Shown here one piece after another: positions 1 to 59,759 of a stretch of 59,759 bases of DNA. The stretch is taken from assembly GCA_021734665.1 (NCBI GenBank), contig JAIPIN010000001.1, forward strand, positions 1 to 59,759, read 5' to 3'. The stretch comes from Kiritimatiellales bacterium. Its GTDB lineage: Bacteria; Patescibacteriota; Gracilibacteria; Peribacterales; Peribacteraceae. The notes beneath the pieces were generated by a model, which worked only from the letters and a program-made list of their open reading frames with translations, did no database searches and had not been told where the DNA came from. The first letter of the stretch is position 1; every line of letters starts with the position of its first letter. The position numbers were made by a program, and so were the translations under genes.

Positions 1-2
1 AA

Positions 3-518
3 TGTGAACCATCTATTCATAACAAAGATCTTCCTTATGGTTGTGGAAACGATTGTCGTTTTGATTCTGAGCTTTGTGGTGATGGGAAACGAGACCCAGG
101 AGAAGAGTGTGATGCAGGAGGACGCAACTCAGATGTTCCAGGATCTACCTGTAGAACTAATTGCTCATCTCCTCGTTGTGGAGACGGAATACTAGATGCT
201 TACGAAGGATGTGATGACGGCAACCTCCTAATCGGCGATGGTTGTAATAACCAATGTAGAACAGAAGTAGCTTCAGCTTTTGCAACAGGGCTTGGATTCC
301 ATCAGTCATCTAATGTTCTTGGTCAACAAAACATTGCCTATCCTGGATATGCAAATCTAAATGCACTTCCATACCAGCTTCCACTAGCACCAATTGCTCA
401 ACTCACAACTTCAAGACCCCCAGAAGGAGATACGGGACCGGTTGCTATTGCAATAATGTCTGCTGGAGCTGCTGTAGGCTTTGCTGCAAGCAGGAGAAAA
501 AAGAAACAAAAGAGTTAA
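3..518 (+). CDS. 5'-truncated CDS (frame 3, start lies outside the window): C-terminal 171 aa of a secreted cysteine-rich-repeat protein ending in a hydrophobic helix plus basic tail
   Basis: Frame open from nt 3 to TAA 516-518; not in the start-anchored ORF track. Translation has repeated CGDG-x(5-7)-E-[EG]-CD-x-G...C-x3-C units (CGDGKRDPGEECDAGG..., CGDGILDAYEGCDDGNLLIGDGCNNQC) like the DUF4215/myxococcal cysteine-rich repeat. Tail is ...PPEGDTGPVAIAIMSAGAAVGFAASRRKKKQKS*. Confidence 0.7.
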   Translation, partial: CEPSIHNKDLPYGCGNDCRFDSELCGDGKRDPGEECDAGGRNSDVPGSTCRTNCSSPRCGDGILDAYEGCDDGNLLIGDGCNNQCRTEVASAFATGLGFHQSSNVLGQQNIAYPGYANLNALPYQLPLAPIAQLTTSRPPEGDTGPVAIAIMSAGAAVGFAASRRKKKQKS

Positions 519-585
519 AAGAGAGCCTATCTAACGTGGACTCTTTTTACTCATTTATCTCCTTTTGATTCTTTTTGTATTACCC

Positions 586-1434
586 TTATTTCTTCTTCAT
601 TCCTCTCAAAAACGCTTTCCTGTGTTTTCCGCTCATAGTTGGCAGAAGTGATGCGATTTTGTAAGCAATTCGTTTAAGCCCTGTTGGGTGGCGATCCAGA
701 TGTGGGAAATTTGTGATAGAGCGTCCAAGAGTTTCCATTCTTTCCAATGATTCTTCCAAAGAAAGTGGATGGTGATGAATTGCTTTTGCTTCTGGTTCGT
801 AAAAAAGCTGTAGTGGCACATTTTTTATCCGCTCTCCCCATTCCACATCTTCCCATCCGTATAGAGATAAATCTTCACGGAATGGATGTTCTTTAACAAT
901 GTCTGTAGGAACACTTATATGGCTTGTATAGGTGAATCGATGTTGTATCGGTTTAGGTATAAAATCTTTGGAATATGACTCGATTAGTGGATATCCAAAT
1001 TGCCATCCTGATTTCTCTAACCATTTCATTGCAGGTGTTACTTCTATATTTGGATCCCATGTTGTGTAACCTAAAACGGCCATAGAAAGAGGGCCGCCTT
1101 CTTCTGCTTGTTTAAGATGTGCATTGATATGTTTCTCGCATGCCTCGGGTTTAAGAAATATATCATCTCCAATGATTAGAGACCTAGAGGACTGTGCTTT
1201 TTCGATACCACGATTACGCGCAACTCCTTGCTGACATCTTCCGATCTCAATAAGTTTAATGGGCATTTTCCATTTCTTTTCTTTGCATACAATTGCAGTT
1301 TCTTCATCTGGTTCATCACTCACTATCACAACCTCAAGTGCTTCACATGCTGTTTGTTTTTCGATATGTTTTAGGCACTGCTCAAGAATTTTTGAGCGCT
1401 TGTGAGTAGGGATGATTACAGAGAGAGAAGGCAT
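586..1434 (-). CDS. family 2 glycosyltransferase
   Basis: 282-aa ORF; N-terminal LSVIIPTHKRSKILEQCL and acidic VSDEPDEE / IGDDIF motifs typical of GT-A/GT2 enzymes. Confidence 0.8.
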   Translation of the reverse strand: MPSLSVIIPTHKRSKILEQCLKHIEKQTACEALEVVIVSDEPDEETAIVCKEKKWKMPIKLIEIGRCQQGVARNRGIEKAQSSRSLIIGDDIFLKPEACEKHINAHLKQAEEGGPLSMAVLGYTTWDPNIEVTPAMKWLEKSGWQFGYPLIESYSKDFIPKPIQHRFTYTSHISVPTDIVKEHPFREDLSLYGWEDVEWGERIKNVPLQLFYEPEAKAIHHHPLSLEESLERMETLGRSITNFPHLDRHPTGLKRIAYKIASLLPTMSGKHRKAFLRGMKKK

Positions 1435-1440
1435 AAAAAA

Positions 1441-1531
1441 ATTGAGAATTCAGAATGCAGAATTAAGAATTACGGTACGCTATTTATAGTACATGGCTAA
1501 TTCTACATTTTTAATTCTAAATTCTAAATTC
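1441..1531. repeat. heptad-periodic imperfect inverted repeat H1 filling the divergent GT2/tsaB intergenic region
   Basis: Left arm gagaattcagaatgcagaattaagaatta (1444-1472, GAATNNA units) vs right arm taattctacatttttaattctaaattctaaattc (1498-1531); 22/29 positions complementary in manual alignment; 25-nt loop. Confidence 0.75.
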
Positions 1532-1536
1532 TTTAA

Positions 1537-2145
1537 ATGCATTGCCTATTTATAGATATAGCTAGTCACGATGGATTTATTGCTCTTCTTAGCGAAGAAG
1601 GAGTAGTTGGATCTATAGAAATTAATACTCGTATCAGGGATCATGAGCTTATTCCACTTGTGGAGGACATGATTAATAAGGCTGGTTGGAATTATAAAGA
1701 TTTGACTAATATTGCATGTGTAATCGGGCCTGGTGGATTTACAAGCTTGCGAGTTGCGGTTTCATTTGCCAATACTTTGATGGATCAGTTGGGTATTGAT
1801 GGGGCAGGAGTGCATTTATCAGATTTGTATTTAGAAAGGTCGAAAGGTCAGAAGGTCGAAAGGTCAGATGTCGTCTGGCTACACGCCACAAAGAGAGATT
1901 CAATATTTGTAAAAGGAAGCGAATGGACAGAGCCAACAATGGTTAAATTGGAAGATTTCAAAGAAAAAGTGCCTCAAGGATCTAAATGGATGGGGGAGCT
2001 TTTGGATGAACAAATCGAATATTTATCTTCAAAGGATCTGATTAAAGCAGAGCTTAAATCCATTGAAGAAGTGCTTCCTGAGCTGATTCTTAAGCAGAAA
2101 TTCGAATCTAAACCACTTGAGCCTTGGTATGGAAGGAATGGATAG
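1537..2145 (+). CDS. tsaB: tRNA threonylcarbamoyladenosine (t6A) biosynthesis protein TsaB (YeaZ family)
   Basis: 202 aa; N-terminal LFIDIAS...IALL and GPGGFTSLRVAVSFANTL (GPGSFTGLR-type motif of TsaB), C-terminal P-x-Y-G-R ending. Confidence 0.75.
   Translation: MHCLFIDIASHDGFIALLSEEGVVGSIEINTRIRDHELIPLVEDMINKAGWNYKDLTNIACVIGPGGFTSLRVAVSFANTLMDQLGIDGAGVHLSDLYLERSKGQKVERSDVVWLHATKRDSIFVKGSEWTEPTMVKLEDFKEKVPQGSKWMGELLDEQIEYLSSKDLIKAELKSIEEVLPELILKQKFESKPLEPWYGRNG
1836..1867. repeat. perfect 16-nt x2 tandem duplication (aaggtcgaaaggtcag) inside tsaB
   Basis: 1836-1851 and 1852-1867 are identical; each unit is itself made of aaggtcg/aaaggtcag sub-units; encodes low-complexity ERSKGQKVERSD. Confidence 0.9.
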
Positions 2146-2188
2146 ATTTCTAAAATCTTAATCACTTCTCTGCTATCATTTATCAGAA

Positions 2189-4906
2189 ATGTCTACGATA
2201 GATTTCTTGAACAAACTACTTGGCGATCCAAATGAGCGTGAACTTAAAAAGCTCAGGCCTAAAGTCGCAAAAGTAAAAAAGGCAACAGAGTTAGAAGATA
2301 TTAAAAAATTGCAGCTTGATGATCTTCCAAAGAAGACAGAAGAATTCAAAAAACGAATTCAAGCAGGAGAAACTGTAGATGATCTGATGCCTGAAGCATT
2401 CGCAACAGTTATCCGTGCATGTGAACTTATAAAAGGGAAAGAGGCAACACTCGGAAAGCAGAAATTTGTTTGGAACATGGTTCCGTTTGATGTTCAGATT
2501 CTTGGAGGAATAGTTCTACATGAAGGAAATATCTCCGAGATGAAAACAGGAGAAGGAAAAACGCTCGTATGTACGATGCCTGTGTATCTGAATGCATTAG
2601 AAGGGAAAGGGGTACATGTTGTTACAGTTAATGATTACCTAGCAAAGCGTGATGCAGTTTGGATGGGAATGCTTTACGAAGCTCTTGGCCTAACAGTTGG
2701 CTCTGTTTTGCATGAAAAAAGTAACGAAGAAAGAAAGCAGTCGTATGCATGTGATGTTACTTATGGGACGAATAATGAGTTCGGTTTTGACTATCTGCGT
2801 GACAATATGACCAGCTCTATTGAGCGTCAGGTTCAGCGTGGATTGCACTATGCCATTGTTGATGAAGTAGACAGTATTTTGGTAGATGAGGCACGCACGC
2901 CTCTTATTATTAGTCAGCCTGCAGATGAATCAACTTCTAAGTATATGCAATATGCGCAGATGGCTAAGAGTCTTAAAGAAAATGTTCATTACAACAAAGA
3001 TGAGAAGCAACGCGTCGCAACTCTTACAGAAGAAGGAATAAAACATATGGAAGAGCTACTTGGGGTTGATAATATTTACACGGATAAAGGTTTTGAAGAA
3101 GTGCACCATATAGAGCAAGCGCTAAGGGCACATGCAATTTATGAATTAGATGTGGATTATGTGGTTAAAGACGGTGAGGTAATAATTGTAGATGAGTTCA
3201 CAGGACGCCTAATGCCAGGACGTCGATATGGCCACGGCCTTCATCAGGCAGTTGAGGCAAAAGAAGGTGTAGAGGTTCAGCGCGAAAGTAAGACTCTTGC
3301 GACAATAACCTTTCAAAACTATTTCCGTTTATACAACAAGCTTGCAGGAATGACTGGAACGGCAAAAACAGAAGCGGAAGAATTCGAATCTATCTATGAA
3401 TTGCGAACCATTGTGATCCCAACCAATAAGCCTCTTCAGCGTGATGATAAGGCAGATGCAATTTATCGAACTGTAGAAGCAAAATTTAAAGCAGTTGCAA
3501 AAATTGCTAAGGAAAAACACGAAAAAGGTCAGCCAGTTTTAATTGGAACTACATCGATAGATAAATCTGAGGCTCTTTCTAAATTGCTAGACATAGAAAA
3601 GGTGCCTCATAATGTTCTGAATGCTAAGCAGCATGAAAAGGAGGCGGATATTGTAGCAGGGGCAGGACAAAAAGGAGCGATTACAATTGCTACCAATATG
3701 GCAGGGCGAGGAACAGACATTAAGCTAGAAGAGGGGGTTACAGATTTGGGTGGACTATGCATTATGGGTACAGAACGTCATGAAGCACGTCGAATCGATA
3801 ACCAGTTGCGTGGTCGTGCAGGACGCCAAGGAGATCCAGGAGAGAGTAGATTTTTTGTCTCTATGGAAGATGATCTTATGCGACTATTTGGTGGCGATCG
3901 ACTAAAAACAATGATGGAAAGGCTCAAGGTTCCAGATGATGTTCCGCTAGAAAATAAAATTGTCTCTCGCTCTATAGAGAGTGCGCAAAAGAAAGTAGAA
4001 GGCAGAAACTTTGATATTCGTCGTCACGTGGTTCAGTACGATGACGTAATGAACAAACACCGCGAGATTATTTATACAAGGAGACAAAAGATATTGGTTC
4101 GGCTGAAGGATGCAGAGGAGTCAAATAACTCAAATGATTCAAAGGATCAGCCATTGCATGAGGATATTATTGAAGCTCTTAAAGGGGAGGCACAGTCTAT
4201 GGTAGATGTGCATGTTGCAGGTAACGATCCAGAGAAGTGGAACTTGCAAGAAGTGCATGAGATTCTCGCAGCACTACATCCTCAGTTAGTAGAAATTGTT
4301 ACACTCGAAAAGCTCAAGGCGTTTAATGATCGTGATAAATTGCATGACTCAATCGAAAAACTTCTTTTGGATTTCTTCGATGCAAAATGTAAAGATTTTG
4401 ATCCGCAGACCGTTGCACAAGCTGAGCAAGTGGTGACACTACGCTCGATCGATACACACTGGATGTCTCATATTGATGAGATGTCTCATTTGCGTGAACA
4501 GGTTGCTTTTTCTGGATACGCACAACGAGATCCTCTTATTGAATACAAGGATCAAGGCTTCCGACGATTCCAGCAGCTTTTGGCAGCTATAGATTCGTCG
4601 ATTGTACGCACGCTTATGCAAATCGACTTCTTGCAATTCTCTCCACAGGCTTTCTTGTCTCGTGCACAGGCAGAGGTGGAGTCTTTGCAGACAAACGAGG
4701 ACCAGATTGAAGCAGAGCTTTCTCAAACCGGTGTGGCCGGATCAGCCCAGAAGCAAGTGCAAAATCCTGCCATTATGCAGAATCCTCAAGCTGTGGCCCG
4801 TCAAATATCGGCTCAAATCCCTAGAGATATAGATAAGGTTGGTAGAAATGATCCATGTCCTTGCGGATCGGGCAAGAAATATAAGAAATGCTGTGGAGCG
4901 CTATAG
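2189..4906 (+). CDS. secA: preprotein translocase ATPase SecA
   Basis: 905 aa; [38 protein letters not shown] motor motifs and C-terminal zinc finger [14 protein letters not shown]. Confidence 0.97.
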
Positions 4907-5003
4907 AGTATTAGATTAATAGAATATTGGAATATTAGGGTCACAAAGCCTTATTATGTCTGTTCCCAATATTCTATTATTCCAATATTCTATTATTCCA
5001 ATT
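4907..5003. repeat. imperfect inverted repeat H2 between secA and holB; right arm is a 16-nt tandem repeat
   Basis: Left arm ...attaatagaatattggaatattaggg (to 4940) pairs with right arm cccaatattctattattccaatattctattattccaatt (4965-5003); ccaatattctattatt occurs at 4966-4981 and 4982-4997, followed by the partial copy ccaatt. Confidence 0.75.
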
Positions 5004-5975
5004 ATGGTGAAGTCTCAGCAAATCGTCGGCCACCAAATCCAGCGAGATCAGCTTCTCGCAGATATTGAGCAGGATAATGTAGCGCATGCATATTTGTTTA
5101 GCGGCTCAAGCAATTTAGGCAAGATGCCTATTGCGCGCTGGTTTGCACAGAAGCTTTTGTTGCAAGGCGTTCCCGATGAAAAAATTAAAGATACACAAGG
5201 TCAGATAGAGAAACTAGTTCACCCAGATTTAATGGTACTTGATCAATTATGGATTGATGGAGTTTGTGATGATTGGGATATAATTGCTAGAACATCAAAT
5301 GTACCACAACAACACCGATCAAAAAAACCTCCTGCAAAAACAGACATAATCAGTATTGATGATGTGCGTGGGTTACAAGATAGTCTTTATGAAACTGGAA
5401 CAGGAATATGGCGCTGTTGCATTATTCGCTCCATGGAGAGAATGCAAGATACTGCTGCAAGTGCGTTCTTGAAAATATTGGAAGAACCGCCCAAGGGGGT
5501 TGTTTTTATTCTTACAACACAAGAGTTATCATCACTTTTGCCAACAGTTGTATCTCGTGCACGCGTTGTTCGGTTCCATCGTCTTGCATACCCCGAACTC
5601 CATCCGCTTTTAGAAGGTGTTTCTGAAGATGACGCAAAATTTATTTTGCATTTATCCCAAGGGGCTCCAGGAAGGCTTGTTAATCTGCGTGATGACCCTG
5701 ATCTACTTCGCGAGCAGAGGCTTATGCACTCCAAGGCAGTTTCGTTTTGGAAATCTAAAGTGCTTAGAGAAAGACTTTCTCTTCTTAAGCCTCTTCACCA
5801 GCGTGGCGAAGAATCAAAACAGTTTTTACAGCATTTATCTTTAGCTTTGCGAGAGCAAATTTCTAGTGATTCTGCAGCAAATGTATCAGCACTTATGGAA
5901 TTATCGGAAGGACTTAAAACCAATGCACACAGGCAATTGCTCACTCAGCGCTTTGCTCTCCGTTGTGGAATTTAA
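5004..5975 (+). CDS. holB: DNA polymerase III delta-prime subunit (clamp-loader AAA+), start moved to ATG 5004
   Basis: AHAYLFSGSSNLGK, KILEEPPKGVVFILTT and VVSRARVVRF motifs of HolB/DnaX-like clamp-loader subunits; the 16 extra N-terminal residues in the track ORF (4956) are encoded by repeat H2. Confidence 0.8.
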   Translation: MVKSQQIVGHQIQRDQLLADIEQDNVAHAYLFSGSSNLGKMPIARWFAQKLLLQGVPDEKIKDTQGQIEKLVHPDLMVLDQLWIDGVCDDWDIIARTSNVPQQHRSKKPPAKTDIISIDDVRGLQDSLYETGTGIWRCCIIRSMERMQDTAASAFLKILEEPPKGVVFILTTQELSSLLPTVVSRARVVRFHRLAYPELHPLLEGVSEDDAKFILHLSQGAPGRLVNLRDDPDLLREQRLMHSKAVSFWKSKVLRERLSLLKPLHQRGEESKQFLQHLSLALREQISSDSAANVSALMELSEGLKTNAHRQLLTQRFALRCGI

Positions 5976-6047
5976 TATTAAGCCACTTAAAACACATTAA
6001 TAACAAGCCTTAGACCATATATATAATGACGATTCTACTTGTCAAAT

Positions 6048-6068
6048 GTTAACGGTTAACTGTTAAAT
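6048..6068. repeat. three tandem heptads gttaacg/gttaact/gttaaat (each carrying palindromic GTTAAC or near copy) abutting the next start codon
   Basis: Read directly at 6048-6068; overlaps ATG 6067. Confidence 0.6.
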
Positions 6069-6840
6069 GTGTGCCGTGGTATATGTATTAGTCCTTTTCG
6101 GCTCTTTTCTAGTTATTTGTAGTATTGTATTGGGGCGAATGTTGCTTAAAAATCGCTCAGTTCGCAAATATGTAAGAAACATGAGACAGCGTATTCAATC
6201 CGCTGAAGATCGTGGTGCTGTAATTTTGGACGAGACCCCACTAGAAAAGCCAAAAAGAGATATGCGCACTACTGCGATTCAATTGCAAAAATCGCGCACA
6301 TTTTTACATCGTGCAGAGAAGGCAATTGCTCAAGGCAAATTTGACATCGCTGAAGGATTACTTATTCAAGCGCTTACTGTAGATCCAGATGCGCATGATG
6401 TACGTGCACAATTAGCTAAGCTATATCTAGATGAAAAGAGAGATTCAAAAGCAGAAGCTATGTATAAAGAGCTTTTACAATTTAAAGATGATGCATCTTT
6501 CCGTGCGAATCTTGGTCTTGCCTATTACAGGCAAGAGAAGTTTGATCTAGCATGCGAAGCCTATCAGGCAGCACTAGATAGAGATTCGCAGAATCCTGAG
6601 CGCCTTGCCGCCCTTGGGAGGGCCTGTGTTGCAGCTAGACACTATGAAGATGCCACTCTTCTATTAGATAAGGCAACAGCTCGTCTTTCGCGTGATACGG
6701 AATTGCTAGGGCTATTAGCTGAGTGTGCTATGCAAATAGGGGACAAAGAGAAAGCAGAGGAAACATATCGTAGAATTAATAAAATAGAGCCATATAATCA
6801 GGATGTGAAAGATAAGCTAGCAGAATTGGCAAGTGCTTAA
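6067..6840 (+). CDS. membrane-anchored tetratricopeptide-repeat protein
   Basis: 257 aa; N-terminal hydrophobic helix (VVYVLVLFGSFLVICSIVLG) followed by several 34-aa TPR-like units (AEGLLIQALTVDPDAHDV..., ACEAYQAALDRDSQNPE..., AEETYRRINKIEPYNQDV). Confidence 0.7.
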   Translation: MCAVVYVLVLFGSFLVICSIVLGRMLLKNRSVRKYVRNMRQRIQSAEDRGAVILDETPLEKPKRDMRTTAIQLQKSRTFLHRAEKAIAQGKFDIAEGLLIQALTVDPDAHDVRAQLAKLYLDEKRDSKAEAMYKELLQFKDDASFRANLGLAYYRQEKFDLACEAYQAALDRDSQNPERLAALGRACVAARHYEDATLLLDKATARLSRDTELLGLLAECAMQIGDKEKAEETYRRINKIEPYNQDVKDKLAELASA

Positions 6841-6885
6841 AAAAGATGTGCTTGCCGATATGCAGTTTATGCTATTCTTATTTTA

Positions 6886-7644
6886 ATGTTGATGACTACA
6901 TCTTGGGATGATGGCTATGAATTAGACTTGGAGATTGCTCAGGTTCTACAGGACTATAACTGCACGGGGACATTTTATGTATGTCCGAAAAAAAATAAGA
7001 ATAAGTCAAAACTTACAGTAGATGATGTCTTTGATCTTTCCAAGCGACACGAGATTGGAGCACATAGCGTGACTCATCCATGGCTTCCAGATTTGGCTCC
7101 TGTGGATATAGAAAGAGAGATTCTTCAGAGTAAGCAATGGGTTGAGGGTATTACAAATAAAGAATGTAAAATGTTTTGTTATCCTTATGGCGCAAATAAT
7201 GCACATGCAAGAAAATATGTAGAGAAAGCAGGGTTTTTAGGGGCTCGTACGGTTGAATCTCTTCAATTCTCTATGGCCAATCAGTATGCAATGCCAACTA
7301 CTTTGCAAGTCGCACCTTTTCCAGGTCGAAAAGAGTTCAAGCAGTGGTGGCACAAGATAGATATGTTTGGACCTCTGCGTGTAAAATTGCCGCGCTTATT
7401 GGAATTACACGTACCTCTCGGTGCAATGAAAAGTTGGTTGCAACTTGCTGGGGCATTATTGATACATGCTATTGAAAATGATGAACCTTACTTCCATCTT
7501 TGGGGGCATAGCGATGAAATCGAACGATATGAAATGTGGGATCAGTTGGAAAAATTTCTTGAGTTTGCGAATGCTAATGAGGTGAAGTGTGTCACTAATA
7601 GCGAGCTGCTTGAATCACTCATTGGGCAAAATAAAACAGAATAA
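6886..7644 (+). CDS. polysaccharide deacetylase (NodB-homology) family protein
   Basis: 252 aa; TSWDDGY...GTFYV, GAHSVTHPWL, CYPYG motifs of NodB-type deacetylases. Confidence 0.75.
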   Translation: MLMTTSWDDGYELDLEIAQVLQDYNCTGTFYVCPKKNKNKSKLTVDDVFDLSKRHEIGAHSVTHPWLPDLAPVDIEREILQSKQWVEGITNKECKMFCYPYGANNAHARKYVEKAGFLGARTVESLQFSMANQYAMPTTLQVAPFPGRKEFKQWWHKIDMFGPLRVKLPRLLELHVPLGAMKSWLQLAGALLIHAIENDEPYFHLWGHSDEIERYEMWDQLEKFLEFANANEVKCVTNSELLESLIGQNKTE

Positions 7645-7649
7645 ACCAA

Positions 7650-7934
7650 TCAATCTTCTGCGAGTTCTATTTCACAGTCTCCATGGATCTGTGCTTGGCA
7701 TCCTAGGCGATCTGAATCTTCTGTGATTCCCATATTCTCTTCTCTGTCGTTTCTAGGACTTAAGTTTTCTGATCCTTTGTTTACCTTGCAGCGACACGTA
7801 GTGCAGAAACCATTACCTCCGCATGCATGCTCCATTGGTATACCTTCTCTTAAGGCTGCTTCCAACAGACTTTCGCCCTCTTTAGCTTCTACGTCTATTT
7901 TTTTACCGTCATAGGTAAAGGTGATTTTTGGCAT
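7650..7934 (-). CDS. [2Fe-2S] ferredoxin
   Basis: 94 aa; C-x5-C-x2-C ... C ligand pattern (ACGGNGFCTTCRC ... LGCQ); lies divergent to sufC. Confidence 0.85.
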   Translation of the reverse strand: MPKITFTYDGKKIDVEAKEGESLLEAALREGIPMEHACGGNGFCTTCRCKVNKGSENLSPRNDREENMGITEDSDRLGCQAQIHGDCEIELAED

Positions 7935-7939
7935 AAAAA

Positions 7940-8021
7940 GAATTGAGAATTAAGAATTGAGAATTAAGAATTAAAGTATAATCCTACTCCATTCTTCATT
8001 ATTAATTATTCATTTTCAATC
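7940..8021. repeat. heptad-periodic imperfect inverted repeat H3 filling the divergent ferredoxin/sufC intergenic region
   Basis: Left arm (gaattgagaattaa)x2 + gaattaa (7940-7974) vs right arm attcttcattattaattattcattttcaatc (7991-8021); 24/31 complementary by manual alignment; TATAAT at 7977-7982 sits in the loop. Confidence 0.75.
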
Positions 8022-8029
8022 AATAATTC

Positions 8030-8791
8030 ATGTCTTCTCTCCTATCCATCTCCAATCTCCATATTTCTGTAGATAAGCAGGAGATCATTCATGGGTTGAA
8101 TTTAGAAGTTCCTAACGGGGAAGTGCATGCAATTATGGGTCCTAATGGATCGGGGAAATCTACATTGGTGAATTCTTTGATGGGACATCCGGCTTATAGT
8201 ATTACAAGCGGCGAGGTTCTACTTGATGGCAAAGATATACTGAAAATGGAAACGCATGAGCGTGCGCAGGCTGGATTATTTCTTGCATTCCAATATCCCA
8301 AAACAATAAGTGGAGTAAGCGTGCGCAATTTTCTATTTGCAGCATATACAGCACAGATGGCGTTTAGGTATCCAGACAAAAGGAAGATTTCACCTATTAC
8401 ATTTCAAGCACTTTTGCAGCAGAAAATGGAACTTTTACATTTAGACTTTGCGTTTTCTGATCGCAATGTGAACGAAGGCTTTTCTGGAGGGGAGAAAAAG
8501 AAATTGGAAATATTGCAGATGCTTATCTTGGAACCAATATTTGCATTGTTAGACGAGACTGACTCTGGCTTGGATATAGATGCGTTAAAAATAGTTGCAG
8601 ATGGTGTGAATCTTATGAGGTCAGGAAAATTTTCGTGTCTATTAGTAACACATTATGCACGTATTCTGAATTACGTTACTCCAGATAAAATTCATGTCAT
8701 GAAACAAGGCCAGATTATAGAAAGTGGAGGAGCAGATCTGGCACAGAGGCTAGAAAAAGAAGGTTATGAGCAAATTGTAGCCAAGTCATAG
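8030..8791 (+). CDS. sufC: Fe-S cluster assembly ATPase SufC
   Basis: 253 aa; Walker A GPNGSGKST, signature FSGGEKKK, Walker B LDETDSGLD; overall SufC-like N-terminus (LSISNLHISV). Confidence 0.93.
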   Translation: MSSLLSISNLHISVDKQEIIHGLNLEVPNGEVHAIMGPNGSGKSTLVNSLMGHPAYSITSGEVLLDGKDILKMETHERAQAGLFLAFQYPKTISGVSVRNFLFAAYTAQMAFRYPDKRKISPITFQALLQQKMELLHLDFAFSDRNVNEGFSGGEKKKLEILQMLILEPIFALLDETDSGLDIDALKIVADGVNLMRSGKFSCLLVTHYARILNYVTPDKIHVMKQGQIIESGGADLAQRLEKEGYEQIVAKS

Positions 8792-8922
8792 TGCCAAAAA
8801 ACAGCAAGAAGACTTTTCGATTGAATCGTCACTTTATTGATATTCATTTGTCTAATACAGTATGATCTCTGCTCGCTTTGGGCAGTGCGAATATTTTCTT
8901 TCATTCTCTTCCAATTATACTT

Positions 8923-9672
8923 ATGGATAACAATACATGTATGCGTCATCCAGTATGGCTTCCAATTATTTTGGCTCTAATTGTTGGGGGGCTATACATC
9001 ACAGGAAAATATATAGAAAGCCAAGACTTAAGGCCTGTAACAATCTCTGTAAACGGAGAGGGCAAGATTATGGCTGTTCCAGATATTGCAGAGCTAAGCT
9101 TTGGTGTACAGACCGGACGTCAAGAAACAGCAGAAAAGGCTATGGAAATTCTTACAAATAAGATGACTGCAGTTTTTGATGCAGTTAAAGCATTAGATAT
9201 AGATGAAAAAGATATAATGACTCAATCTTTATCGCTTAATCCATCTTACGATTGGGATGAGGGGAAAAGAACAGATGAAGGGTTCGAAGCAAACCAGAAC
9301 CTACGTGTAAAAATCCGCGACCTTGATCAAATGAGTGCAGTACTTTCTGCTGCGACTTCTGCTGGAGCAAACCAAGCAGGTAGTGTCGGGTTCACTATTG
9401 ATGATCCTGAGGAACTAAGAGCTCAGGCGCGTGAAAAGGCTATTAAGAATGCAGAAGAGAAGGCACAAGCATTAGCTGCTCAGCTAGGCAAAAGCGTTGG
9501 GAAGCTAAAAGGATTTAACGAAGGGGGTGGATATTACGAGCCACGCTATGAGAAAGCGATGGCTATGGATATGGCAGGTGGTATGGGTGGCGGAGGCCAA
9601 GTTGCTCCACCGATTCCTGCAGGAGAACAAGAAATTAATGTAACTGTATCACTCGTTTACGAGCTTAAATAA
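8923..9672 (+). CDS. SIMPL/DUF541-family periplasmic-type protein (start uncertain: ATG 8923 or 8941; track uses TTG 8878)
   Basis: N-terminal TM (WLPIILALIVGGLYI), then ISVNGEGKIMAVPDIAELSFGVQT and C-terminal GEQEINVTVSLVYEL, characteristic of SIMPL-domain proteins. Confidence 0.7.
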   Translation: MDNNTCMRHPVWLPIILALIVGGLYITGKYIESQDLRPVTISVNGEGKIMAVPDIAELSFGVQTGRQETAEKAMEILTNKMTAVFDAVKALDIDEKDIMTQSLSLNPSYDWDEGKRTDEGFEANQNLRVKIRDLDQMSAVLSAATSAGANQAGSVGFTIDDPEELRAQAREKAIKNAEEKAQALAAQLGKSVGKLKGFNEGGGYYEPRYEKAMAMDMAGGMGGGGQVAPPIPAGEQEINVTVSLVYELK

Positions 9673-9698
9673 CTATAGTAATTCTATATTCTCATAGG

Positions 9699-9720
9699 GG
9701 CTCCATTAGGAGCCTCTTTT
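9699..9720 (+). terminator. rho-independent terminator after the SIMPL gene
   Basis: ggctcc-atta-ggagcc hairpin (9699-9714) followed by tctttt. Confidence 0.7.
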
Positions 9721-9749
9721 GAGTAATATTTAAAATAGAAAATAACATA

Positions 9750-9773
9750 AGAAGTATGTGCGCACATACTTCT
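9750..9773. repeat. perfect 24-nt palindrome agaagtatgtgc|gcacatacttct
   Basis: Read directly; in the 205-bp convergent intergenic region. Confidence 0.85.
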
Positions 9774-9877
9774 ATAATGAATACCTATATTAAAGTTATT
9801 AATGTTATTAATAGAATTAAAAAATATTATTAACTGAATAATTGTCTCACAGGTTTCAAAGATTTTTTGTGTGTGGT

Positions 9878-10282
9878 TTAGGAGAATAAATTTCCTATCT
9901 CCTTATGCGCAACTACAAAGATGCTTCCAGCGGTAATTAATACAATTCCAAGAATAATTGACAGATCAATCTTTTCTTTAATAAATATTGAATTGAATAT
10001 TATTGCAGCTATTGGTCCAGATGCTATCCATAGAGATATTATTATTAGAAAATTACGGAATACTTCGTTTCCCCATTGGAATCCCAGTCCATAAAGCACA
10101 TTTATTATAATTGGAACCCAAATGAATTTAATTTGGATCAATAAAATTCCGGTGATAGTAGAGTGATAGGTGATTCCAAGAATTTGACCTTCTGGGCTTA
10201 ATTTGCCCATGAAATATCCGTACCATGTGATAATGAATTGTGCTGTCAGAAATATGCCAAGCACTAAAACCTTTTGAATCAT
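9878..10282 (-). CDS. small 4-TM membrane protein (EamA/DMT-half or SMR-like)
   Basis: 134 aa, four hydrophobic segments, no soluble domain; family assignment is a guess from size and topology. Confidence 0.45.
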   Translation of the reverse strand: MIQKVLVLGIFLTAQFIITWYGYFMGKLSPEGQILGITYHSTITGILLIQIKFIWVPIIINVLYGLGFQWGNEVFRNFLIIISLWIASGPIAAIIFNSIFIKEKIDLSIILGIVLITAGSIFVVAHKEIGNLFS

Positions 10283-10302
10283 GAACTTATTCTAGCAGTT
10301 CT

Positions 10303-10785
10303 TTATGTAATTGCCTGATTAATATTCCCTCCCAATTGTTTAACTATGTCGTAAGTTACTTCGTTGGTTGTTTTAGAGCGAATTGCCTTTTTTAAAGTAA
10401 CAGATAACCACCCTGTTGCAAGGAATCCTGAAATCACGAACATAGCTTTCCATTCCGAAGGCCCTAACCATAGTGCTTTTTTAAAATCAGATGTAATCAA
10501 AGCAATTATGATTGTGGTTACTGTAGAAAGTGGCGCAACCCATTCGTGTTTTCCAAGTTTGGCTATATTTCTCTTTAGACAAAGCAGAGTTTTATCGTGT
10601 GTTACTACTATTAACTTTTGATTTGTATTAGTGCTTACCTTAATAACTTTTGTATTTAGATCTTCGGGAGAAGCAGCAGAGGGGATAGTATTTGAAAATT
10701 CTTCATATAAAAACTCCTTCTCTGATGTTGAAGGCTCGGGGATTACGGAATTTAATTTTTTTAATGATTGCAGGACGTTTTGCAT
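10303..10785 (-). CDS. hypothetical protein with two C-terminal TM helices
   Basis: 160-aa ORF with ATG start; polar N-terminal half, then TTIIIALITSDF and MFVISGFLATGWLSVTL hydrophobic segments; no recognisable motif. Confidence 0.5.
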   Translation of the reverse strand: MQNVLQSLKKLNSVIPEPSTSEKEFLYEEFSNTIPSAASPEDLNTKVIKVSTNTNQKLIVVTHDKTLLCLKRNIAKLGKHEWVAPLSTVTTIIIALITSDFKKALWLGPSEWKAMFVISGFLATGWLSVTLKKAIRSKTTNEVTYDIVKQLGGNINQAIT

Positions 10786-10880
10786 AGGAGGCGTATGCTG
10801 CCCTTACAAGAGAGCCATGTCAAATCAATTATTTTTATTGATGTAGTAATTTACTAAATTTACAAATATATTTTATTACG

Positions 10881-10901
10881 AAAAAGACCCCAAGGGGGGC
10901 C
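10881..10901 (-). terminator. rho-independent terminator (minus strand) just after small ORF S1
   Basis: Minus-strand RNA: GGCCCC-CCUU-GGGGUC (one G-U pair) followed by UUUUU; 26 nt downstream of the S1 stop codon. Confidence 0.7.
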
Positions 10902-10927
10902 AGTTTCCGTAGAAATTTTGAGACTAA

Positions 10928-11068
10928 TTATTCAACAGTCTCTTCTTCTGTTGCTTCTTCTTCAGTGGCTTCCTCTTCGGTAGCTTCTTCTGCTTCAGGA
11001 GCGTCTGTTTCTGGTGTTTCTGCTGCATCATTACCGCAAGAGCCACCACAACATCCATCATCAAACAT
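10928..11068 (-). CDS. small ORF S1: 46-aa Cys-containing, extremely acidic peptide (MFDDGCCGGSCGNDAAETPETDAPEAEEATEEEATEEEATEEETVE)
   Basis: Internal ATG of track ORF 10928..11119, preferred because the TTCTTTCCCC box sits 8 nt upstream exactly as for S2; own terminator downstream; (EEAT/EEEAT)x3 tail. Confidence 0.5.
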   Translation of the reverse strand: MFDDGCCGGSCGNDAAETPETDAPEAEEATEEEATEEEATEEETVE

Positions 11069-11076
11069 GTGTGATA

Positions 11077-11086
11077 GGGGAAAGAA
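11077..11086 (-). promoter_or_regulatory. pyrimidine box TTCTTTCCCC, 8 nt upstream of S1 ATG
   Basis: Plus strand ggggaaagaa 11077-11086; identical 10-mer at identical spacing before S2. Confidence 0.5.
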
Positions 11087-11100
11087 TAAATACAAAGGTG

Positions 11101-11129
11101 ATTGTGACCTATTTTTCAAACAACTTCAA
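11101..11129 (-). promoter_or_regulatory. candidate sigma70-like promoter for S1 (TTGAAG-17-CACAAT)
   Basis: Minus strand -35 at 11129-11124, -10 at 11106-11101; weak -10. Confidence 0.3.
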
Positions 11130-11180
11130 GGGCACACTCCCTCTTTTGAGAGATTTTTCAATTGATGAGTATCACATCAA

Positions 11181-11288
11181 TTATTCACTAGATTCGTCAC
11201 TCGTCACGTTGCATGTGCATGCATTTCCGGGGCAGCTGCATCCGTTACATTCCGGACACATTTGTTCTCCGCAGACATCGCATTCCAT
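11181..11288 (-). CDS. small ORF S2 (not in ORF track): 35-aa peptide with 8 Cys (MECDVCGEQMCPECNGCSCPGNACTCNVTSDESSE)
   Basis: ATG 11288-11286 to TAA 11183-11181, translated manually; CxxC-x4-CxxC-x2-CxC-x4-CxC pattern plus acidic tail; in-frame TAG 12 codons upstream fixes the start; promoter-like hexamers and pyrimidine box upstream. Confidence 0.5.
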   Translation of the reverse strand: MECDVCGEQMCPECNGCSCPGNACTCNVTSDESSE

Positions 11289-11296
11289 GAGGCGAG

Positions 11297-11306
11297 GGGG
11301 AAAGAA
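11297..11306 (-). promoter_or_regulatory. pyrimidine box TTCTTTCCCC, 8 nt upstream of S2 ATG
   Basis: Plus strand ggggaaagaa 11297-11306. Confidence 0.5.
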
Positions 11307-11316
11307 GTATATAAAT

Positions 11317-11345
11317 ATTATCTAGCTCTTGGATGGGCAGATCAA
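11317..11345 (-). promoter_or_regulatory. candidate sigma70-like promoter for S2 (TTGATC-17-GATAAT)
   Basis: Minus strand -35 at 11345-11340, 17-nt spacer, -10 at 11322-11317; about 29 nt upstream of the ATG. Confidence 0.45.
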
Positions 11346-11423
11346 TAGCAAAAATGTGTTCGAAATTACATATAAATCCCAACAGCCTTCGCCAAGGCTA
11401 CGGCTGTCAAGAATCCCAAGCAT

Positions 11424-11470
11424 CAAATCACAAAAAATCCCATTCGTGAGTTTTTGATTTTTGTAATTTG
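11424..11470 (-). terminator. A/T-rich hairpin immediately after the permease stop codon (possible operon-end terminator or attenuator)
   Basis: caaatcacaaaaaatc (11424-11439) vs gatttttgtaatttg (11456-11470), 16-nt loop; no clear U-run, so function is uncertain. Confidence 0.35.
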
Positions 11471-11471
11471 C

Positions 11472-12692
11472 CTACTCGTACCCCATTGCTTCGATCGGCT
11501 GAAGAGCTGCTGCTTTGCGTGCTGGATAAATTCCAAATATCAATCCTATTACAATTGATGTAATCAATGGGATTAGAATTGCTTTTATAGATAGTGCGTA
11601 AGTCAGTTCGCCAAGGAATTTACTGGCCACAAGAGATATGAAGTAGCCAAAGCTTATGGCTCCAATTACTCCAATAACACCGCCAATCAACGTAAGTACA
11701 ATTGATTCCATTAAGAATTGTATAAGAATGTCTTGCCTGCGTGCGCCGACAGCTTTGCGCAGTCCAATCTCCTTTGTTCTTTCTGTAACAGATACGAGCA
11801 TGATATTCATGATTCCCACTCCTCCTACGAGCAATGAGATACTTGCAATAAGTCCTAAGAATAGAGTGATACTCATTGTTACTGTTTCGATTATTTCCAT
11901 TGCCTGCTCTAATGAGCGCGCATAAAAGTCATCTTTATCAATATCATCTTCTGGATTGTCTATATTGTGACGTTGCCTGAGCAACGAAACAATATCTTGC
12001 CTAGTTAATTCATTATTGCCATTTATAGATTGTAGCGCGATGTAATCGATATAAGTTGTACGTCCCTTGATAGCTTTTGCTACCGAGAATGGGACATAAA
12101 CCATAGAATCTAGTTCTGCGGTAAGAGGAGAACCCATAGTCTCCAAGATACCTACTACGGTAAATTTACGCGCACCGATTGTTAGTCGTTTTCCAAGTGG
12201 ATTTTCATTTTGAAATAGATCCTCTGCGGCCTGAGATCCTAAAACAACTACGCTCTTGGCTCCTTTATCATCTTCATCGTTTAGTAGTCTTCCTTCTTCG
12301 ACCTTCATAGACCAGTTGGCGAAAATTTCTTTAGTTGTTCCTAAAATCATAGGTGCAATATCTTCTCGTCCATATTTTATTCGGTCTGTTAAAAAGATCG
12401 CAGGCGCTACATTTTTTACAGTAGTTAAGTTCCTTATAGCTTCCAAGTCACCGAATGTAATGCTCAAAACATCTTTACCAATGTCTTGAATGCCCTTTGC
12501 ATGAATTTCAAAAGTATCTCCAGAAAAGCTCTCTACTTGATCTACAATAAATCTTTCAAAACTTGCTCCAATAGATACCATAAGCACTACCGATCCAACT
12601 CCTATCACAATACCAAGTGTAGTGAGCATGGATCGCATGCGAGATCGTTTTAATCCTTCTAGAGCCGCGGAGACGGTGTCTTTTAAGAGCAT
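11472..12692 (-). CDS. ABC transporter permease, MacB/FtsX family (start moved to ATG 12692)
   Basis: N-terminal TM (RSMLTTLGIVIGVGSVVLMVSIG), large extracytoplasmic domain, C-terminal FtsX module with TERTKEIGLRKAVGARRQDI; N-terminus aligns with the paralog (MLLKD.. vs MLLRD..). Confidence 0.85.
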   Translation of the reverse strand: MLLKDTVSAALEGLKRSRMRSMLTTLGIVIGVGSVVLMVSIGASFERFIVDQVESFSGDTFEIHAKGIQDIGKDVLSITFGDLEAIRNLTTVKNVAPAIFLTDRIKYGREDIAPMILGTTKEIFANWSMKVEEGRLLNDEDDKGAKSVVVLGSQAAEDLFQNENPLGKRLTIGARKFTVVGILETMGSPLTAELDSMVYVPFSVAKAIKGRTTYIDYIALQSINGNNELTRQDIVSLLRQRHNIDNPEDDIDKDDFYARSLEQAMEIIETVTMSITLFLGLIASISLLVGGVGIMNIMLVSVTERTKEIGLRKAVGARRQDILIQFLMESIVLTLIGGVIGVIGAISFGYFISLVASKFLGELTYALSIKAILIPLITSIVIGLIFGIYPARKAAALQPIEAMGYE

Positions 12693-12699
12693 GATAAGA

Positions 12700-12761
12700 A
12701 AGTTCCAAGGTCCAAGTTCCAAGGTCCAAGTTTGGCACTTGGCACTTGATACTTGGCACTT
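12700..12761. repeat. heptad-periodic imperfect inverted repeat H4 between the two permease genes
   Basis: aagttccaaggtccaagttccaaggtccaa (CCAAGKT units) vs ttggcacttggcacttgatacttggcactt; 23/30 complementary by manual alignment; 2-nt centre. Confidence 0.7.
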
Positions 12762-12798
12762 TTAATCTGATTATAGTGTGACATGATAATGATCATAA

Positions 12799-14034
12799 TT
12801 ATTCGTATCGGAGGGCTTCTATAGGTCGTAGGCGCGATGCCTTAAGAGCCGGATATAGTCCAAATGAAATGCCGGTTATCGTTGCCATTGCAAGTGCCAC
12901 TAGAATTGCACCAAAACTAATTGCAAATTGAAAATCAGATAAAAACTTTCCAACAGCAGTTGAAATCAAAAAATCCAGTGCGATACCAAGCACAATTCCA
13001 ATGCATCCTCCGATGAGTGTTAGGAAGATTGATTCGATAAGTATTTGAAAAAGAATATCTTTACGTTTGGCACCTACGGCTTTGCGCAGTCCAATCTCGC
13101 GAGTTCTTTCGGTCACAGATACAAGCATGATATTCATGATGCCGATACCTCCAACAAATAAAGAAATCCCCGCAATCATAGTTATAAATAAAGTCAGGCT
13201 AATAGACACTGTTCCAAGAATTGCTTCTGCCTGAGCAGCAGAGCGCACTAGAAAGTCATCATTATCCGTAGAACCATCTTCTGCTGGGGTAATGCCATGC
13301 CTTTGCCTTAGTAGTGCGCGCACATCATCAAATGCTATGTCGAAATCATCAACAGCTTGCATAGTAATCATGTCAGCGTGTGTACGATTTGTTATGGCAA
13401 TTGCTGTAGATAAAGGCATAACAATGCGATCGTCAAGATTCTGAAAGAATACCATTCCAACAGATTCCAAAACTCCGATCACTGTAAATTTTCTACCTGC
13501 TATTTCCACTCGTTTTCCAATTGGATTACTGGTGAAGAATAGATCTTCTGCTATTTCCGATCCTATAACCACAACGAAGTTCGAAGACTCTTCATCTTGC
13601 TGATCATGGAGACGGCCTTGATCAACTTTTATATTTTGATTCAGAAAATATTCGGGCGTGGAGCCAACAAGCATCGGGTCAGTTGTTTCGTGTCCATATT
13701 GTGCATCTCCTGGAACTATAATCCCAGGTGCGATAGTACTTATTGTAGTAAGTGCTCTAAGAGCTTTTACGTCATCTAGAGTGAGCACATCGAAATCAGG
13801 TCGCAATGATGCATTCCCGCCTTCTGGGCCCTGATTGCCAGGGAATATAACCATGGTTTGAGGCCCCATAATGTCTATCTGGCCTAGAATTACACCTTCA
13901 ACACTCTTTCCTATTCCGGTCATCAGGACTACTGCACCAACACCAATAATAATTCCTAGCATGGTTAATAATGAGCGCATGCGATTTACAGTCACGCCTT
14001 TTGAGGCCGTTGAGAATAGATCACGTAGCAGCAT
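12799..14034 (-). CDS. ABC transporter permease, MacB/FtsX family (paralog)
   Basis: 411 aa; same architecture; TERTREIGLRKAVGAKRKDI motif. Confidence 0.85.
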   Translation of the reverse strand: MLLRDLFSTASKGVTVNRMRSLLTMLGIIIGVGAVVLMTGIGKSVEGVILGQIDIMGPQTMVIFPGNQGPEGGNASLRPDFDVLTLDDVKALRALTTISTIAPGIIVPGDAQYGHETTDPMLVGSTPEYFLNQNIKVDQGRLHDQQDEESSNFVVVIGSEIAEDLFFTSNPIGKRVEIAGRKFTVIGVLESVGMVFFQNLDDRIVMPLSTAIAITNRTHADMITMQAVDDFDIAFDDVRALLRQRHGITPAEDGSTDNDDFLVRSAAQAEAILGTVSISLTLFITMIAGISLFVGGIGIMNIMLVSVTERTREIGLRKAVGAKRKDILFQILIESIFLTLIGGCIGIVLGIALDFLISTAVGKFLSDFQFAISFGAILVALAMATITGISFGLYPALKASRLRPIEALRYE

Positions 14035-14775
14035 TTATTTTTGTAGAAACTTCTCTTCTTTTGCCTTTCTAGTTTTAAATTCATTAGTATCTTTTATTAT
14101 ACGGCCATCGAATAATTCGATAATACGATCTGCATGTTCGGCAGTATTCTTTTCATGTGTGACCAGAATTATTGTGTGTCCTGCTTCATTTAATTCTTGA
14201 AGTGCAGCCATCACCTGAATACCAGAAACTGAATCCAAGTTTCCTGTAGGTTCATCTGCAAAGATAATATCTGGTTCTGTAACTAGCGCACGCGCAATTG
14301 CAGTGCGTTGCTTTTCACCTCCAGAGAGCTGGTTACTAAGATTATTTTTCCTATGAGTAAGTCCTACAGTCTCTATAGCTTTGGCAACACGTTCGATTCT
14401 CTCTGATTCTGGAATTATTGGGTGATAAATTAGAGGGAGCATCACATTTTGTTCTACCGATGCACGGGGGAGTAGATTAAATGCTTGGAAGACAAAGCTA
14501 ACTCTGGTTGCTCGTATGCGAGACAAAGTATCTTCATCCATCTCTCGAGCAGGTTGACCTTGAAACAAGAAATCTCCACTTGTGTGATGGTCCAAAAAGC
14601 CAAGAATATGCATGAGCGTAGACTTGCCTGATCCCGATGGTCCCATAATTGCTACAAATTCATTCCTTTCAATTTTGAGATTAATATCAAAAAGAACAGC
14701 TGTTTCTAACTCTTCGTTAAAGTAGGATTTATATAAATCTTTCGTCTCGATGAGTGGCACGTCATTTTCTGGCAT
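14035..14775 (-). CDS. ABC transporter ATP-binding protein (MacB/LolD/FtsE-type)
   Basis: Walker [10 protein letters not shown], signature LSGGEKQR, Walker [13 protein letters not shown]; stop abuts the permease start. Confidence 0.92.
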
Positions 14776-14777
14776 GA

Positions 14778-16619
14778 CTAATCTTTGATAAGAATGACAA
14801 TGGTATCATCTTCTTTTACTCCACTTAAAACTTCTATGTCTCCACCTTCTCCGCTCATGCCAGTTTCTACAGTTTGTTCTTGAATCTTTCCGCCTTCTGT
14901 AAATATGCGCACGATTTTTCCTGCGTCGGATGATAATACTGCCCTTCCTGGAATTATAACTACGTCTTTTCGTTCATCTGTGAAGATTTCGCTGTCACCG
15001 GTCATTCCGATCTTTAGGCGGTTATCTTCCTGAATAAAATCTAACTTAACTCGGTACTTAGAAACACCATCAATATTGCTAGCTGCGGGATCAATTTCGC
15101 TAACTTTGATTATAAAGTCTTCATCTGGGAATGCGTCTAGATCTATTGATCCTGTTTGGCTCATCTGCACCTTGGGAATATCTATCTCTGCAACAAACAT
15201 CTCAATACGATATGGAGATGATCCGAGCATAGAGAAGGAATATTCCTGAAGATCGAGTCCGCCTGTAAATTCACCAGGCTTAAGATTTACCTTGGTGATT
15301 ATTCCATCAATAGGGGCGCGAAGAACAGTGTCATCAAACTGAGCTTTGGCGCGATCATATTCTGCTGCAGCCTGATTAACCATTGCACGGGATGAATCAA
15401 TTTCTGTTTGGCGAGTGCCAGCTTTTTTGAGTGCAAGTTGTGCTTCTTGTGTTCGCAAAGCCGTTTCGTATGTAAGAATATCTGATAGCGCAGACTCTTG
15501 TGTGCTTTGAGCTGTAGCTAGGTTTAATTCTTCTGCTGAGATTTTTGAGTCAAAACTTGCGCCAGCATCACGAATACTTTTAGAAGTAGCATCTATAGAC
15601 GAAAGTGCAGTTTGAACGGTGCTACTCTCTGTGGATAGAGTGGTCTTATGCACTTCTCGATCGCCGCTGTCGTAACTATTACTTAGAGGGAGATTGGCAA
15701 CAAATGAATATGATTCATTTATAGCTAAAGAAACAGCTACCAATGCGCTGCGTACTTGATCTAAAGTTTCCAGAGCACTTTTGTAGTTTGCAAAATCATT
15801 TGCAACTACCTGTGAAGCAGATTCTAGTTCATCAATTGCAGTACGCTGCTTTTTTTGTAGTATTGCGTATTTTGTAGTTTCAAAGTAATTAACAGTATTG
15901 ATCAGTGCATTATCTTCAAAAACGTCTTCAAGCTTTCTTAAAGATGAACGCGCAACGGTTAGTTGCTCTATGCTCTCGCTGCTTGCCGTTGTTACATATC
16001 CAGCAAGACTTGTTTCAGCTTCGCGATTTAACCAATTTAATTTTTCTTGAGATTTCTTTAGCTTTTCCTCTGCGCCTGCCAGTGTTGTATAGGCAGCATC
16101 TAATGATGCGCGTTTATTTGCTACTTCTGCTTCTGCAATTGCAATGTCTTCTGGTCGTGTTCCTTGCAAAAGAGAATTTAGATCAGCACGTCTTGATGCA
16201 AGTTTTGCGGCAGCGCCATTTACATCTGCTTTAAGTGCTTCGTTTTTAAGTCTGGCTAACTCTTGTCCGACAGTCACTTTTGCGCCTTCGTCTACAAAGA
16301 CTTCTGCAACAACTCCAGTTACAGGGAATCTTAACTTAAGGTCTTTCTCCGAAATTACAGTACCAACTGCTTCTACTGTTTGCACCAGATCACCACGACG
16401 CGCTTTTGCTAATACAACTTCTGGTTCTTCTGGAGTAAATAGCCATAATGCTACCCAGAGGATTGGAAGCAAAATTATTGTTAAAATAAGCAGCAGCTTC
16501 CATCGTTTTCGGGCAAAAGGCAGAGCCTTTTGTTTTATAAAACGAAAAGGGGCACTGATTCTAGAAGGGGAGTTTTTCTGTGCCTGAGGCGCCATTTGTG
16601 GGTTATTTATAGTTTCCAT
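14778..16619 (-). CDS. HlyD/MacA-family membrane-fusion (periplasmic adaptor) protein with very long coiled-coil (start set to ATG 16619; track uses GTG 16667)
   Basis: N-terminal TM (WKLLLILTIILLPILWVALWLF), lipoyl-like VAEVFVDEGAKVTVGQELARL, ~300 aa of coiled-coil-like Ala/Glu/Leu-rich sequence, C-terminal beta-rich domain. Confidence 0.8.
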   Translation of the reverse strand: METINNPQMAPQAQKNSPSRISAPFRFIKQKALPFARKRWKLLLILTIILLPILWVALWLFTPEEPEVVLAKARRGDLVQTVEAVGTVISEKDLKLRFPVTGVVAEVFVDEGAKVTVGQELARLKNEALKADVNGAAAKLASRRADLNSLLQGTRPEDIAIAEAEVANKRASLDAAYTTLAGAEEKLKKSQEKLNWLNREAETSLAGYVTTASSESIEQLTVARSSLRKLEDVFEDNALINTVNYFETTKYAILQKKQRTAIDELESASQVVANDFANYKSALETLDQVRSALVAVSLAINESYSFVANLPLSNSYDSGDREVHKTTLSTESSTVQTALSSIDATSKSIRDAGASFDSKISAEELNLATAQSTQESALSDILTYETALRTQEAQLALKKAGTRQTEIDSSRAMVNQAAAEYDRAKAQFDDTVLRAPIDGIITKVNLKPGEFTGGLDLQEYSFSMLGSSPYRIEMFVAEIDIPKVQMSQTGSIDLDAFPDEDFIIKVSEIDPAASNIDGVSKYRVKLDFIQEDNRLKIGMTGDSEIFTDERKDVVIIPGRAVLSSDAGKIVRIFTEGGKIQEQTVETGMSGEGGDIEVLSGVKEDDTIVILIKD

Positions 16620-16721
16620 AATTACTGTAATTATAGCAGAAAATAGATATTTTGACAATATAGACACTATGGCTACTGATCATGCTCCTACAGGCCAGAA
16701 TTAGCAATTGGCTTCTTGCAA

Positions 16722-17846
16722 TTATTGCCTAACAGGCAACTCAAAGAAATAACCATGCTCGTCTTTTCCAGTAATAACATTCTTGTTAAAAGTATCTAAA
16801 TCTTTGCTTCTAGATTTAAGTATCGAGTGAGCTTCCTTAAAGCGATTTTCGGAGACGAAGTCTACTGCGTAATCTACTAATCGATTATCAGTTAGAATTG
16901 GATATAAGCGTAATGCAATTGATGGGTCACCTTTATTTTCTGGAGTTATTATCAAAGATGCGATAAGTGAATAAGGCGGGGCTTCATTTTTTTGATACAA
17001 ACTCCAAGAATTAAAACTAAAATTTCCGATGTCATACACTATCCATTTTTCGTCCTGCATTTCTATGCCTTGCAGGTGGTGCGCTCCGTGAGCAATGATA
17101 ATATCTGCTCCAGCTTTCAAAAAGCTATCAGCAAACTCTTCTTGTGTTTTTGTTCTCCAAGAATAGTTGTATCCCCAGTGTGGAGAGACAATAACAAACC
17201 TGTCTGGTTCTTCCTCTTTTAGCTTTCGTATTGCTTCTACTGTTTTATCTCCTAGAGCCAATACTCCACCTTTTTCGCCATCTGCGTAATATCCAAAATA
17301 TTCGTCATAATCCCAGTAGCGCTCTAATCCTACAACTAGAGCGAATTTAAATTTCTGATTACCAACTTTGATGTCCTTTTTAAAAACTCTGCCCGAGCTA
17401 TCCTCGGTTGCTCCTGCTCCAAAGTATGTAAACCCGTGACTATCAAGATTTTTTTGTGCCTCTATGATTCCTTCTACCTCAAAGTCCATTGCATGATTGT
17501 TTGCCAGATTTACTGTGTGAATGTTATGCCTTTTTAATGCTTCCAAAGATTCATCTCGCGATTGCCAGAGTATATAAGACTTAATGCCCTCAAGTTTTGA
17601 TTTGCGCTCACCTATTGGTAGTGCTTCTAAATTAGCAATAACAAAATCTGCTTCAGTAAGAATGTCTTTAAAGTTTAAAAGTGGAAAATCGTACCCTCTT
17701 TCTTCAAGCATTTCGGATGCACGCTTTGAGTGTTCATAAAAAGTTGTATCTCCTACCAAAAGAATAGATGCAGAATCCTGAGTTGCAGGAGAGCAGGATG
17801 CAAGCAGGCATCCGAATAGAATGGTTGAGATTAATCGTAAATGCAT
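16722..17846 (-). CDS. CapA-family (PGA_cap metallophosphatase-like) lipoprotein
   Basis: Lipobox LLASC at residues 14-18; GDTTF, NLE, LANNHAMDF, SPHWG motifs of CapA/PgsA-like proteins. Confidence 0.8.
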   Translation of the reverse strand: MHLRLISTILFGCLLASCSPATQDSASILLVGDTTFYEHSKRASEMLEERGYDFPLLNFKDILTEADFVIANLEALPIGERKSKLEGIKSYILWQSRDESLEALKRHNIHTVNLANNHAMDFEVEGIIEAQKNLDSHGFTYFGAGATEDSSGRVFKKDIKVGNQKFKFALVVGLERYWDYDEYFGYYADGEKGGVLALGDKTVEAIRKLKEEEPDRFVIVSPHWGYNYSWRTKTQEEFADSFLKAGADIIIAHGAHHLQGIEMQDEKWIVYDIGNFSFNSWSLYQKNEAPPYSLIASLIITPENKGDPSIALRLYPILTDNRLVDYAVDFVSENRFKEAHSILKSRSKDLDTFNKNVITGKDEHGYFFELPVRQ

Positions 17847-17948
17847 TGGATTGTATGTTAGCGGTTATATCCTTTATCTTGTAGCAAAGTTAGATTTGAT
17901 TGGATTTTTAAGCTTTTAAGCGCTTTTAGGCTCTATACTGGTATCTCC

Positions 17949-19328
17949 ATGCCCATTGCATCTATACATGATCAGACTAATCCTGCAGCCTACACAGAAG
18001 GACTGATCAAGGGCGTAACCGAAGAGCTTATTCTAAAAATTTCAGCTGATAAAAAAGAACCCAAGTGGATGAGAGATCATAGACTTAAATCTTTCGAAAT
18101 TTTTAAGAATTTATCTTTGCCAAAGTGGGGTCCAGATATTTCTAGTCTAGATTTAGATGACATTATTTATTACGCGCCGTTAGGTTTGGAAGAGGCAAGT
18201 GATTGGGGAGAGGTTCCGGAAGACATACGAAAGGTTTACTACAGACTTGGAATTCCAGAAGCAGAGTACAAGTGGCTTGCAGGAGTTGGTGCACAGTACG
18301 AAAGTGAAATTGTTTATCACAGTTTAAAAAAACAATGGGCAGAACAAGGTGTAATATTTTTGGATATGGATGATGCAGTTCATGAGCATCCAGAACTAGT
18401 GCAGGAATATTTTATGAAATGCGTTCCAAATTCCGATCATAAATTTGCAGCACTACATGGAGCGGTATGGTCCGGTGGAACCTTCCTATACATTCCAAAA
18501 GGACTAGTGGTCACTGAGCCATTGCAGGCGTATTTCCGCATGAATGCTCCAAATATGGGACAATTTGAGCATACTCTTATAATCATAGAAGAAGGCGCAG
18601 AGGCACATTACATAGAAGGTTGCTCGGCTCCAAAGTACGGCACTCAAGCATTGCATGCAGGGTGTGTAGAGATTTATGCAAAGCCTAGTTCGCGTGTTCG
18701 ATATTCGTCAGTAGAAAACTGGAGCAAGGATACGTACAACTTAAACACTAAGCGTGCAATTGTAGAAAAAGATGCAGTGATGGAATGGGTGGGAGGCAAC
18801 ATGGGTTCGGGAGTAACAATGCTATACCCATGTTCCATGTTAGTTGGCGAAGGTGCCAAGGCTGATCATCTTGGTTTGGCATTTGCAAATGAAGAGCAAT
18901 GGCAAGATACCGGTTCCAAAGTAATGCATTTAGCACCACACACATCCAGCTCCATTGTTTCTAAGTCTGTTAGTAAAAGTGGAGGAGTGTCCGTTTATCG
19001 TGGAACAGTGTACATCGCACCCAATGCATATGATTGCACGGTGGGTGTGGAGTGCGATGCGTTGTTACTGGATGAGACCAGCCGTACCGATACGATTCCT
19101 GATATCAAAGTAAGAAACAATGATGTAACTATTGCGCATGAAGCCCGAGTTGGGCGCTTAAGCGAAGAGGATTTGTTTTACCTACAGTCGCGTGGAATAG
19201 CAGAAGAAGAGGCAAAATCCATGATTGTGAATGGCTTTATAGAGCCAATCGTTCGCCTGCTTCCTTTGGAATATGCAGTTGAGATGAACAGGCTGATTGA
19301 GCTGGAGATGGAGGGGTCGGTGGGTTAA
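17949..19328 (+). CDS. sufB: Fe-S cluster assembly scaffold SufB
   Basis: 459 aa; conserved SufB core and C-terminal HEARVGRLSEEDLFYLQSRGI...AKSMIVNGF. Confidence 0.93.
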   Translation: MPIASIHDQTNPAAYTEGLIKGVTEELILKISADKKEPKWMRDHRLKSFEIFKNLSLPKWGPDISSLDLDDIIYYAPLGLEEASDWGEVPEDIRKVYYRLGIPEAEYKWLAGVGAQYESEIVYHSLKKQWAEQGVIFLDMDDAVHEHPELVQEYFMKCVPNSDHKFAALHGAVWSGGTFLYIPKGLVVTEPLQAYFRMNAPNMGQFEHTLIIIEEGAEAHYIEGCSAPKYGTQALHAGCVEIYAKPSSRVRYSSVENWSKDTYNLNTKRAIVEKDAVMEWVGGNMGSGVTMLYPCSMLVGEGAKADHLGLAFANEEQWQDTGSKVMHLAPHTSSSIVSKSVSKSGGVSVYRGTVYIAPNAYDCTVGVECDALLLDETSRTDTIPDIKVRNNDVTIAHEARVGRLSEEDLFYLQSRGIAEEEAKSMIVNGFIEPIVRLLPLEYAVEMNRLIELEMEGSVG

Positions 19329-19331
19329 ATT

Positions 19332-19772
19332 TTATCGGGGTTTTTTGGTTTTTGATTTAGCTTTTTTAATCGCCTCATCCACATTGTTGCGTGTTACGAT
19401 AATCATATGTGGCACACCTGTGTCAGATTTCCCTTTTTGTTTTTCCTGCGCAAGTGTACGACTGATGGTGTTGCGCAGTATGGGGTGGAGAGTAGTGTCT
19501 TTAGAAAGTTTGTGGAGAAGTGTGTTAATTTCCTCCGGTGTGCGAGGGTTTTCTCTATTCACTATTTCACTAAATAACCATAAGGCGTCCATTGGTACTT
19601 TGCCTTGGCAGAGTCGTACTATATGCGGAGCAATATCTGGCTGCCCCAAATGAGTATGTATGGCATGCGCTCCGCGATCCCACGATGTAGCAGGGATGAC
19701 ACGTTCCTCTTTTGGGGGAATGGGAGGGGGAGCGTCTTCAAAAAGATGTAGCTGATCGGAAGCTTCTTTCAT
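19332..19772 (-). CDS. hypothetical protein (146 aa, basic C-terminus)
   Basis: ATG-initiated ORF with stop 3 nt from the sufB stop; begins ..QLHLFED..; no motif I can assign. Confidence 0.5.
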   Translation of the reverse strand: MKEASDQLHLFEDAPPPIPPKEERVIPATSWDRGAHAIHTHLGQPDIAPHIVRLCQGKVPMDALWLFSEIVNRENPRTPEEINTLLHKLSKDTTLHPILRNTISRTLAQEKQKGKSDTGVPHMIIVTRNNVDEAIKKAKSKTKKPR

Positions 19773-19791
19773 GGTGCAAGCAGTATACTCT

Positions 19792-20097
19792 TTAGCGGTA
19801 TTGCAGACCTTCTAGCGTTGATCGTGCATCTATGATGGCACTTTCTAGTTCTGTTGCTGCATTTGCTGGATCTTCTGTGGCGGTTCTTAAAATATGTTCA
19901 ACGTCACCTTTAAGCTTGCGACCTTTATCTAGAGCCTCTGGACTATCTGATAGTGTTACCAATCGGCTGATAAGTGTTCTTGCTTCGCCTTCAAGGCTTT
20001 GCAAATCAGGTTCGGCAACTTCTGTTCCAGCTTCTGTTTGAGCGAAAGCTTCATGGGCTACATCAAATGGGTCTAATGAGGTTTCGAAATCATCCAT
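19792..20097 (-). CDS. hypothetical small acidic helical protein (101 aa)
   Basis: ORF with ATG start; CTTTTCCCC box (plus-strand 20106-20114) 8 nt upstream, as for S1/S2. Confidence 0.45.
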   Translation of the reverse strand: MDDFETSLDPFDVAHEAFAQTEAGTEVAEPDLQSLEGEARTLISRLVTLSDSPEALDKGRKLKGDVEHILRTATEDPANAATELESAIIDARSTLEGLQYR

Positions 20098-20105
20098 GAA
20101 TATAA

Positions 20106-20114
20106 GGGGAAAAG
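20106..20114 (-). promoter_or_regulatory. pyrimidine box (A)CTTTTCCCC, 8 nt upstream of ATG 20097
   Basis: Plus strand ggggaaaag; upstream context ATACTT..TTCCCC resembles the S2 leader. Confidence 0.4.
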
Positions 20115-20153
20115 TATGTTATTAATATACTATATAAGAGGGATAAAGCAAGA

Positions 20154-20756
20154 TCAGGATTTTGGCTTTCTAGTGAGCCTTTTTAGGTCCCCGTGTTTTA
20201 AGTAGTGGTCAAGTAATGTAGAAAATGCAATGTTATCTTCTTTCTTTAGTGTTTGCTTAACAATGTGTTCACGGAATCGTTTTACTATATCAATTGCCCG
20301 TGGAAGATCATCTAGCCCGTGGATAATACGACTTACATTATTGCGCTTTGTGCGTCTGGCAGTGTCTATACATCCGCCGATTTTTCCTAGTCTTGATCTG
20401 GAAATTCGTTGAGCTCTAGAAAGGGGTGTACTTTCTGTGTCGCAATCAAGCCATGTTGCAGGTTGCCACACTTCGTTATCTGCAAGTGAGACAGGTGGTT
20501 CATTGTTAGTAAGCACTTCCAAAACAAGCTCATGATATTCTGCAATGCAAGCAAATGGATTTAAACCTACTGATGCATGTTTACTTGAGGTATTAACAAT
20601 AAATATTTCTCCTTGCTTACAAATATCCATCCAGTCTGCATGTTGATCAATATGCTTAAATGGTTCATCTATTTTTCTATCCAATCCTTCTGCAATGATT
20701 GGATCATTTATAACGAAAATTCGAGGTTGTTCCATGATAGTTACAGTATACTTCAT
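20154..20756 (-). CDS. hypothetical protein (200 aa; alternative start ATG 20735)
   Basis: Long ORF without recognisable motif; its ATG is 5 nt from the divergent sufD-like ATG. Confidence 0.5.
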   Translation of the reverse strand: MKYTVTIMEQPRIFVINDPIIAEGLDRKIDEPFKHIDQHADWMDICKQGEIFIVNTSSKHASVGLNPFACIAEYHELVLEVLTNNEPPVSLADNEVWQPATWLDCDTESTPLSRAQRISRSRLGKIGGCIDTARRTKRNNVSRIIHGLDDLPRAIDIVKRFREHIVKQTLKKEDNIAFSTLLDHYLKHGDLKRLTRKPKS

Positions 20757-20761
20757 GTTCC

Positions 20762-21499
20762 ATGATCTATTTGGCTACAGATACAGGCATTAAACAAGAA
20801 ATCACAATTCCACGCGGTTTGCAGGAAGATGCTCCAACAGAGATTGTTGTATCAGAAGATGCGCATATTGTTTTGAATGCAGAAGAAGAGTCTTGCAGTG
20901 AATATATAATCAATGTTCAAGATGCTCATTTGAATTTAGAAGTGATTTTGGATAAAGGAGCTAGGCTCACTGTAAATTTATCAGTTAACTCTGGAGTTAT
21001 CATTCAACGCGGACGAGTGGGAGAGAATGCAAAACTAAATTGGGTAAATAAAACTTTTGGTAGCGATGTTAAGCAAGAGTTGGCTTCGGAAGTTGTAGGA
21101 GTCAACGGAGAGAGTTCAGTTCATTGGATTTTTAGAGCAGGCAATAAAGATCATTTGCAGTTATCTGCACATAATATTTTTCAGGGTCAGCAGGGCAGAG
21201 GAGAGATCGTGATGAAGGGGGTCGTGGAGGATCAGGCTCAGGTGAGTTGTAATGGAATGATAGAAGTGGGGGTAGGGGGTAGGGGGTCGGATGCATTCTT
21301 GAAGGAAGACATTTTGATGCTAGATAAAACTGCAAAGATAGATGCAGTTCCGGGATTAGAAATCAAAACGAATGATGTAAAAGTGAGTCACTCAGCTAGC
21401 GTGAGGCATGTAAGCCCGGAAGAAATTTTCTACTTTGCATCGCGGGGGGTGGAGGAGAGTGAGGCTAGAAGGATGTATGTGGAGGGATTTCTTGGATGA
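20762..21499 (+). CDS. sufD: short SufD-like Fe-S assembly protein (SufB/SufD family, C-terminal beta-helix only)
   Basis: 245 aa; C-terminal VSHSASVRHVSPEEIFYFASRGVEESEARRMYVEGFL matches the SufB/D family tail (compare sufB ...RLSEEDLFYLQSRGI...). Confidence 0.75.
   Translation: MIYLATDTGIKQEITIPRGLQEDAPTEIVVSEDAHIVLNAEEESCSEYIINVQDAHLNLEVILDKGARLTVNLSVNSGVIIQRGRVGENAKLNWVNKTFGSDVKQELASEVVGVNGESSVHWIFRAGNKDHLQLSAHNIFQGQQGRGEIVMKGVVEDQAQVSCNGMIEVGVGGRGSDAFLKEDILMLDKTAKIDAVPGLEIKTNDVKVSHSASVRHVSPEEIFYFASRGVEESEARRMYVEGFLG
21268..21288. repeat. G-rich tandem heptads gggggta gggggta gggggtc inside sufD-like CDS
   Basis: Read directly; encodes GVGGRGS; another GGGGG run lies ~40 nt upstream. 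Confidence 0.85.
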
Positions 21500-21503
21500 C
21501 AAT

Positions 21504-21609
21504 CAACTATCAACACGTTCGTCCCGCATACGCGGGACTCACTTTCGACAATCGACACGTTTTGATAGTTGATGTTTGAGAGGGTGCGAAGCACCTGTGT
21601 TGATTGTTG
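21504..21609. repeat. three copies of a ~14-mer (CGTGTTGATAGTTG consensus), one inverted, in the sufD/16S spacer
   Basis: caactatcaacacg 21504-21517 (inverted), cgttttgatagttg 21558-21571, tgtgttgattgttg 21596-21609. Confidence 0.6.
21521..21538 (+). terminator. GC hairpin after sufD-like gene (possible terminator)
   Basis: gtcccgc-atac-gcgggac, 7-bp stem, followed by tcactttc (poor U-run). Confidence 0.4.
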
Positions 21610-21615
21610 CATGTC

Positions 21616-21637
21616 AAAAGCCCCGCTTTCGCGGGGC
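21616..21637 (-). terminator. rho-independent terminator of the 16S transcription unit
   Basis: Minus-strand RNA GCCCCGC-GAAA-GCGGGGC followed by UUUU; located just downstream of the trailer half of the processing stem. Confidence 0.75.
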
Positions 21638-21654
21638 GTGTTGGTCACAACATT

Positions 21655-21669
21655 GCAGAGTAGAGAAGT
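21655..21669 (-). other. 16S trailer half of the leader/trailer processing stem
   Basis: gcagagtagagaagt is the exact reverse complement of acttctctactctgc at 23586-23600 (15/15). Confidence 0.65.
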
Positions 21670-21982
21670 CTACCGGGCACCAAGTACGCAAACGCACTTA
21701 GAGATGCTCTCCCGGGCAATCAAATAACATGTTGATCTATGAGCACGATCAGCGCATGTCTTCAGAGATAATTCCCTGGTAAGGAAGTGTTCCATCCGCA
21801 GGTTCTCCTACGGATACCTTGTTACGACTTAGTCCCAATCAGCAGTTTCACCGTGGTACCGCCTCCGAAGAGTAACGGTCCTTCGGGCGCCCCTGCCTTT
21901 CATGACTTGACGGGCGGTGAGTACAAGACCCAGGAACATATTCAACGTGACGTAGCTGATTCACGTTTACTAGCGATTCCAA

Positions 21983-22021
<39 letters not shown>

Positions 22022-22381
22022 ACCGGCTTTTTGGGATTCGCTCCCCCTCGCGGGTTCGCTGCCCTCTGTACCGGCCATTGTAGCACGGGTGTTGCCCCAG
22101 GTATAAGGGACACGCAGATCTGACGTCATCCTCACCTTCCTCCGCCTTGGAGGCGGCAGTCTCCTATGAAAAAACAACATAGGATGAGGGTTGCGCTCGT
22201 TTGCTGACTTAACAGTACACCTCAAGGCACGAGCTGACGACGACCGTGCACCACCTGTCACCGAGTTCCTTGCGGCACTCCTCCCTTTCGGGTGGATTCT
22301 CGGGATGTCAAACCTGGGTGAGGTTCTCCGCTTATTATCGAATTAAACCCCATGCTCCACCGCTTGTGTGGGTCCCCGTCT

Positions 22382-22413
<32 letters not shown>

Positions 22414-22497
22414 TCCCAGGCGGTGTGCTTACCGCGTTAGCTAAGGCACGGAAATCAATTGATAATTCCCACACCGAGCACACATCGTTTAGGGCGT

Positions 22498-22531
<34 letters not shown>

Positions 22532-22916
22532 ACGCTTTCGTCCCTGAGCGTCAGTACATTCCCAGCATCTTGCCTTCGCTTTTGGCGTTCTACTATGGAT
22601 CAACGGATATTACCCCTACACATAGCATTCCAGATGCCTCTGAATGACTCAATCTCTGCAGTTTCCGGCACGTACACGGAGTTGAGCTTCGTGCTTTTAC
22701 GCCAGACACACAGAGTCGCCTACGGACGCTTTACGCCCAGTAATTCCGAGTAACGCTTGCACCTTCCGTCTTACCGCGGCTGCTGGCACGGAATTAGCCG
22801 GTGCTTTCTCCTGAGGTACCGTCAAAAATTTCGTCCCTCAGAACAGAAGTTTACGCCCCAAGGGGTGTCATCCTTCACGCGGTGTCGCTCCGTCAGGCTT
22901 TCGCCCATTGCGGAAT

Positions 22917-22948
<32 letters not shown>

Positions 22949-23183
22949 GCCGTGTCTCAGTCCCATTCTGGCTGGTCGTCCTCTCAGACCAGCTACCCGT
23001 CATAGTCTTGGTAGGCTATTACCCCACCAACAAACTGATAGGCCGCAGGCCCCTCCCGAACCGATAAATCTTTCCTCTTGCGAGGGCATCCGGTATTAGC
23101 CCATCTTTCGATGGGTTATCCCTGAGTTCGGGGTAGGTTCCAACGTGTTACTCAGCCGTTCGCCACTCGCGTCTCACTCTTGG

Positions 23184-23340
23184 TTCTAGTGTAGTTAGTG
23201 CTGTAATTCTAGTTCATGGGGGCGAGTGAATGAAAAATGAATAATGAATAATGAAAAATTATCATTACTTTCCATTTTTCATTTTTAATTATTCATTCGC
23301 GCCCTGCGAACGAGAAAGACAGTCTAATACTGCGTAAAAA
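23184..23340 (-). other. ~157-nt insertion/expansion segment in 16S helix 6 (V1)
   Basis: Closed by a 16-bp stem (23168-23183 cgcgtctcactcttgg vs 23341-23356 ccaacagtgagacgcg, 1 mismatch) between the conserved CATGCAAGTCG and GGCGAACGG..GAGTAA blocks; about 190 nt where E. coli has about 40. Confidence 0.7.
23222..23302. repeat. heptad-periodic imperfect inverted repeat H5 inside the 16S insertion
   Basis: gcgagtgaatgaaaaatgaataatgaataatgaaaaat vs ttccatttttcatttttaattattcattcgcgc (AATGAAW units); pairing register ambiguous. Confidence 0.7.
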
Positions 23341-23505
23341 CCAACAGTGAGACGCGCGTGCGACTTGCATGTGTTAGGCGCACCGCTAGCGTTCACTCTG
23401 AGCCAGGATCAAACTCTTTAAAAAGAGTTGACCTAACTTAAGTAAAAGTTAGTTCAGTCCTTTTTTACTAAAAAGAACAAAAAAAAAGAAATCGAGGTTC
23501 AATGA

Positions 23506-23576
23506 GTATTTCGTATATTGTATTTCGTATTTCGTATGAAAATCATACGAGATACTAGATACGTGATACTAAATAC
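23506..23576. repeat. heptad-periodic imperfect inverted repeat H6 in the 16S leader
   Basis: gtatttcgtatattgtatttcgtatttcgtatga (TATTTCG units) vs tcatacgagatactagatacgtgatactaaatac; 27/34 complementary by manual alignment, 3-nt loop. Confidence 0.75.
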
Positions 23577-23585
23577 AAATTTCAC

Positions 23586-23600
23586 ACTTCTCTACTCTGC
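23586..23600 (-). other. 16S leader half of the processing stem
   Basis: Exact complement of 21655-21669. Confidence 0.65.
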
Positions 23601-23736
23601 GATGGTGTGAAGGAACTTTCTTCGGGGCACCTAAATGCCCACTTGCCCTATACAACCGAGGCAAATGCCGAGAAGTTGAGGGACTTGGAGTGTCTTGCTC
23701 CCCGTGCCCTAAGGGCGTTGGGAAGTAGCTCAAGGG

Positions 23737-23764
23737 ATTCTAGTGGATGGAAAGGCAAGGTCAA
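23737..23764 (-). promoter_or_regulatory. candidate 16S promoter TTGACC-16-TAGAAT
   Basis: Minus strand -35 at 23764-23759, -10 at 23742-23737; about 310 nt upstream of the mature 5' end, downstream of the GT2 stop (23855). Confidence 0.6.
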
Positions 23765-23854
23765 GCGGTTTCTGCATGATATGTGCACAAATTTTTGTTC
23801 AGGCATTTTGTATCTTGTAGATTCAGATTATTGAGCACTCTGTTCATAGAGCCA

Positions 23855-24541
23855 TTAATGCTTTTTTATAGCAATAAGTGCTATAAGGCCAAGAAATTTT
23901 AGAAAATTGAATGGACCTTTTAAGCCAGGTGATAGCTTGCTTGTTCCAATGCGCGATCCATATTTAATTGGTCTGTAGATTACTTTGTAATTATCACGAC
24001 TGGCACAGATGGTTAGTACAATATGCAAAGAGAATCTTTTGGGATATAAGTGAACATACTTCTCCAACACTTCCCGTTTCATGATTCTTAATCCAGAGTT
24101 AATATCTGCGATCTTGCTGTGAGATACTACTTCGGACATTTTTTTTAAAAAGCTTCTAGCCTTCGTGTGCAAAAGAGGTCCGTGCATCAAGGTTTCACGT
24201 AGTCCGGTAACCATATCTGCATTTTCTTGTTTAACTGCATCAAACAATATGGGGATATCTTCTGGCGAGTAAGTATTATCTGCATCTATTGTTGCAATCC
24301 ATTCTCCTTGGGAGTTATTCAATCCTGTAACTATAGATGCACCGTTACCAATATTTTTTTCATGTTGGATTATCTTTATTTTTGGAATATCTAAATTAGA
24401 AATAATCTCAGCAGTTCGATCTGTGCTTCCGTCGTTTACAATTATTATTTCATCGTCATCATTAAGAATTGCAGATGAGCGACGAACAATATCTTCTATT
24501 GAACCTTCTTCATTGTATACAGGGATGATTAACGAAAGCAT
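23855..24541 (-). CDS. family 2 glycosyltransferase
   Basis: LSLIIPVYNEEGSI, IIIVNDGSTDRT, TIDADNTY motifs. Confidence 0.8.
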   Translation of the reverse strand: MLSLIIPVYNEEGSIEDIVRRSSAILNDDDEIIIVNDGSTDRTAEIISNLDIPKIKIIQHEKNIGNGASIVTGLNNSQGEWIATIDADNTYSPEDIPILFDAVKQENADMVTGLRETLMHGPLLHTKARSFLKKMSEVVSHSKIADINSGLRIMKREVLEKYVHLYPKRFSLHIVLTICASRDNYKVIYRPIKYGSRIGTSKLSPGLKGPFNFLKFLGLIALIAIKKH

Positions 24542-24553
24542 ATTATTAGGGTA

Positions 24554-26557
24554 TCACTTTAATCTAGATCTCTTGATACTTTTTGTTGATGCTTTCCATA
24601 GTTTACGTGCCGACTGGAACATAGGCCCCAGTATCCAATTTGGAGTAATGTCAGCTAAGAATCTACTTGGTGATTTGCTGCAAACCCAGAAGATTGAATC
24701 TAACAAGTGCTCGAATACTCTGCGCTTAAAAGTAACAGGTGGCATACTCAAGTTAATTTCCGGCACACGCTTGCCGCATCTTTTCATATTTTGAATACGT
24801 AGAAACGATCCTCTTTTTTTAAAGTCTAGTCCGTGCGATTGCATTTGTATGGCTTCTCCTTCGGTAATGTCTTTAAGTTCTAGCTTGCCTTGGTTCGCCA
24901 TCTCTTTTATTAACTCATCGCCAAGTGCCGTTCTTGTAATAAGTAGCGAGAACCCTTTGCCGCGCTCTTCGTACACTGGCGCCCATGCATCTCCGCCAGA
25001 TAGATCGGTAAGCTCGTTGGTAAGATCATGAGAAATCAATGAGCTCTTTGTAATGTGGAAGGGGATTAAATAGTTTGCATGGAATTTTGGCATGCTAATT
25101 ACCTTTCCGTTTTTAAGTGTTACTTCCATATGTCCTGGCCAATCTCCTGCACGGAAATTTAAACTTACAACATCCTGTTTCTTTGCTCCAAATTTTCGCA
25201 AGAAACTTTTAATAGAACTCCCATATAATTCATTCCCGTAGAATGGGCCAAAGATGTATTTAATAGATGCAACCGATGGATGATTCAGTTTTTGTAGTCT
25301 TCTAATAGATAGTACCTGATGCGGTAGGCCAACATATGCCAGAGGCCCTGATTCATTTTCTAGCTCGGATAAAATTACATTAGTAGGCGTGACCGTATAT
25401 TTACTTTGTGCTGATTCTAAAATTTCTTCCTTGGTACGAGCAATCGTTGCTACAGATCTCCATGGATGCTCTTTGTCCATCTTAAGTACTACGGCACCAT
25501 TTATTTTCCCTGTTTCTAATAGATGAATAAGAGCTCCTGTGAGTATGCCGCCGCTTGCAGCATTACTGCGTATGGTTTGATCAGTGTGATTAGCGATTGC
25601 AATCCTTTTATATTCGCCCAGAAGTGAACCGGTATACATCTCACCTGGGCTTATTTCTGGCGATGCACTGTAGCAAATTTCTGGTACAGGTCCGGTTCCG
25701 GTTTTAGTTGGTATACATTCTCCATCAGGATCAGAAAGTTTAAGAGTGCCCTTGGAAAGCCCGATAGATGTTCCGCTGTGCATGCACAAATTTGGTTTCA
25801 ATATTTCCTCCTGAATTTTTGCCCATACCGGATCACGACTTGCTGTTTTTTCTGCAATAAAAAAGTGCCTTATACCCATGCGATTAAAACCAATGTGTCG
25901 CAGTAATCCCAAATGTACTTTTTCTACAAACTTTTTGAGCCATGCAGGGCCAACCGGTAAAAATACAGTTCCCCTATGGTGTATCACTTTAAATTCGCAA
26001 TCACGCATTGCTTTAAGCACCTCTTTTACAGTCATGAATCTGTGTGGACCCTCTCCGTGATTATCAAAAAACTTTTCGTAAATTTGCAGTGGAAGTTCCG
26101 ACCACGCAGGTGGGCAAGAGAGTATTAGTTTCCCTCCAACTTTAAGAACTCTATGGCACTCCAGCAAAAAGTGCAGAGGATCTGGTACATGCTCGAGTGT
26201 TTCTAGTGACACTATTACATCTTTTGATTCTGTTTCGCATGAAAGGTTGTGTAGGTCAGTTTGATCAAATGATTCTTGAGGGAATCTATTTTTTGCAATA
26301 TCAATAAACTTTGCTGAAACTTCCAAATTTTCTATTTCTGCAGTTGGGCATTTTTCTCTTATATATTTAACTGCACTTCCAGTACGCGACCATACATTCA
26401 ATACTTTTAAATTTTCTCCAGCAGGAAAAAATTTTTGCATGGTTGTAAATCGTTCTGAATGTGCCCAGTTAAGACCTTTGTTAACACTATCATATATTTC
26501 GGAAACAGAGTCCCAGTGTTCCCTTACTTGATAAATGTTAAATGAATTTTTTTTCAT
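24554..26557 (-). CDS. fusion protein: N-terminal SAM-methyltransferase-like domain + C-terminal FrhB/FdhB-like (coenzyme F420 hydrogenase/dehydrogenase beta-subunit family) domain
   Basis: 667 aa; residues ~40-200 resemble class I methyltransferases (LKVLNVWSRTGS..., GGKLILSCPP); residues ~330-560 carry AASGGILTGALIHLLETGKINGAVV..., YVGLPHQV, LSGGDAW, typical of FrhB-like proteins. Confidence 0.6.
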   Translation of the reverse strand: MKKNSFNIYQVREHWDSVSEIYDSVNKGLNWAHSERFTTMQKFFPAGENLKVLNVWSRTGSAVKYIREKCPTAEIENLEVSAKFIDIAKNRFPQESFDQTDLHNLSCETESKDVIVSLETLEHVPDPLHFLLECHRVLKVGGKLILSCPPAWSELPLQIYEKFFDNHGEGPHRFMTVKEVLKAMRDCEFKVIHHRGTVFLPVGPAWLKKFVEKVHLGLLRHIGFNRMGIRHFFIAEKTASRDPVWAKIQEEILKPNLCMHSGTSIGLSKGTLKLSDPDGECIPTKTGTGPVPEICYSASPEISPGEMYTGSLLGEYKRIAIANHTDQTIRSNAASGGILTGALIHLLETGKINGAVVLKMDKEHPWRSVATIARTKEEILESAQSKYTVTPTNVILSELENESGPLAYVGLPHQVLSIRRLQKLNHPSVASIKYIFGPFYGNELYGSSIKSFLRKFGAKKQDVVSLNFRAGDWPGHMEVTLKNGKVISMPKFHANYLIPFHITKSSLISHDLTNELTDLSGGDAWAPVYEERGKGFSLLITRTALGDELIKEMANQGKLELKDITEGEAIQMQSHGLDFKKRGSFLRIQNMKRCGKRVPEINLSMPPVTFKRRVFEHLLDSIFWVCSKSPSRFLADITPNWILGPMFQSARKLWKASTKSIKRSRLK

Positions 26558-27395
26558 GAGGTTGTTTTAATGGATATCTGATCCAGAAGTAAGCTCCAAT
26601 ACTAGATGCAAACAAGGTCAGAATGAATATTGTAAAAGAGAATGTAATCGCTTTTTCTGCCGCTATTCCAAGTGTACCAAAGAAATAGATAATGGCTGCA
26701 TCACGAGTGCCAAGACCTGCTGGGGCAATTGGGAGAATACTTATTATTCCTACCAAGGTCATAATTGAGATAAATATAGGTAGCACTATTTGCAGATCAA
26801 ATCCTACGGAAAGTATCCAAAGCTGAAGAAAATAAACACACCAATTAACGACAGTAAGTATAAGTGCGCTCAGCCAACTCTTTATATTAATGTTTGGAAG
26901 CAAAATTTTTCTTGTGAGTAGAATCAGGATCATTATTAAAGATCCTGTAAGCCCAATACCAAATGCAAAATTAGCAGAGATCAGCTTGGCACTTGCCCAT
27001 ATTCCAATTATTCCAAGGATAAGAACATCAAGAGCGCGATCTATAACAGTTATGCTTGTGGCATCTTTTATCTTTAAGCCTTGGTTTACAAGCGCTGGTA
27101 TTTTTATAGCTTCACCTAGTTTGCCAGGTGTTGCTATACCCAAAAAAAGTCCACTCATATATATACGCATCGATTCTTTAAAATTTGTGTCAGCTCCTGC
27201 TGCACTTGTAAGCACATGCCACCTGTATGATTTGATTAAATAAATAACAGGAAAAAGAATTATTGCTGCCACCAACGCTAGTACAGAAACTTGCATTAAA
27301 TTTGTACTGGCCTGTTGAATATCTATTTTCAATAGGATCCAAATAAACAGAACGATGCCTATACCTTTGATGGCGTACATAGGGATACGTTGCAT
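26538..27395 (-). CDS. flippase-like polytopic membrane protein (UPF0104 / lysyl-PG synthase TM-region family)
   Basis: 285 aa, ~8 TM segments, conserved KSYRWHVL and GLGTRDAA motifs. Confidence 0.6.
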   Translation of the reverse strand: MQRIPMYAIKGIGIVLFIWILLKIDIQQASTNLMQVSVLALVAAIILFPVIYLIKSYRWHVLTSAAGADTNFKESMRIYMSGLFLGIATPGKLGEAIKIPALVNQGLKIKDATSITVIDRALDVLILGIIGIWASAKLISANFAFGIGLTGSLIMILILLTRKILLPNINIKSWLSALILTVVNWCVYFLQLWILSVGFDLQIVLPIFISIMTLVGIISILPIAPAGLGTRDAAIIYFFGTLGIAAEKAITFSFTIFILTLFASSIGAYFWIRYPLKQPHEKKFI

Positions 27396-27399
27396 GTAA

Positions 27400-28254
27400 T
27401 TATGAGGAATGAATTTCTCTTCTTACTGCTGCAACTTGGTCTGCTAGTAATCCAAAGAAGAACAAGAAGCCTGTAAGAGTAATGAGTGCAGTCACACTGT
27501 CAGAGATATTATTATTGATGCTCAGTTCAAATATCAAAAGTCCCAAAGTAATTAGCCCACTAACAATGCTCAAAGGAAGTAGCAAGCGCAGGGGAGAGAA
27601 TAGCATCGTAAGACGCAAGATTAACATCAAAGTCTTTACCGCATCACTTGGTCGTACAGTGCTTTTGCCCGTGCGTGGCTTGATGTTTATTGGTACATAA
27701 ACAACATTCAGTCTCTCTCGCAGAAAGCACACGGTGCTAGTTGTAGAAATAGAAAAACCATTTGGGAATAAATGAGAGTATTTGTGGAATGTAGAAACAC
27801 GGAATGCTCGTAATCCAGAATTAAGATCGGGAATCTTAAAATCAGATAGATGGTTTGCAACCATGTGTAGAATTTTCTTTCCTGGCTGTCTGATTAATGG
27901 GCCTTTATATCCTTCTCTCTTGCCAACTACCATGTCGTTGTCATCTTTCATTTCTGTTAGAAGCTTGTCTATTAAATCTGGTGTGTGCTGTCCGTCTGCA
28001 TCGTATGTAATTACCCATTCAGTCTTAGCAGCTCTTACACCGGTCTTTATTGCCGCTCCATATCCTTTATTATAAGCATGAGTTATTACCTTAACTCCTT
28101 CAATTTCTTTAGCTTTAGCTCCTGTTCCGTCCGTTGATCCGTCGTCTATTACAATAACTGTTCCTCTGCCATTTATCGCAGAAAAAAGCTCTTTTAGCAC
28201 TTCAGATATACCTTCTGCTTCGTTATATGCCGGAATAATGATTGTGAACTCCAT
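27400..28254 (-). CDS. polyprenol-phosphate glycosyltransferase (GT2, DPM1/GtrB/ArnC-like) with two C-terminal TM helices
   Basis: FTIIIPAYNEAEGI, VIVIDDGSTDGT, YDADGQH; C-terminal hydrophobic pair. Confidence 0.8.
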   Translation of the reverse strand: MEFTIIIPAYNEAEGISEVLKELFSAINGRGTVIVIDDGSTDGTGAKAKEIEGVKVITHAYNKGYGAAIKTGVRAAKTEWVITYDADGQHTPDLIDKLLTEMKDDNDMVVGKREGYKGPLIRQPGKKILHMVANHLSDFKIPDLNSGLRAFRVSTFHKYSHLFPNGFSISTTSTVCFLRERLNVVYVPINIKPRTGKSTVRPSDAVKTLMLILRLTMLFSPLRLLLPLSIVSGLITLGLLIFELSINNNISDSVTALITLTGFLFFFGLLADQVAAVRREIHSS

Positions 28255-28370
28255 TTCCGTGACAATAATACCTCATTGCCTATTTAGATATAGTGGATTG
28301 GGGGTTTTCTTTTTTTGATACAAAATACCAAAGCCCCAGAATTCCTCCCAAATTAATTATCAAAAACATC

Positions 28371-30035
28371 ATGAGTGTGAGTGCTAGGAAAGATAATAGT
28401 AATACTCAAGTGAGTAATATATTATATAGTCATATTATGCGTAAATTTCATTCCTCTGTTTGGCTGATTCCATTTAGTGTATTTATAGTATTTATTTGGA
28501 TGATTCCGATTTTACTTGCAGGTTATCCATTCTGGATATCGGCCTGCATTAAAAATGCTCGTGATTTTACAGATACTGGCTTGGTTACAGGTATCAGTTC
28601 TTCAATGTCGACAATTATTCTTTGGTTATTTCATCCGGTAATCGACTGGTCAAATATTATGGGATGGACTCTATTAAGTGCTGGGTTCATGATGACTGCA
28701 CTTGTTGTATGGTGGTGGTGTATTTTTAAGATATTTGGTGCAAGAGTGGCTTGGATTTCAACTATTATTTTTGCTCTAATGCCTATGTATTGGGTTGAGG
28801 CAGTTAGGCTAGGTGGTTATTCATTCGCTTTTGTATTTTTATTCCTGTCTTTCCTATCATTTATTTTATTGTTTCCCAGAAATAAAATATTTTCCTCTGT
28901 AATCAGTGGAATATTTTTCGGAGCTACAATTGCATCTAATCATGCATTTTTAACATTCATTATTTGGATTGTGATTGCATATTTGTGGATGCAACGTAAG
29001 CGCTGGAAAGTGGCTTTGCTTGAACTAGTTCTTTTTTTGGGATTTGCATATGCAGCATATGCATCACCATTGATTCCCAATGCACTTCAAACGGATATGA
29101 CTCCATTGGATCGTGTTGCGATATTCTTGCCGTCTACAAAAGAGCACATGACTGGAAATACACATTTGTATCCAGATTCTTATGCTTATGAATTTTTACG
29201 AGATGATTTTGATGAAGTAATTAAGGATCAAGTTGCAGACTTATCTTTTTTGGAGAAACAACAAGGTCAGAACTTTAGAATTATGTTTGGTGTAGAAGAG
29301 GCTGGAATTATTAAAAAAGTACTCAATGGTTTTTGGTTACTTGTAAATGTGCTACCTCCATTGGTGTTAAGCGAAACAGTGGGGGGAATATTTCTTTGGC
29401 TATTTATTTTGCCTGGCATATTCTTTCTCTATAGAGAGAATAAAAAGTTATTGATTTTGATATTTGGCCTTTGGGTGGCAATGGAATTTCAGCTTAGATT
29501 CATATTGCACTATGGCCGTGATCATTTGATGGATGTTGGTTGGGCTCTGTCTATCTTTGCAGCGCTTGGGATAGTGAGCATCAGTAAAGCATTAAAACCC
29601 AAAAAATTATCTTTGAATGTAATATGTATATTAATGCTTATTGTTATTAGCATTCAGTTGGTACAGGCAAATAGAAAGATATTTGCACTACTTTATTACA
29701 AGAGTGAGGTTCCATTAACTTTCGCCATGAAGGATGTTCTTGATGAGTTGCCCGAGAATGCTTTTGTAGCGCATCCTCGCAAAGAAAATATGTTCTTATT
29801 TTCCGACACAGATAGAGTAGTACTTCACAATCCTACAATAGATTTTCTAGCGGAGAGGGGAAGGTTAAAAGAGCCATTCGATTATTACGGAGTGACTCAT
29901 ATATTTGGGTATAATAAAACACGATCAGATCAAATATTAAAAGCAGTAAAAGGAGTGGAGTTAATCGAAGAGCCTGAAATCGAGGGGGTGCCTTTGACAC
30001 CATTAGTGAGACTAATATTGCATGTCGTTAGATAG
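28371..30035 (+). CDS. large polytopic membrane glycosyltransferase-like protein (GT-C fold, ArnT/PMT-like); start uncertain (ATG 28371 or 28437; track GTG 28293)
   Basis: More than 10 predicted TM segments followed by ~120-aa soluble C-terminus; divergent from the polyprenol-P GT2; no WWDxG motif seen. Confidence 0.55.
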   Translation: MSVSARKDNSNTQVSNILYSHIMRKFHSSVWLIPFSVFIVFIWMIPILLAGYPFWISACIKNARDFTDTGLVTGISSSMSTIILWLFHPVIDWSNIMGWTLLSAGFMMTALVVWWWCIFKIFGARVAWISTIIFALMPMYWVEAVRLGGYSFAFVFLFLSFLSFILLFPRNKIFSSVISGIFFGATIASNHAFLTFIIWIVIAYLWMQRKRWKVALLELVLFLGFAYAAYASPLIPNALQTDMTPLDRVAIFLPSTKEHMTGNTHLYPDSYAYEFLRDDFDEVIKDQVADLSFLEKQQGQNFRIMFGVEEAGIIKKVLNGFWLLVNVLPPLVLSETVGGIFLWLFILPGIFFLYRENKKLLILIFGLWVAMEFQLRFILHYGRDHLMDVGWALSIFAALGIVSISKALKPKKLSLNVICILMLIVISIQLVQANRKIFALLYYKSEVPLTFAMKDVLDELPENAFVAHPRKENMFLFSDTDRVVLHNPTIDFLAERGRLKEPFDYYGVTHIFGYNKTRSDQILKAVKGVELIEEPEIEGVPLTPLVRLILHVVR

Positions 30036-30057
30036 TTGTAAGCACAATGTGTATACA

Positions 30058-30873
30058 CTAAACATTTACCCATGGTCGTTCTTGATGGTCATGTGGATGC
30101 TTATTTCCTTCTTGCCCTTTAAATCTAGCAGGATGGTAGAGTTTTTCGGGTTCAGGTACTTCAAAATTTCCATTAACTAATTCATCTTGCACAAAGAAGG
30201 CGTTAACTCCATTTTTATCAGTTCCAAGTAGTGTGTATCCCTTCTCTTTTCCAAGTTTAACAAGTGCGCTCAGGCTTACTCCATAATAATCCGTCTTATC
30301 CCATATAAACTCAGCTTTATAAGGAACGGTTACAGCAGGCTTGTATGGAATACATGCGTTATATTCAATAACTACAACGTGTGGAGTGTAATTAGTTATA
30401 GCTTTCCATACCCAATAGTCATTTCCATCGATATCGATGGAAAGCAGATCGAATTTTTCCGGTACTTCATATTTTTTAAACAGCTCTTCAATATTTTCTG
30501 CATTTATAAACTCATGCTTCACTCCAGTTCCCGGATATGGGTCACCATCCATCATTAGCCCCTTCCAACCTTCATGTTTCCTCAGGTAATAAGTATTACT
30601 CATGTGCTTTCCGTCCCAAGCGCCAAAGTCTACGCAGTACTTGTTCGTAGTCCCAATCATTTTAAATATTGCATGGATGATTCCATCCTCTCCGTTCTGT
30701 GAGTAATTATTGCTTTCGATGAAAGGTATAAAGCGCTGAAATAAGGTGATGTCTTTGATTGGTCTTTTAAATAGTTTAATCAAGTTAAGTGTAATATTGG
30801 CATGATAGAAGCCCTTAATCCAAATTAGAGATTTTCGAGAGCGGCTGGTAATTCGGTATGAAAGACTGACCAT
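30058..30873 (-). CDS. hypothetical enzyme, possibly FkbM-like methyltransferase (start moved to ATG 30873)
   Basis: YSQNGEDGIIHAIF...CVDFGAWDGKHMSNT...LLSIDIDGNDYWV resembles nucleotide-binding folds of FkbM-type methyltransferases; weak call. Confidence 0.4.
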   Translation of the reverse strand: MVSLSYRITSRSRKSLIWIKGFYHANITLNLIKLFKRPIKDITLFQRFIPFIESNNYSQNGEDGIIHAIFKMIGTTNKYCVDFGAWDGKHMSNTYYLRKHEGWKGLMMDGDPYPGTGVKHEFINAENIEELFKKYEVPEKFDLLSIDIDGNDYWVWKAITNYTPHVVVIEYNACIPYKPAVTVPYKAEFIWDKTDYYGVSLSALVKLGKEKGYTLLGTDKNGVNAFFVQDELVNGNFEVPEPEKLYHPARFKGQEGNKHPHDHQERPWVNV

Positions 30874-31057
30874 ATTGTGGAAGAATAATATAGCACCGTG
30901 AAATAATCGAATATTAGAATATTGGGATAATGGGGCTAAAGAAATTCGGATTTGTACATGTATTATACAATAGTTGAATTTGCCAATATTCCAGTACCCC
31001 AATATTTCAGTAAATAATTCATGGAAAATTTGAGATTGCCGTTATACGCTTGAATAT

Positions 31058-32179
31058 ATGCATGTCTGTGTCCTCCAACCCGTCATCGACCCCTTCAAGG
31101 GTGGCAATCATTTATCGTTATTCGCAGCTTTAAGCGATACTCAGTTCACGATTGTGTGCAATAGGAGCAAGGTGCAGGAATCTGAATTGCCATCTAATAT
31201 TAAAGTTATCGAAGTTTCGGGCAGAATAGGTTCATATTATTACGGTTTTTCGGATTTACGATTCGGGCAATTAGTAACAGGCAAATATCCTCCGGAGTCA
31301 GATTTTTGGAAGCAGTTTGATGTAATACATTTAAATCAAGTAATGGGTCCTTCTCTTAGGAATCTCAAAAATACCGGGAAGTCTCTTCTATTTCTAATTC
31401 ATCATCCAGTTACTGCAGATTTGGAGATTGCTTTGCAGGAATCAGGATTTATCGAATCTTTAAAATGGAGACTCAAGTATTATTTTCTAATCAAGTGGCA
31501 GGGCCAGATGTGTAAATTGGCAGATCAAGTAATTACGGTTTCGGGTACGATGCAAAAAAGAATTTCCGATGATTACAAAATCGACCAATCTAAGATTTCT
31601 GTAGTACCAAACGGTGTAGATGTATCAGTTTTTACTCCAGTTGCCGATAGTGAATGTGAATTCGATGTAATCGCAGCGGGCTCATTCATTCATCCGCGTA
31701 AGGGATTTAAATATCTGCTAGAGGTTTACCGAAAATTAAGTGATTCAGGGAAAAAGATTGCAGATGTTGGCCGAAGGTCAGAGCAACAGATTAAAGCGCT
31801 CAGCGAAATTTCCGGAGTACAAGTATATGGAATGGTTAATAACGAAAAGATGGTTGATTTGATGAGACATTCAAGAACTTTGGTATCCACTTCTTTGTTC
31901 GAAGGATTCGGGCTTACTCTGATAGAAACTTTGGCATGCGGCCATCCTGCATTTGCATTTGATGTTGGTGCAGTCAGAGAAGTTTTGGGAGAAATAGATC
32001 CAGATCTGATTGTAGAACCACGTAATATTTCTCATATAGTTAACAAGATTGAAGCGCATCTGGTACTTACATCTCAGGATAGGGAAAAGAAAGGAGAGGA
32101 TTTAAGGACAAAAGTTATTGGCAGGTATTCAATAGATCGTTCTTCTGATGCGCTTAGAGGCATATATATACAGAATTAA
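31058..32179 (+). CDS. family 4 (GT-B, group 1) glycosyltransferase
   Basis: C-terminal E-x7-E region SLFEGFGLTLIETLACGHPAFAFDVGAVREVL. Confidence 0.8.
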   Translation: MHVCVLQPVIDPFKGGNHLSLFAALSDTQFTIVCNRSKVQESELPSNIKVIEVSGRIGSYYYGFSDLRFGQLVTGKYPPESDFWKQFDVIHLNQVMGPSLRNLKNTGKSLLFLIHHPVTADLEIALQESGFIESLKWRLKYYFLIKWQGQMCKLADQVITVSGTMQKRISDDYKIDQSKISVVPNGVDVSVFTPVADSECEFDVIAAGSFIHPRKGFKYLLEVYRKLSDSGKKIADVGRRSEQQIKALSEISGVQVYGMVNNEKMVDLMRHSRTLVSTSLFEGFGLTLIETLACGHPAFAFDVGAVREVLGEIDPDLIVEPRNISHIVNKIEAHLVLTSQDREKKGEDLRTKVIGRYSIDRSSDALRGIYIQN

Positions 32180-32231
32180 AGATACAAATTCTTGTTCTAA
32201 AACCCCTTCTGCGATAGCTTAGATAAGATTT

Positions 32232-34046
32232 ATGGCTGATGATGTGCGGGCCAATATAGGCAAAATGATGATGATATTAAAAGGTATCCATATACATCCG
32301 TTGTACATGTTGATACCAATTTCTTTATCGTTGATTGCTGCAGCATTTGAGGGGGTAGGAATGGGTCTTCTTATACCCATTCTGAATGGGTTTCTTAGTC
32401 ATAGCTTTACATTTATTACAGAATCTACGTTGATCGGTCCGGTTGTGTCTTTGTTGCCTGTATCAATTATAAGCAATGACAGACTTCTTTTTGGTGTCAT
32501 GCTCGCAGGATTCATGATTGTTTTTACATTTAGAAATTTAATCAGATATTTATCTGTTGTTAGTATGTCTTTCTTTTCAGAAAGATCTCTGCATCATCTT
32601 AGAAAGGTTTTATTCACCAGATATTTAAGCTTTGGTAAATTATATTTCGATACATCTAACGTTGGTCATCACAGTACACTGCTTTTGGAGTTTTCACGTC
32701 AAGCAATCAGTCCATTGATGGTTATTGATAAGTTGATAAACGCACTGTTTTCGCTTGCTGCATATTTAGTAGTATTGCTTATGATTTCATGGAAATTAAC
32801 AGTGGTTGCTTTGCCTTTGTTCGTATTTCTACATTTTTCAATCAAGATAATGATTGTAAGAATTAAAGGATTATCTAGATCTATTGCAAAGCGTGGTAGC
32901 GAGCTCGGGAAAAAGTCTGTTGAAATTCTTTCTACAATACCTTTAGTAAAAGCCTATAGAACGGAAAGAAAAGAGCAGCAGAATTATTCTGATATTAGTA
33001 ATGAAAAAGCAAAACTCGATTTTCATGTTAGAGCTTTGCAAGACGTCATACTCCCTGCTCAGGAAATAATTACCATGGTTGTAGCTGTTATGGTTCTGCT
33101 TGGTTCGATATATCTATTTGGGAGAGAGCAAATTGCTTCCGGCCCTGCTCTACTTGTGTACTTTTACATAATCATGAATGCTTCGCACAAGTTTGGTGCG
33201 GTATCTGGTTTTCGTGGAATTGTTGCAAGTTCAAGTGGGCCGTTGGATGAGGTTATGGAGATATTTAGCGAAGAAGGAAAATTCTATGTAAAAGGAGGAG
33301 GCAAAGAATTCACTGGATTTGAAAAAGAAATAAGATTCCAAGACCTTTCATTTGGATATTCAAGTGATAGAAAAGTTTTGAAAAATATTTCTTTTGAGAT
33401 GCAAAAAGGAAAAATGACAGCAATTGTTGGGCCTACTGGCTCAGGAAAAAGCACACTTATTAATTTGTTGATGCGATATTATGAATGTCCTGAAAATGCG
33501 ATATTTATAGACAGTACGGATATTAAAGAATTAACTTTGGATTCCTATCTTAAACATGTAGCACTTGTTAGTCAGGATACTTTGCTACTACATGACAGCT
33601 TAAAAAATAATATTGCCTATGGACTGAAAAATATTTCTGACAAAGATGTTGAAGAGGCTGTGGAGAGAGCTCGTTTAAGTGAATTAATTGGTAAACTCCC
33701 CAATGGTCTTGATACTATGATTGGAGACAGGGGAGTTAAACTAAGTGGAGGAGAAAAACAGCGTGTTTCTATAGCTCGAGCACTTCTTAAGGGTTCAGAA
33801 ATTCTTATTCTGGATGAGGCTACAAGTTCCTTGGATAGCAAAACAGAAAACTTGATTCAGGAAGCAATTGACGAAGCTGTAACTGGGCGCACTTCGATAG
33901 TAATTGCTCATCGCCTTAGCACCATTCAACATGCTGACAATATAGTGGTGATTGAAGATGGCCGCTTTGTGGAAGAGGGCACTTTGGATGAACTATTAAA
34001 CAAAAAAGGTGCATTCCACGAGTTATGGGAGCAACAGAAATTCTAG
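32232..34046 (+). CDS. fused TMD-NBD ABC exporter (MsbA/lipid or glycan flippase-like)
   Basis: 604 aa; six N-terminal TMs, Walker A GPTGSGKST, signature [15 protein letters not shown], Walker B ILILDEATSSLD. Confidence 0.85.
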   Translation: MADDVRANIGKMMMILKGIHIHPLYMLIPISLSLIAAAFEGVGMGLLIPILNGFLSHSFTFITESTLIGPVVSLLPVSIISNDRLLFGVMLAGFMIVFTFRNLIRYLSVVSMSFFSERSLHHLRKVLFTRYLSFGKLYFDTSNVGHHSTLLLEFSRQAISPLMVIDKLINALFSLAAYLVVLLMISWKLTVVALPLFVFLHFSIKIMIVRIKGLSRSIAKRGSELGKKSVEILSTIPLVKAYRTERKEQQNYSDISNEKAKLDFHVRALQDVILPAQEIITMVVAVMVLLGSIYLFGREQIASGPALLVYFYIIMNASHKFGAVSGFRGIVASSSGPLDEVMEIFSEEGKFYVKGGGKEFTGFEKEIRFQDLSFGYSSDRKVLKNISFEMQKGKMTAIVGPTGSGKSTLINLLMRYYECPENAIFIDSTDIKELTLDSYLKHVALVSQDTLLLHDSLKNNIAYGLKNISDKDVEEAVERARLSELIGKLPNGLDTMIGDRGVKLSGGEKQRVSIARALLKGSEILILDEATSSLDSKTENLIQEAIDEAVTGRTSIVIAHRLSTIQHADNIVVIEDGRFVEEGTLDELLNKKGAFHELWEQQKF

Positions 34047-34054
34047 AATGCTTT

Positions 34055-34762
34055 TTATCTATTCTTATACTGCGACTTTTTTTTAAGTAACAATTCAGCA
34101 AGTTCCAAGTCTATCTGAGTATCTATATCAATCGAGGATTCCTGATCCATTATTAGTGGTACGCAATTGCCGCTAAATGGATTTTTTGACTGCAATAGAT
34201 GATCCCTTGTAAATACATACACTGCACCATTATATGCATAGAATTTTTCCGCATTTTTGGCTGATTCATACGGTTTGGCATCTAGCTTGCCTTCGGTAAT
34301 TGTCATTGCTCGTTTGGGACTTTGAAGATAATGGATTTCTTTTACGCTAACTACACAATCCGCATCGGTATGTTTTTGCAGTGCAATCCCTTCGTCAATG
34401 TGAGCAGCTGTGCGCAATGGTGAAGTTGGCTGGAGCAAGACGACCAGCGACGGCGTGTATTGCTCCTGTTTCTCTAGCTCATTAATAGTGTAGTAGACTG
34501 CATCCATAGCATCTGATTCTTCACCTGCGAGTTCATTTGGTCGCATAAATGGTATTTCTACATTACATGCGCGTCCAATTCCGACAATTTCTTCATTGTC
34601 AGTACTTAATACCACTCGCGTTATGAATTTACTTTGGGTTGCCGCTTCGCATGTGTAAGAAATGAGCGGCTTGCCGTTCACAGGCAAAATATTTTTTTTG
34701 GGGATTCTTATAGATCCTCCTCTTGCAATTATGATGCCGAGTACGTCAGAGTTATTTTGCAT
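34055..34762 (-). CDS. CMP-N-acylneuraminate-type cytidylyltransferase (NeuA/LegF family)
   Basis: GIIIARGGSIRIPKKNILPVNGKPLISY N-terminus, characteristic of CTP_transf_3 ulosonate cytidylyltransferases. Confidence 0.85.
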   Translation of the reverse strand: MQNNSDVLGIIIARGGSIRIPKKNILPVNGKPLISYTCEAATQSKFITRVVLSTDNEEIVGIGRACNVEIPFMRPNELAGEESDAMDAVYYTINELEKQEQYTPSLVVLLQPTSPLRTAAHIDEGIALQKHTDADCVVSVKEIHYLQSPKRAMTITEGKLDAKPYESAKNAEKFYAYNGAVYVFTRDHLLQSKNPFSGNCVPLIMDQESSIDIDTQIDLELAELLLKKKSQYKNR

Positions 34763-34766
34763 CTCT

Positions 34767-35936
34767 TTAGAGAGAACAAAATGGAATGATGTGATCAGAT
34801 GTAATGGAGTGGTGTGATTTTAGGAAGGAGCAGATGTCATCAAAGAACGTTACCGCAGTTACAATCACGAGATCTGCTTCCCTGTATCGCGGCGATGTAG
34901 CTTCGAGAATCGGTACTGGGCACGCAGGAACAAAGGTCCCTGCCTTGCTCTCATCACTGTCAAATAGAAGAATGTTTTCACAGTTAATATCTCCCAATGC
35001 AAACAGTGTATTCATTCCGTTACAAGCCCCATGAAAGGCAACTGTCTTTCCTTCAATTTGTGCCTTTTTTATAATATCTAATATGGGTTGCAGGCCATTG
35101 TTAAAGTTTGTAGCTGCAATTTCAAACAGCTCTCTGTCTATTTCCATCTGAAAATCCTGATGTATCGGCCTCCGACCTTTTTTTAGGACATAAAACAATG
35201 TATCAAGTTTTTTAACGAGTTTGAGGATTTCAAATCCTGCTTGTGTAATAAGATGATTCGCAGATGCCTCTGAGAAATAATTAATATGCTCAAAGCAGAG
35301 AGTGTTAATGTCGCCTCTGCGGAATTGCATTTCAATATCAGGGAATATGAGTACCGCCCTCGAATCCTTCGATCGTAGTATTTCATTTGCTTGTACAAGA
35401 AATCCAAAAGGATCGGCAACGTGTTCAATACAGTTCAGAGAAAGAATGAAATCTGGGTGCAAGTTCTCAGTATCTAGATCAAGGTCAAAATATTCACGAA
35501 TAACATTGATATGAGGATTATCAGGAGTAGCTTTCACACTTGGATCAACAATAAAGTACTCTCCTGCTTGGTCTTCATTCATAAATCTATTTGCCATATA
35601 AAGACTGCCAGCTCCAATTTCCATCATGGTCTTCCCTTGTAGGTAAGGCGCATGCTCTTTTGCAAAGTCATAGTACATATCTCCAAGCCAGTTGGCCCAA
35701 GTGGAAGAGCCGGGTGGTTTGGTTGGCATTGTGTATCCTGGATCGTTATATGCATCAACTATTTGCTGCTCTACCTCTGAATCCGAGCATTGCCGAATGA
35801 ACCCCTTCTCATCAAGCTTGAGCCGAAAAGGGTACATACGTTGCCCCCCTGGTCTATCACGTACGCCTTGCCATAGTGGAAATCTATCAAAACTGATTTC
35901 CGTTGTAATTTTCTCTGTTGTGCTAGATGAATTCAT
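34767..35936 (-). CDS. class I SAM-dependent methyltransferase with C-terminal C-methyltransferase-like domain
   Basis: MMEIGAGSLYMANRF (motif I), ILSLNCIEHVADP; extra ~150-aa C-terminal domain. Confidence 0.6.
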   Translation of the reverse strand: MNSSSTTEKITTEISFDRFPLWQGVRDRPGGQRMYPFRLKLDEKGFIRQCSDSEVEQQIVDAYNDPGYTMPTKPPGSSTWANWLGDMYYDFAKEHAPYLQGKTMMEIGAGSLYMANRFMNEDQAGEYFIVDPSVKATPDNPHINVIREYFDLDLDTENLHPDFILSLNCIEHVADPFGFLVQANEILRSKDSRAVLIFPDIEMQFRRGDINTLCFEHINYFSEASANHLITQAGFEILKLVKKLDTLFYVLKKGRRPIHQDFQMEIDRELFEIAATNFNNGLQPILDIIKKAQIEGKTVAFHGACNGMNTLFALGDINCENILLFDSDESKAGTFVPACPVPILEATSPRYREADLVIVTAVTFFDDICSFLKSHHSITSDHIIPFCSL

Positions 35937-36047
35937 TGGTGCAATTATTGCAGTTTGGAACCTCTGTGCAAGTCAAAAGAGCATTTTTCTCTTTTAGAAA
36001 AGGCAATTTTTATAACATGTTCGCAGGTTGTTTGATAGTCTAGTTTC

Positions 36048-37169
36048 ATGATAGTGCGCAAAAAGACAATTTTGTTTATAACCGGCACGCGTGCGGAATG
36101 GGGACTTTTTAGGTCTACTATTTTGCTACTAAAGAAAAGCAGCATTGTTACACCAAAAATATTGGTTACAGGTATGCATACTCAGCGCCAATTTGGCTAT
36201 ACTCTCGATGAGGTAAGAAGGGAGGTTAATGTGGATCATACAATCCCCATAGGAGAACATGATGATCAAGTAACAGCTCTGAGTAAGGAAATAGAAGGCA
36301 TTGGGAAGTATCTCAAGAAAAATCCAGTCGATGCATTGCTTGTTGTAGGAGACCGTGATGAGCCTTTTGCTGGTGCTGTAGTAGCAGTACATCTTGGTAT
36401 CCCAATTATTCACATTGCAGGAGGTGATGTTACTGGTCCTACTGTTGATCAATATTTGCGAAATGCGATTACCACATTTTCTAGTGTGCATTTAACGCAA
36501 ACGCCTCATAGTGCTTCCAATGTAAAGAAACTTGGTGCAGATCCACGTTGGACAAAAAATGTTGGCCCACCTGGTCTTGACCAGTTAAAACGAAGTGAGC
36601 TTTTTTCCAGAAAAGAAGTCGCTCGTCTTTGTTGTCTAGATGCTAAAAAGCAATGGTTTCTTGTGTCTATGCATCCAACAATTCTCGACAATACACCGAT
36701 ACTACAGCAGATTCGGTCAGTGCTTACGGCTATTAAGAAGATAAGTCCCGATGATGAAAAAATTCTTTTGTATCCAAATGCAGATGACGGATGCGATACT
36801 TTTATTGCTGAAATCGAAAAGATGCGGGAGAAGTCTAATTTCCATATTAATAGGCATCTTAAGCGAATGGATTATCTATCTCTTATGAAGGAGAGTGCCG
36901 CACTTATAGGCAATACTAGTTCTGGACTGATGGAAGCAGGATATCTTAAAGTTCCGTTTGTTTGCGTTGGCAATCGGCAGAAATATAGAGAGCATGGGTC
37001 AAATGTTCTCTTCGCAGATTATGATTCAGTTACAATTGAGAGAGAAATTACAAAGGCTTTGTCGTCCAAATTCCGAAAATCACTCACTCATTCCCAGTCG
37101 ATATATAAGGGTGGTGCAGTTGCAAAAAGAATAGCTAAGGCAATTGAACAATTTCTTCTAACTTTATAA
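36048..37169 (+). CDS. UDP-N-acetylglucosamine 2-epimerase, hydrolysing type (NeuC/LegG family)
   Basis: ILFITGTRAEWGLF N-terminus, VVGDRDE, HIAGGD motifs. Confidence 0.8.
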   Translation: MIVRKKTILFITGTRAEWGLFRSTILLLKKSSIVTPKILVTGMHTQRQFGYTLDEVRREVNVDHTIPIGEHDDQVTALSKEIEGIGKYLKKNPVDALLVVGDRDEPFAGAVVAVHLGIPIIHIAGGDVTGPTVDQYLRNAITTFSSVHLTQTPHSASNVKKLGADPRWTKNVGPPGLDQLKRSELFSRKEVARLCCLDAKKQWFLVSMHPTILDNTPILQQIRSVLTAIKKISPDDEKILLYPNADDGCDTFIAEIEKMREKSNFHINRHLKRMDYLSLMKESAALIGNTSSGLMEAGYLKVPFVCVGNRQKYREHGSNVLFADYDSVTIEREITKALSSKFRKSLTHSQSIYKGGAVAKRIAKAIEQFLLTL

Positions 37170-37170
37170 T

Positions 37171-38847
37171 ATGGATTCTATTCGACACACACTTTTTGAA
37201 GAAAATCACATTCATTCCATATTTAGTGATGGGGATAATTCCATCGAACAGTTATTGGAATATAATTTCTATCATGACCAGTTGGATCTCGTTATTTCCG
37301 ATCATGTTGATAAGAATACAGATTGGTTTTTCAGCTACATTGAAGAAATTAAAAAGCAGCGAAAACGTTATCCACAATTTACGACTAGTATCGGTTGTGA
37401 GGTAAAGATTCTAGAAGATGGAACACTCAATACTCGTGCGGATATCCTAGATTCTTCGGATGTTGTAATTGGAAGTGTGCATCATTTTTCGGATATTAAA
37501 ACAATGGGAAAAGAAGAGATGATTAAGAAAGAGTATGAACTTTCGATGATGATTGCAAGGCATCCAGATGTGGATGTGCTGGGGCATCCGTTTAGCATGT
37601 GTAATCGTTTTTACAAAGTCGCTCCTCCTATGAAATACGTGAAGGAAGTGTATGAATTGTGTAAAAAAAATGGCATTAAGTTCGAATGCAATTCCAGTCA
37701 GGCAATTGGTGCAGTTCGTGAATTAATAGAGAGCGAAGTCGCTGCAGGAAATACGCAATATCTTTCTTTTGGAAGCGATGTACATGAGCAAACGAGTGAG
37801 ATTGGAAATGCAGCTTTTGGGTTTGTATATCCACTCACTGTACTTGTGACTGGTGCAGGCGCAGGTGTCGGACAGAGCATCATCAAATCAATCAAGCTTT
37901 CTGCGGTTAATACCAGAATCATTTCTGTCGACATGAGTCCTCTTGCAGCTGGTTTGTACCGAAGCGATGCTGCGTATGTTGTCCCAAGTGTAACCGATCC
38001 AACATATATAAAAGTTTTACAGAGCATATGTATTTCGGAACATGTTGATCTTTTGCTAATTGGCACTGATGTTGAGCTTAATATATTCGCTCTAAACAAA
38101 GAGATTTTTGAACGAGACACAGGAACGCGAATTATTGTTAGCAATCTTGAGGCAATTGAAATTGCAGATGATAAATGGAAGACGATGGAGTTTCTTAAAT
38201 CTAATCATTTTCCTTTTATTCGTTCATCACTACCAGAAAATATAGATGACTTTCTGATTGAAGCTAAATTCCCAATTGTCCTCAAACCTCGATGTGGTGC
38301 CAGAGCCATTGGATTTGAGATAGTTAAAGATGAGGCAGCATTACGTTTTTTGTTGCAAACGCGCAAAGATTTCATTATTCAGGAATATCTGCCCGAAGAT
38401 AATGATGAGTACACCTGTGGAGCCTTTTTTTACGAAGGTGAATGCTATGGCGTTATTGTAATGAAGCGATGGTTGCGTGATGGAGATACGTACAAAGCCA
38501 TTGCTCGGCACGATCCTGAGCTGGAGGCATACATCGAACGGGTCGGAAAAGTTTTAAATATTGATGGGCCATGTAATTTTCAGCTGCGGAAATCTGGTGG
38601 AGAATATAAAATATTTGAAATCAATTGCCGTTTTTCTGGTACGACTGGTGCCGCGAGTGCTCTTGGATTCAATGTTGTAAATGCGCTTTTGCAGAAATTA
38701 TTCCTCGGTCGTTCACTGCATAGTTTGCCTTTCATAGAATCGTATGTATTTAGGTATTGGAATGAAGTGTTAGTTTCTTTTAACGATGTGGAGACTATGA
38801 CAAAGGGGCATAATGAACAGCCCAATTCTTCTCTTAATGAGATATAA
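37171..38847 (+). CDS. fusion protein: N-terminal PHP-family phosphoesterase + C-terminal ATP-grasp ligase
   Basis: PHP metal ligands HIHSIFSDGD, SDHVD, GCEV, GSVHH, LGHPF, FGSDVHE (aa 1-~210); then VLVTGAGAGVGQSIIKS pre-ATP-grasp and PIVLKPRCGARAIG, IIQEYL, NFQLR...IFEINCRFSG ATP-grasp motifs. Confidence 0.65.
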   Translation: MDSIRHTLFEENHIHSIFSDGDNSIEQLLEYNFYHDQLDLVISDHVDKNTDWFFSYIEEIKKQRKRYPQFTTSIGCEVKILEDGTLNTRADILDSSDVVIGSVHHFSDIKTMGKEEMIKKEYELSMMIARHPDVDVLGHPFSMCNRFYKVAPPMKYVKEVYELCKKNGIKFECNSSQAIGAVRELIESEVAAGNTQYLSFGSDVHEQTSEIGNAAFGFVYPLTVLVTGAGAGVGQSIIKSIKLSAVNTRIISVDMSPLAAGLYRSDAAYVVPSVTDPTYIKVLQSICISEHVDLLLIGTDVELNIFALNKEIFERDTGTRIIVSNLEAIEIADDKWKTMEFLKSNHFPFIRSSLPENIDDFLIEAKFPIVLKPRCGARAIGFEIVKDEAALRFLLQTRKDFIIQEYLPEDNDEYTCGAFFYEGECYGVIVMKRWLRDGDTYKAIARHDPELEAYIERVGKVLNIDGPCNFQLRKSGGEYKIFEINCRFSGTTGAASALGFNVVNALLQKLFLGRSLHSLPFIESYVFRYWNEVLVSFNDVETMTKGHNEQPNSSLNEI

Positions 38848-38858
38848 AAGATTTATGA

Positions 38859-39878
38859 TCACAAGAGGTATTCTTGGGTTAACACAGTACCAGCGGATAG
38901 ATCCTTAGATACTCTTTTCCCAATTGTTTCTACTAGGAATTTAGGAGCAAGCCCTGTTCCAGGTCGTTTTATGGCTAGCATATCTTGAGTCAATTTTTCA
39001 TCCTTTTTTACGGATTTCGTAAGTATAATGCTTCGTCTTGCGGTATCACGTGTATTGATCTCGCAAGGTTGGCATTGTTTTTCGTTCGTACCAAGTGCCT
39101 GTTCTATGATGCGAATGCTTTGCACCATATCTTTTAGCTCATCTGGTTCTAATGATGCTGCATGGTCAGGACCAGGATCATTCTTGTTTATAGTGAAGTG
39201 TTTCTCGATTATTCGTGCGCCAAGTGCTGCAGCCGCTATTGGCACTGCAATCCCATCTGTGTGATCAGAGTATCCTACAGGGACATTGAATTCCTCCTCA
39301 AGTGTTTTCATGGCTTTCAAATTTATCTGGTCCACTGGGGCTGGATAAGCACTAACGCAGTGGAGAAGGGCGTATGGCGTATTCTGTTTTTTGAATGGCG
39401 CTATTGCCTCTTTTATTTCTTCTAGTGAGGACATGCCAGTAGAAATTATTGAGAAGATCTTTAGCGTTGCAACTTGTTTGAGAAATGGCAAGTTTGTGAT
39501 TTCCCCTGAAGGGATCTTCATAGCCTTCACGTCGAGGTCAGCAAGAAAGCGTGCGGAGACAACATCAAAAGGAGTTGTTAAAAAATCCAGACCTTTTCTT
39601 TCTGCATAGTCTTTCAAATCATGAATATCGTCATGCGAGAGTAACAGATGCTTGAGCATTTCATGTTGATTCTCTTTTCCTGAGTGCCTCTGGTATTCTG
39701 CTAATGGCGTTTGCTCAGATACAATTTCATCCAGAATAAAGAGTTGAAATTTTACGGCATCTACGCCAGCTTCAGTTGCTTTGTCGATTAATTGGTAAGC
39801 CTTTTCCATCTTTCCGTCATGGTTTGGCCCAATTTCAGCAATAATATATGTGCAGTGTTTTGGTAGTGAGAAAGCCAT
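38859..39878 (-). CDS. N-acylneuraminate-type synthase (NeuB/LegI family) with SAF domain
   Basis: YIIAEIGPNHDGKMEKAYQLIDKATEAGVDAVKFQ, GYSDHT, IEKHFT motifs. Confidence 0.88.
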   Translation of the reverse strand: MAFSLPKHCTYIIAEIGPNHDGKMEKAYQLIDKATEAGVDAVKFQLFILDEIVSEQTPLAEYQRHSGKENQHEMLKHLLLSHDDIHDLKDYAERKGLDFLTTPFDVVSARFLADLDVKAMKIPSGEITNLPFLKQVATLKIFSIISTGMSSLEEIKEAIAPFKKQNTPYALLHCVSAYPAPVDQINLKAMKTLEEEFNVPVGYSDHTDGIAVPIAAAALGARIIEKHFTINKNDPGPDHAASLEPDELKDMVQSIRIIEQALGTNEKQCQPCEINTRDTARRSIILTKSVKKDEKLTQDMLAIKRPGTGLAPKFLVETIGKRVSKDLSAGTVLTQEYLL

Positions 39879-39994
39879 AATAGAAGATGTATTAATTTAT
39901 GGGGTTATTCTACCAATACAGAACTAAAAAAGCATCGATAACTTCTCTCATTAAGATAGTTGAAAGGGTATGTTCTGTCCTCTACTCTTCCAGT

Positions 39995-41254
39995 ATGAAC
40001 ATTCGTGAAACCAAGTATGGCCTTCCTGCTGAAGTTCGTTTTTGCAAGAAATGTGTTATTTCCAATCAGCGACCAAATTCTGCTGTTGAGTTTAAACATA
40101 CGTCTGCCTCTAAGAAAAAGACTATCCATTTTAGCGAGGAAGGAGTGTGTGATGCTTGCAGGTATATTGAGCAGAAAAAGAAAACTATCGATTGGGATGA
40201 ACGCGAGCAAGAACTGAAAGCGTTATGTGACCAACATCGAAAGGAAGATGGTTCCTATGATTGTTTGGTTCCGGGATCAGGTGGTAAGGATAGTTTTTTT
40301 GCAGCTCATAAACTCAAATATGAGTATGGTATGCATCCGCTTACAGTTACATGGTCTCCTCATATGTACACGCCTTGGGGATGGGATAATTTCCAGGCAT
40401 GGATACATGCTGGCTTTGATAATTATCTGCATACACCGAACGGCCGTGTGCACCGCCTACTCACTCGTCTAGCTGTGGAAAATCTATTCCATCCATTTCA
40501 GCCTTTTATGTTGGGGCAGAAGTTTTTAGCGCCTAAGCTTGCCGCACGTTTCAATATTCCATTAGTATTCTACGGTGAACTAGAGGCGGAGTATGGCAAT
40601 CCTATTGCAGATGCTGATAATGCTCAGCGCAATTGGTCATATTTTACGGATTCTGATCCGTCATCCATTTGTATTAGTGGCATATCCGTAAAGGAACTTA
40701 TGGAACGGTATTCTATTACACAAAATGATTTGCATACATATCTTCCTGCTGATCCATCTGAGCTTACAGCCAAAAAGATACAGGTTCACTATTTGGGTTA
40801 TTACCTGAATTGGCATCCTCAGGGTTGCTATTATTATTCTGTAGAGCACGGTGGGTTTCAGGCATCCCCAGAGCGTACACCTGGCACCTACAGTAAATAT
40901 AATAGTATTGATGATAAGATAGATGATCTGCACTATTTTACGACATGTATTAAGTTTGGCATTGGTCGTGCTACGTACGACGCTTCACAGGAGATACGGT
41001 CAGGAGAAATCACAAGAAAGGAAGGAGTTTCACTGGTGCACAGATTTGATGGTGAATACCCAGAGCGTTTTGAAAAAGACAACTTCGAATATCTTAGTAT
41101 CACAGAAAAAGAATTTGGGGCAGTGGCCAATGAATTTGAGCATCCTATTATGACACGTGATACATTCCTTAATCTCGCGGATAAGTTTCGCTCTCCTCAT
41201 CTTTGGAATAAGAATGAGCATGGAGCTTGGGAGTTGCGACATATGGTTAGCTGA
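39995..41254 (+). CDS. N-acetyl sugar amidotransferase (WbuX/PseA family, PP-loop ATPase); start moved to ATG 39995
   Basis: FCKKCVISNQRPNS ... CDAC zinc-ribbon-like N-terminus and PP-loop VPGSGGKDS. Confidence 0.8.
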   Translation: MNIRETKYGLPAEVRFCKKCVISNQRPNSAVEFKHTSASKKKTIHFSEEGVCDACRYIEQKKKTIDWDEREQELKALCDQHRKEDGSYDCLVPGSGGKDSFFAAHKLKYEYGMHPLTVTWSPHMYTPWGWDNFQAWIHAGFDNYLHTPNGRVHRLLTRLAVENLFHPFQPFMLGQKFLAPKLAARFNIPLVFYGELEAEYGNPIADADNAQRNWSYFTDSDPSSICISGISVKELMERYSITQNDLHTYLPADPSELTAKKIQVHYLGYYLNWHPQGCYYYSVEHGGFQASPERTPGTYSKYNSIDDKIDDLHYFTTCIKFGIGRATYDASQEIRSGEITRKEGVSLVHRFDGEYPERFEKDNFEYLSITEKEFGAVANEFEHPIMTRDTFLNLADKFRSPHLWNKNEHGAWELRHMVS

Positions 41255-41293
41255 TCTGCATAATGTTTCATTGCTTTCTTAATACACAAACTT

Positions 41294-42802
41294 TTATATA
41301 TTATCAGGGTAGCGAACGGCTTGTATTTCTTCTTTTAACTTCTCAATCTCTTTTACTATAGCTTTCCCCATTATTTGAGAATGTTCATTCTCTGATTTAT
41401 GTGTGATTTGTAGGCTCCATGGGTCAAGCACACCAGGTATGCACGTTTCCTCCATTGCTTTCATGAATAAATGTGAACTTAGGAGAGTAGGCTTTTCTCC
41501 TTGCTCGAAGATACTTTTTACCGCCTTTTCACAGTCCCGTTTTGAGCGTATAGGGAATATTCCTTTGGCACTTTGATAGTATCGTGAACCGAACAGGAAT
41601 ACTGCCTTTTCACGGAAAAGCGCCTCAAATCCTGCGGATCCAGTAACTGTTGCCACGGCCTGACAATTTTCTCGCAAGTCGAAGGTATTGATAGTTGTTG
41701 GAATCAAGCGGACTTTATCAAGCTCCAAAAATTCTTTATAGTACTCAATGCTGCGGTTAAGCCAATTACTCCTGTAAGGATGTTCTTTGATGTAAATTAG
41801 CATATTCTCTGGTAGAGAATCATTCAGTATGCGTGCAGCAAGAATAAGATCGGCAAATATGCCTCCCATAGGATGAGTAGTTGCCTCTGGCTGATAGTGA
41901 AGAGGAAAGTATACGAATGGTCGTTTTAGATCTGGTTCTACCGTGTTTTTCCTATAGAAATCATCTGTTTTTTTAACAAGTTGCCATCTTAAAATTGCCC
42001 AGTAGGCGCGCTTCCATCCTGTTGGAGCAAGATAAGCAAAAGCATTTTTTAGGAATGTTAGAGGCCGTTTCCTGAATAGTTTTTGTAGATGATCCCAATA
42101 GGTGAGTAGTGGAAATGATTCTATGGCCGGAGGTTGTCCTTTCTCACTAATAAGCCCCTTTTTGTATGATAAAAACGGTTCTCCTAATTGTATAGCATCA
42201 GAATTTTTGCCGGCGTACTCCTCAAGGAGCTCTTGGTATCGTGGCAATATCTGTGTGGCAGATTTTCTAATGTCATGTTCCGCAAAAGAGACATCGGGAA
42301 TTTCTGTTGTATTAAAGTACAAAATAGGAATACCACGGTGTTTGCATAGATAATAAATGACAATGTCTGGAATCTCATGTGGTACCCAAGCAGATAAAAA
42401 GAGATTAATCCTATGACGTATTATATAATCGTTCCAAAATTGCAAGTGGCGCAGGTACCATAGTTTGCGCTTTAGATATAGGATGCTTTGTTTGCGCTCC
42501 AGTCTGTAAATAAGAGACATGAACTCAGATTCGCAATCGTGCATTTGTACAATTAATTCCTCATCAAGTGGTGAGATGTCATTCCAGTCTATTCCTTTGT
42601 AATATGCATTGCGTGTCTCGCTCGAAGCAAACCATTCTTGAGATGAGGCAGGAATGCTACTAAAGGGGTCAGTTCGCTCTCCTCCAGAAATATGAGCACA
42701 AAATTCAAAAGGGTGCTCTTTCAATGCGTTTTCCAACGCATGACGAGAAAAGTTGAAGGAAAATCGTCCAACGATAGCTCTAATACGTGGATTGTTAGTC
42801 AT
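41294..42802 (-). CDS. capsule-polysaccharide-biosynthesis (KpsS/KpsC-like) family protein, putative ulosonate transferase, paralog 1
   Basis: 502 aa; FVYFPLHYQPEATT, IKEHP, TVTGSAGFEALF motifs shared with the 47376..48836 ORF; family assignment from memory, not verified. Confidence 0.45.
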   Translation of the reverse strand: MTNNPRIRAIVGRFSFNFSRHALENALKEHPFEFCAHISGGERTDPFSSIPASSQEWFASSETRNAYYKGIDWNDISPLDEELIVQMHDCESEFMSLIYRLERKQSILYLKRKLWYLRHLQFWNDYIIRHRINLFLSAWVPHEIPDIVIYYLCKHRGIPILYFNTTEIPDVSFAEHDIRKSATQILPRYQELLEEYAGKNSDAIQLGEPFLSYKKGLISEKGQPPAIESFPLLTYWDHLQKLFRKRPLTFLKNAFAYLAPTGWKRAYWAILRWQLVKKTDDFYRKNTVEPDLKRPFVYFPLHYQPEATTHPMGGIFADLILAARILNDSLPENMLIYIKEHPYRSNWLNRSIEYYKEFLELDKVRLIPTTINTFDLRENCQAVATVTGSAGFEALFREKAVFLFGSRYYQSAKGIFPIRSKRDCEKAVKSIFEQGEKPTLLSSHLFMKAMEETCIPGVLDPWSLQITHKSENEHSQIMGKAIVKEIEKLKEEIQAVRYPDNI

Positions 42803-42914
42803 AACCGTTTCATCCTACTATAATGGCTCTGATATAATAAAGAATATTCTTCTTTGTTCCAAAAAAGCCTGTTAGTATTTAGCTCCATACCCTCATATCA
42901 TTCCTTCTTTTTTC

Positions 42915-43691
42915 ATGGCATATTCTGATCTAGCTTGGTCTGCCGAACCTACCTACGGTGATGTCTTCTATGAGCGTGCAATTGGCAAGGCGCCGGAAAT
43001 GGAAAGTAGCAAAGCAACAGCTAAGCAGCTCAAAGGCTTAATTCAGGCAGATACGAAAGTACTGGATGTGGGTTGTGGTTCTGGTCATTATTTGCGTTCA
43101 TTGAGGCGTGAATATCCTGTTCCATTTTTTTATGAGGGAGCCGATATTACTCCGCATTATATTGATTTGGCGAAAAAGGCATATTCAGATGATTCGCATG
43201 CTAATTTCCAGGTTGCAAGTGTTGGCAAATTACCTTACGAATCCAAGAAATTTGATGTAGTTATCTGCTGTAATGTATTGCTGCATTTGCCAGATGTTGC
43301 TAGACCTTTGCAGGAACTTTGGCGTGTTACAAAAGGGACTTTACTTGTCCGTACACATATCGGCACAACCAATTTCCGTATCCAGCAGGTTCCGGAGCCA
43401 GAGACCTATAGTGGAAAGATGGATCCTGTTTTTAAGCCGAATGGAGAACCAAGAGAACGTCATTTTTATAATATTTATTCCGAGAAATATATTAAGTGGC
43501 TTTTTAATACTTTTGATGATGTAGCAGATGTTTCAATACAGCGTGATGAAGATTTTGATCCAACTGCATTAGGATCTTCTCAGTGGCCCGAGGATAAGAA
43601 ACCATCCGATCTAACGGAGGTATGGCATGGTTGGCAGATTCATCATTATATTCTTCAGCCGTGGAGCTTTCTACGTGTCACCCGCAAATAG
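42915..43691 (+). CDS. class I SAM-dependent methyltransferase
   Basis: VLDVGCGSGHYLRSL (motif I), FDVVICCNVLLHLPD. Confidence 0.7.
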   Translation: MAYSDLAWSAEPTYGDVFYERAIGKAPEMESSKATAKQLKGLIQADTKVLDVGCGSGHYLRSLRREYPVPFFYEGADITPHYIDLAKKAYSDDSHANFQVASVGKLPYESKKFDVVICCNVLLHLPDVARPLQELWRVTKGTLLVRTHIGTTNFRIQQVPEPETYSGKMDPVFKPNGEPRERHFYNIYSEKYIKWLFNTFDDVADVSIQRDEDFDPTALGSSQWPEDKKPSDLTEVWHGWQIHHYILQPWSFLRVTRK

Positions 43692-43692
43692 A

Positions 43693-44322
43693 CTACTTGA
43701 TAGCAAGAAAATTCTGGATGATCCGTAAGCCGTGTTCTCCACTTTTTTCCGGATGGAATTGGCAGCCATATATATTGCCTATTTGGATTACTGAAGGGAA
43801 TGTGCATCCACCGTATTCTGTGAGTGCCAATACTGATTCGCTGTCACTTGGTTGCAGAATATAAGAGTGTACAAAATACATTTCCGGATCTTTGGGAAGA
43901 TTATCCAAAATGGTTCCTTGCCAGTCTTTTTGCGTAGCTGGTTCGACAGTATTCCATCCTATATGGGGTGTTTTACGGTTTTCTATAAGTTCTGGAAAAT
44001 GTAGAACGCTTCCTTGTATAATATCTAAACCTTTATGTTCTCCAAATTCCCTGCCACTTGTCAGTAAGAGCTGTGCTCCAAGGCAGATGCCCAACAGTGG
44101 CTTTTCTTCTGCGACATGCTTTAGCACCACATCAATAAGCCCACGGATTCTCAATCCATCCATCCCTGCTTGAAATGATCCAACACCGGGAAGGACAAGG
44201 GCATCATAAGAACCAATTTCTTCCGGATCTTCCGATACAGTCACTTGCGCATCAAGGTGCCTAAAAGCTTTTTCAACACTAAATAAATTTCCAACGCCGT
44301 AGTCAACAATACAAATACGCAT
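43693..44322 (-). CDS. glutamine amidotransferase, HisH-like (WbuY-type partner of the sugar amidotransferase)
   Basis: MRICIVDYGVGNLFSV, GICLGAQLL (catalytic Cys), GCQFHPEKS. Confidence 0.85.
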   Translation of the reverse strand: MRICIVDYGVGNLFSVEKAFRHLDAQVTVSEDPEEIGSYDALVLPGVGSFQAGMDGLRIRGLIDVVLKHVAEEKPLLGICLGAQLLLTSGREFGEHKGLDIIQGSVLHFPELIENRKTPHIGWNTVEPATQKDWQGTILDNLPKDPEMYFVHSYILQPSDSESVLALTEYGGCTFPSVIQIGNIYGCQFHPEKSGEHGLRIIQNFLAIK

Positions 44323-45080
44323 CAGATTCGCATGGGGAAATTGGCATTATGAAGATATTTTTTCAAATCATGAATGCTGTATTCATCGTAATGCAGTACG
44401 GTTGCCATGGCTATGCCATCAATTTTATTCTTTTGCAGGGCACTTTTTACTGAATCCATGCTTCCCGCTCCTCCGCAGGCGATAACTGGTATCGGGGAAA
44501 TCGATTCAATTTCCTGTATCAATGCATTGTCGTATCCCTTTCTTGTCCCGTCATTATCCACTGATGTAATCAATATCTCTCCTATACCAAAAGACAGTGC
44601 TTTTTTTGTCCATTCCATTACTTCCAATCCCGTGTGTTCTCGCCCACCGTCCGTATAGACTTCCCATGTACCCTCAGGGCTCTTTTTTGCTTCAATAGAG
44701 AGAACGATGCATTGTGATCCAAATTGGCGCACAGCGTCTTTTAGCATCTCTGGATGCCGTACTGCGAATGTATTAATTGCAACTTTGTCTGCGCCTGCAT
44801 GCAGTACGTTATTAATATCGTGAATTGATTGGATTCCTCCTCCTACTGTTAAAGGTATGAATATTTCTCTTGCAACAGATTTTACTAGGCCCACGTCGAT
44901 CCCTCGTCCATACAAGCTTGCCACAATATCCATGTATAGCATCTCATCTGCTCCTGCATTGTAATACCGTTTGGCAATCTCTGGAGGATGCCCAATCACC
45001 TTCAATCCTTCCATATGAATTCCTTTCACAACATTTGGCCCTTTAATGTCTAAACGAGGAATAATTCTGATTTTCTTCAT
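44322..45080 (-). CDS. HisF-like cyclase subunit (WbuZ-type)
   Basis: RIIPRLDIKG, PLTVGGGI, ACGGAG motifs of imidazole glycerol phosphate synthase HisF family; TGATG overlap with the hisH-like start. Confidence 0.85.
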   Translation of the reverse strand: MKKIRIIPRLDIKGPNVVKGIHMEGLKVIGHPPEIAKRYYNAGADEMLYMDIVASLYGRGIDVGLVKSVAREIFIPLTVGGGIQSIHDINNVLHAGADKVAINTFAVRHPEMLKDAVRQFGSQCIVLSIEAKKSPEGTWEVYTDGGREHTGLEVMEWTKKALSFGIGEILITSVDNDGTRKGYDNALIQEIESISPIPVIACGGAGSMDSVKSALQKNKIDGIAMATVLHYDEYSIHDLKKYLHNANFPMRI

Positions 45081-45188
45081 AAATCTTTTAATGATGGTAT
45101 TGTCATTCTATATACTCTTTTCCTTCAATGAAACGTTACAGGTAATCTATTCGCATAATGTGCATGGCTTAGATTAAACTATATTATA

Positions 45189-46319
45189 ATGAAGCATAAC
45201 ACACCTCTTGCCAGGCCAGATATTAATGAAGCCGATATAGAGGCCGTAGTCGCTGTACTTAAATCGTCTCGATTATCTTTGGGGCCAAAGTTGAATGAGT
45301 TTGAGCAGGATTTTGCATCATATATCGGGACAAAGCATGCCGTTGCAGTTAGCAGTGGTACAGCGGCATTGCATCTGTGTATTCGTGCGCTAGAAATAAA
45401 GGATGGTGATGAGGTGATTACTTCGCCATTCAGTTTTATCGCATCCAGCAATTGCATTCTATTTGAGCGTGCACAGCCCGTTTTTGTTGATGTGTTACCC
45501 GGTACATTGTGCATTGATCCGGCAAAGATAGAGGCTGCAATTACACCGAAGACGAAGGCAATTTTGGGGGTCGACATTTTGGGCTACTTGGCAGAATGGG
45601 ATGCTATTAAAGTAATTGCAGAGAAACATGGACTATTGTTGATTGAGGATAGCTGTGAAGCAATTGGTACTACTAAAGATGGTAAGTTATCGGGTACCTT
45701 TGCCGATTGCGGGGTTTTTGCATTCTATCCGAATAAGCAAATTACAACAGGCGAAGGGGGAATGGTTGTAACAGATGATGAAAAAATCGCTACTGCAGTT
45801 CGCTCAATGCGCAATCAAGGAAGAAACGAAGAGAGCAAGTTTCTTTCCCACGATAGACTTGGTTATAATTATCGTATTAGTGATATCAACTGTGCGCTTG
45901 GCATAAGCCAATTAAAGCGCTTACCTGAATTCATACAAAAACGTTCTGCTATCTTTGATTGGTATGAAGAGAGCTTGGCAACATTAGTAGATCTTGTTCG
46001 TACACCCATGCGACAGAGTGGCGTAGAGGTAAGTTGGTTTGTATATGTTGTGCATTTGGCAGATCGTTTTGGTGCCTCAGATCGCAATCATCTCATTTCA
46101 TACTTGAAAGAAAATGGCATTGGGTGCAATAAGTATTTTCCTTCTATTCACTTGCAATCTTTTTATAGAGATATGTTTGGATACAAAGAGGGGGCTTTTC
46201 CAGTTTCAGAATCTGCTTCCTCGAGTGGGATAGCTTTGCCATTCTATTCAAATTTATCGCAGGAAGAAGTTGTTAATATTTGTAATGTATTACATAATGG
46301 CATAAATTCACTCTTATAA
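45189..46319 (+). CDS. DegT/DnrJ/EryC1/StrS-family sugar aminotransferase (PglE/LegC-like)
   Basis: LARPDINEADIEAV, VSSGTAALHL, YPNKQITTGEGG (PLP lysine region). Confidence 0.88.
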   Translation: MKHNTPLARPDINEADIEAVVAVLKSSRLSLGPKLNEFEQDFASYIGTKHAVAVSSGTAALHLCIRALEIKDGDEVITSPFSFIASSNCILFERAQPVFVDVLPGTLCIDPAKIEAAITPKTKAILGVDILGYLAEWDAIKVIAEKHGLLLIEDSCEAIGTTKDGKLSGTFADCGVFAFYPNKQITTGEGGMVVTDDEKIATAVRSMRNQGRNEESKFLSHDRLGYNYRISDINCALGISQLKRLPEFIQKRSAIFDWYEESLATLVDLVRTPMRQSGVEVSWFVYVVHLADRFGASDRNHLISYLKENGIGCNKYFPSIHLQSFYRDMFGYKEGAFPVSESASSSGIALPFYSNLSQEEVVNICNVLHNGINSLL

Positions 46320-46325
46320 AGATAT

Positions 46326-47369
46326 ATGTCTTCTTTTTTCCATGACAAGACTGTACTAATAACTGGCGCAACTGGCTCGGTCGGTTCCGAGGTTACCAAG
46401 CAGATTCTTGCTTTGCAGCCGGCAGCTGTACGTCTATTTTCACGTGATGAGCATAAGCAATATTTATTACAACGAGAGCTTGAGAGCATGGGGCACAAAG
46501 ATATTCGGTCTCTTTTGGGTGATATTCGTGATTATCCTAGGCTTTTACGCGCCTTAGAGGGCGTAGATTATGTGTTTCATTGTGCTGCGTACAAACATGT
46601 CCCTTTCTGCGAATACAATTCATTTGAGGCGGTAAAAACGAATGTAGTAGGAACACAAAACATTATTGATGCCGCCATTACACAAGAAGTTGAGCGAGTT
46701 CTTTTGGTTAGCACAGACAAGGCCGCCAGCCCCTCCAGCGTAATGGGGGCAACAAAACTTCTGGCAGAAAAACTTATGACTTCTGCCATGTATGCTGCAG
46801 GTACGCGCCCAATTCGTTTTGCCAGTGTCCGCTTTGGAAACGTATTGGCTTCCCGTGGATCCGCACTTCCATTGTTCTGCGATCAAATACGCCAAGGAGG
46901 CCCAGTTACGATTACTGCAGAATCTATGGTGCGTTTTTTCATGTCCATTCCTCAGGCTGTTACGCTTACCCTACGTTCTATGGAGCGCATGGAGGGAGGG
47001 GAGCTCTTTATCCTTAAAATGCCTGTGATTGTACTTGGTGATCTTATTGATGTTCTTATTGAGGAAGTGGCACCACGCTATGGTAAAGACCCCGCAAGTA
47101 TTGAGAAAAAAATTATTGGAATTCGCCCAGGTGAAAAGATGTCTGAGCTGCTTATGACAAAGGAGGAGTCTCAGTATGCCGTGGAGGAAGAGGATGTTTT
47201 TGTTGTTCGTTCTCCCATTCTTCTCCCTAACAGGGAGTTCGCTTCTCATATAAACAATCCTCAATTGGCTGATTACGACTCTGCGCAGCTTCCGCCTCTT
47301 TCTAAAGAGGAAATTAGGAAGTTGCTTACGGGTATTTTGGAAAAGTATCTTGAGCAGGTCAATAGATAG
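46326..47369 (+). CDS. short-form UDP-GlcNAc 4,6-dehydratase (Polysacc_synt_2; PseB/PglF-like paralog)
   Basis: VLITGATGSVGSE, FSRDEHKQ, GDIRD, HCAAYKHVPFCEYN, STDKAASP..GATK. Confidence 0.8.
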   Translation: MSSFFHDKTVLITGATGSVGSEVTKQILALQPAAVRLFSRDEHKQYLLQRELESMGHKDIRSLLGDIRDYPRLLRALEGVDYVFHCAAYKHVPFCEYNSFEAVKTNVVGTQNIIDAAITQEVERVLLVSTDKAASPSSVMGATKLLAEKLMTSAMYAAGTRPIRFASVRFGNVLASRGSALPLFCDQIRQGGPVTITAESMVRFFMSIPQAVTLTLRSMERMEGGELFILKMPVIVLGDLIDVLIEEVAPRYGKDPASIEKKIIGIRPGEKMSELLMTKEESQYAVEEEDVFVVRSPILLPNREFASHINNPQLADYDSAQLPPLSKEEIRKLLTGILEKYLEQVNR

Positions 47370-47375
47370 ATTTTC

Positions 47376-48836
47376 CTATTGTGAGAATTTTCGCTGTATT
47401 GCTTGTGCAATTTTGTCACCCAAGATTTCTGCTCGGTCTTTTCTTATAGCTTTCTCGTTCGGCCCAGAAATGACATCTTCGTAATACGTACCGGTTTCTT
47501 GCACTGCTCTAAGGAATAGGCGCATATCTCTAAGACTTGGGCGTTCCTTCTTTTTTAAAATTTTTTCCATTGCTTGCTCACAATCTCTGACAGTGCGGAT
47601 CATATGTACCCCTGGAGCATATTGGTAGAAACGATGACCGAACATCAGTACAGGCACTCCGCGGAATAGCCCCTCCAGTCCGGCCGTTCCAGTGGCAGTT
47701 GCAATAGCAACCGCATTTTTTGTCAGAGTAAATGTATCTAATTTTTTTGGCACAAAAGTTACTGTTGGGATCGATAGTAACGATTGATAGAATTCTTTAC
47801 TTCGCATTCTTTCTCCTTGGCAAGGATGTTCTTTCACGTAGATTGAAATGTCTGGTGGCATACACCAGGCCAATAGTTGAATAATGCGTTCTTGGTCAAT
47901 AAAAGCTCCTGCCATAGGTGAGGTGGTGGCTTCTGGTTGCAGATGCAAAGGAACGTAAATATATGGCTTATTGAGATCGGGTATTTTTGCAGTTCTATCA
48001 TAGAACTTCGCAGTGTTGTGCTGGTTAATTTTTCGTCTCCAAAATGTGGGAGAAATGATGCAAGAGACAAACATCCCCGTTCTTTTTAGAAGAATCTTTA
48101 TGGCCACATAAACCCACTTACTTATAAACCCTTTTTGTTGCATTTGGTCTTTAAATTGCTCCATGTACCATGGTTCTGCATCTCGTTCCGTTTGAGCCAA
48201 AAAGTGCTTTTCATACTTCTTATCAAGGGGGATTTGTTTTTTTGGATCGCCATATTCTTCCTGTAACTTACTCAACCGTTCTCCCAGCTCTCTGCTTGAT
48301 TCTTCCCAATCATCTATGATGAAGAAGGTATCAAAAGAGCATGTACGCTCTATCATGAGTATGGGAATGTCTTTTAGCTTGCACAAGTTATACAGAACGT
48401 AGTCGTAACACTGGTGGGGGATGTGGTACATCAAAAGCAGGTCTATTTTTTTGGTTGCCAAGATATGATTCCAAAACCTCAGGTGATCAAAATATTGTCG
48501 TTTCCGTTCTTCGTATAAGAGGTTTTCTTGCGTGTCATATCGTTCAATCATCGTGAAGAAAACCGCTTCGCTGTGGCGCATTTTCTCAATGATTGCTTCA
48601 TCCAGTGGGGTAATGGTATTCCAGTCAATTCTCGGATACTGCCCTGCCCGCTGTGCCTTGGCATCAATCCAAATGTGTTCGTCTGCCTGCAAATTTGGCA
48701 ACAAGGATTTTGTATCTGCTATAGAAATACACGTATGTATTTTTCGTTCTCCCAATGCTTTCTCTAGGGTTATTTTATCGTCAATAACTCCGTCGAATGA
48801 CTTCACGATAATATTCATATCGGTAGTATGCCGCAT
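47376..48836 (-). CDS. capsule-polysaccharide-biosynthesis (KpsS/KpsC-like) family protein, putative ulosonate transferase, paralog 2
   Basis: 486 aa; YIYVPLHLQPEATT, VKEHP, TATGTAGLEGLF; collinear similarity to 41294..42802 over the whole length. Confidence 0.45.
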   Translation of the reverse strand: MRHTTDMNIIVKSFDGVIDDKITLEKALGERKIHTCISIADTKSLLPNLQADEHIWIDAKAQRAGQYPRIDWNTITPLDEAIIEKMRHSEAVFFTMIERYDTQENLLYEERKRQYFDHLRFWNHILATKKIDLLLMYHIPHQCYDYVLYNLCKLKDIPILMIERTCSFDTFFIIDDWEESSRELGERLSKLQEEYGDPKKQIPLDKKYEKHFLAQTERDAEPWYMEQFKDQMQQKGFISKWVYVAIKILLKRTGMFVSCIISPTFWRRKINQHNTAKFYDRTAKIPDLNKPYIYVPLHLQPEATTSPMAGAFIDQERIIQLLAWCMPPDISIYVKEHPCQGERMRSKEFYQSLLSIPTVTFVPKKLDTFTLTKNAVAIATATGTAGLEGLFRGVPVLMFGHRFYQYAPGVHMIRTVRDCEQAMEKILKKKERPSLRDMRLFLRAVQETGTYYEDVISGPNEKAIRKDRAEILGDKIAQAIQRKFSQ

Positions 48837-48857
48837 TTCCCTTTTCCTGTTTAGTAA

Positions 48858-49913
48858 TTACTCAATAAGCTCCCATGAAAGCGGAGTACCGCGTTCGATG
48901 GTTTTCTTGGCAATTTTTCGCAAGACATGCGGCAATTCCTTCGGTGGCAGTCCGTTTCCTGGGCGAATGGAACGTACGTTCTTTTCGTTCAGACCTTCTC
49001 CTTTTGCAATATCTTCAACTGCAAAAATGGAACGACGGAAGATGCGGCTTGCTTGCTCTTTTTCCGAGATATCATATGTCACTTGATCTGCAGGAGCTTT
49101 GGTAGAGATATCTGTGATATTACGTATGGCATCTACCATCTGTTTAAATTCCTGTGGTTCTAGAGAGAATGCACTATCTGGGCCTTCATCATTATGAGAA
49201 AGTGTGAAATGTTTTTCTACAATGCATGCGCCCAATTTTACTGCTGCCACTGCCACTTCTGTACCAAGAGTATGATCAGATAGACCAATTGGAATATTTA
49301 GTTTGGTTCTAAGGTCCGGTATTTTTTGAAGATTCATATCTTCTGGGAGTGCAGGATATGCACTTGTGCATTGTAATAGTGCAATTTCGTTGGCGCCTGC
49401 ATTTCGAGCGGTTTCTACCGCTTCTTTAATCTCTTCAAGCGTCGCCATTCCTGTAGACATGATCATTGGTTTTCCCTTAGATGCGACATTTTCGATTAAG
49501 GGAAGATCTGTGAGTTCGAATGATGCAATCTTGTATGCCGGCACAGCCATTTTCTCTAAGAAATCGACTGATGTACTGTCGAATGGGGTGGAAAAGAGAT
49601 CAATCCCCAGATTTTCTGCTTCCACTTTGAGCTTCGGCTGCCACTCCCATGGCATATATGCCTCTTGATAGAGATCGTAGAGAGTTCTGCCTTCCCAAAT
49701 CGTACCCTTTCCAATCTTGAACTCTTCACGATCACAATCAATCGTCATTGTATCTGGTGTATAGGTTTGTAGTTTGACTGCATCAGCACCGGAGTCCTTC
49801 ATCGCATGAATAATCTCTACAGCTCTATCGTAATTTTGTCCGTGATTTGCAGAAAGTTCTGCAATTATGTACACGGGATTGTTGGAGCCTATATTGTGAT
49901 TACCGATTTTCAT
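48858..49913 (-). CDS. pseI: pseudaminic acid synthase
   Basis: VYIIAELSANHGQNYDRAVEIIHAMKDSGADAVKLQTY, LSDHT, VEKHFT, C-terminal SAF domain; operon context with pseBCGH. Confidence 0.88.
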   Translation of the reverse strand: MKIGNHNIGSNNPVYIIAELSANHGQNYDRAVEIIHAMKDSGADAVKLQTYTPDTMTIDCDREEFKIGKGTIWEGRTLYDLYQEAYMPWEWQPKLKVEAENLGIDLFSTPFDSTSVDFLEKMAVPAYKIASFELTDLPLIENVASKGKPMIMSTGMATLEEIKEAVETARNAGANEIALLQCTSAYPALPEDMNLQKIPDLRTKLNIPIGLSDHTLGTEVAVAAVKLGACIVEKHFTLSHNDEGPDSAFSLEPQEFKQMVDAIRNITDISTKAPADQVTYDISEKEQASRIFRRSIFAVEDIAKGEGLNEKNVRSIRPGNGLPPKELPHVLRKIAKKTIERGTPLSWELIE

Positions 49914-50377
49914 TTAGCTTTAATAAAATGTAGTGCGGGATATCCATCTATTTCAGTTTTTAATGATTCTTCGAATCCTGCCTTTTTAAATACTACTATT
50001 GATGCTGCATTATCTGGTTTGATATATGCGTCTATAAGCATTGTATTAGTTGTAGAGAATAATCGATTGCAGCCTATCATGATTAATTCAGTGCCCAAGC
50101 TTTTTCCGCGCTGAGCAGGATCTATGCTTACAGAAATTGTTGCTTTTGAATCTTCCATATCAAATCGCACTTGTCCAATTGGCTCACCTGCATTTTCTGC
50201 AATAAAAATATGACACTGATCATCAGCCAACTTAGCTGCAAACCAGTTTTCATGATCTTCCCATGCAATTGGATCTTGATAAAATGATGCGGAACGAACT
50301 ATAGGATCATTTGCCCATTCCCATAGCATGCGAGAATCCTCTTGTATGGCCGATCGTAACTGAAGAGATGGTGACAT
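49910..50377 (-). CDS. pseH: GNAT N-acetyltransferase, PseH-like
   Basis: 155 aa; LRSAIQEDSRMLWEWANDP N-terminus and GNAT core (QRGKSLGTELI); ATGA overlap with pseI. Confidence 0.7.
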   Translation of the reverse strand: MSPSLQLRSAIQEDSRMLWEWANDPIVRSASFYQDPIAWEDHENWFAAKLADDQCHIFIAENAGEPIGQVRFDMEDSKATISVSIDPAQRGKSLGTELIMIGCNRLFSTTNTMLIDAYIKPDNAASIVVFKKAGFEESLKTEIDGYPALHFIKAK

Positions 50378-50381
50378 TCAC

Positions 50382-51398
50382 TTAGGATAGTAAACGGGTA
50401 AGCACTCTTTCAACTCCCTTGCCATCTACCAAGCTATGACCTTTTTCACTCATGTTCTTACGGCGAGTTTTATTAATCAAAATATCCCTAATAGAAGCCA
50501 GAATCTCATCATCACTACATTTGTCTATGCGCCCAAGTGATTCCACTACTTCTTTTTGCCCCAAGTCTTCTACAACCTTGCGTTGATTTTCAAAAAGCTC
50601 GAATAATATCGTTGGAACTCCCATGTATGCGAGCTCATAAGAAGTTGTTCCTCCTGCTGCAATTGCTAGATCAGTTTGCATCATAAGTTCTGGCATATTT
50701 TGCGCATCAACAATCACATTCATGCTACTTGCTGCAGATGCAATGCTCTCTTTGTGCTTATTCGCACTACCAATAACAACTGTAACGTCTATTTCTAGAT
50801 CAGATGACTGCAATAATTCCACAATACGCTGTGTCATATTGTTAGTATCTCCTCCGCCAAGTGAGATCAGAATTTTTTTTGCAGTATCTGGTATTTCATG
50901 ATGTGGATTGCACTTGCGGAATTCGCGTCGTAGCAAAACATACTCGCATCCCAGCAAAAGATCTGATCCATTCATGCGATTGGCATACATAGATGTACAC
51001 TCTGGTGCGTACGAATTCTGATTCAGAATAATTTTTGCACTATATTCATGTGCATGACCGTAATCATCAAAGATAAGAAAATCTACTTCGGAACTTTTTA
51101 GTGCACGCTGGTAATTATCTGCAAAGTCATACCCATCAACTACGCATTTGGCATCCAGCTCTTTTACAAGATTTGCTGTTTCTTGTGCATCTTCAATAGA
51201 TGCGCGATTAGAGGAAAGCTCTCGTACTTCACACTCTGCTTCCATGAATCGTTCTTTGAGCTTTTCTGCACCTGGAATCATGAGAAATATCGGCTTATGC
51301 CCTGCGTCGTGAGCTGCTTGTGCTAGTGCAAAACATCGCATCGCATGACCTGTACCTATTTCTGAATTTGCATCTGTACGAAAAAGAATAGTGTTCAT
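50382..51398 (-). CDS. pseG: UDP-2,4-diacetamido-2,4,6-trideoxy-beta-L-altropyranose hydrolase
   Basis: ILFRTDANSEIGTGHAMRCFALAQA N-terminus typical of PseG; GT-B-like C-terminal half. Confidence 0.8.
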   Translation of the reverse strand: MNTILFRTDANSEIGTGHAMRCFALAQAAHDAGHKPIFLMIPGAEKLKERFMEAECEVRELSSNRASIEDAQETANLVKELDAKCVVDGYDFADNYQRALKSSEVDFLIFDDYGHAHEYSAKIILNQNSYAPECTSMYANRMNGSDLLLGCEYVLLRREFRKCNPHHEIPDTAKKILISLGGGDTNNMTQRIVELLQSSDLEIDVTVVIGSANKHKESIASAASSMNVIVDAQNMPELMMQTDLAIAAGGTTSYELAYMGVPTILFELFENQRKVVEDLGQKEVVESLGRIDKCSDDEILASIRDILINKTRRKNMSEKGHSLVDGKGVERVLTRLLS

Positions 51399-52714
51399 AT
51401 TAATCTATGGAAATTGCTGTGGGCTTCTGGCCCTTTTAGTTTTGATTCCAAGCCCCCAGCAGATCTCGCTTCTTTAATTTCAATAAATACTTCTTTGACG
51501 GCTTTTAGATATGAATTAACATCCGAATTGGTATGGGCAAATGTAGGGTAAAAAGATCCAGTAGCTAAAAATCCTTTTTCCAGCATATTTTGAATAAATA
51601 AAGTTCGTGCCTTATTGGCATCTTCTCCTTCAAATGAAAAATGGCTAAGAGGATATATTCCTCCCACATTAATTTCGACATTAGTTTCAGCGGCAATCCT
51701 ATTCCATTCATTTTGCACAATTTTACCAATACGAATTAGGTGTTCATGAACTTTTCTATCTTTATGTTTTTTAATTGTGGCTAAAGCGGCAACGAAACCA
51801 ATGCTTTCTGTCCAATATGTAGAACTAATAAAAGTATCTTGCGCTGAATTCATTACTTGTTTTGTCCCCAATATCGCAGCCATTGGATATCCATTAGAAA
51901 TTCCTTTCGCAAATACTGCGATATCTGGATTAACACCAAAAAGCAAATGTGCTCCTCCGCAATTTAATCTAAAGCCAGATGATACTTCGTCAAAAATCAT
52001 TACTGCACCAATTCTGTCAGCGATTTTTCTTACTCCTTCCAAAAATCCTTCTTTAGGATCATCTCCACGGATAGGCTCCATTGCAATGACTCCAATTTCT
52101 GAATCGTTTTTTTCTACAATTCTTTCCAGTTCCTCCAAATGATTGTAATGGAAGGGGATAGCAGTTCCTTTAAGAGAGCGTGGTACACCCGCCGGTGCAA
52201 GTCCGGGTAGTAAGTGTCCGTCCAGCGCACTATTTTCACCGATGTTGGCTGCTAAGTACCAGTCATGCCAGCCGTGATATCCGCAAAAAGCAACTTTGTC
52301 TTTCCCACTTGCCGCCCTTGCAATTCTAATCGCTATAGACATAGCCTCTCCTCCGCACCTTGCATATCTGATCATATCTGACCAAGGGTGCAGTTCTAAT
52401 AAAAGTTCTGCTAGTTCAACTTCTTCGGGGCAATTAAGAGTGGACATGGTTCCTCTTTTGATAGCTTTTTTGATAGCTTTATCAACATCTTTATCTGCGG
52501 CTCCCAAAATACAAGCTCCCAGTGCGTTATAGCTCATATCAATGTATTTGTTTCCATCTAGGTCTGTTACTTTTACTCCCTTAACTTTTTTATAATAACT
52601 AGGCCACTGATCTGGTAAATACATTTCTGGACGTTTAGAAAGCAGTTGAGTACCTCCCGGAATAAGTTTTTTAGCTTGCCTGTAGAGATTCTGACCAGAA
52701 TGGTTCATATTCAA
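51395..52714 (-). CDS. class III aminotransferase (glutamate-1-semialdehyde aminomutase-like)
   Basis: AKKLIPGGTQLLSKRP, GGEAMSIAIRIARA, FDEVSSGFR, AKGISNGYP (PLP lysine). Confidence 0.8.
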   Translation of the reverse strand: MNMNHSGQNLYRQAKKLIPGGTQLLSKRPEMYLPDQWPSYYKKVKGVKVTDLDGNKYIDMSYNALGACILGAADKDVDKAIKKAIKRGTMSTLNCPEEVELAELLLELHPWSDMIRYARCGGEAMSIAIRIARAASGKDKVAFCGYHGWHDWYLAANIGENSALDGHLLPGLAPAGVPRSLKGTAIPFHYNHLEELERIVEKNDSEIGVIAMEPIRGDDPKEGFLEGVRKIADRIGAVMIFDEVSSGFRLNCGGAHLLFGVNPDIAVFAKGISNGYPMAAILGTKQVMNSAQDTFISSTYWTESIGFVAALATIKKHKDRKVHEHLIRIGKIVQNEWNRIAAETNVEINVGGIYPLSHFSFEGEDANKARTLFIQNMLEKGFLATGSFYPTFAHTNSDVNSYLKAVKEVFIEIKEARSAGGLESKLKGPEAHSNFHRLI

Positions 52715-52727
52715 GTTTAATTCTGAA

Positions 52728-53441
52728 TTAAAAAAATTTTGCTGGTTCTCGTTTAATCAGGAGTTCTGGTCTTTTGTTAAGAAGATCGAGTATTTCATTC
52801 ATTCCAAATATATTATTTCCAAACTCTTTATAAACTTCACGTACAAATAGCAAATCTGCTGGTTCGTCTACTGTCCATCTATAACGCGAGAGGTCCTTTG
52901 ATTGCTTTAAGTGTCCGAGTTTAAATTTATCTGTATTTTTGTAAAGATATGGAGTTACATGTTCACGATCAAACAAGCTATTTGTTTCGTTATTAATCCT
53001 TTCTAGAATTTCAAAATTAAAAATTTCCGTATCAAGTCCATCAGGGTAGGTTCGCTCAACAGCATTCGTAACACAATCAAAATCGCCATTTTTATGCATA
53101 TCCATTGCGTTTCTGATAACAATTGGATCAACCAAAGGGCAATCTCCTGTTAATCGTGTAATTATATCTGCATTATATGATATTGCAGCTTGATGATATC
53201 GGTCCAACACATCATCAAGGTTTCCACGATATTGTGGAATATCATTTGATTTGCAATAAATTGATACAGCATCATCAGAAGTTTCATTTGAAGTGGCAAT
53301 AATTACCTCATCAAAAACATTAGATGATACAGCTCTTTCCCAAACACGATGTATAAGGGCTTTTCCTGCAATATCTTTAAGTATCTTCCCTGGTAGTCGG
53401 GAAGATGACATTCTAGCTTGTATTATGGCAATTGTTCTCAT
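52728..53441 (-). CDS. pseF: cytidylyltransferase of the SpsF/PseF type (probable CMP-pseudaminate synthetase)
   Basis: IAIIQARMSSSRLPGKILKDIAGKALI N-terminus; position in the pse operon. Confidence 0.7.
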   Translation of the reverse strand: MRTIAIIQARMSSSRLPGKILKDIAGKALIHRVWERAVSSNVFDEVIIATSNETSDDAVSIYCKSNDIPQYRGNLDDVLDRYHQAAISYNADIITRLTGDCPLVDPIVIRNAMDMHKNGDFDCVTNAVERTYPDGLDTEIFNFEILERINNETNSLFDREHVTPYLYKNTDKFKLGHLKQSKDLSRYRWTVDEPADLLFVREVYKEFGNNIFGMNEILDLLNKRPELLIKREPAKFF

Positions 53442-54379
53442 CTTGTGGATCGTGCAGTGATTGCAATTTTCAAAGCTTCTTTTGCTTCACATAATGAGCT
53501 GAATGGTACTGTTTTTTGCTCTATTGTGTCCAGAAAATGACGGACTTCTTCTATATATATATGATTGAATTCGAAACCTATGGGTTCTTTGTAAGATTGA
53601 ACCAAGCCCCCCTCAAGATTGAATAGATCAACCTTTTTTTCATTTATATCCCATTTGATTACTCCTGTTTTGCCATTTATGGTGCAATTACGGTTGTATT
53701 CTGGTTCAGTGAAGCTTAAGTGTACTTTGCTGGTAGCTCCTGATCTGTGCTCTAACTCAAGATTTGCTGTTCCATCTACATCTGATAATCCAATTTCTTT
53801 TGCAGATTCTATGGATGATTCTTTAAGTTCTGCTGGGCCAAGGTACCATAGCGCCAGATCAATTTCGTGAATGCAATCTAGAATTACTCCGCCTTGATTA
53901 GGATCTGCACTATAACTTTTTTTATAGTCTTGATTGGGTCTCCAGTTGGGAAGATAGGAACCGGTATAAATTGATGCAATTTGTATTTCTCCAATCCTAT
54001 TTTCATCAATCAGTTTTTTTACAGTTGCAGGGCCATGATGAAAACGCATGTTGCATCCAACCATTGCTGTTAAGTTTTTTTCTTTGATCAAATCTGATAA
54101 TTCATTAACGTTGTTCATTGAATATGAAAGAGGTTTTTCTATAAATAGATGTGCACCAGATCTAGCTGCTTCAAGAGCCTGAGGTATATGGTGTTTTGTT
54201 GGACTGCATATGAATACTATTTCTGGCGATTCTTTTAGGGCTTCTTCAAATGAAGAGAAATCTTTATCCTTTATTTCATCATTTGGATCAGATATTAGAA
54301 CAGTTTCAACTCCTAGAGCTTTCAGGTTTTCTGCATGGCGTAAACCTATTGAGCCGGCACCGGATACAAGTATTTTCAT
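53438..54379 (-). CDS. Gfo/Idh/MocA-family NAD(P)-dependent oxidoreductase
   Basis: MKILVSGAGSIGLRHA Rossmann start, EKPL motif. Confidence 0.8.
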   Translation of the reverse strand: MKILVSGAGSIGLRHAENLKALGVETVLISDPNDEIKDKDFSSFEEALKESPEIVFICSPTKHHIPQALEAARSGAHLFIEKPLSYSMNNVNELSDLIKEKNLTAMVGCNMRFHHGPATVKKLIDENRIGEIQIASIYTGSYLPNWRPNQDYKKSYSADPNQGGVILDCIHEIDLALWYLGPAELKESSIESAKEIGLSDVDGTANLELEHRSGATSKVHLSFTEPEYNRNCTINGKTGVIKWDINEKKVDLFNLEGGLVQSYKEPIGFEFNHIYIEEVRHFLDTIEQKTVPFSSLCEAKEALKIAITARSTR

Positions 54380-55572
54380 TAATTAGAATAAAAATTTATC
54401 ACTTTTCTAATTCCTTCAATCACATCTTTTGCATCATCATTAGTCATACTAGAAAACATAGGAAGGCTTAGTATATTTTTATATGCAGCTTCGGCAACTG
54501 GGCACTGTGTTTCCTTTGTACCAAAATGATTTATATAAAACGGATGTAAATGAGTAGGAATGTAATGTACGTTAACTCCTATGTTCTCTGCTCTTAGGGC
54601 TTTGAATATTTCTTCGCGAGAGGCGGATAATTTGTTTGTATCTAATTGAATTACATATAAGTGATAAGCATGAGAAATATTATCACGAACTTTTAGTGGT
54701 TTAATTGCATCAATATTAATAAATGCATTGTTATACATCTGTGCAATTTCCTGCCTTCTTAGTGTCCATTTGGGTACTTTTTTTAGTTGACTTATACCCA
54801 AGGCACATTGGAAATCTGTTAGTCGATAATTAAATCCAAGATTTGTCATTTCATAAAACCAAGACCCAGCTTCTAATCTCTCTCTATGATCGTTATTTAA
54901 GCAATGATTTCTAAATTCTCTCATCAGTTTTGGTAAATGCGGATTATCAGTAGTAATCATTCCTCCTTCTCCTGTTGTCATTGGTTTCACAGCATGAAAA
55001 CTGAATGTACTTATATCAGCAAGCGAACCGACGGATTTATTTCCATTTGTTGCACCAAGGGCATGGCATGCGTCAGCTACGAGGAACAAATTATGATTTT
55101 CTGCAATTTTGGAAAGAACATCATAATCACAAGGTTGTCCTGCGTAATCTACAGCAACTATTGCTTTAGTATTTTCTGTAATAGCCTCTTCAACTTTATT
55201 TGTGTCAATCAAAAGTGTCTCTGGATCACTATCAACAAAAATTGGAGTTCCTTTTTGAAGAGCTATCGCATTAGCAGTTGCTGCAAAAGTCATTGTTGGA
55301 ACTATCACTTCATCTCCTTTGGCAATACCCAGTGTGAACATTGTTGTGTGGAGTGCTGCAGTTCCATTGCTTACGGCGATTGCATCATTGGTACCCACAA
55401 ACGATGCAAATTCTTTTTCAAATTCAGAAACCTTTGGGCCAGTAGTTAGCCAATCAGATCTTAGAACTTCATTTACAGCAGATATGTCTTCATCCGAAAT
55501 CGATTGTCGAGCATACGGAAGAAAAGTGTTTCTAATGGGGGAACCTCCTTTGATTGCTAATGATTCTGGCAT
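54379..55572 (-). CDS. pseC: UDP-4-amino-4,6-dideoxy-N-acetyl-beta-L-altrosamine transaminase
   Basis: LPYARQSISDEDISAVNEVLRSDWLTTGPKV, SNGTAALH, FHAVKPMTTGEGG. Confidence 0.88.
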   Translation of the reverse strand: MPESLAIKGGSPIRNTFLPYARQSISDEDISAVNEVLRSDWLTTGPKVSEFEKEFASFVGTNDAIAVSNGTAALHTTMFTLGIAKGDEVIVPTMTFAATANAIALQKGTPIFVDSDPETLLIDTNKVEEAITENTKAIVAVDYAGQPCDYDVLSKIAENHNLFLVADACHALGATNGNKSVGSLADISTFSFHAVKPMTTGEGGMITTDNPHLPKLMREFRNHCLNNDHRERLEAGSWFYEMTNLGFNYRLTDFQCALGISQLKKVPKWTLRRQEIAQMYNNAFINIDAIKPLKVRDNISHAYHLYVIQLDTNKLSASREEIFKALRAENIGVNVHYIPTHLHPFYINHFGTKETQCPVAEAAYKNILSLPMFSSMTNDDAKDVIEGIRKVINFYSN

Positions 55573-56549
55573 GCTTCGACACTATAGATCATATGTACTA
55601 GCTCCTCCACTGTTAGCCATTCAATATTGGTATTGCTGGCATATTTAAAGTCTTCAGGTAAATTAGGAGTTGGCCATGGGGTTTCACGCCAAGATGAAAT
55701 TTCTGGTTGTATAATATACATATTTTCTGTCTCTAAAGTATGACGAGACTCGTCTTCGGATAGAAGTACTTCGTGTAGCTTTTCTCCTGGTCGGATACCT
55801 ATCAAATTCTTTTTACATCTAGGTGCTATCGCTTCTGCAAGTTCTGTGATTTTCATGCTGGGGATTTTTGGTATAAATACTTCTCCGCCCTCCATTTTAT
55901 CAAGACAATTAATCACAAAATCTACACCTTGATCAATTGTTATCCAAAATCTTGTCATTCTTTCGTCTGTAATAGTAATTGTTCCAGTATCGCGCTGTTT
56001 TTCGAATAGAGGTATTACACTTCCTCTGCTTCCAACAACATTTCCATATCTTACGCATGCAAAACGGGTATCGATTCCTCCTCTATATGCGTTTCCTTGT
56101 GTTATTATTTTTTCTGATACAAGTTTTGTAGCTCCGTAAAGATTGCTAGGGCTAACAGCCTTATCTGTACTGAGTGCAATTACTTTCTTAACTCCTGCAT
56201 CAATAGCAGTATCAACAATATTGCGTGCCCCAGTTATATTGGTCTTTACAGCTTCGTGAGGATTATATTCGCATGCAGGCACATGCTTAAGCGCAGCTGC
56301 ATGAATAACAATATCAACTCCAGCCATTGCTCTGCTAAGCCTGTCGCGGTCGCGCACATCTCCTATAAAAAAGCGAATGTCAGGATGATCAAATCCTTCA
56401 TTTTGCATTTCATATTGTTTAAGCTCATCTCTGCTAAATACTATCACTTTTTTTGGAGAGTGATGATCAAGAACAGTTCGGCAGAATTGCTTTCCGAAGG
56501 ATCCTGTACCTCCTGTAATAAGGATGGATTGATTACTTAAATTTTCCAT
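55557..56549 (-). CDS. pseB: UDP-N-acetylglucosamine 4,6-dehydratase (inverting)
   Basis: ILITGGTGSFGK, VFSRDELKQ, FIGDVRDRDRL, HAAALKHVPACEYNP, STDKAVSPSNLYGATK. Confidence 0.9.
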   Translation of the reverse strand: MENLSNQSILITGGTGSFGKQFCRTVLDHHSPKKVIVFSRDELKQYEMQNEGFDHPDIRFFIGDVRDRDRLSRAMAGVDIVIHAAALKHVPACEYNPHEAVKTNITGARNIVDTAIDAGVKKVIALSTDKAVSPSNLYGATKLVSEKIITQGNAYRGGIDTRFACVRYGNVVGSRGSVIPLFEKQRDTGTITITDERMTRFWITIDQGVDFVINCLDKMEGGEVFIPKIPSMKITELAEAIAPRCKKNLIGIRPGEKLHEVLLSEDESRHTLETENMYIIQPEISSWRETPWPTPNLPEDFKYASNTNIEWLTVEELVHMIYSVEACQNH

Positions 56550-56567
56550 AATAAAATTGGTCAGGAA

Positions 56568-57485
56568 TTAAGATATATTTGGTCGCCAGGTTACAATCGA
56601 AGATGGATTTAATGGATTTATTCCAAGCTCATCAGAGTCATTTCTTAACATTTCTATACCTGGTTGTTGTTTAATTACACTAATTAAGTCTCGATTATAA
56701 TCATTTGCAATCACATATTTTTTTCTCATTAGATCAAGAAGCGAATTGTCGTAATTATCGAAGCCAACTTCGATATGAACTCCGGCGATAATTCGATCAA
56801 AATATTTTGAAAGGGTATTAAATACCTGTGTGGCAGTTGGTAGTTGTTCTATAGCATGGCGCGTAAATACTAGAACTTTCTTTCCAAATGAGCATTTTTC
56901 GAGCATATTGTATGTATCGTCATAAAAATTAAATTGCTCGACATTAATATTTGAATGCTTGGCATATATTAATTTTGAAAGTTCGACTGCGTTTCGAGAA
57001 TAATCTCCGCCAATGTATCTTTTGTTGGGATATTGATTTTGCATAACCCATAGATTATGTCCGTATCCACAGCCCAACTCAATAACTATATCTGCCTCAT
57101 CAATGTAAGGGGATAGTGAATCCAACAACACAGAGTTGTTGGCAGGCATAATTTGATTAGCTGGCAATTCGAAAAGTATTCCTTTTTGGGATACAACGGT
57201 TGATTCAAATGTGCTCAAGCCAAATTCATGTGATCTAATTTCGTCGGCATTGGTAATCCCGTTCTTTTTTGCGAAGTTTAAATAACTAAGATATTTATCT
57301 TTGTCATATTCAGAATCGTTTTTCTCAACAGTGCGACGTGGTATGTTCCATTCGTCGAGCTGGAGAAGTCTACGTGGCCATTTGGACCATTTTGGTAATT
57401 CATCCAATGGAATAATTCTGGATGCATAATCCCGAATATTTATTTTTGATTGTATGCTCAGAGTCGAATTTTGATTATTGGTCAT
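56568..57485 (-). CDS. class I SAM-dependent methyltransferase (start moved to ATG 57485)
   Basis: VIELGCGYGHNLWVM (motif I); first gene of the minus-strand pse operon. Confidence 0.65.
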   Translation of the reverse strand: MTNNQNSTLSIQSKINIRDYASRIIPLDELPKWSKWPRRLLQLDEWNIPRRTVEKNDSEYDKDKYLSYLNFAKKNGITNADEIRSHEFGLSTFESTVVSQKGILFELPANQIMPANNSVLLDSLSPYIDEADIVIELGCGYGHNLWVMQNQYPNKRYIGGDYSRNAVELSKLIYAKHSNINVEQFNFYDDTYNMLEKCSFGKKVLVFTRHAIEQLPTATQVFNTLSKYFDRIIAGVHIEVGFDNYDNSLLDLMRKKYVIANDYNRDLISVIKQQPGIEMLRNDSDELGINPLNPSSIVTWRPNIS

Positions 57486-57841
57486 ATGTGGCACTATAGC
57501 TCGAATTGAATGAATACAACAAATGTTATGTAAGTTTTTATTATAGAGTGATATATCTTGATTTATGTATATAAAACTAAAACATGACATCATGTCTAAT
57601 GAGTGGTTTATATATAGATTGAGTTCCTTAACTTCATGTGTATTGGTTCTATAACCCTAATTATTATCGTTATGTGATTTTTGCAGGTGAGATATTTATC
57701 CATAATAATTATCCGGTACAAGCGCTCGATATAGTTGTACAAAAAACAAAGAATGATAAAAAAGATATGAAACTTAATATCATTGAGAAGATTAAGAGTG
57801 AACCTAAATAGTGTATTAGTAACTTATGCTATTATTTCTTC

Positions 57842-59551
57842 ATGTTTTCAAGGCAAAGGCTAATTCTCGCGTTTCTAATACTCTCATCGATAAGAATTAC
57901 ATGGATTCTATTTTTATTCCTGATTTACGAAAGCCAGCTTAGGTTAGCGGGAGACGCTAGTTCATTCTTTACAGTTTCGCAGGGGATGCTAAATGGGATG
58001 CCACTTTATACTGGGCTTTATGAAATGAAGCCCCCTGGACTCTTTTACTTAAATGCCTTATCACTCATCATTGCCGATAACGAAATTCCTCTTACAATTT
58101 TAAAAGTAGTATTAGTGGGGGCTATTCCAGTTTCTATGATTGCATTTGTATTAGTAGTTTTTAAAAAAGTGGATAAACATATAAAAAGATTTTTTCTATT
58201 TACTTCATTGATTGTTGGATGCACAACATCAATTTATATATTAGAGAGAATTTTGGGATTACAGGCAGAGCCTTTTGGAGTGTTTTTCTCAATTTTATAT
58301 GTTCTGATTGTTGGTTGGGATCTTAAAAATATGTCGCGAATAAGAATTGTTTTGGCTGCAATTGCGATAGCTTTGGCAGTTGGGATGAGGGAGCAATTTT
58401 TATTTCCGTTGCTTGCGGCGGGAATGCTCATATCTAGTAATTTAAAGTTTTTTATAAAATCATTTGTAATTCCATGTGCAATAGCAATTGTTGCAGGTTT
58501 AATTTTCATGCAGACGATGGGCTATTTGTATTTCTATCTGAATGTATATCTGCCGGATGCATTCGGATCGGAAGCAGGAATAAATGAGCTAGGAAATATA
58601 TTTATGCGGGGATTGCACGGGTGGATTGTTATGTTGGATGTTAGTTATTTATTCATAATGCCTTTGTTTGGAGTTTTGATCGGTATTTTGTGGGTAAGTG
58701 TGTCTGTTATTAAAACCGAGATAAGCACTTGGAGAGATATAATTGGAGCATGGATATGCACTTGTGCCGGTATTTTGTTCATGCACATTACTTTTGTCGC
58801 ATATCTTATTGCGGATAAAAACTTAGAACATACTATTGTGCGATATGCACCGTTTGTTTATGTGTTAAGTATTACATCCGCACTTATTTTTGTTATCAGC
58901 TTGATTTGGTTGTTTATAAGAAACCGTAGCTTATTGGCACATACTTTGGTGACGATTGTCGCTACTTATCCGATAGTATTTTCCGCTGGGGCAAAGAATT
59001 TTTCGGTGTACCAATTGACGGTTGCAATACCTGTATACATAGCGGTTTTAATTATATTTATGCATGCCGCTTCTGATTATCCAAAAAGAAATCCGATTCC
59101 CTTGATTACAAAAATAATTACTTTGATTATAATCATAATGCCATTTGTGTTAATAGGTTTTGATTGGCAGAAGAAACAGGATCGATTGGAAGAATTTAAT
59201 TCAAAATTTTATATAGATGTAGAGAACGCTAAGCAGTTTGATTCAATGATGGATAGATGCGGATTTGATAATTATATTCCTTGGGATATATTTATTCGTA
59301 CTGCAAAACATTCTCCAATTCAGATGAATTGGGCTACACATAGGTCGTTTAATCCCGGCTCAAATTCGTATTTTCGTTCTAGGACAATAGAACATCTTTC
59401 AAATATACCTGTATTGATTATGGATCCTAGAAGAAGAGGGGACACAGAGCTTCATAGATTGATTGAAGAGAATTTCACACTAGAGCAGCCAGAATGTGCT
59501 CAGGGGTATGAAGAGCCTGAGTTTTATAGTATATATTTTCGTAAGATTTGA
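57842..59551 (+). CDS. large polytopic membrane protein (GT-C-like glycosyltransferase, polymerase or ligase candidate)
   Basis: 569 aa, ~12 hydrophobic segments then ~130-aa soluble C-terminus; no diagnostic motif recognised. Confidence 0.5.
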   Translation: MFSRQRLILAFLILSSIRITWILFLFLIYESQLRLAGDASSFFTVSQGMLNGMPLYTGLYEMKPPGLFYLNALSLIIADNEIPLTILKVVLVGAIPVSMIAFVLVVFKKVDKHIKRFFLFTSLIVGCTTSIYILERILGLQAEPFGVFFSILYVLIVGWDLKNMSRIRIVLAAIAIALAVGMREQFLFPLLAAGMLISSNLKFFIKSFVIPCAIAIVAGLIFMQTMGYLYFYLNVYLPDAFGSEAGINELGNIFMRGLHGWIVMLDVSYLFIMPLFGVLIGILWVSVSVIKTEISTWRDIIGAWICTCAGILFMHITFVAYLIADKNLEHTIVRYAPFVYVLSITSALIFVISLIWLFIRNRSLLAHTLVTIVATYPIVFSAGAKNFSVYQLTVAIPVYIAVLIIFMHAASDYPKRNPIPLITKIITLIIIIMPFVLIGFDWQKKQDRLEEFNSKFYIDVENAKQFDSMMDRCGFDNYIPWDIFIRTAKHSPIQMNWATHRSFNPGSNSYFRSRTIEHLSNIPVLIMDPRRRGDTELHRLIEENFTLEQPECAQGYEEPEFYSIYFRKI

Positions 59552-59636
59552 TATGCAAATAATAAATAACAAATAACAATAACTTAAAAACAAAGAAAAA
59601 TTAAATTACAAAATATAAAGCTTAAATTCCATTCCG

Positions 59637-59661
59637 AAGTGCAACACCCAAGTGCAACACC
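59637..59661. repeat. direct repeat aagtgcaacacc x2 (13-nt period)
   Basis: 59637-59648 and 59650-59661 are identical. Confidence 0.85.
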
Positions 59662-59675
59662 TGATTCCCTCTGAA

Positions 59676-59740
59676 ATGCCATAGAGAGGAGGTACGGTAG
59701 AGAAGTCATTCCTACCACCTTCCCACCTCAGCTATGGCAT
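59676..59740. other. 65-nt rod-like hairpin element downstream of the last CDS
   Basis: atgccatag (59676-59684) pairs with ctatggcat (59732-59740); inner gaggaggt/accttccc (7 of 8 pairs including one G-U, one mismatch) and ggtag/ctacc pairings. Confidence 0.45.
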
Positions 59741-59759
59741 ACAGACAGCTTAATAGTTT

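Follow-up and report, generated by a model that had tools for sequence, protein, structure and literature searches.

Two overlooked mini-genes

Do two very short reading frames, lying in tandem on the reverse strand behind a MacAB-like exporter operon, represent genuine genes, and what could their acidic, cysteine-containing products do? The frames, S2 and S1, were picked out by a sequence-only reading of the window, the whole stretch of 59.8 kb analyzed here, and the coordinates and translations given for them at that stage proved correct. S2 and S1 are two real, conserved mini-genes, overlooked by annotation, of an uncultured Peregrinibacteria-like CPR host. Both exact sequences are absent from a collection of 15 billion proteins, indicating that they were probably never called as genes. 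The features of the locus are reported in Table 1.

Table 1. Features of the S2-S1 locus, in window positions; promoters and terminator are predictions.
Feature	Positions	Strand	Description
S2 promoter	11317..11345	-	-35 TTGATC (11345-11340), 17-nt spacer, -10 GATAAT (11322-11317); consensus scan
S2 leader pyrimidine box	11297..11306	-	TTCTTTCCCC, 8 nt 5' of the ATG
S2 coding sequence	11181..11288	-	35 aa + stop, MECDVCGEQMCPECNGCSCPGNACTCNVTSDESSE
Two small hairpins 3' of the S2 stop	11138..11182	-	RNA fold
S1 promoter	11101..11129	-	-35 TTGAAG (11129-11124), 17-nt spacer, -10 CACAAT (11106-11101)
S1 leader pyrimidine box	11077..11086	-	TTCTTTCCCC, 8 nt 5' of the ATG
S1 coding sequence	10928..11068	-	46 aa + stop, MFDDGCCGGSCGNDAAETPETDAPEAEEATEEEATEEEATEEETVE
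S1 intrinsic terminator	10878..10910	-	ACGGAAAC-TGGCCCC-CCTT-GGGGTC-TTTTTCGT

The S2 peptide (3.6 kDa, net charge about -7.6) is laid out as a 24-residue module with eight Cys, followed by an acidic tail. Cys account for 23% of its 35 residues, and for 33% within the core; all of them belong to CxxC or CxC motifs, arranged as C-x2-C-x4-C-x2-C-x2-C-x-C-x4-C-x-C, and no K, R or H and no aromatic residue (F, W, Y) is present. S1 (4.8 kDa, net charge about -19.5) contains 19 D/E, no K, R or H, one Phe and three Cys (C6, C7, C11), corresponding to 3 of 46 residues, or 6.5%. Both peptides had been described as Cys-rich: the term fits S2, while S1 can only be called Cys-containing. Neither a signal peptide nor a hydrophobic stretch can be read from either sequence.

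The two genes had been proposed to be independently signalled, and each of them is indeed predicted to have its own promoter. The one upstream of S2, already noticed at first sight, was located by the consensus scan; its layout, TTG(C/A)(A/T)C-17/18-GA(C/T)AAT, is also found 5' of S2 in three related loci (L001, L003, L015), and the corresponding element in L007 is TTGCAT-17-AAAAAT. The putative S1 promoter, overlooked in the sequence-only reading, was also missed by the scan, because it scores just 8 out of 12 against the consensus; it is nevertheless conserved, with identical 17-nt spacing in L001, L003, L005 and L015, and as TTGCA(T/C), a 17-18-nt spacer and a -10 (T)AA(C/A)AAT in L021 and L022.

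Downstream of the S2 stop, the first predicted hairpin (AATTGATG...CATCAATT, 11182-11160) is followed by a second one (TCTCTC-AAAA-GAGGGA, 11153-11138), kept as CCTCTT-AAAA-GAGG in L001, L003 and L015. Both lack a T-run, so that read-through of the S2 transcript into S1 is possible. For S1, a terminator had been indicated at 10881-10901: a core hairpin (10901-10886) with its T-run was found by the scan, and the full structure extends somewhat further on both sides (10910-10878). Hairpin and T-run are preserved in 6 of the 7 S1 loci; no double-sided compensatory changes are seen across the loci, although the hairpin is retained. Taken together, the recurrence in related contigs of the ORFs, the boxes, the promoters and the exact 220-nt spacing between the boxes goes beyond chance.

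Conservation of the reading frames

The search for homologues, suggested along with the original observation, gave 10 distinct S2 sequences, on Peregrinibacteria/Patescibacteria contigs, and 7 S1 loci. The 8-Cys pattern and the acidic tail are kept in all ten S2 homologues: all eight Cys, D4 and G16 are invariant, the tail drifts in sequence while retaining its charge, and the C-terminal residue may be E, K, M, I, V or D. An exhaustive HMMER search with S2, covering 1.84 billion representatives, led to one true cluster (P0026); P0025, a repetitive 333-aa protein, was discarded as a spurious match. At least two loci came from a pattern scan of metagenomes. Word-indexed searches are unsuited to S2, the peptide being too short, and returned no match for S1. 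The S2 family is seen only in Peregrinibacteria/Patescibacteria contigs; a scan of viral contigs revealed no relative, hence no sign of a phage origin.

S2 is a genuine protein-coding gene: its homologues keep the eight Cys, and the changes between close relatives are concentrated at third codon positions. Differences at first, second and third positions amount to 2, 0 and 11, 0, 1 and 8, and 1, 1 and 10 for pairs of close relatives, where pN is 0.03-0.05 and pS 0.6-0.8 (NG86), the pS of close relatives in general being 0.5-0.8. The same holds for the class-B homologues L007 and L024 (pN 0.07, pS 0.49 across all 51 codons). These values point to a strong purifying selection on S2. Lack of conservation of the frame had been set beforehand as the outcome that would overturn the finding: the S2 frame is conserved, pN is well below pS, and the finding stands. 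MAG annotation routinely misses small proteins; S2 is still among the most constrained sequences of its neighbourhood.

The region could also be read without any functional S1 or S2 protein: the frames would be uORFs or leader peptides for the genes of the 160-aa and 134-aa membrane proteins, or sRNAs, or else the true gene would run antisense, as ORF 11014-11325. Most loci do have S1 placed immediately 5' of the 160-aa gene, with a terminator at its end. The antisense ORF, for its part, reaches a length of 103 aa and, sharing the wobble positions of S2, also looks conserved among close relatives. A comparison of the six frames, however, favoured the sense one, which features the lowest pN/pS (0.27), the highest amino acid identity (0.63) and 10 invariant columns, against 0.41, 0.53 and 2 for the best antisense frame. 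The antisense counterparts of the invariant Cys alternate between His and Gln. Interrupted in L015 and L020 and of varying length elsewhere, the antisense ORF was rejected as a gene, its frame being unconserved. A regulatory leader peptide or attenuator is hardly compatible with selection acting on S2 at the amino acid level, with the TTGACA -35 element that the 160-aa gene has of its own after the S1 terminator, or with the unrelated genes that follow S2 homologues. As for an RNA, the folds of the two mRNAs show unremarkable stability (z = -1.6 and -0.7) and no family was found by Rfam: at the gathering score only the 16S rRNA gene was reported in the window, and at E <= 1 two chance matches in 10600-11600. 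All these non-protein readings appear highly improbable.

S1 is less constrained. Its frame recurs in 7 loci, along with promoter and terminator, and is held through many in-frame (3n) indels, the homologues ranging from 35 to 57 aa. Retained features are a MF(F)D[DE] start, two or three Cys, as a pair or triplet, and an acidic tail of Ala, Pro, Thr and Glu; the tail evolves fast under weak constraint (pN/pS ~0.3-0.5). S1 is possibly a decayed paralogue of S2. That it is a functional analogue of S2 is only a guess, because its 2-3 Cys are variably spaced and its tail is weakly constrained.

Genomic context

The mini-genes directly follow the four-gene exporter operon (HlyD, ABC and two MacB_PCD/FtsX proteins), on its downstream side, both in the window and in some ten related loci. 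A functional tie to this operon had been suggested, together with the idea of exported or modified peptides. In such a reading S2 and S1 would be follower-type RiPP precursors, leaderless bacteriocins or a peptide metallophore, with the HlyD/ABC/MacB-MacB system as their exporter. The position just behind the operon fits this idea, as does the order of a Cys-rich N-terminal part and an acidic tail, which recalls follower-peptide precursors. The co-occurrence with HlyD/MacB turned out to be incomplete, however. MacB is missing from the surroundings of the S2 homologues in L007, L024 and L017, which occupy two other, unrelated gene contexts; in L001 and L015 inserted genes separate MacB from S2, and despite such flanking insertions the S2-S1 pair stays joined, at a constant box spacing. 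The association with the exporter reflects shared ancestry of the gene order only, and separate promoters would leave the peptides outside the exporter operon.

No peptide-modifying enzyme (radical-SAM, YcaO, lanthipeptide or other maturase) was found, either across the annotated 0.6-34.7 kb or at the syntenic loci, and a C39 peptidase domain is lacking from the transporter. S2 and S1 share with SCIFF/ranthipeptide and other Cys-rich RiPP precursors the short, Cys-dense, ribosomal nature and the tendency to escape annotation; those precursors, in contrast, have an N-terminal leader and an adjoining maturase, whereas here the Cys part itself is N-terminal. The double-glycine leader typical of class II bacteriocin and RiPP export is missing, and net charges of about -8 and -20 are unlike those of known leaderless bacteriocins. 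Export or modification of these strongly anionic, leaderless peptides is consequently considered very unlikely.

Genes of the SUF machinery also flank the region: sufC (8030-8791), a 2Fe-2S ferredoxin (7650-7934), sufB (17949-19328) and a sufD-like gene (20762-21499). Small Fe-S cluster-binding peptides, such as a mini-ferredoxin or a cluster carrier tied to this machinery, might thus be imagined, all the more so as the C-x2-C-x2-C-x-C-P of S2 comes near the 4Fe-4S ferredoxin motif C-x2-C-x2-C-x3-C-P, and the 160-aa gene adjoins sufB in L027. The Cys spacing nonetheless deviates from the motif, and no Fer4-type Pfam match was obtained. A distance of 2-9 kb, with unrelated operons, separates S1/S2 from the suf genes, which lie on either strand; the class-B loci L007 and L024 have no suf neighbours, and L027 itself contains neither S1 nor S2. 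A role in Fe-S cluster metabolism looks quite unlikely.

The remaining neighbours are little informative. Family scans of a 195-aa His-rich membrane protein, of the 142-aa, 110-aa and 160-aa proteins and of the inserted acidic proteins gave nothing of use; the exceptions were the 134-aa protein, with a weak EamA match, and a 23S-rRNA-IVS protein recognized in L015. The AF2 model of the 160-aa protein (pLDDT 58) is too poor for a structure search. Proteins neighbouring the class-B S2 homologues match no family, and the genes that follow these homologues, when compared to those for the 160-aa and 134-aa proteins of the window, proved unrelated.

Predicted function of the peptides

When scanned against Pfam and NCBIfam, the two peptides returned nothing at E <= 10, and a profile search of PDB sequences found no metallothionein, the best match being a conotoxin (E = 0.2). 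With frames conserved and no counterpart in these three collections, S2 and S1 define new small-protein families, as had been surmised. For S2, no match to metallothionein, zinc finger or ferredoxin emerged at the level of either sequence or fold.

The reading that we favour, with a probability of about one half, is that S2 and S1 are cytoplasmic metal-thiolate mini-proteins, metallothionein-like or of the zinc-knuckle type, with polyanionic tails; both the cytoplasmic location and the binding of metals are what we infer from the peptides. S2 would most likely fold only around metal ions, bound either in a metal-thiolate cluster of the minimal-metallothionein type or in two interleaved Zn(Cys)4 sites, and would either buffer or carry metal, or act as a metal-stabilized knob presenting the polyanionic tail. 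In S1, the short N-terminal Cys pair or triplet would be joined to a long, disordered, fast-evolving polyacidic tail.

A metallothionein-like nature is in agreement with the composition and the Cys spacing of S2. Both peptides are below the limit of about 10 kDa of metallothioneins; S2 falls within their usual Cys content (~15-30%, in CxC, CxxC or CC motifs, with few aromatics), S1 outside it. S2 fits none of the described metallothionein families. The fungal copper metallothionein has about 25 aa with 7 Cys, and motifs such as CCGGxCGC and GCxCPGGxxCxC occur in plant type-2 and Ec metallothioneins; the CCGGSCG of S1 presumably resembles the N-terminus of plant MT2, and is taken as a lead only.

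Like the minimal metallothioneins and SmtA/BmtA (PMC10612145), S2 is very small, consists of Cys for about a quarter to a third, and is encoded by a standalone gene. It also shares with them the CxC and CxxC motifs, the lack of aromatics and the presence of Gly, Pro, Asn and Ser between the Cys. On the other hand, S2 lacks His as well as an SmtA-type zinc-finger segment, and a strongly acidic C-terminal tail is found in both S1 and S2. Bacterial metallothionein loci differ as well: neither an SmtB/ArsR- nor a Zur-type regulator lies near S1/S2, no metal transporter adjoins them, and the annotation of 0.6-34.7 kb includes no metal-sensing regulator or metal-resistance gene (ArsR/SmtB, Zur, MerR, P-type ATPase). 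The literature on Cys-rich small proteins or metallothioneins in Peregrinibacteria/Patescibacteria yielded nothing relevant.

The tail, rather than the metal, might be the working part. S2 and S1 would then be metal-stabilized adaptor or regulator mini-proteins, the Cys binding only structural zinc, and the tail mimicking nucleic acid or docking on a basic partner, as in YacG, a gyrase inhibitor, or serving as a substrate carrier, as in LysW. Every homologue has a Cys knot with a polyacidic tail behind it, the tail being free in sequence and kept in charge, and the same layout of a short N-terminal Cys-ligated knot and a flexible acidic tail, within less than 60 aa, is found in two kinds of small zinc-finger proteins, the amino-group carrier LysW/ArgW and YacG. 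The N-terminal half of S2, CDVCGEQMCPEC, weakly recalls the ZZ-finger pattern of sequestosome-1 (E = 1.5), and LysW (5k2m_F) was the only match found by Foldseek in the PDB with the AF2 model of S2 (pLDDT 70.5, built without metals). Yet this match (E = 8.6, probability 0.02) is not usable and, like the ZZ one, is statistically meaningless. LysW depends on a conserved C-terminal Glu motif and on the ATP-grasp partner gene LysX: the variable C-terminus of S2 offers no such motif, and no LysX-like gene is present in the annotated neighbourhood. Eight Cys in 24 residues, moreover, are denser than a structural zinc ribbon requires, and LysW/ArgW and YacG have four. The adaptor role is regarded as a doubtful, secondary possibility.

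If S2 binds metals, as in the favoured metal-thiolate reading, it would provide CPR/Peregrinibacteria with a metal- or redox-buffering component missing from current metabolic reconstructions, and the metallothionein/zinc-knuckle repertoire with a very short natural scaffold (24 residues, 8 Cys). The interest of the S2/S1 small-protein family is modest rather than revolutionary.

The pyrimidine box as a start-site signal

The occurrence of an identical box 8 nt before each ATG was borne out: TTCTTTCCCC is found exactly twice in the window, at 11306-11297 and 11086-11077. A private co-regulation signal is not supported. The box also lies ahead of a third gene of the window (19792-20097) and, among relatives, of several genes, and keeps its distance from the start codon, not from the promoter: among orthologues the gap to the ATG is fixed at 8-9 nt, and that from the -10 element ranges from 10 to 16 nt. 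When the regions upstream of 181 long genes were inspected, 13 of 17 occurrences of TCCCC/TTCCC were located 5-14 nt from the ATG. The box is best described, on these positional grounds, as an instance of a lineage-wide, start-codon-proximal UUCCCC pyrimidine motif, not specific to the peptides and estimated to mark about 10% of the lineage's genes. The idea that the box pairs with GAA-rich codons of the tails was also considered, and rejected for want of statistical support.

In the window, SD-like tetramers are found upstream of just 0-2 of 54 genes, and the anti-SD core of the 16S rRNA reads CUUCC, i.e. a mutated anti-SD. The S1 and S2 mRNAs, with a G-poor, C/U-rich leader and UUCCCC 8 nt before the AUG, would carry the lineage's own start-site signal, and the box would thus act in translation. 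Both the scarcity of SD-like sites and the altered 16S core are shared with other non-SD systems, such as the SD-poor Bacteroidetes and CPR lineages without anti-SD (PMC9297842); here, in addition, a positive pyrimidine signal takes the position of the SD. The reported loss of the anti-SD motif concerns a subgroup of the Parcubacteria rather than Peregrinibacteria (PMC9297842).

A bolder proposal combines the two findings: S2 and S1 would be the first gene-encoded, CPR-specific thiolate-cluster peptides, acting as a metal or thiol buffer in cells whose biosynthetic capacity is very limited, and UUCCCC would be a genuine ribosome-binding signal, alternative to the SD, the lineage having abandoned the CCUCC anti-SD. 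UUCCCC could, for example, pair with the GGGAA stretch just 3' of the canonical 16S end (…CACUUCCUUA|CCAGGGAAU), if the 3' end of the 16S rRNA reached into CCAGGGAA. In its entirety this is judged unlikely. The positional motif, in a lineage lacking SD sites, is in any case relevant to start-site choice and gene calling in CPR. Among the 54 gene leaders of the window, that of S2 ranks first for both pyrimidine and C content.

Two small protein families and their relatives

The sequence-only reading had proposed two minus-strand genes for Cys-rich, acidic peptides, S2 (35 aa) and S1 (46 aa). Both open reading frames are present in the position and strand indicated, with the translations MECDVCGEQMCPECNGCSCPGNACTCNVTSDESSE for S2 and MFDDGCCGGSCGNDAAETPETDAPEAEEATEEEATEEEATEEETVE for S1. 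S2 contains 8 Cys and 7 Asp/Glu and lacks His as well as basic and aromatic residues; its core is about one-third Cys, arranged in CxxC and CxC motifs. S1 is acidic as described (19 Asp/Glu, no basic residues), but its N-terminus is not Cys-rich: 3 Cys are found, not four or more. Neither peptide has a membrane segment or, as already noticed from the sequence, a signal sequence, from which a cytoplasmic location is inferred for both.

Related contigs and loci (L001-L027) were retrieved through homologues of the 160-aa protein encoded downstream of S1, and more through S2 itself. Ten distinct versions of S2 were found: those from L001, L003 and L015 share 89-94% identity with the window S2, against 43 to 59% for L014, L020, L007 (protein-collection entry P0026), entry P0027, L017 and L026, the L026 figure not being alignment-based. 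The eight Cys, D4 and G16 are kept in all ten, as is an acidic tail after the Cys core, variable in length and sequence. S1 homologues are found in seven loci (window, L001, L003, L005, L015, L021, L022): they start with MF(F)D[DE], contain 2-3 Cys at variable spacing and end in an acidic tail, rich in Ala/Pro/Thr/Glu. Lys/Arg are nearly absent (zero in 5 out of 7), and lengths vary between 35 and 57 aa, every difference being in-frame. Four loci contain both S2 and S1, five distinct loci S2 only (L014, L020, L026, L017, and L007 counted together with its relative L024) and three S1 only; two loci featuring the 160-aa gene (L023, L027) contain neither.

No Pfam or NCBIfam family matches S2 or S1 at E <= 10. 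With reading frames conserved in relatives, S2 and S1 constitute two new small-protein families restricted to this lineage, one of the possibilities originally raised; the finding is real and of moderate interest. Among PDB sequences, a conotoxin (E = 0.2) and a ZZ finger (E = 1.5) score best; Foldseek, given the AF2 model of S2 (pLDDT 70.5), matches only LysW (E = 8.6). Neither exact sequence is present in a 15-billion-protein collection, where relatives are few and none named; no viral relatives of the peptides were found. One entry, P0030 (751 aa, from a 3.8-kb ENA contig), shares a 90%-identity cluster with the 51-aa S2 homologue P0026, and probably results from an error of gene calling or from a fusion.

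All relatives of S2 and of the 160-aa protein come from Patescibacteria/Peregrinibacteria MAGs and metagenomes, and the NCBI bin label, Kiritimatiellales (locus tags K9M03_), therefore looks wrong.

Features in the window and, where a locus is named, in related loci
Feature	Position	Strand	Remarks
S2	11288-11181	-	35 aa
S1	11068-10928	-	46 aa
Antisense ORF	11014-11325	+	103 aa, opposite S2
S2 promoter	11345-11317	-	TTGATC-17-GATAAT; found by scan
S1 promoter	11129-11101	-	TTGAAG-17-CACAAT; from aligned flanks, absent from sequence-only reading
S1 terminator	10910-10878	-	33-nt symmetric, GC-rich hairpin and T-run
160-aa protein gene	10303-10785	-	
134-aa protein gene	9878-10282	-	
2Fe-2S ferredoxin gene	7650-7934		
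sufC	8030-8791		
sufB	17949-19328		
sufD-like gene	20762-21499		short
Genes inserted around S2-S1	L001 5305-5886	-	
	L015 6707-7270	-	
	L015 5440-5835	+	
195-aa membrane protein gene	L007 7243-7830	-	divergent from S2 homologue
101-aa acidic protein gene	19792-20097	-	
UUCCCC-type motif	20095-20112	-	ahead of 101-aa protein gene
UUCCCC-type motif, relatives	L003 8229-8248; L015 9975-9991; L007 11205-11224; L024 8279-8298; others		
16S rRNA gene	21780-23424	-	1645 nt
16S rRNA 3' end	21780-21800	-	…GGAUGGAACACUUCCUUA

Selection on the coding frame

In the 24-codon core of S2, differences between the window and close relatives concentrate at third codon positions ([2,0,11], [0,1,8] and [1,1,10] by codon position), with pN 0.03-0.04 and pS 0.6-0.8. 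The antisense ORF also looks conserved among close relatives, because it shares wobble positions with S2; for this reason all six frames were compared in eight sequences. The S2 sense frame features a pN/pS of 0.27 (pS saturated), an amino-acid identity of 0.63 and 10 invariant columns; the wobble-sharing antisense frame follows, with 0.41, 0.53 and 2, respectively. The remaining four frames exceed a pN/pS of 1.2, with identities of 0.30-0.38; among them, invariant columns were counted in the two antisense frames, and are 0 in both. Since, in addition, the antisense ORF is broken or shorter in L015 and L020, it was rejected, and the coding frame is that of S2, which is very probably a genuine gene.

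Constraint on S1 is weaker (pN/pS about 0.3-0.5, alignments uncertain), the pattern expected of a disordered low-complexity tail. Its status as a gene, judged likely, rests on the conservation of its frame, start and composition and of the signals on either side.

Promoters and terminator

The promoter proposed for S2 is present and conserved in the aligned flanks of relatives, as TTG(C/A)(A/T)C, 17-18 nt, GA(C/T)AAT. For the S1 promoter, the 17-nt spacing is retained in the four closest loci, and L021 and L022 feature TTGCA(T/C) and (T)AA(C/A)AAT. The terminator noticed 3' of S1 is likewise found, extending to a longer hairpin, and is retained in 6 out of 7 loci; no double-sided covariation is seen among the S1 loci compared. 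Only two small hairpins follow S2, neither with a T-run, so partial read-through into S1 is possible. Past the S1 terminator, the 160-aa gene is preceded by a -35 element of its own, TTGACA, which rules out S1 as attenuator leader of that gene. A non-coding or regulatory nature of these ORFs is scarcely credible.

Genomic neighbourhood

As described, the peptide genes lie between MacAB-like exporter genes and two small membrane protein genes, all on the same strand: upstream are PGA_cap, an HlyD-type adaptor, an ABC ATPase and two MacB_PCD/FtsX permeases; downstream are the 160-aa and 134-aa proteins, neither with a significant family match. The former, with a soluble N-terminal half and two predicted helices of membrane-spanning appearance, belongs to a family found only in Patescibacteria MAGs and metagenome contigs (28 invariant positions, no known domain); the latter resembles 4-helix membrane proteins of EamA/SMR type, and weakly matches EamA.

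A tie between the peptides and the exporter finds no support. L001 and L015 have additional genes on both sides of the pair, separating MacB from S2 and S1 from the 160-aa gene, yet S2 and S1 remain together. In L007 and L024, S2 has a His-rich membrane protein of 195 aa, divergently encoded, on one side and two soluble proteins, both unrelated, on the other. Within about 0.6 kb of S2, L017 features neither MacB nor the 160-aa gene, and S2 is followed there by a convergent SIMPL gene. The MacB neighbourhood is gene order inherited within one clade. Export or modification of the peptides, suggested by their position beside the exporter genes, is very improbable: no RiPP maturase or C39-peptidase transporter is annotated at 0.6-34.7 kb of the window, in line with the absence of modifying enzymes originally noted. 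The same stretch has no annotated metal regulator.

Among the genes inserted near S2-S1 in some relatives, one encodes a protein of 187-193 aa that has a hydrophobic N-terminal segment and a C-terminal run of DDW/EDDW repeats, and another a 23S-rRNA-intervening-sequence protein. The 195-aa protein has no family match; it contains many His clusters (HHH, HVHHY) and could be metal-related.

Possible function

Metallothioneins are the proteins that S2 comes nearest to in composition: CxxC/CxC motifs and the lack of aromatic, His or basic residues suggest a minimal metallothionein, although by sequence it belongs to none of the described families. Unable to form a hydrophobic core, S2 must either fold around metal or stay disordered. 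The favoured reading, with a probability of about 0.5 as a whole, is a metal-thiolate mini-protein that is cytoplasmic, has a polyanionic tail and would act as metal buffer or carrier. The four Cys pairs of S2 could equally well give rise to two Zn(Cys)4 sites, interleaved with each other. A zinc-stabilised adaptor, with the acidic tail as active part, is an unlikely alternative. An Fe-S peptide tied to the suf genes, which are scattered around the locus and not in one operon, is quite improbable. S1 shares leader, overall layout and locus position with S2, and, depending on the locus, accompanies S2 or stands in its place, which may point to a role analogous to or derived from that of S2.

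A probable start-site signal common to the lineage

The identical pyrimidine box described ahead of both genes, TTCTTTCCCC, has exactly two copies in the window, 8 nt before each ATG; in syntenic loci it is found only ahead of S2 and S1, with a box-to-box distance always of 220 nt. Its distance from the ATG is fixed (8-9 nt) while that from the -10 element varies (10 nt in S2, 16 nt in S1), so it behaves like a translation-level, RBS-like element, not an operator. Of 54 leaders, that of S2 is the richest both in pyrimidines and in C; that of S1 ranks third in pyrimidines and joint second in C.

The box is not private to S2/S1. TTTCCCC-N6-10-ATG matches 3 times in the window, where 0.62 matches are expected; besides S2 and S1, the 101-aa acidic protein gene is preceded by it. 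Over 13 loci, a YYCCC-type motif is found at -22 to -5 in 19 out of 177 long genes, including every SIMPL/DUF541 orthologue, against 2 out of 177 in a control interval. Ahead of 181 long genes, TCCCC/TTCCC occurs 17 times within 80 nt, and 13 of these occurrences end 5-14 nt before the ATG; GGAG and AGGA are depleted there.

The window 16S rRNA ends in …GGATGGAACACTTCCTTA, its anti-SD core reading CUUCC in place of CCUCC, and SD-like tetramers precede just 0-2 of the 54 genes. Anti-SD motif loss in CPR is reported for a subgroup within Parcubacteria (PMC9297842); no published report was found for this lineage. The box common to S2 and S1 reflects a lineage-wide start-site signal: the UUCCCC-type motif occupies the SD position and may be a lineage-specific ribosome-binding signal, possibly a more unusual result than the peptides. 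Binding by protein bS1, or pairing with GGGAA beyond the canonical 16S end, is speculation.

The sequence immediately 3' of that end is CCAGGGAAU; it contains GGGAA, the complement of the UUCCC motif. The 16S gene exceeds a 1533-position model by an insertion of about 110 nt; such insertions are common in CPR. About 10% of genes in these contigs feature the UUCCCC-type motif 5-14 nt before the ATG, among them SIMPL/DUF541 orthologues, a 136-aa gene and the 101-aa protein gene. The 101-aa protein has no Cys and no family match; its gene has a promoter and leader laid out like those of S2 (TTGCTT, 16-17-nt spacer, TATATT-like -10, …tacTTTTCCCC-N8-ATG).

Follow-up and report, generated by a model that had tools for sequence, protein, structure and literature searches.

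A heptad-repeat hairpin in helix 6 of a Peribacteraceae 16S rRNA gene and its likeness to intergenic repeats and PF05635 cassettes

The V1 region of the 16S rRNA gene in this Peribacteraceae genome holds a long hairpin whose core, built of 7-nt units, belongs to a family found throughout the genome, in the 23S rRNA gene, and around genes for PF05635 proteins. Because of that distribution, the insert is most likely a gene-less intervening sequence (IVS) and not a new part of the ribosome. The reading favored here, which we hold with moderate confidence, is that the V1 insert is a gene-less mobile hairpin of the IVS type that sits on an older extension of helix 6 and is removed by RNase III. IVSs, rRNA insertions in CPR bacteria, V1 inserts, and heptamer repeats have all been published before; what is new is the presence of heptad-armed hairpins inside rRNA genes. 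The window referred to throughout is the whole stretch of DNA that was analyzed, 59,759 nt in length.

At the gathering threshold, Rfam gives a single match in the window, a full-length bacterial SSU rRNA (RF00177, SSU_rRNA_bacteria; 1462.4 bits, model positions 1-1533), located on the minus strand at 23424..21780. The gene is 1,645 nt long, compared to 1,533 positions in the model. Its Infernal alignment is continuous and confident except for one large block at helix 6, where the terminal loop has 168 inserted residues and the consensus has 3 (at about model positions 80-83). This block is preceded in the alignment by GCAAGUCGCACGCGCGUCUCACU and followed by GUGAGACGCG-AGUGGCGAACGG, and it maps to window positions 23178-23345. 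Measured from GCAAGTCG to GGCGAACGG (23360..23165), V1 is 196 nt long. The closing stem, read from the sequence, pairs CGCGTCTCACTCTTGG with the reverse complement CGCGTCTCACTGTTGG over 16 bp with one mismatch, and it extends to a basal duplex of ~21-23 bp. When folded as a 226-nt region, the whole of V1/helix 6, from GCAAGUCG to GGCGAACGG (23165..23360, minus strand), forms a single rod-like hairpin of -88.4 kcal/mol. Dinucleotide shuffles reach -46.8 +/- 4.1 kcal/mol (z = -10.1), and none of the 200 equals the real fold.

Much of this had been anticipated by the initial annotation, which described an ORF-less insertion at 23184-23340 in helix 6 (V1), with about 190 nt between the conserved blocks, a 16-bp closing stem with one mismatch (23168-23183/23341-23356), and a core of AATGAAW heptads. 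The span it gave falls within the one placed by Infernal, V1 is indeed not of normal length, and both the stem and the heptads are there in the sequence. The sole correction concerns the strand of the 16S gene, which is the minus strand.

Three layers can be distinguished in the insert. (i) At the base lies a duplex of ~22 bp, traced by comparing five assemblies, with its 5' strand, ACGCGCGUCUCACUGUUGGUUUUU, at 23336..23359 and its 3' strand, AGAACCAAGAGUGAGACGCGAGU, at 23165..23187 (both minus strand); it is a candidate RNase III stem or the mature helix 6. (ii) Above it is a platform, an irregular middle stem of ~40-50 nt per side that was delimited by the fold and by comparison of homologues. 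The 5' strand of the platform (23298..23335, minus strand) ends in a GC clamp, GGGCGCG, at 23298-23304, and the 3' strand, CACUCGCCCCC...CACU, occupies 23188..23228 (minus strand). (iii) The tip is the heptad core hairpin at 23229..23297 (minus strand), in which four AAUGAAW heptads pair with four WUUCAUU heptads around a loop of ~9-13 nt. Tandem Repeats Finder (TRF) and an inverted-repeat search report the arms as AATGAAA x4.4 (23229-23259) and TTTTCAT x4.1 (23269-23297).

How do these layers fare in related bacteria? Homologous V1 inserts were compared in four further assemblies: a same-genus genome with 96.7% 16S identity (G002/L021), a JGI metagenome contig (L094), a Candidatus Peribacteria record (L061), and a "Patescibacteria" MAG (L076) whose 16S is 99.4% identical to the present one over 487 nt. 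A pattern scan of genome contigs had returned mostly chance matches plus L061, L076, and L071, a contig of G002, while one metagenome scan had returned a single record, L094. The basal duplex and the GC clamp (GGGCGCG/CGCCC) are common to all five assemblies. The duplex is near-invariant, with 21 pairs kept and two compensatory pairs, and the rest of the platform is homologous yet diverged in the four relatives. The core unit changes from one assembly to another: AATGAAW here and in L094, GGAAAAN in G002, and AATTGAT/AATGGAT in L061. In L076, a 79-nt deletion has taken out the core together with part of the 3' platform. Since this deletion breaks the platform hairpin, the integrity of the hairpin is not strictly maintained. 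The RNAalifold covariation term is only -1.25 kcal/mol, a weak statistic given that there are only four full-length V1 homologues.

Within the genus, V1 measures 196 nt in the present genome and in G002 but 17 nt in three other species (G004, G005, and G007); the helix 6 extension is therefore clade specific and dispensable. The two 196-nt versions align without gaps, their heptads in register. Taken together, the comparisons show that the outer ~50 nt on each side represent an older extension of helix 6 common to related species, that the heptad core alone turns over, and that this tip does so much faster than the rest of the 16S gene.

The core unit is anything but private to V1. TRF finds 385 period-7 arrays in the 1.05-Mb assembly, far above any other period, against 25 in a block-shuffled control. 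Of the 385 arrays, 266 fall mainly outside ORFs of at least 100 amino acids, although such ORFs make up 86% of the genome. Tandem 7-nt units in many copies, far above chance and mostly intergenic, give the family the character of STRR-like repeats. Hairpins form where an array stands next to one of the reverse-complement unit, as at least 60 of them do. Several intergenic hairpins of this class lie in the window itself: one with a GAATT-type unit at 1440..1532, one at 7938..8037 whose left end is paralogous to the former, one with AAGGTCC/TTGGCAC units at 12700..12761, and one of period 8 at 4903..5002. The RNase P RNA gene (C20:28167-28588) has no period-7 array inside it, the closest being ~90 nt outside at C20:28676-28705. 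The assembly, which is 83% complete, gave no tmRNA match above threshold and tRNA-like matches only.

About 30 further loci carry the V1 unit AATGAAW, and 10 hairpins have arms nearly identical to those in V1, including one at C14:4391 with a 29-nt identical run. A search with AATGAAWAATGAAWAATG, allowing up to two mismatches, gave 94 matches at ~30 loci in this genome and 14 in G002; the reversed pattern gave 0 matches in this genome. The initial annotation had proposed that the insert shares its architecture with intergenic repeats, and these counts make the case stronger than it was claimed to be. The TTTCCCC-type unit found in V1 of G002 behaves in the same way, with 72 matches in G002, many of them in inverted pairs, and 8 in the present genome. 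For this unit the usable control is the contrast between the two genomes, as such repeats read nearly alike backwards and make a reversed pattern uninformative. In both species, then, the unit at V1 is one that abounds in the same genome, which calls for exchange between V1 and the dispersed copies, whether by insertion or by gene conversion, and goes beyond isolated drift.

Hairpins of this family also occupy further places in rRNA. At 4,562 nt, the 23S gene (C27:2865-7426) exceeds its model of 2,925 positions, and tiled Infernal alignments place three inserts in it: 196 nt in the loop of helix 45, 207 nt in a hairpin loop at model positions 283-289, and 172 nt at about model position 1436. 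The 196-nt and 207-nt inserts are paralogous and heptad armed. A third heptad hairpin in the 23S gene (C27:3430-3494) is part of a ~350-nt insert close to the E. coli 2500 region, and this insert has a weak group I intron match (23.4 bits, E = 0.0025). Another group I intron in the 23S gene (42 bits) bears a LAGLIDADG ORF. In G002, an insert of ~200 nt in helix 10 of the 16S gene aligns with both paralogous 23S inserts in its arms, outer stem, and loop motif TTCTAAAGCGRCTC, so that one element family is seen at three rRNA helices in two species. Heptad arrays lie inside the 16S gene in 7 of 21 relatives, the helix 6 loop and the helix 10 loop being the two hot spots. The initial annotation had suggested that the repeat-forming process reaches rRNA, and the three 23S hairpins and the helix 6 and helix 10 inserts of the relatives bear this out.

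The leader of the 16S gene is also involved. A second heptad hairpin, with units GTATTTC/ATACGAG, was recovered by the inverted-repeat search at 23506..23576 (minus strand), 80-150 nt upstream of the 16S 5' end, where the initial annotation had placed one. At this spot L094 has an unrelated short GC hairpin, and in another relative, G010, the leader holds a near-copy of that genome's own V1 insert. The unit family of the leader hairpin recurs as the arms of a PF05635 cassette on contig C26.

What are these cassettes? PF05635 is the family of the "23S rRNA intervening-sequence protein," S23p, an Avd-like four-helix bundle. The present genome has 11 matches, all over the curated cutoff, and species of the genus have 11-21 each. 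By TRF, 6 of the 11 ORFs have inverted period-7/8 arrays on both sides, 27-50 nt from the ORF, and one further ORF has an array on one side. Reading of the flanks adds degenerate periodic inverted arms at C57, C36, and C19:3840, for a both-sided total of 9 of 11. The genes on C30 and C55 have an array on one side only, and the gene on C16, whose ORF begins 236 nt from the contig start, has one downstream only; a contig end or a repeat adjoins the cassettes of all three contigs.

The arms of the cassettes are shared with hairpins that carry no gene. Those of the C22 cassette (AATTGAY.../...AATTWTC) match the 23S insert arms, and the octad arms of the C7 cassette match the ORF-less hairpin at 4903-5002. 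The V1 core has the form expected of a cassette without its gene, namely, inverted arrays of 7- to 8-nt units as arms. None of the 11 PF05635 genes has AATGAAW arms, and the V1 unit is therefore linked to the cassettes by class and not by sequence. Among the matches listed for the relatives, no PF05635 match overlaps a 16S gene. On the strength of the shared arms, the heptad hairpins appear to be the gene-less form of cassettes that carry a PF05635 gene in the loop, and this common class ties them to the classical IVSs. The cassette link, like the older shared helix 6 extension beneath a core that turns over, goes beyond the initial annotation.

A bolder and tentative proposal, which we think rather less likely to be right than wrong, is that the heptad hairpins may be the non-autonomous form of widespread, undescribed PF05635 mobile elements that prefer hairpin loops and are homogenized by exchange between copies. 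The loops proposed as targets are those of 16S helices 6 and 10 and 23S helix 45, of introns, of leader hairpins, and of terminator-like intergenic hairpins. If the proposal is true, classical IVSs, STRR, and the heptamer excess of bacteria would share one origin, and the rRNA genes of Peribacteria would display the process under way.

How, then, could the V1 insert have arisen, and what would become of it? In the favored account, it would be a miniature ORF-less IVS that settled in the loop of an already lengthened helix 6. Its core is of one class with the intergenic hairpins, with the arms of the PF05635 cassettes, and with the inserts at helix 45 and two further places in the 23S gene, and it would swap units with the repeats present elsewhere in the genome, through transposition-like insertion or gene conversion. 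Such exchange would leave each species with its own abundant unit at V1. The insert would be transcribed within pre-16S rRNA, and RNase III would cut the long duplex, with the heptad core and perhaps part of the platform discarded and no ligation following. A candidate for the enzyme is encoded in the genome, the RNase III gene (PF14622, 137.8 bits) being found in a 248-amino-acid frame at C4:39681-40064. The 16S rRNA would then consist of two fragments, one of ~80-130 nt from the 5' end and one of ~1.4 kb from the 3' side, kept in contact through the leftover helix 6 stem and the other helices of the 5' domain. If the Coxiella IVS is a guide, the cut may lie where heptads and clamp meet, leaving the platform in the mature RNA.

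Argued by analogy, excision by RNase III seems on balance the more probable fate of the insert than retention. It is favored by the fact that the element class occupies documented IVS sites, by the apparent cost of an ~80-bp rod on the 30S body, and by the reported removal of CPR rRNA insertions from transcripts (PMC11270868). The sample in that study had Peregrinibacteria 16S genes without insertions, so its transcript evidence does not cover the present lineage. If excision does take place, the 16S rRNA would be split in helix 6 and the 23S rRNA split at multiple sites, which would bear on ribosome assembly in minimal genomes. A point that counts against the favored account is that the ungapped, in-register V1 regions of this genome and G002 also fit concerted evolution in situ without mobility.

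The insert might instead stay in place. As a retained expansion segment, the 168-nt hairpin would project from the 30S body in mature 16S rRNA as an ~80-bp helix 6 "spur," its heptad core serving as neutral filler or as a binding platform. Helix 6, the spur, is solvent exposed and tolerant of length change, which makes retention physically possible, and it is the terminal loop of just this helix that the insert replaces. Base and platform, moreover, are preserved in five assemblies and show compensatory as well as G-U changes when read as rRNA, which is what a retained segment would lead one to expect. Retained expansions in bacterial and archaeal rRNAs do exist, such as the 5S expansions described in PMC7812874. 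The remaining evidence sits less well with retention. The core varies, differing at 96.7% 16S identity and being deleted in the 99.4%-identical relative, and three species of the same genus have no insert at all. The same element class is found in 23S helix 45, where excision of inserts is documented for other bacteria (PMC4990558). It is found in 16S helix 10 as well, likewise a place of excised inserts. An A-form rod of ~80 bp would, by estimate, match the width of the ribosome in length. Retention is accordingly a serious alternative but, in our judgment, an unlikely one.

Could the arms have grown where they stand? Slippage followed by quasipalindrome correction in the helix 6 loop would need no mobile element, and the likeness to intergenic hairpins would then reflect nothing but a shared mutational bias. 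Many bacteria have an excess of heptamer repeats, for which polymerase slippage has been suggested as an explanation (PMC4692102). The equal length and common register of the two 196-nt V1 regions would suit such growth, as would the differences in copy number and unit details among close relatives. Slippage does not explain, however, why non-periodic parts accompany the arms, as do the outer stems and the TTCTAAAGCGRCTC motif common to the 23S inserts and the helix 10 insert of G002. Nor does it explain the near-copy of the G010 V1 insert in its own leader, the arms common to ORF-bearing and ORF-less copies, or a V1 unit that follows the genome-wide abundant unit in two species, for which exchange between loci is needed. 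We regard this origin as very improbable.

An intron or an assembly artifact can be set aside as the least credible of the explanations. Group I and II introns are common in the rRNA genes of CPR bacteria (PMC11270868), and the 23S gene here has its own LAGLIDADG-bearing group I intron. Against this, 168 nt of continuous hairpin cannot accommodate a catalytic core, the insert sits in a terminal loop, there is no ORF, and a chimera is unlikely given that four further assemblies, made independently, have homologous inserts in this place. The initial annotation had likewise seen no intron core and no homing-endonuclease ORF, and the group I and II models (RF00028 and RF00029) have no match at E<=1 in 23100-23700. 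Rfam matches to the insert and leader consist only of sub-threshold, miRNA-precursor-like hairpins. A coding insert was rejected as well, the longest ORFs being of 25-35 amino acids and low complexity.

The insert matters in several ways. V1 is 196 nt long where about 20-40 nt is usual, and it varies between species that are 97-99% identical elsewhere, a matter of some weight for primer design, alignment, and chimera filters applied to this CPR lineage. The published impression that Peregrinibacteria 16S genes are free of insertions is corrected. In a single 1-Mb genome, one element class occurs in ORF-bearing form, as ORF-less copies between genes, and as ORF-less copies in 16S and 23S helices and an intron. 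This provides a testable bridge between the rRNA IVSs, with their enigmatic S23p/PF05635 ORF, and the heptanucleotide repeats known as STRR or described from Xanthomonas and Nostoc.

How does the element compare with known systems? In Salmonella, Leptospira, Coxiella, and Alphaproteobacteria, classical IVSs excised by RNase III occupy helices 45 and 25 of the 23S rRNA. In the 16S rRNA, an IVS is known from helix 10 in Campylobacter and Helicobacter. Like the classical IVSs, the V1 insert lies inside an rRNA gene, takes the place of the terminal loop of a variable helix, has complementary ends that form a long stable stem-loop, and is sporadic among close relatives. It differs from the 23S examples in being located in 16S helix 6, in carrying no ORF, and in having regular arms of four heptads; its family, moreover, has tens of intergenic copies, and its excision is argued by analogy. 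Inserts of ~100 nt or more in V1 of the 16S gene, variable between copies or strains, are reportedly present in some Firmicutes, such as Clostridium paradoxum, and these would resemble the present one in size and place. For that species, PMC4859166 cites Rainey et al. (1996) for "heterogeneous intervening sequences."

The closest precedent for a meeting of heptamers and IVSs is the IVS of Coxiella burnetii, which lies in helix 45, contains an S23p/PF05635 ORF, and has two to three tandem GACAGAT heptamers, variable among strains, just upstream of that ORF; the 5' cut by RNase III falls at the first GACAGAT repeat (PMC4990558). Beyond that description, the literature consulted yielded no paper tying heptamer repeats to PF05635 or to IVSs, no report of heptad-armed, gene-less IVS-type elements in helix 6 or helix 10 of CPR 16S rRNA, and none uniting rRNA inserts, intergenic heptamer hairpins, and PF05635 cassettes as one class in one genome.

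Heptamer arrays as such have been described with the units GGGAATC in Xanthomonas and GGGGAYT in Nostoc. They prefer about four copies, are mostly intergenic, vary rapidly in length, and form 70-75 convergent inverted pairs; no link to rRNA IVSs or PF05635 is made, the word "intervening" occurring 0 times (PMC4692102). The present arrays are like these in their tandem 7-nt units, number of copies (about four), intergenic location, and inverted pairs that form stem-loops. In cyanobacteria, STRR heptamers are said to occur in a helix of RNase P RNA, which is likewise a case of heptads inside a structured-RNA gene and lends some support to retention. Unlike the STRR, Xanthomonas, and Nostoc repeats, the units here are AT rich and fall into many sequence families within one genome.

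Insertion-rich rRNA in CPR bacteria goes back to Brown et al. (2015), as relayed in PMC11270868. The survey itself (Tsurumaki et al. 2024, PMC11270868) judged short, ORF-less, non-intron inserts at 23S IVS sites to be "probably IVS"; it does not mention heptad architecture or a link to intergenic repeats, and the word "hairpin" occurs 0 times. As in the genomes surveyed there, both 16S and 23S are rich in inserts here; unlike in that survey, the 16S genes of the present lineage bear inserts, at two hot spots. A last comparison is with MITE and REP elements, which the heptad hairpins resemble in being short, gene-less, palindromic, and multicopy, with larger ORF-bearing relatives. The difference is that the hairpins have no terminal inverted repeats of fixed sequence and that no transposase was seen in association with them; their arms are periodic, and the unit differs from family to family.

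The host genome of the window (assembly G000, 1.05 Mb) carries 11 PF05635 genes, which encode Avd-like "23S rRNA IVS proteins." They are located on contigs C57, C26, C7, C47, C36, C16, C30, C19 (two genes), C22, and C55, and several relatives encode 11 to 24 per genome. Most of the 11 are bracketed by inverted arrays with a repeat unit of 7 or 8 nt, positioned roughly 30 to 50 nt away; the genes on C30, C55, and C16 have a periodic array on one side only. Two of these cassettes also have in common a sequence of about 50 nt, AAGCTGATTTCAGAGCTTTTAGGTGGTTTCTAGCCCCCAAAATTTTCCATTA, found at C16:77-128 and at the 3' end of C30, near 19591. In both cases, it breaks up the upstream arm region beside a contig end, possibly as the terminus of a repeated insertion element that caused the assembly to break there.

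Where do such arrays occur without a gene between them? Within the window, a period-8 (octad) hairpin lies between two genes at 4903-5002. Its arms match those around the PF05635 gene at C7:6900-7214; it is a copy of the C7 cassette that lacks the ORF. Two heptad hairpins have nearly identical starts (GGCATAAAAA[A/G]AATTGAGAATT...), in the stretches 1430-1475 and 7930-7975, and are flush with gene ends. The start of each immediately adjoins an apparent minus-strand start codon (CAT).

The 23S rRNA gene of the same genome (L031; C27:2865-7426, 4562 nt) is outside the window, on a separate contig from the 16S gene. It contains a group I intron at about 4259-4884 that scores 42 bits, slightly below the Rfam cut-off, and carries a 137-aa LAGLIDADG ORF. 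Another heptad hairpin lies within a second, weak group I match (3261-3622; E = 0.0025). Besides these matches, the gene has three hairpin-loop inserts of 172 to 207 nt. A scan of the whole genome found no tmRNA above the Rfam cut-off of 47 bits, only tRNA-like partial matches reaching 44.8 bits at best; because the assembly is 83% complete, this absence may be a gap.

Among relatives, the 16S sequence of L076 (JAHIYH010000031.1) is 99.4% identical to that of G000 over 487 nt. Its V1 region has lost 79 nt, comprising the heptad core and a portion of the platform's 3' strand, and the 5' strand of the platform no longer has a partner. The deletion is either genuine, as an intermediate of decay, or the result of misassembly. 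The 16S gene of a member of the same genus (L018, genome G004) has a 327-nt insert in helix 10. Finally, in a member of the same family (L019, genome G010), the V1 insert is 89 nt long, and a near-identical second copy is located in the 16S leader, about 330 nt upstream. G010 is an independent example of a V1 insert with a paralogue outside the rRNA.
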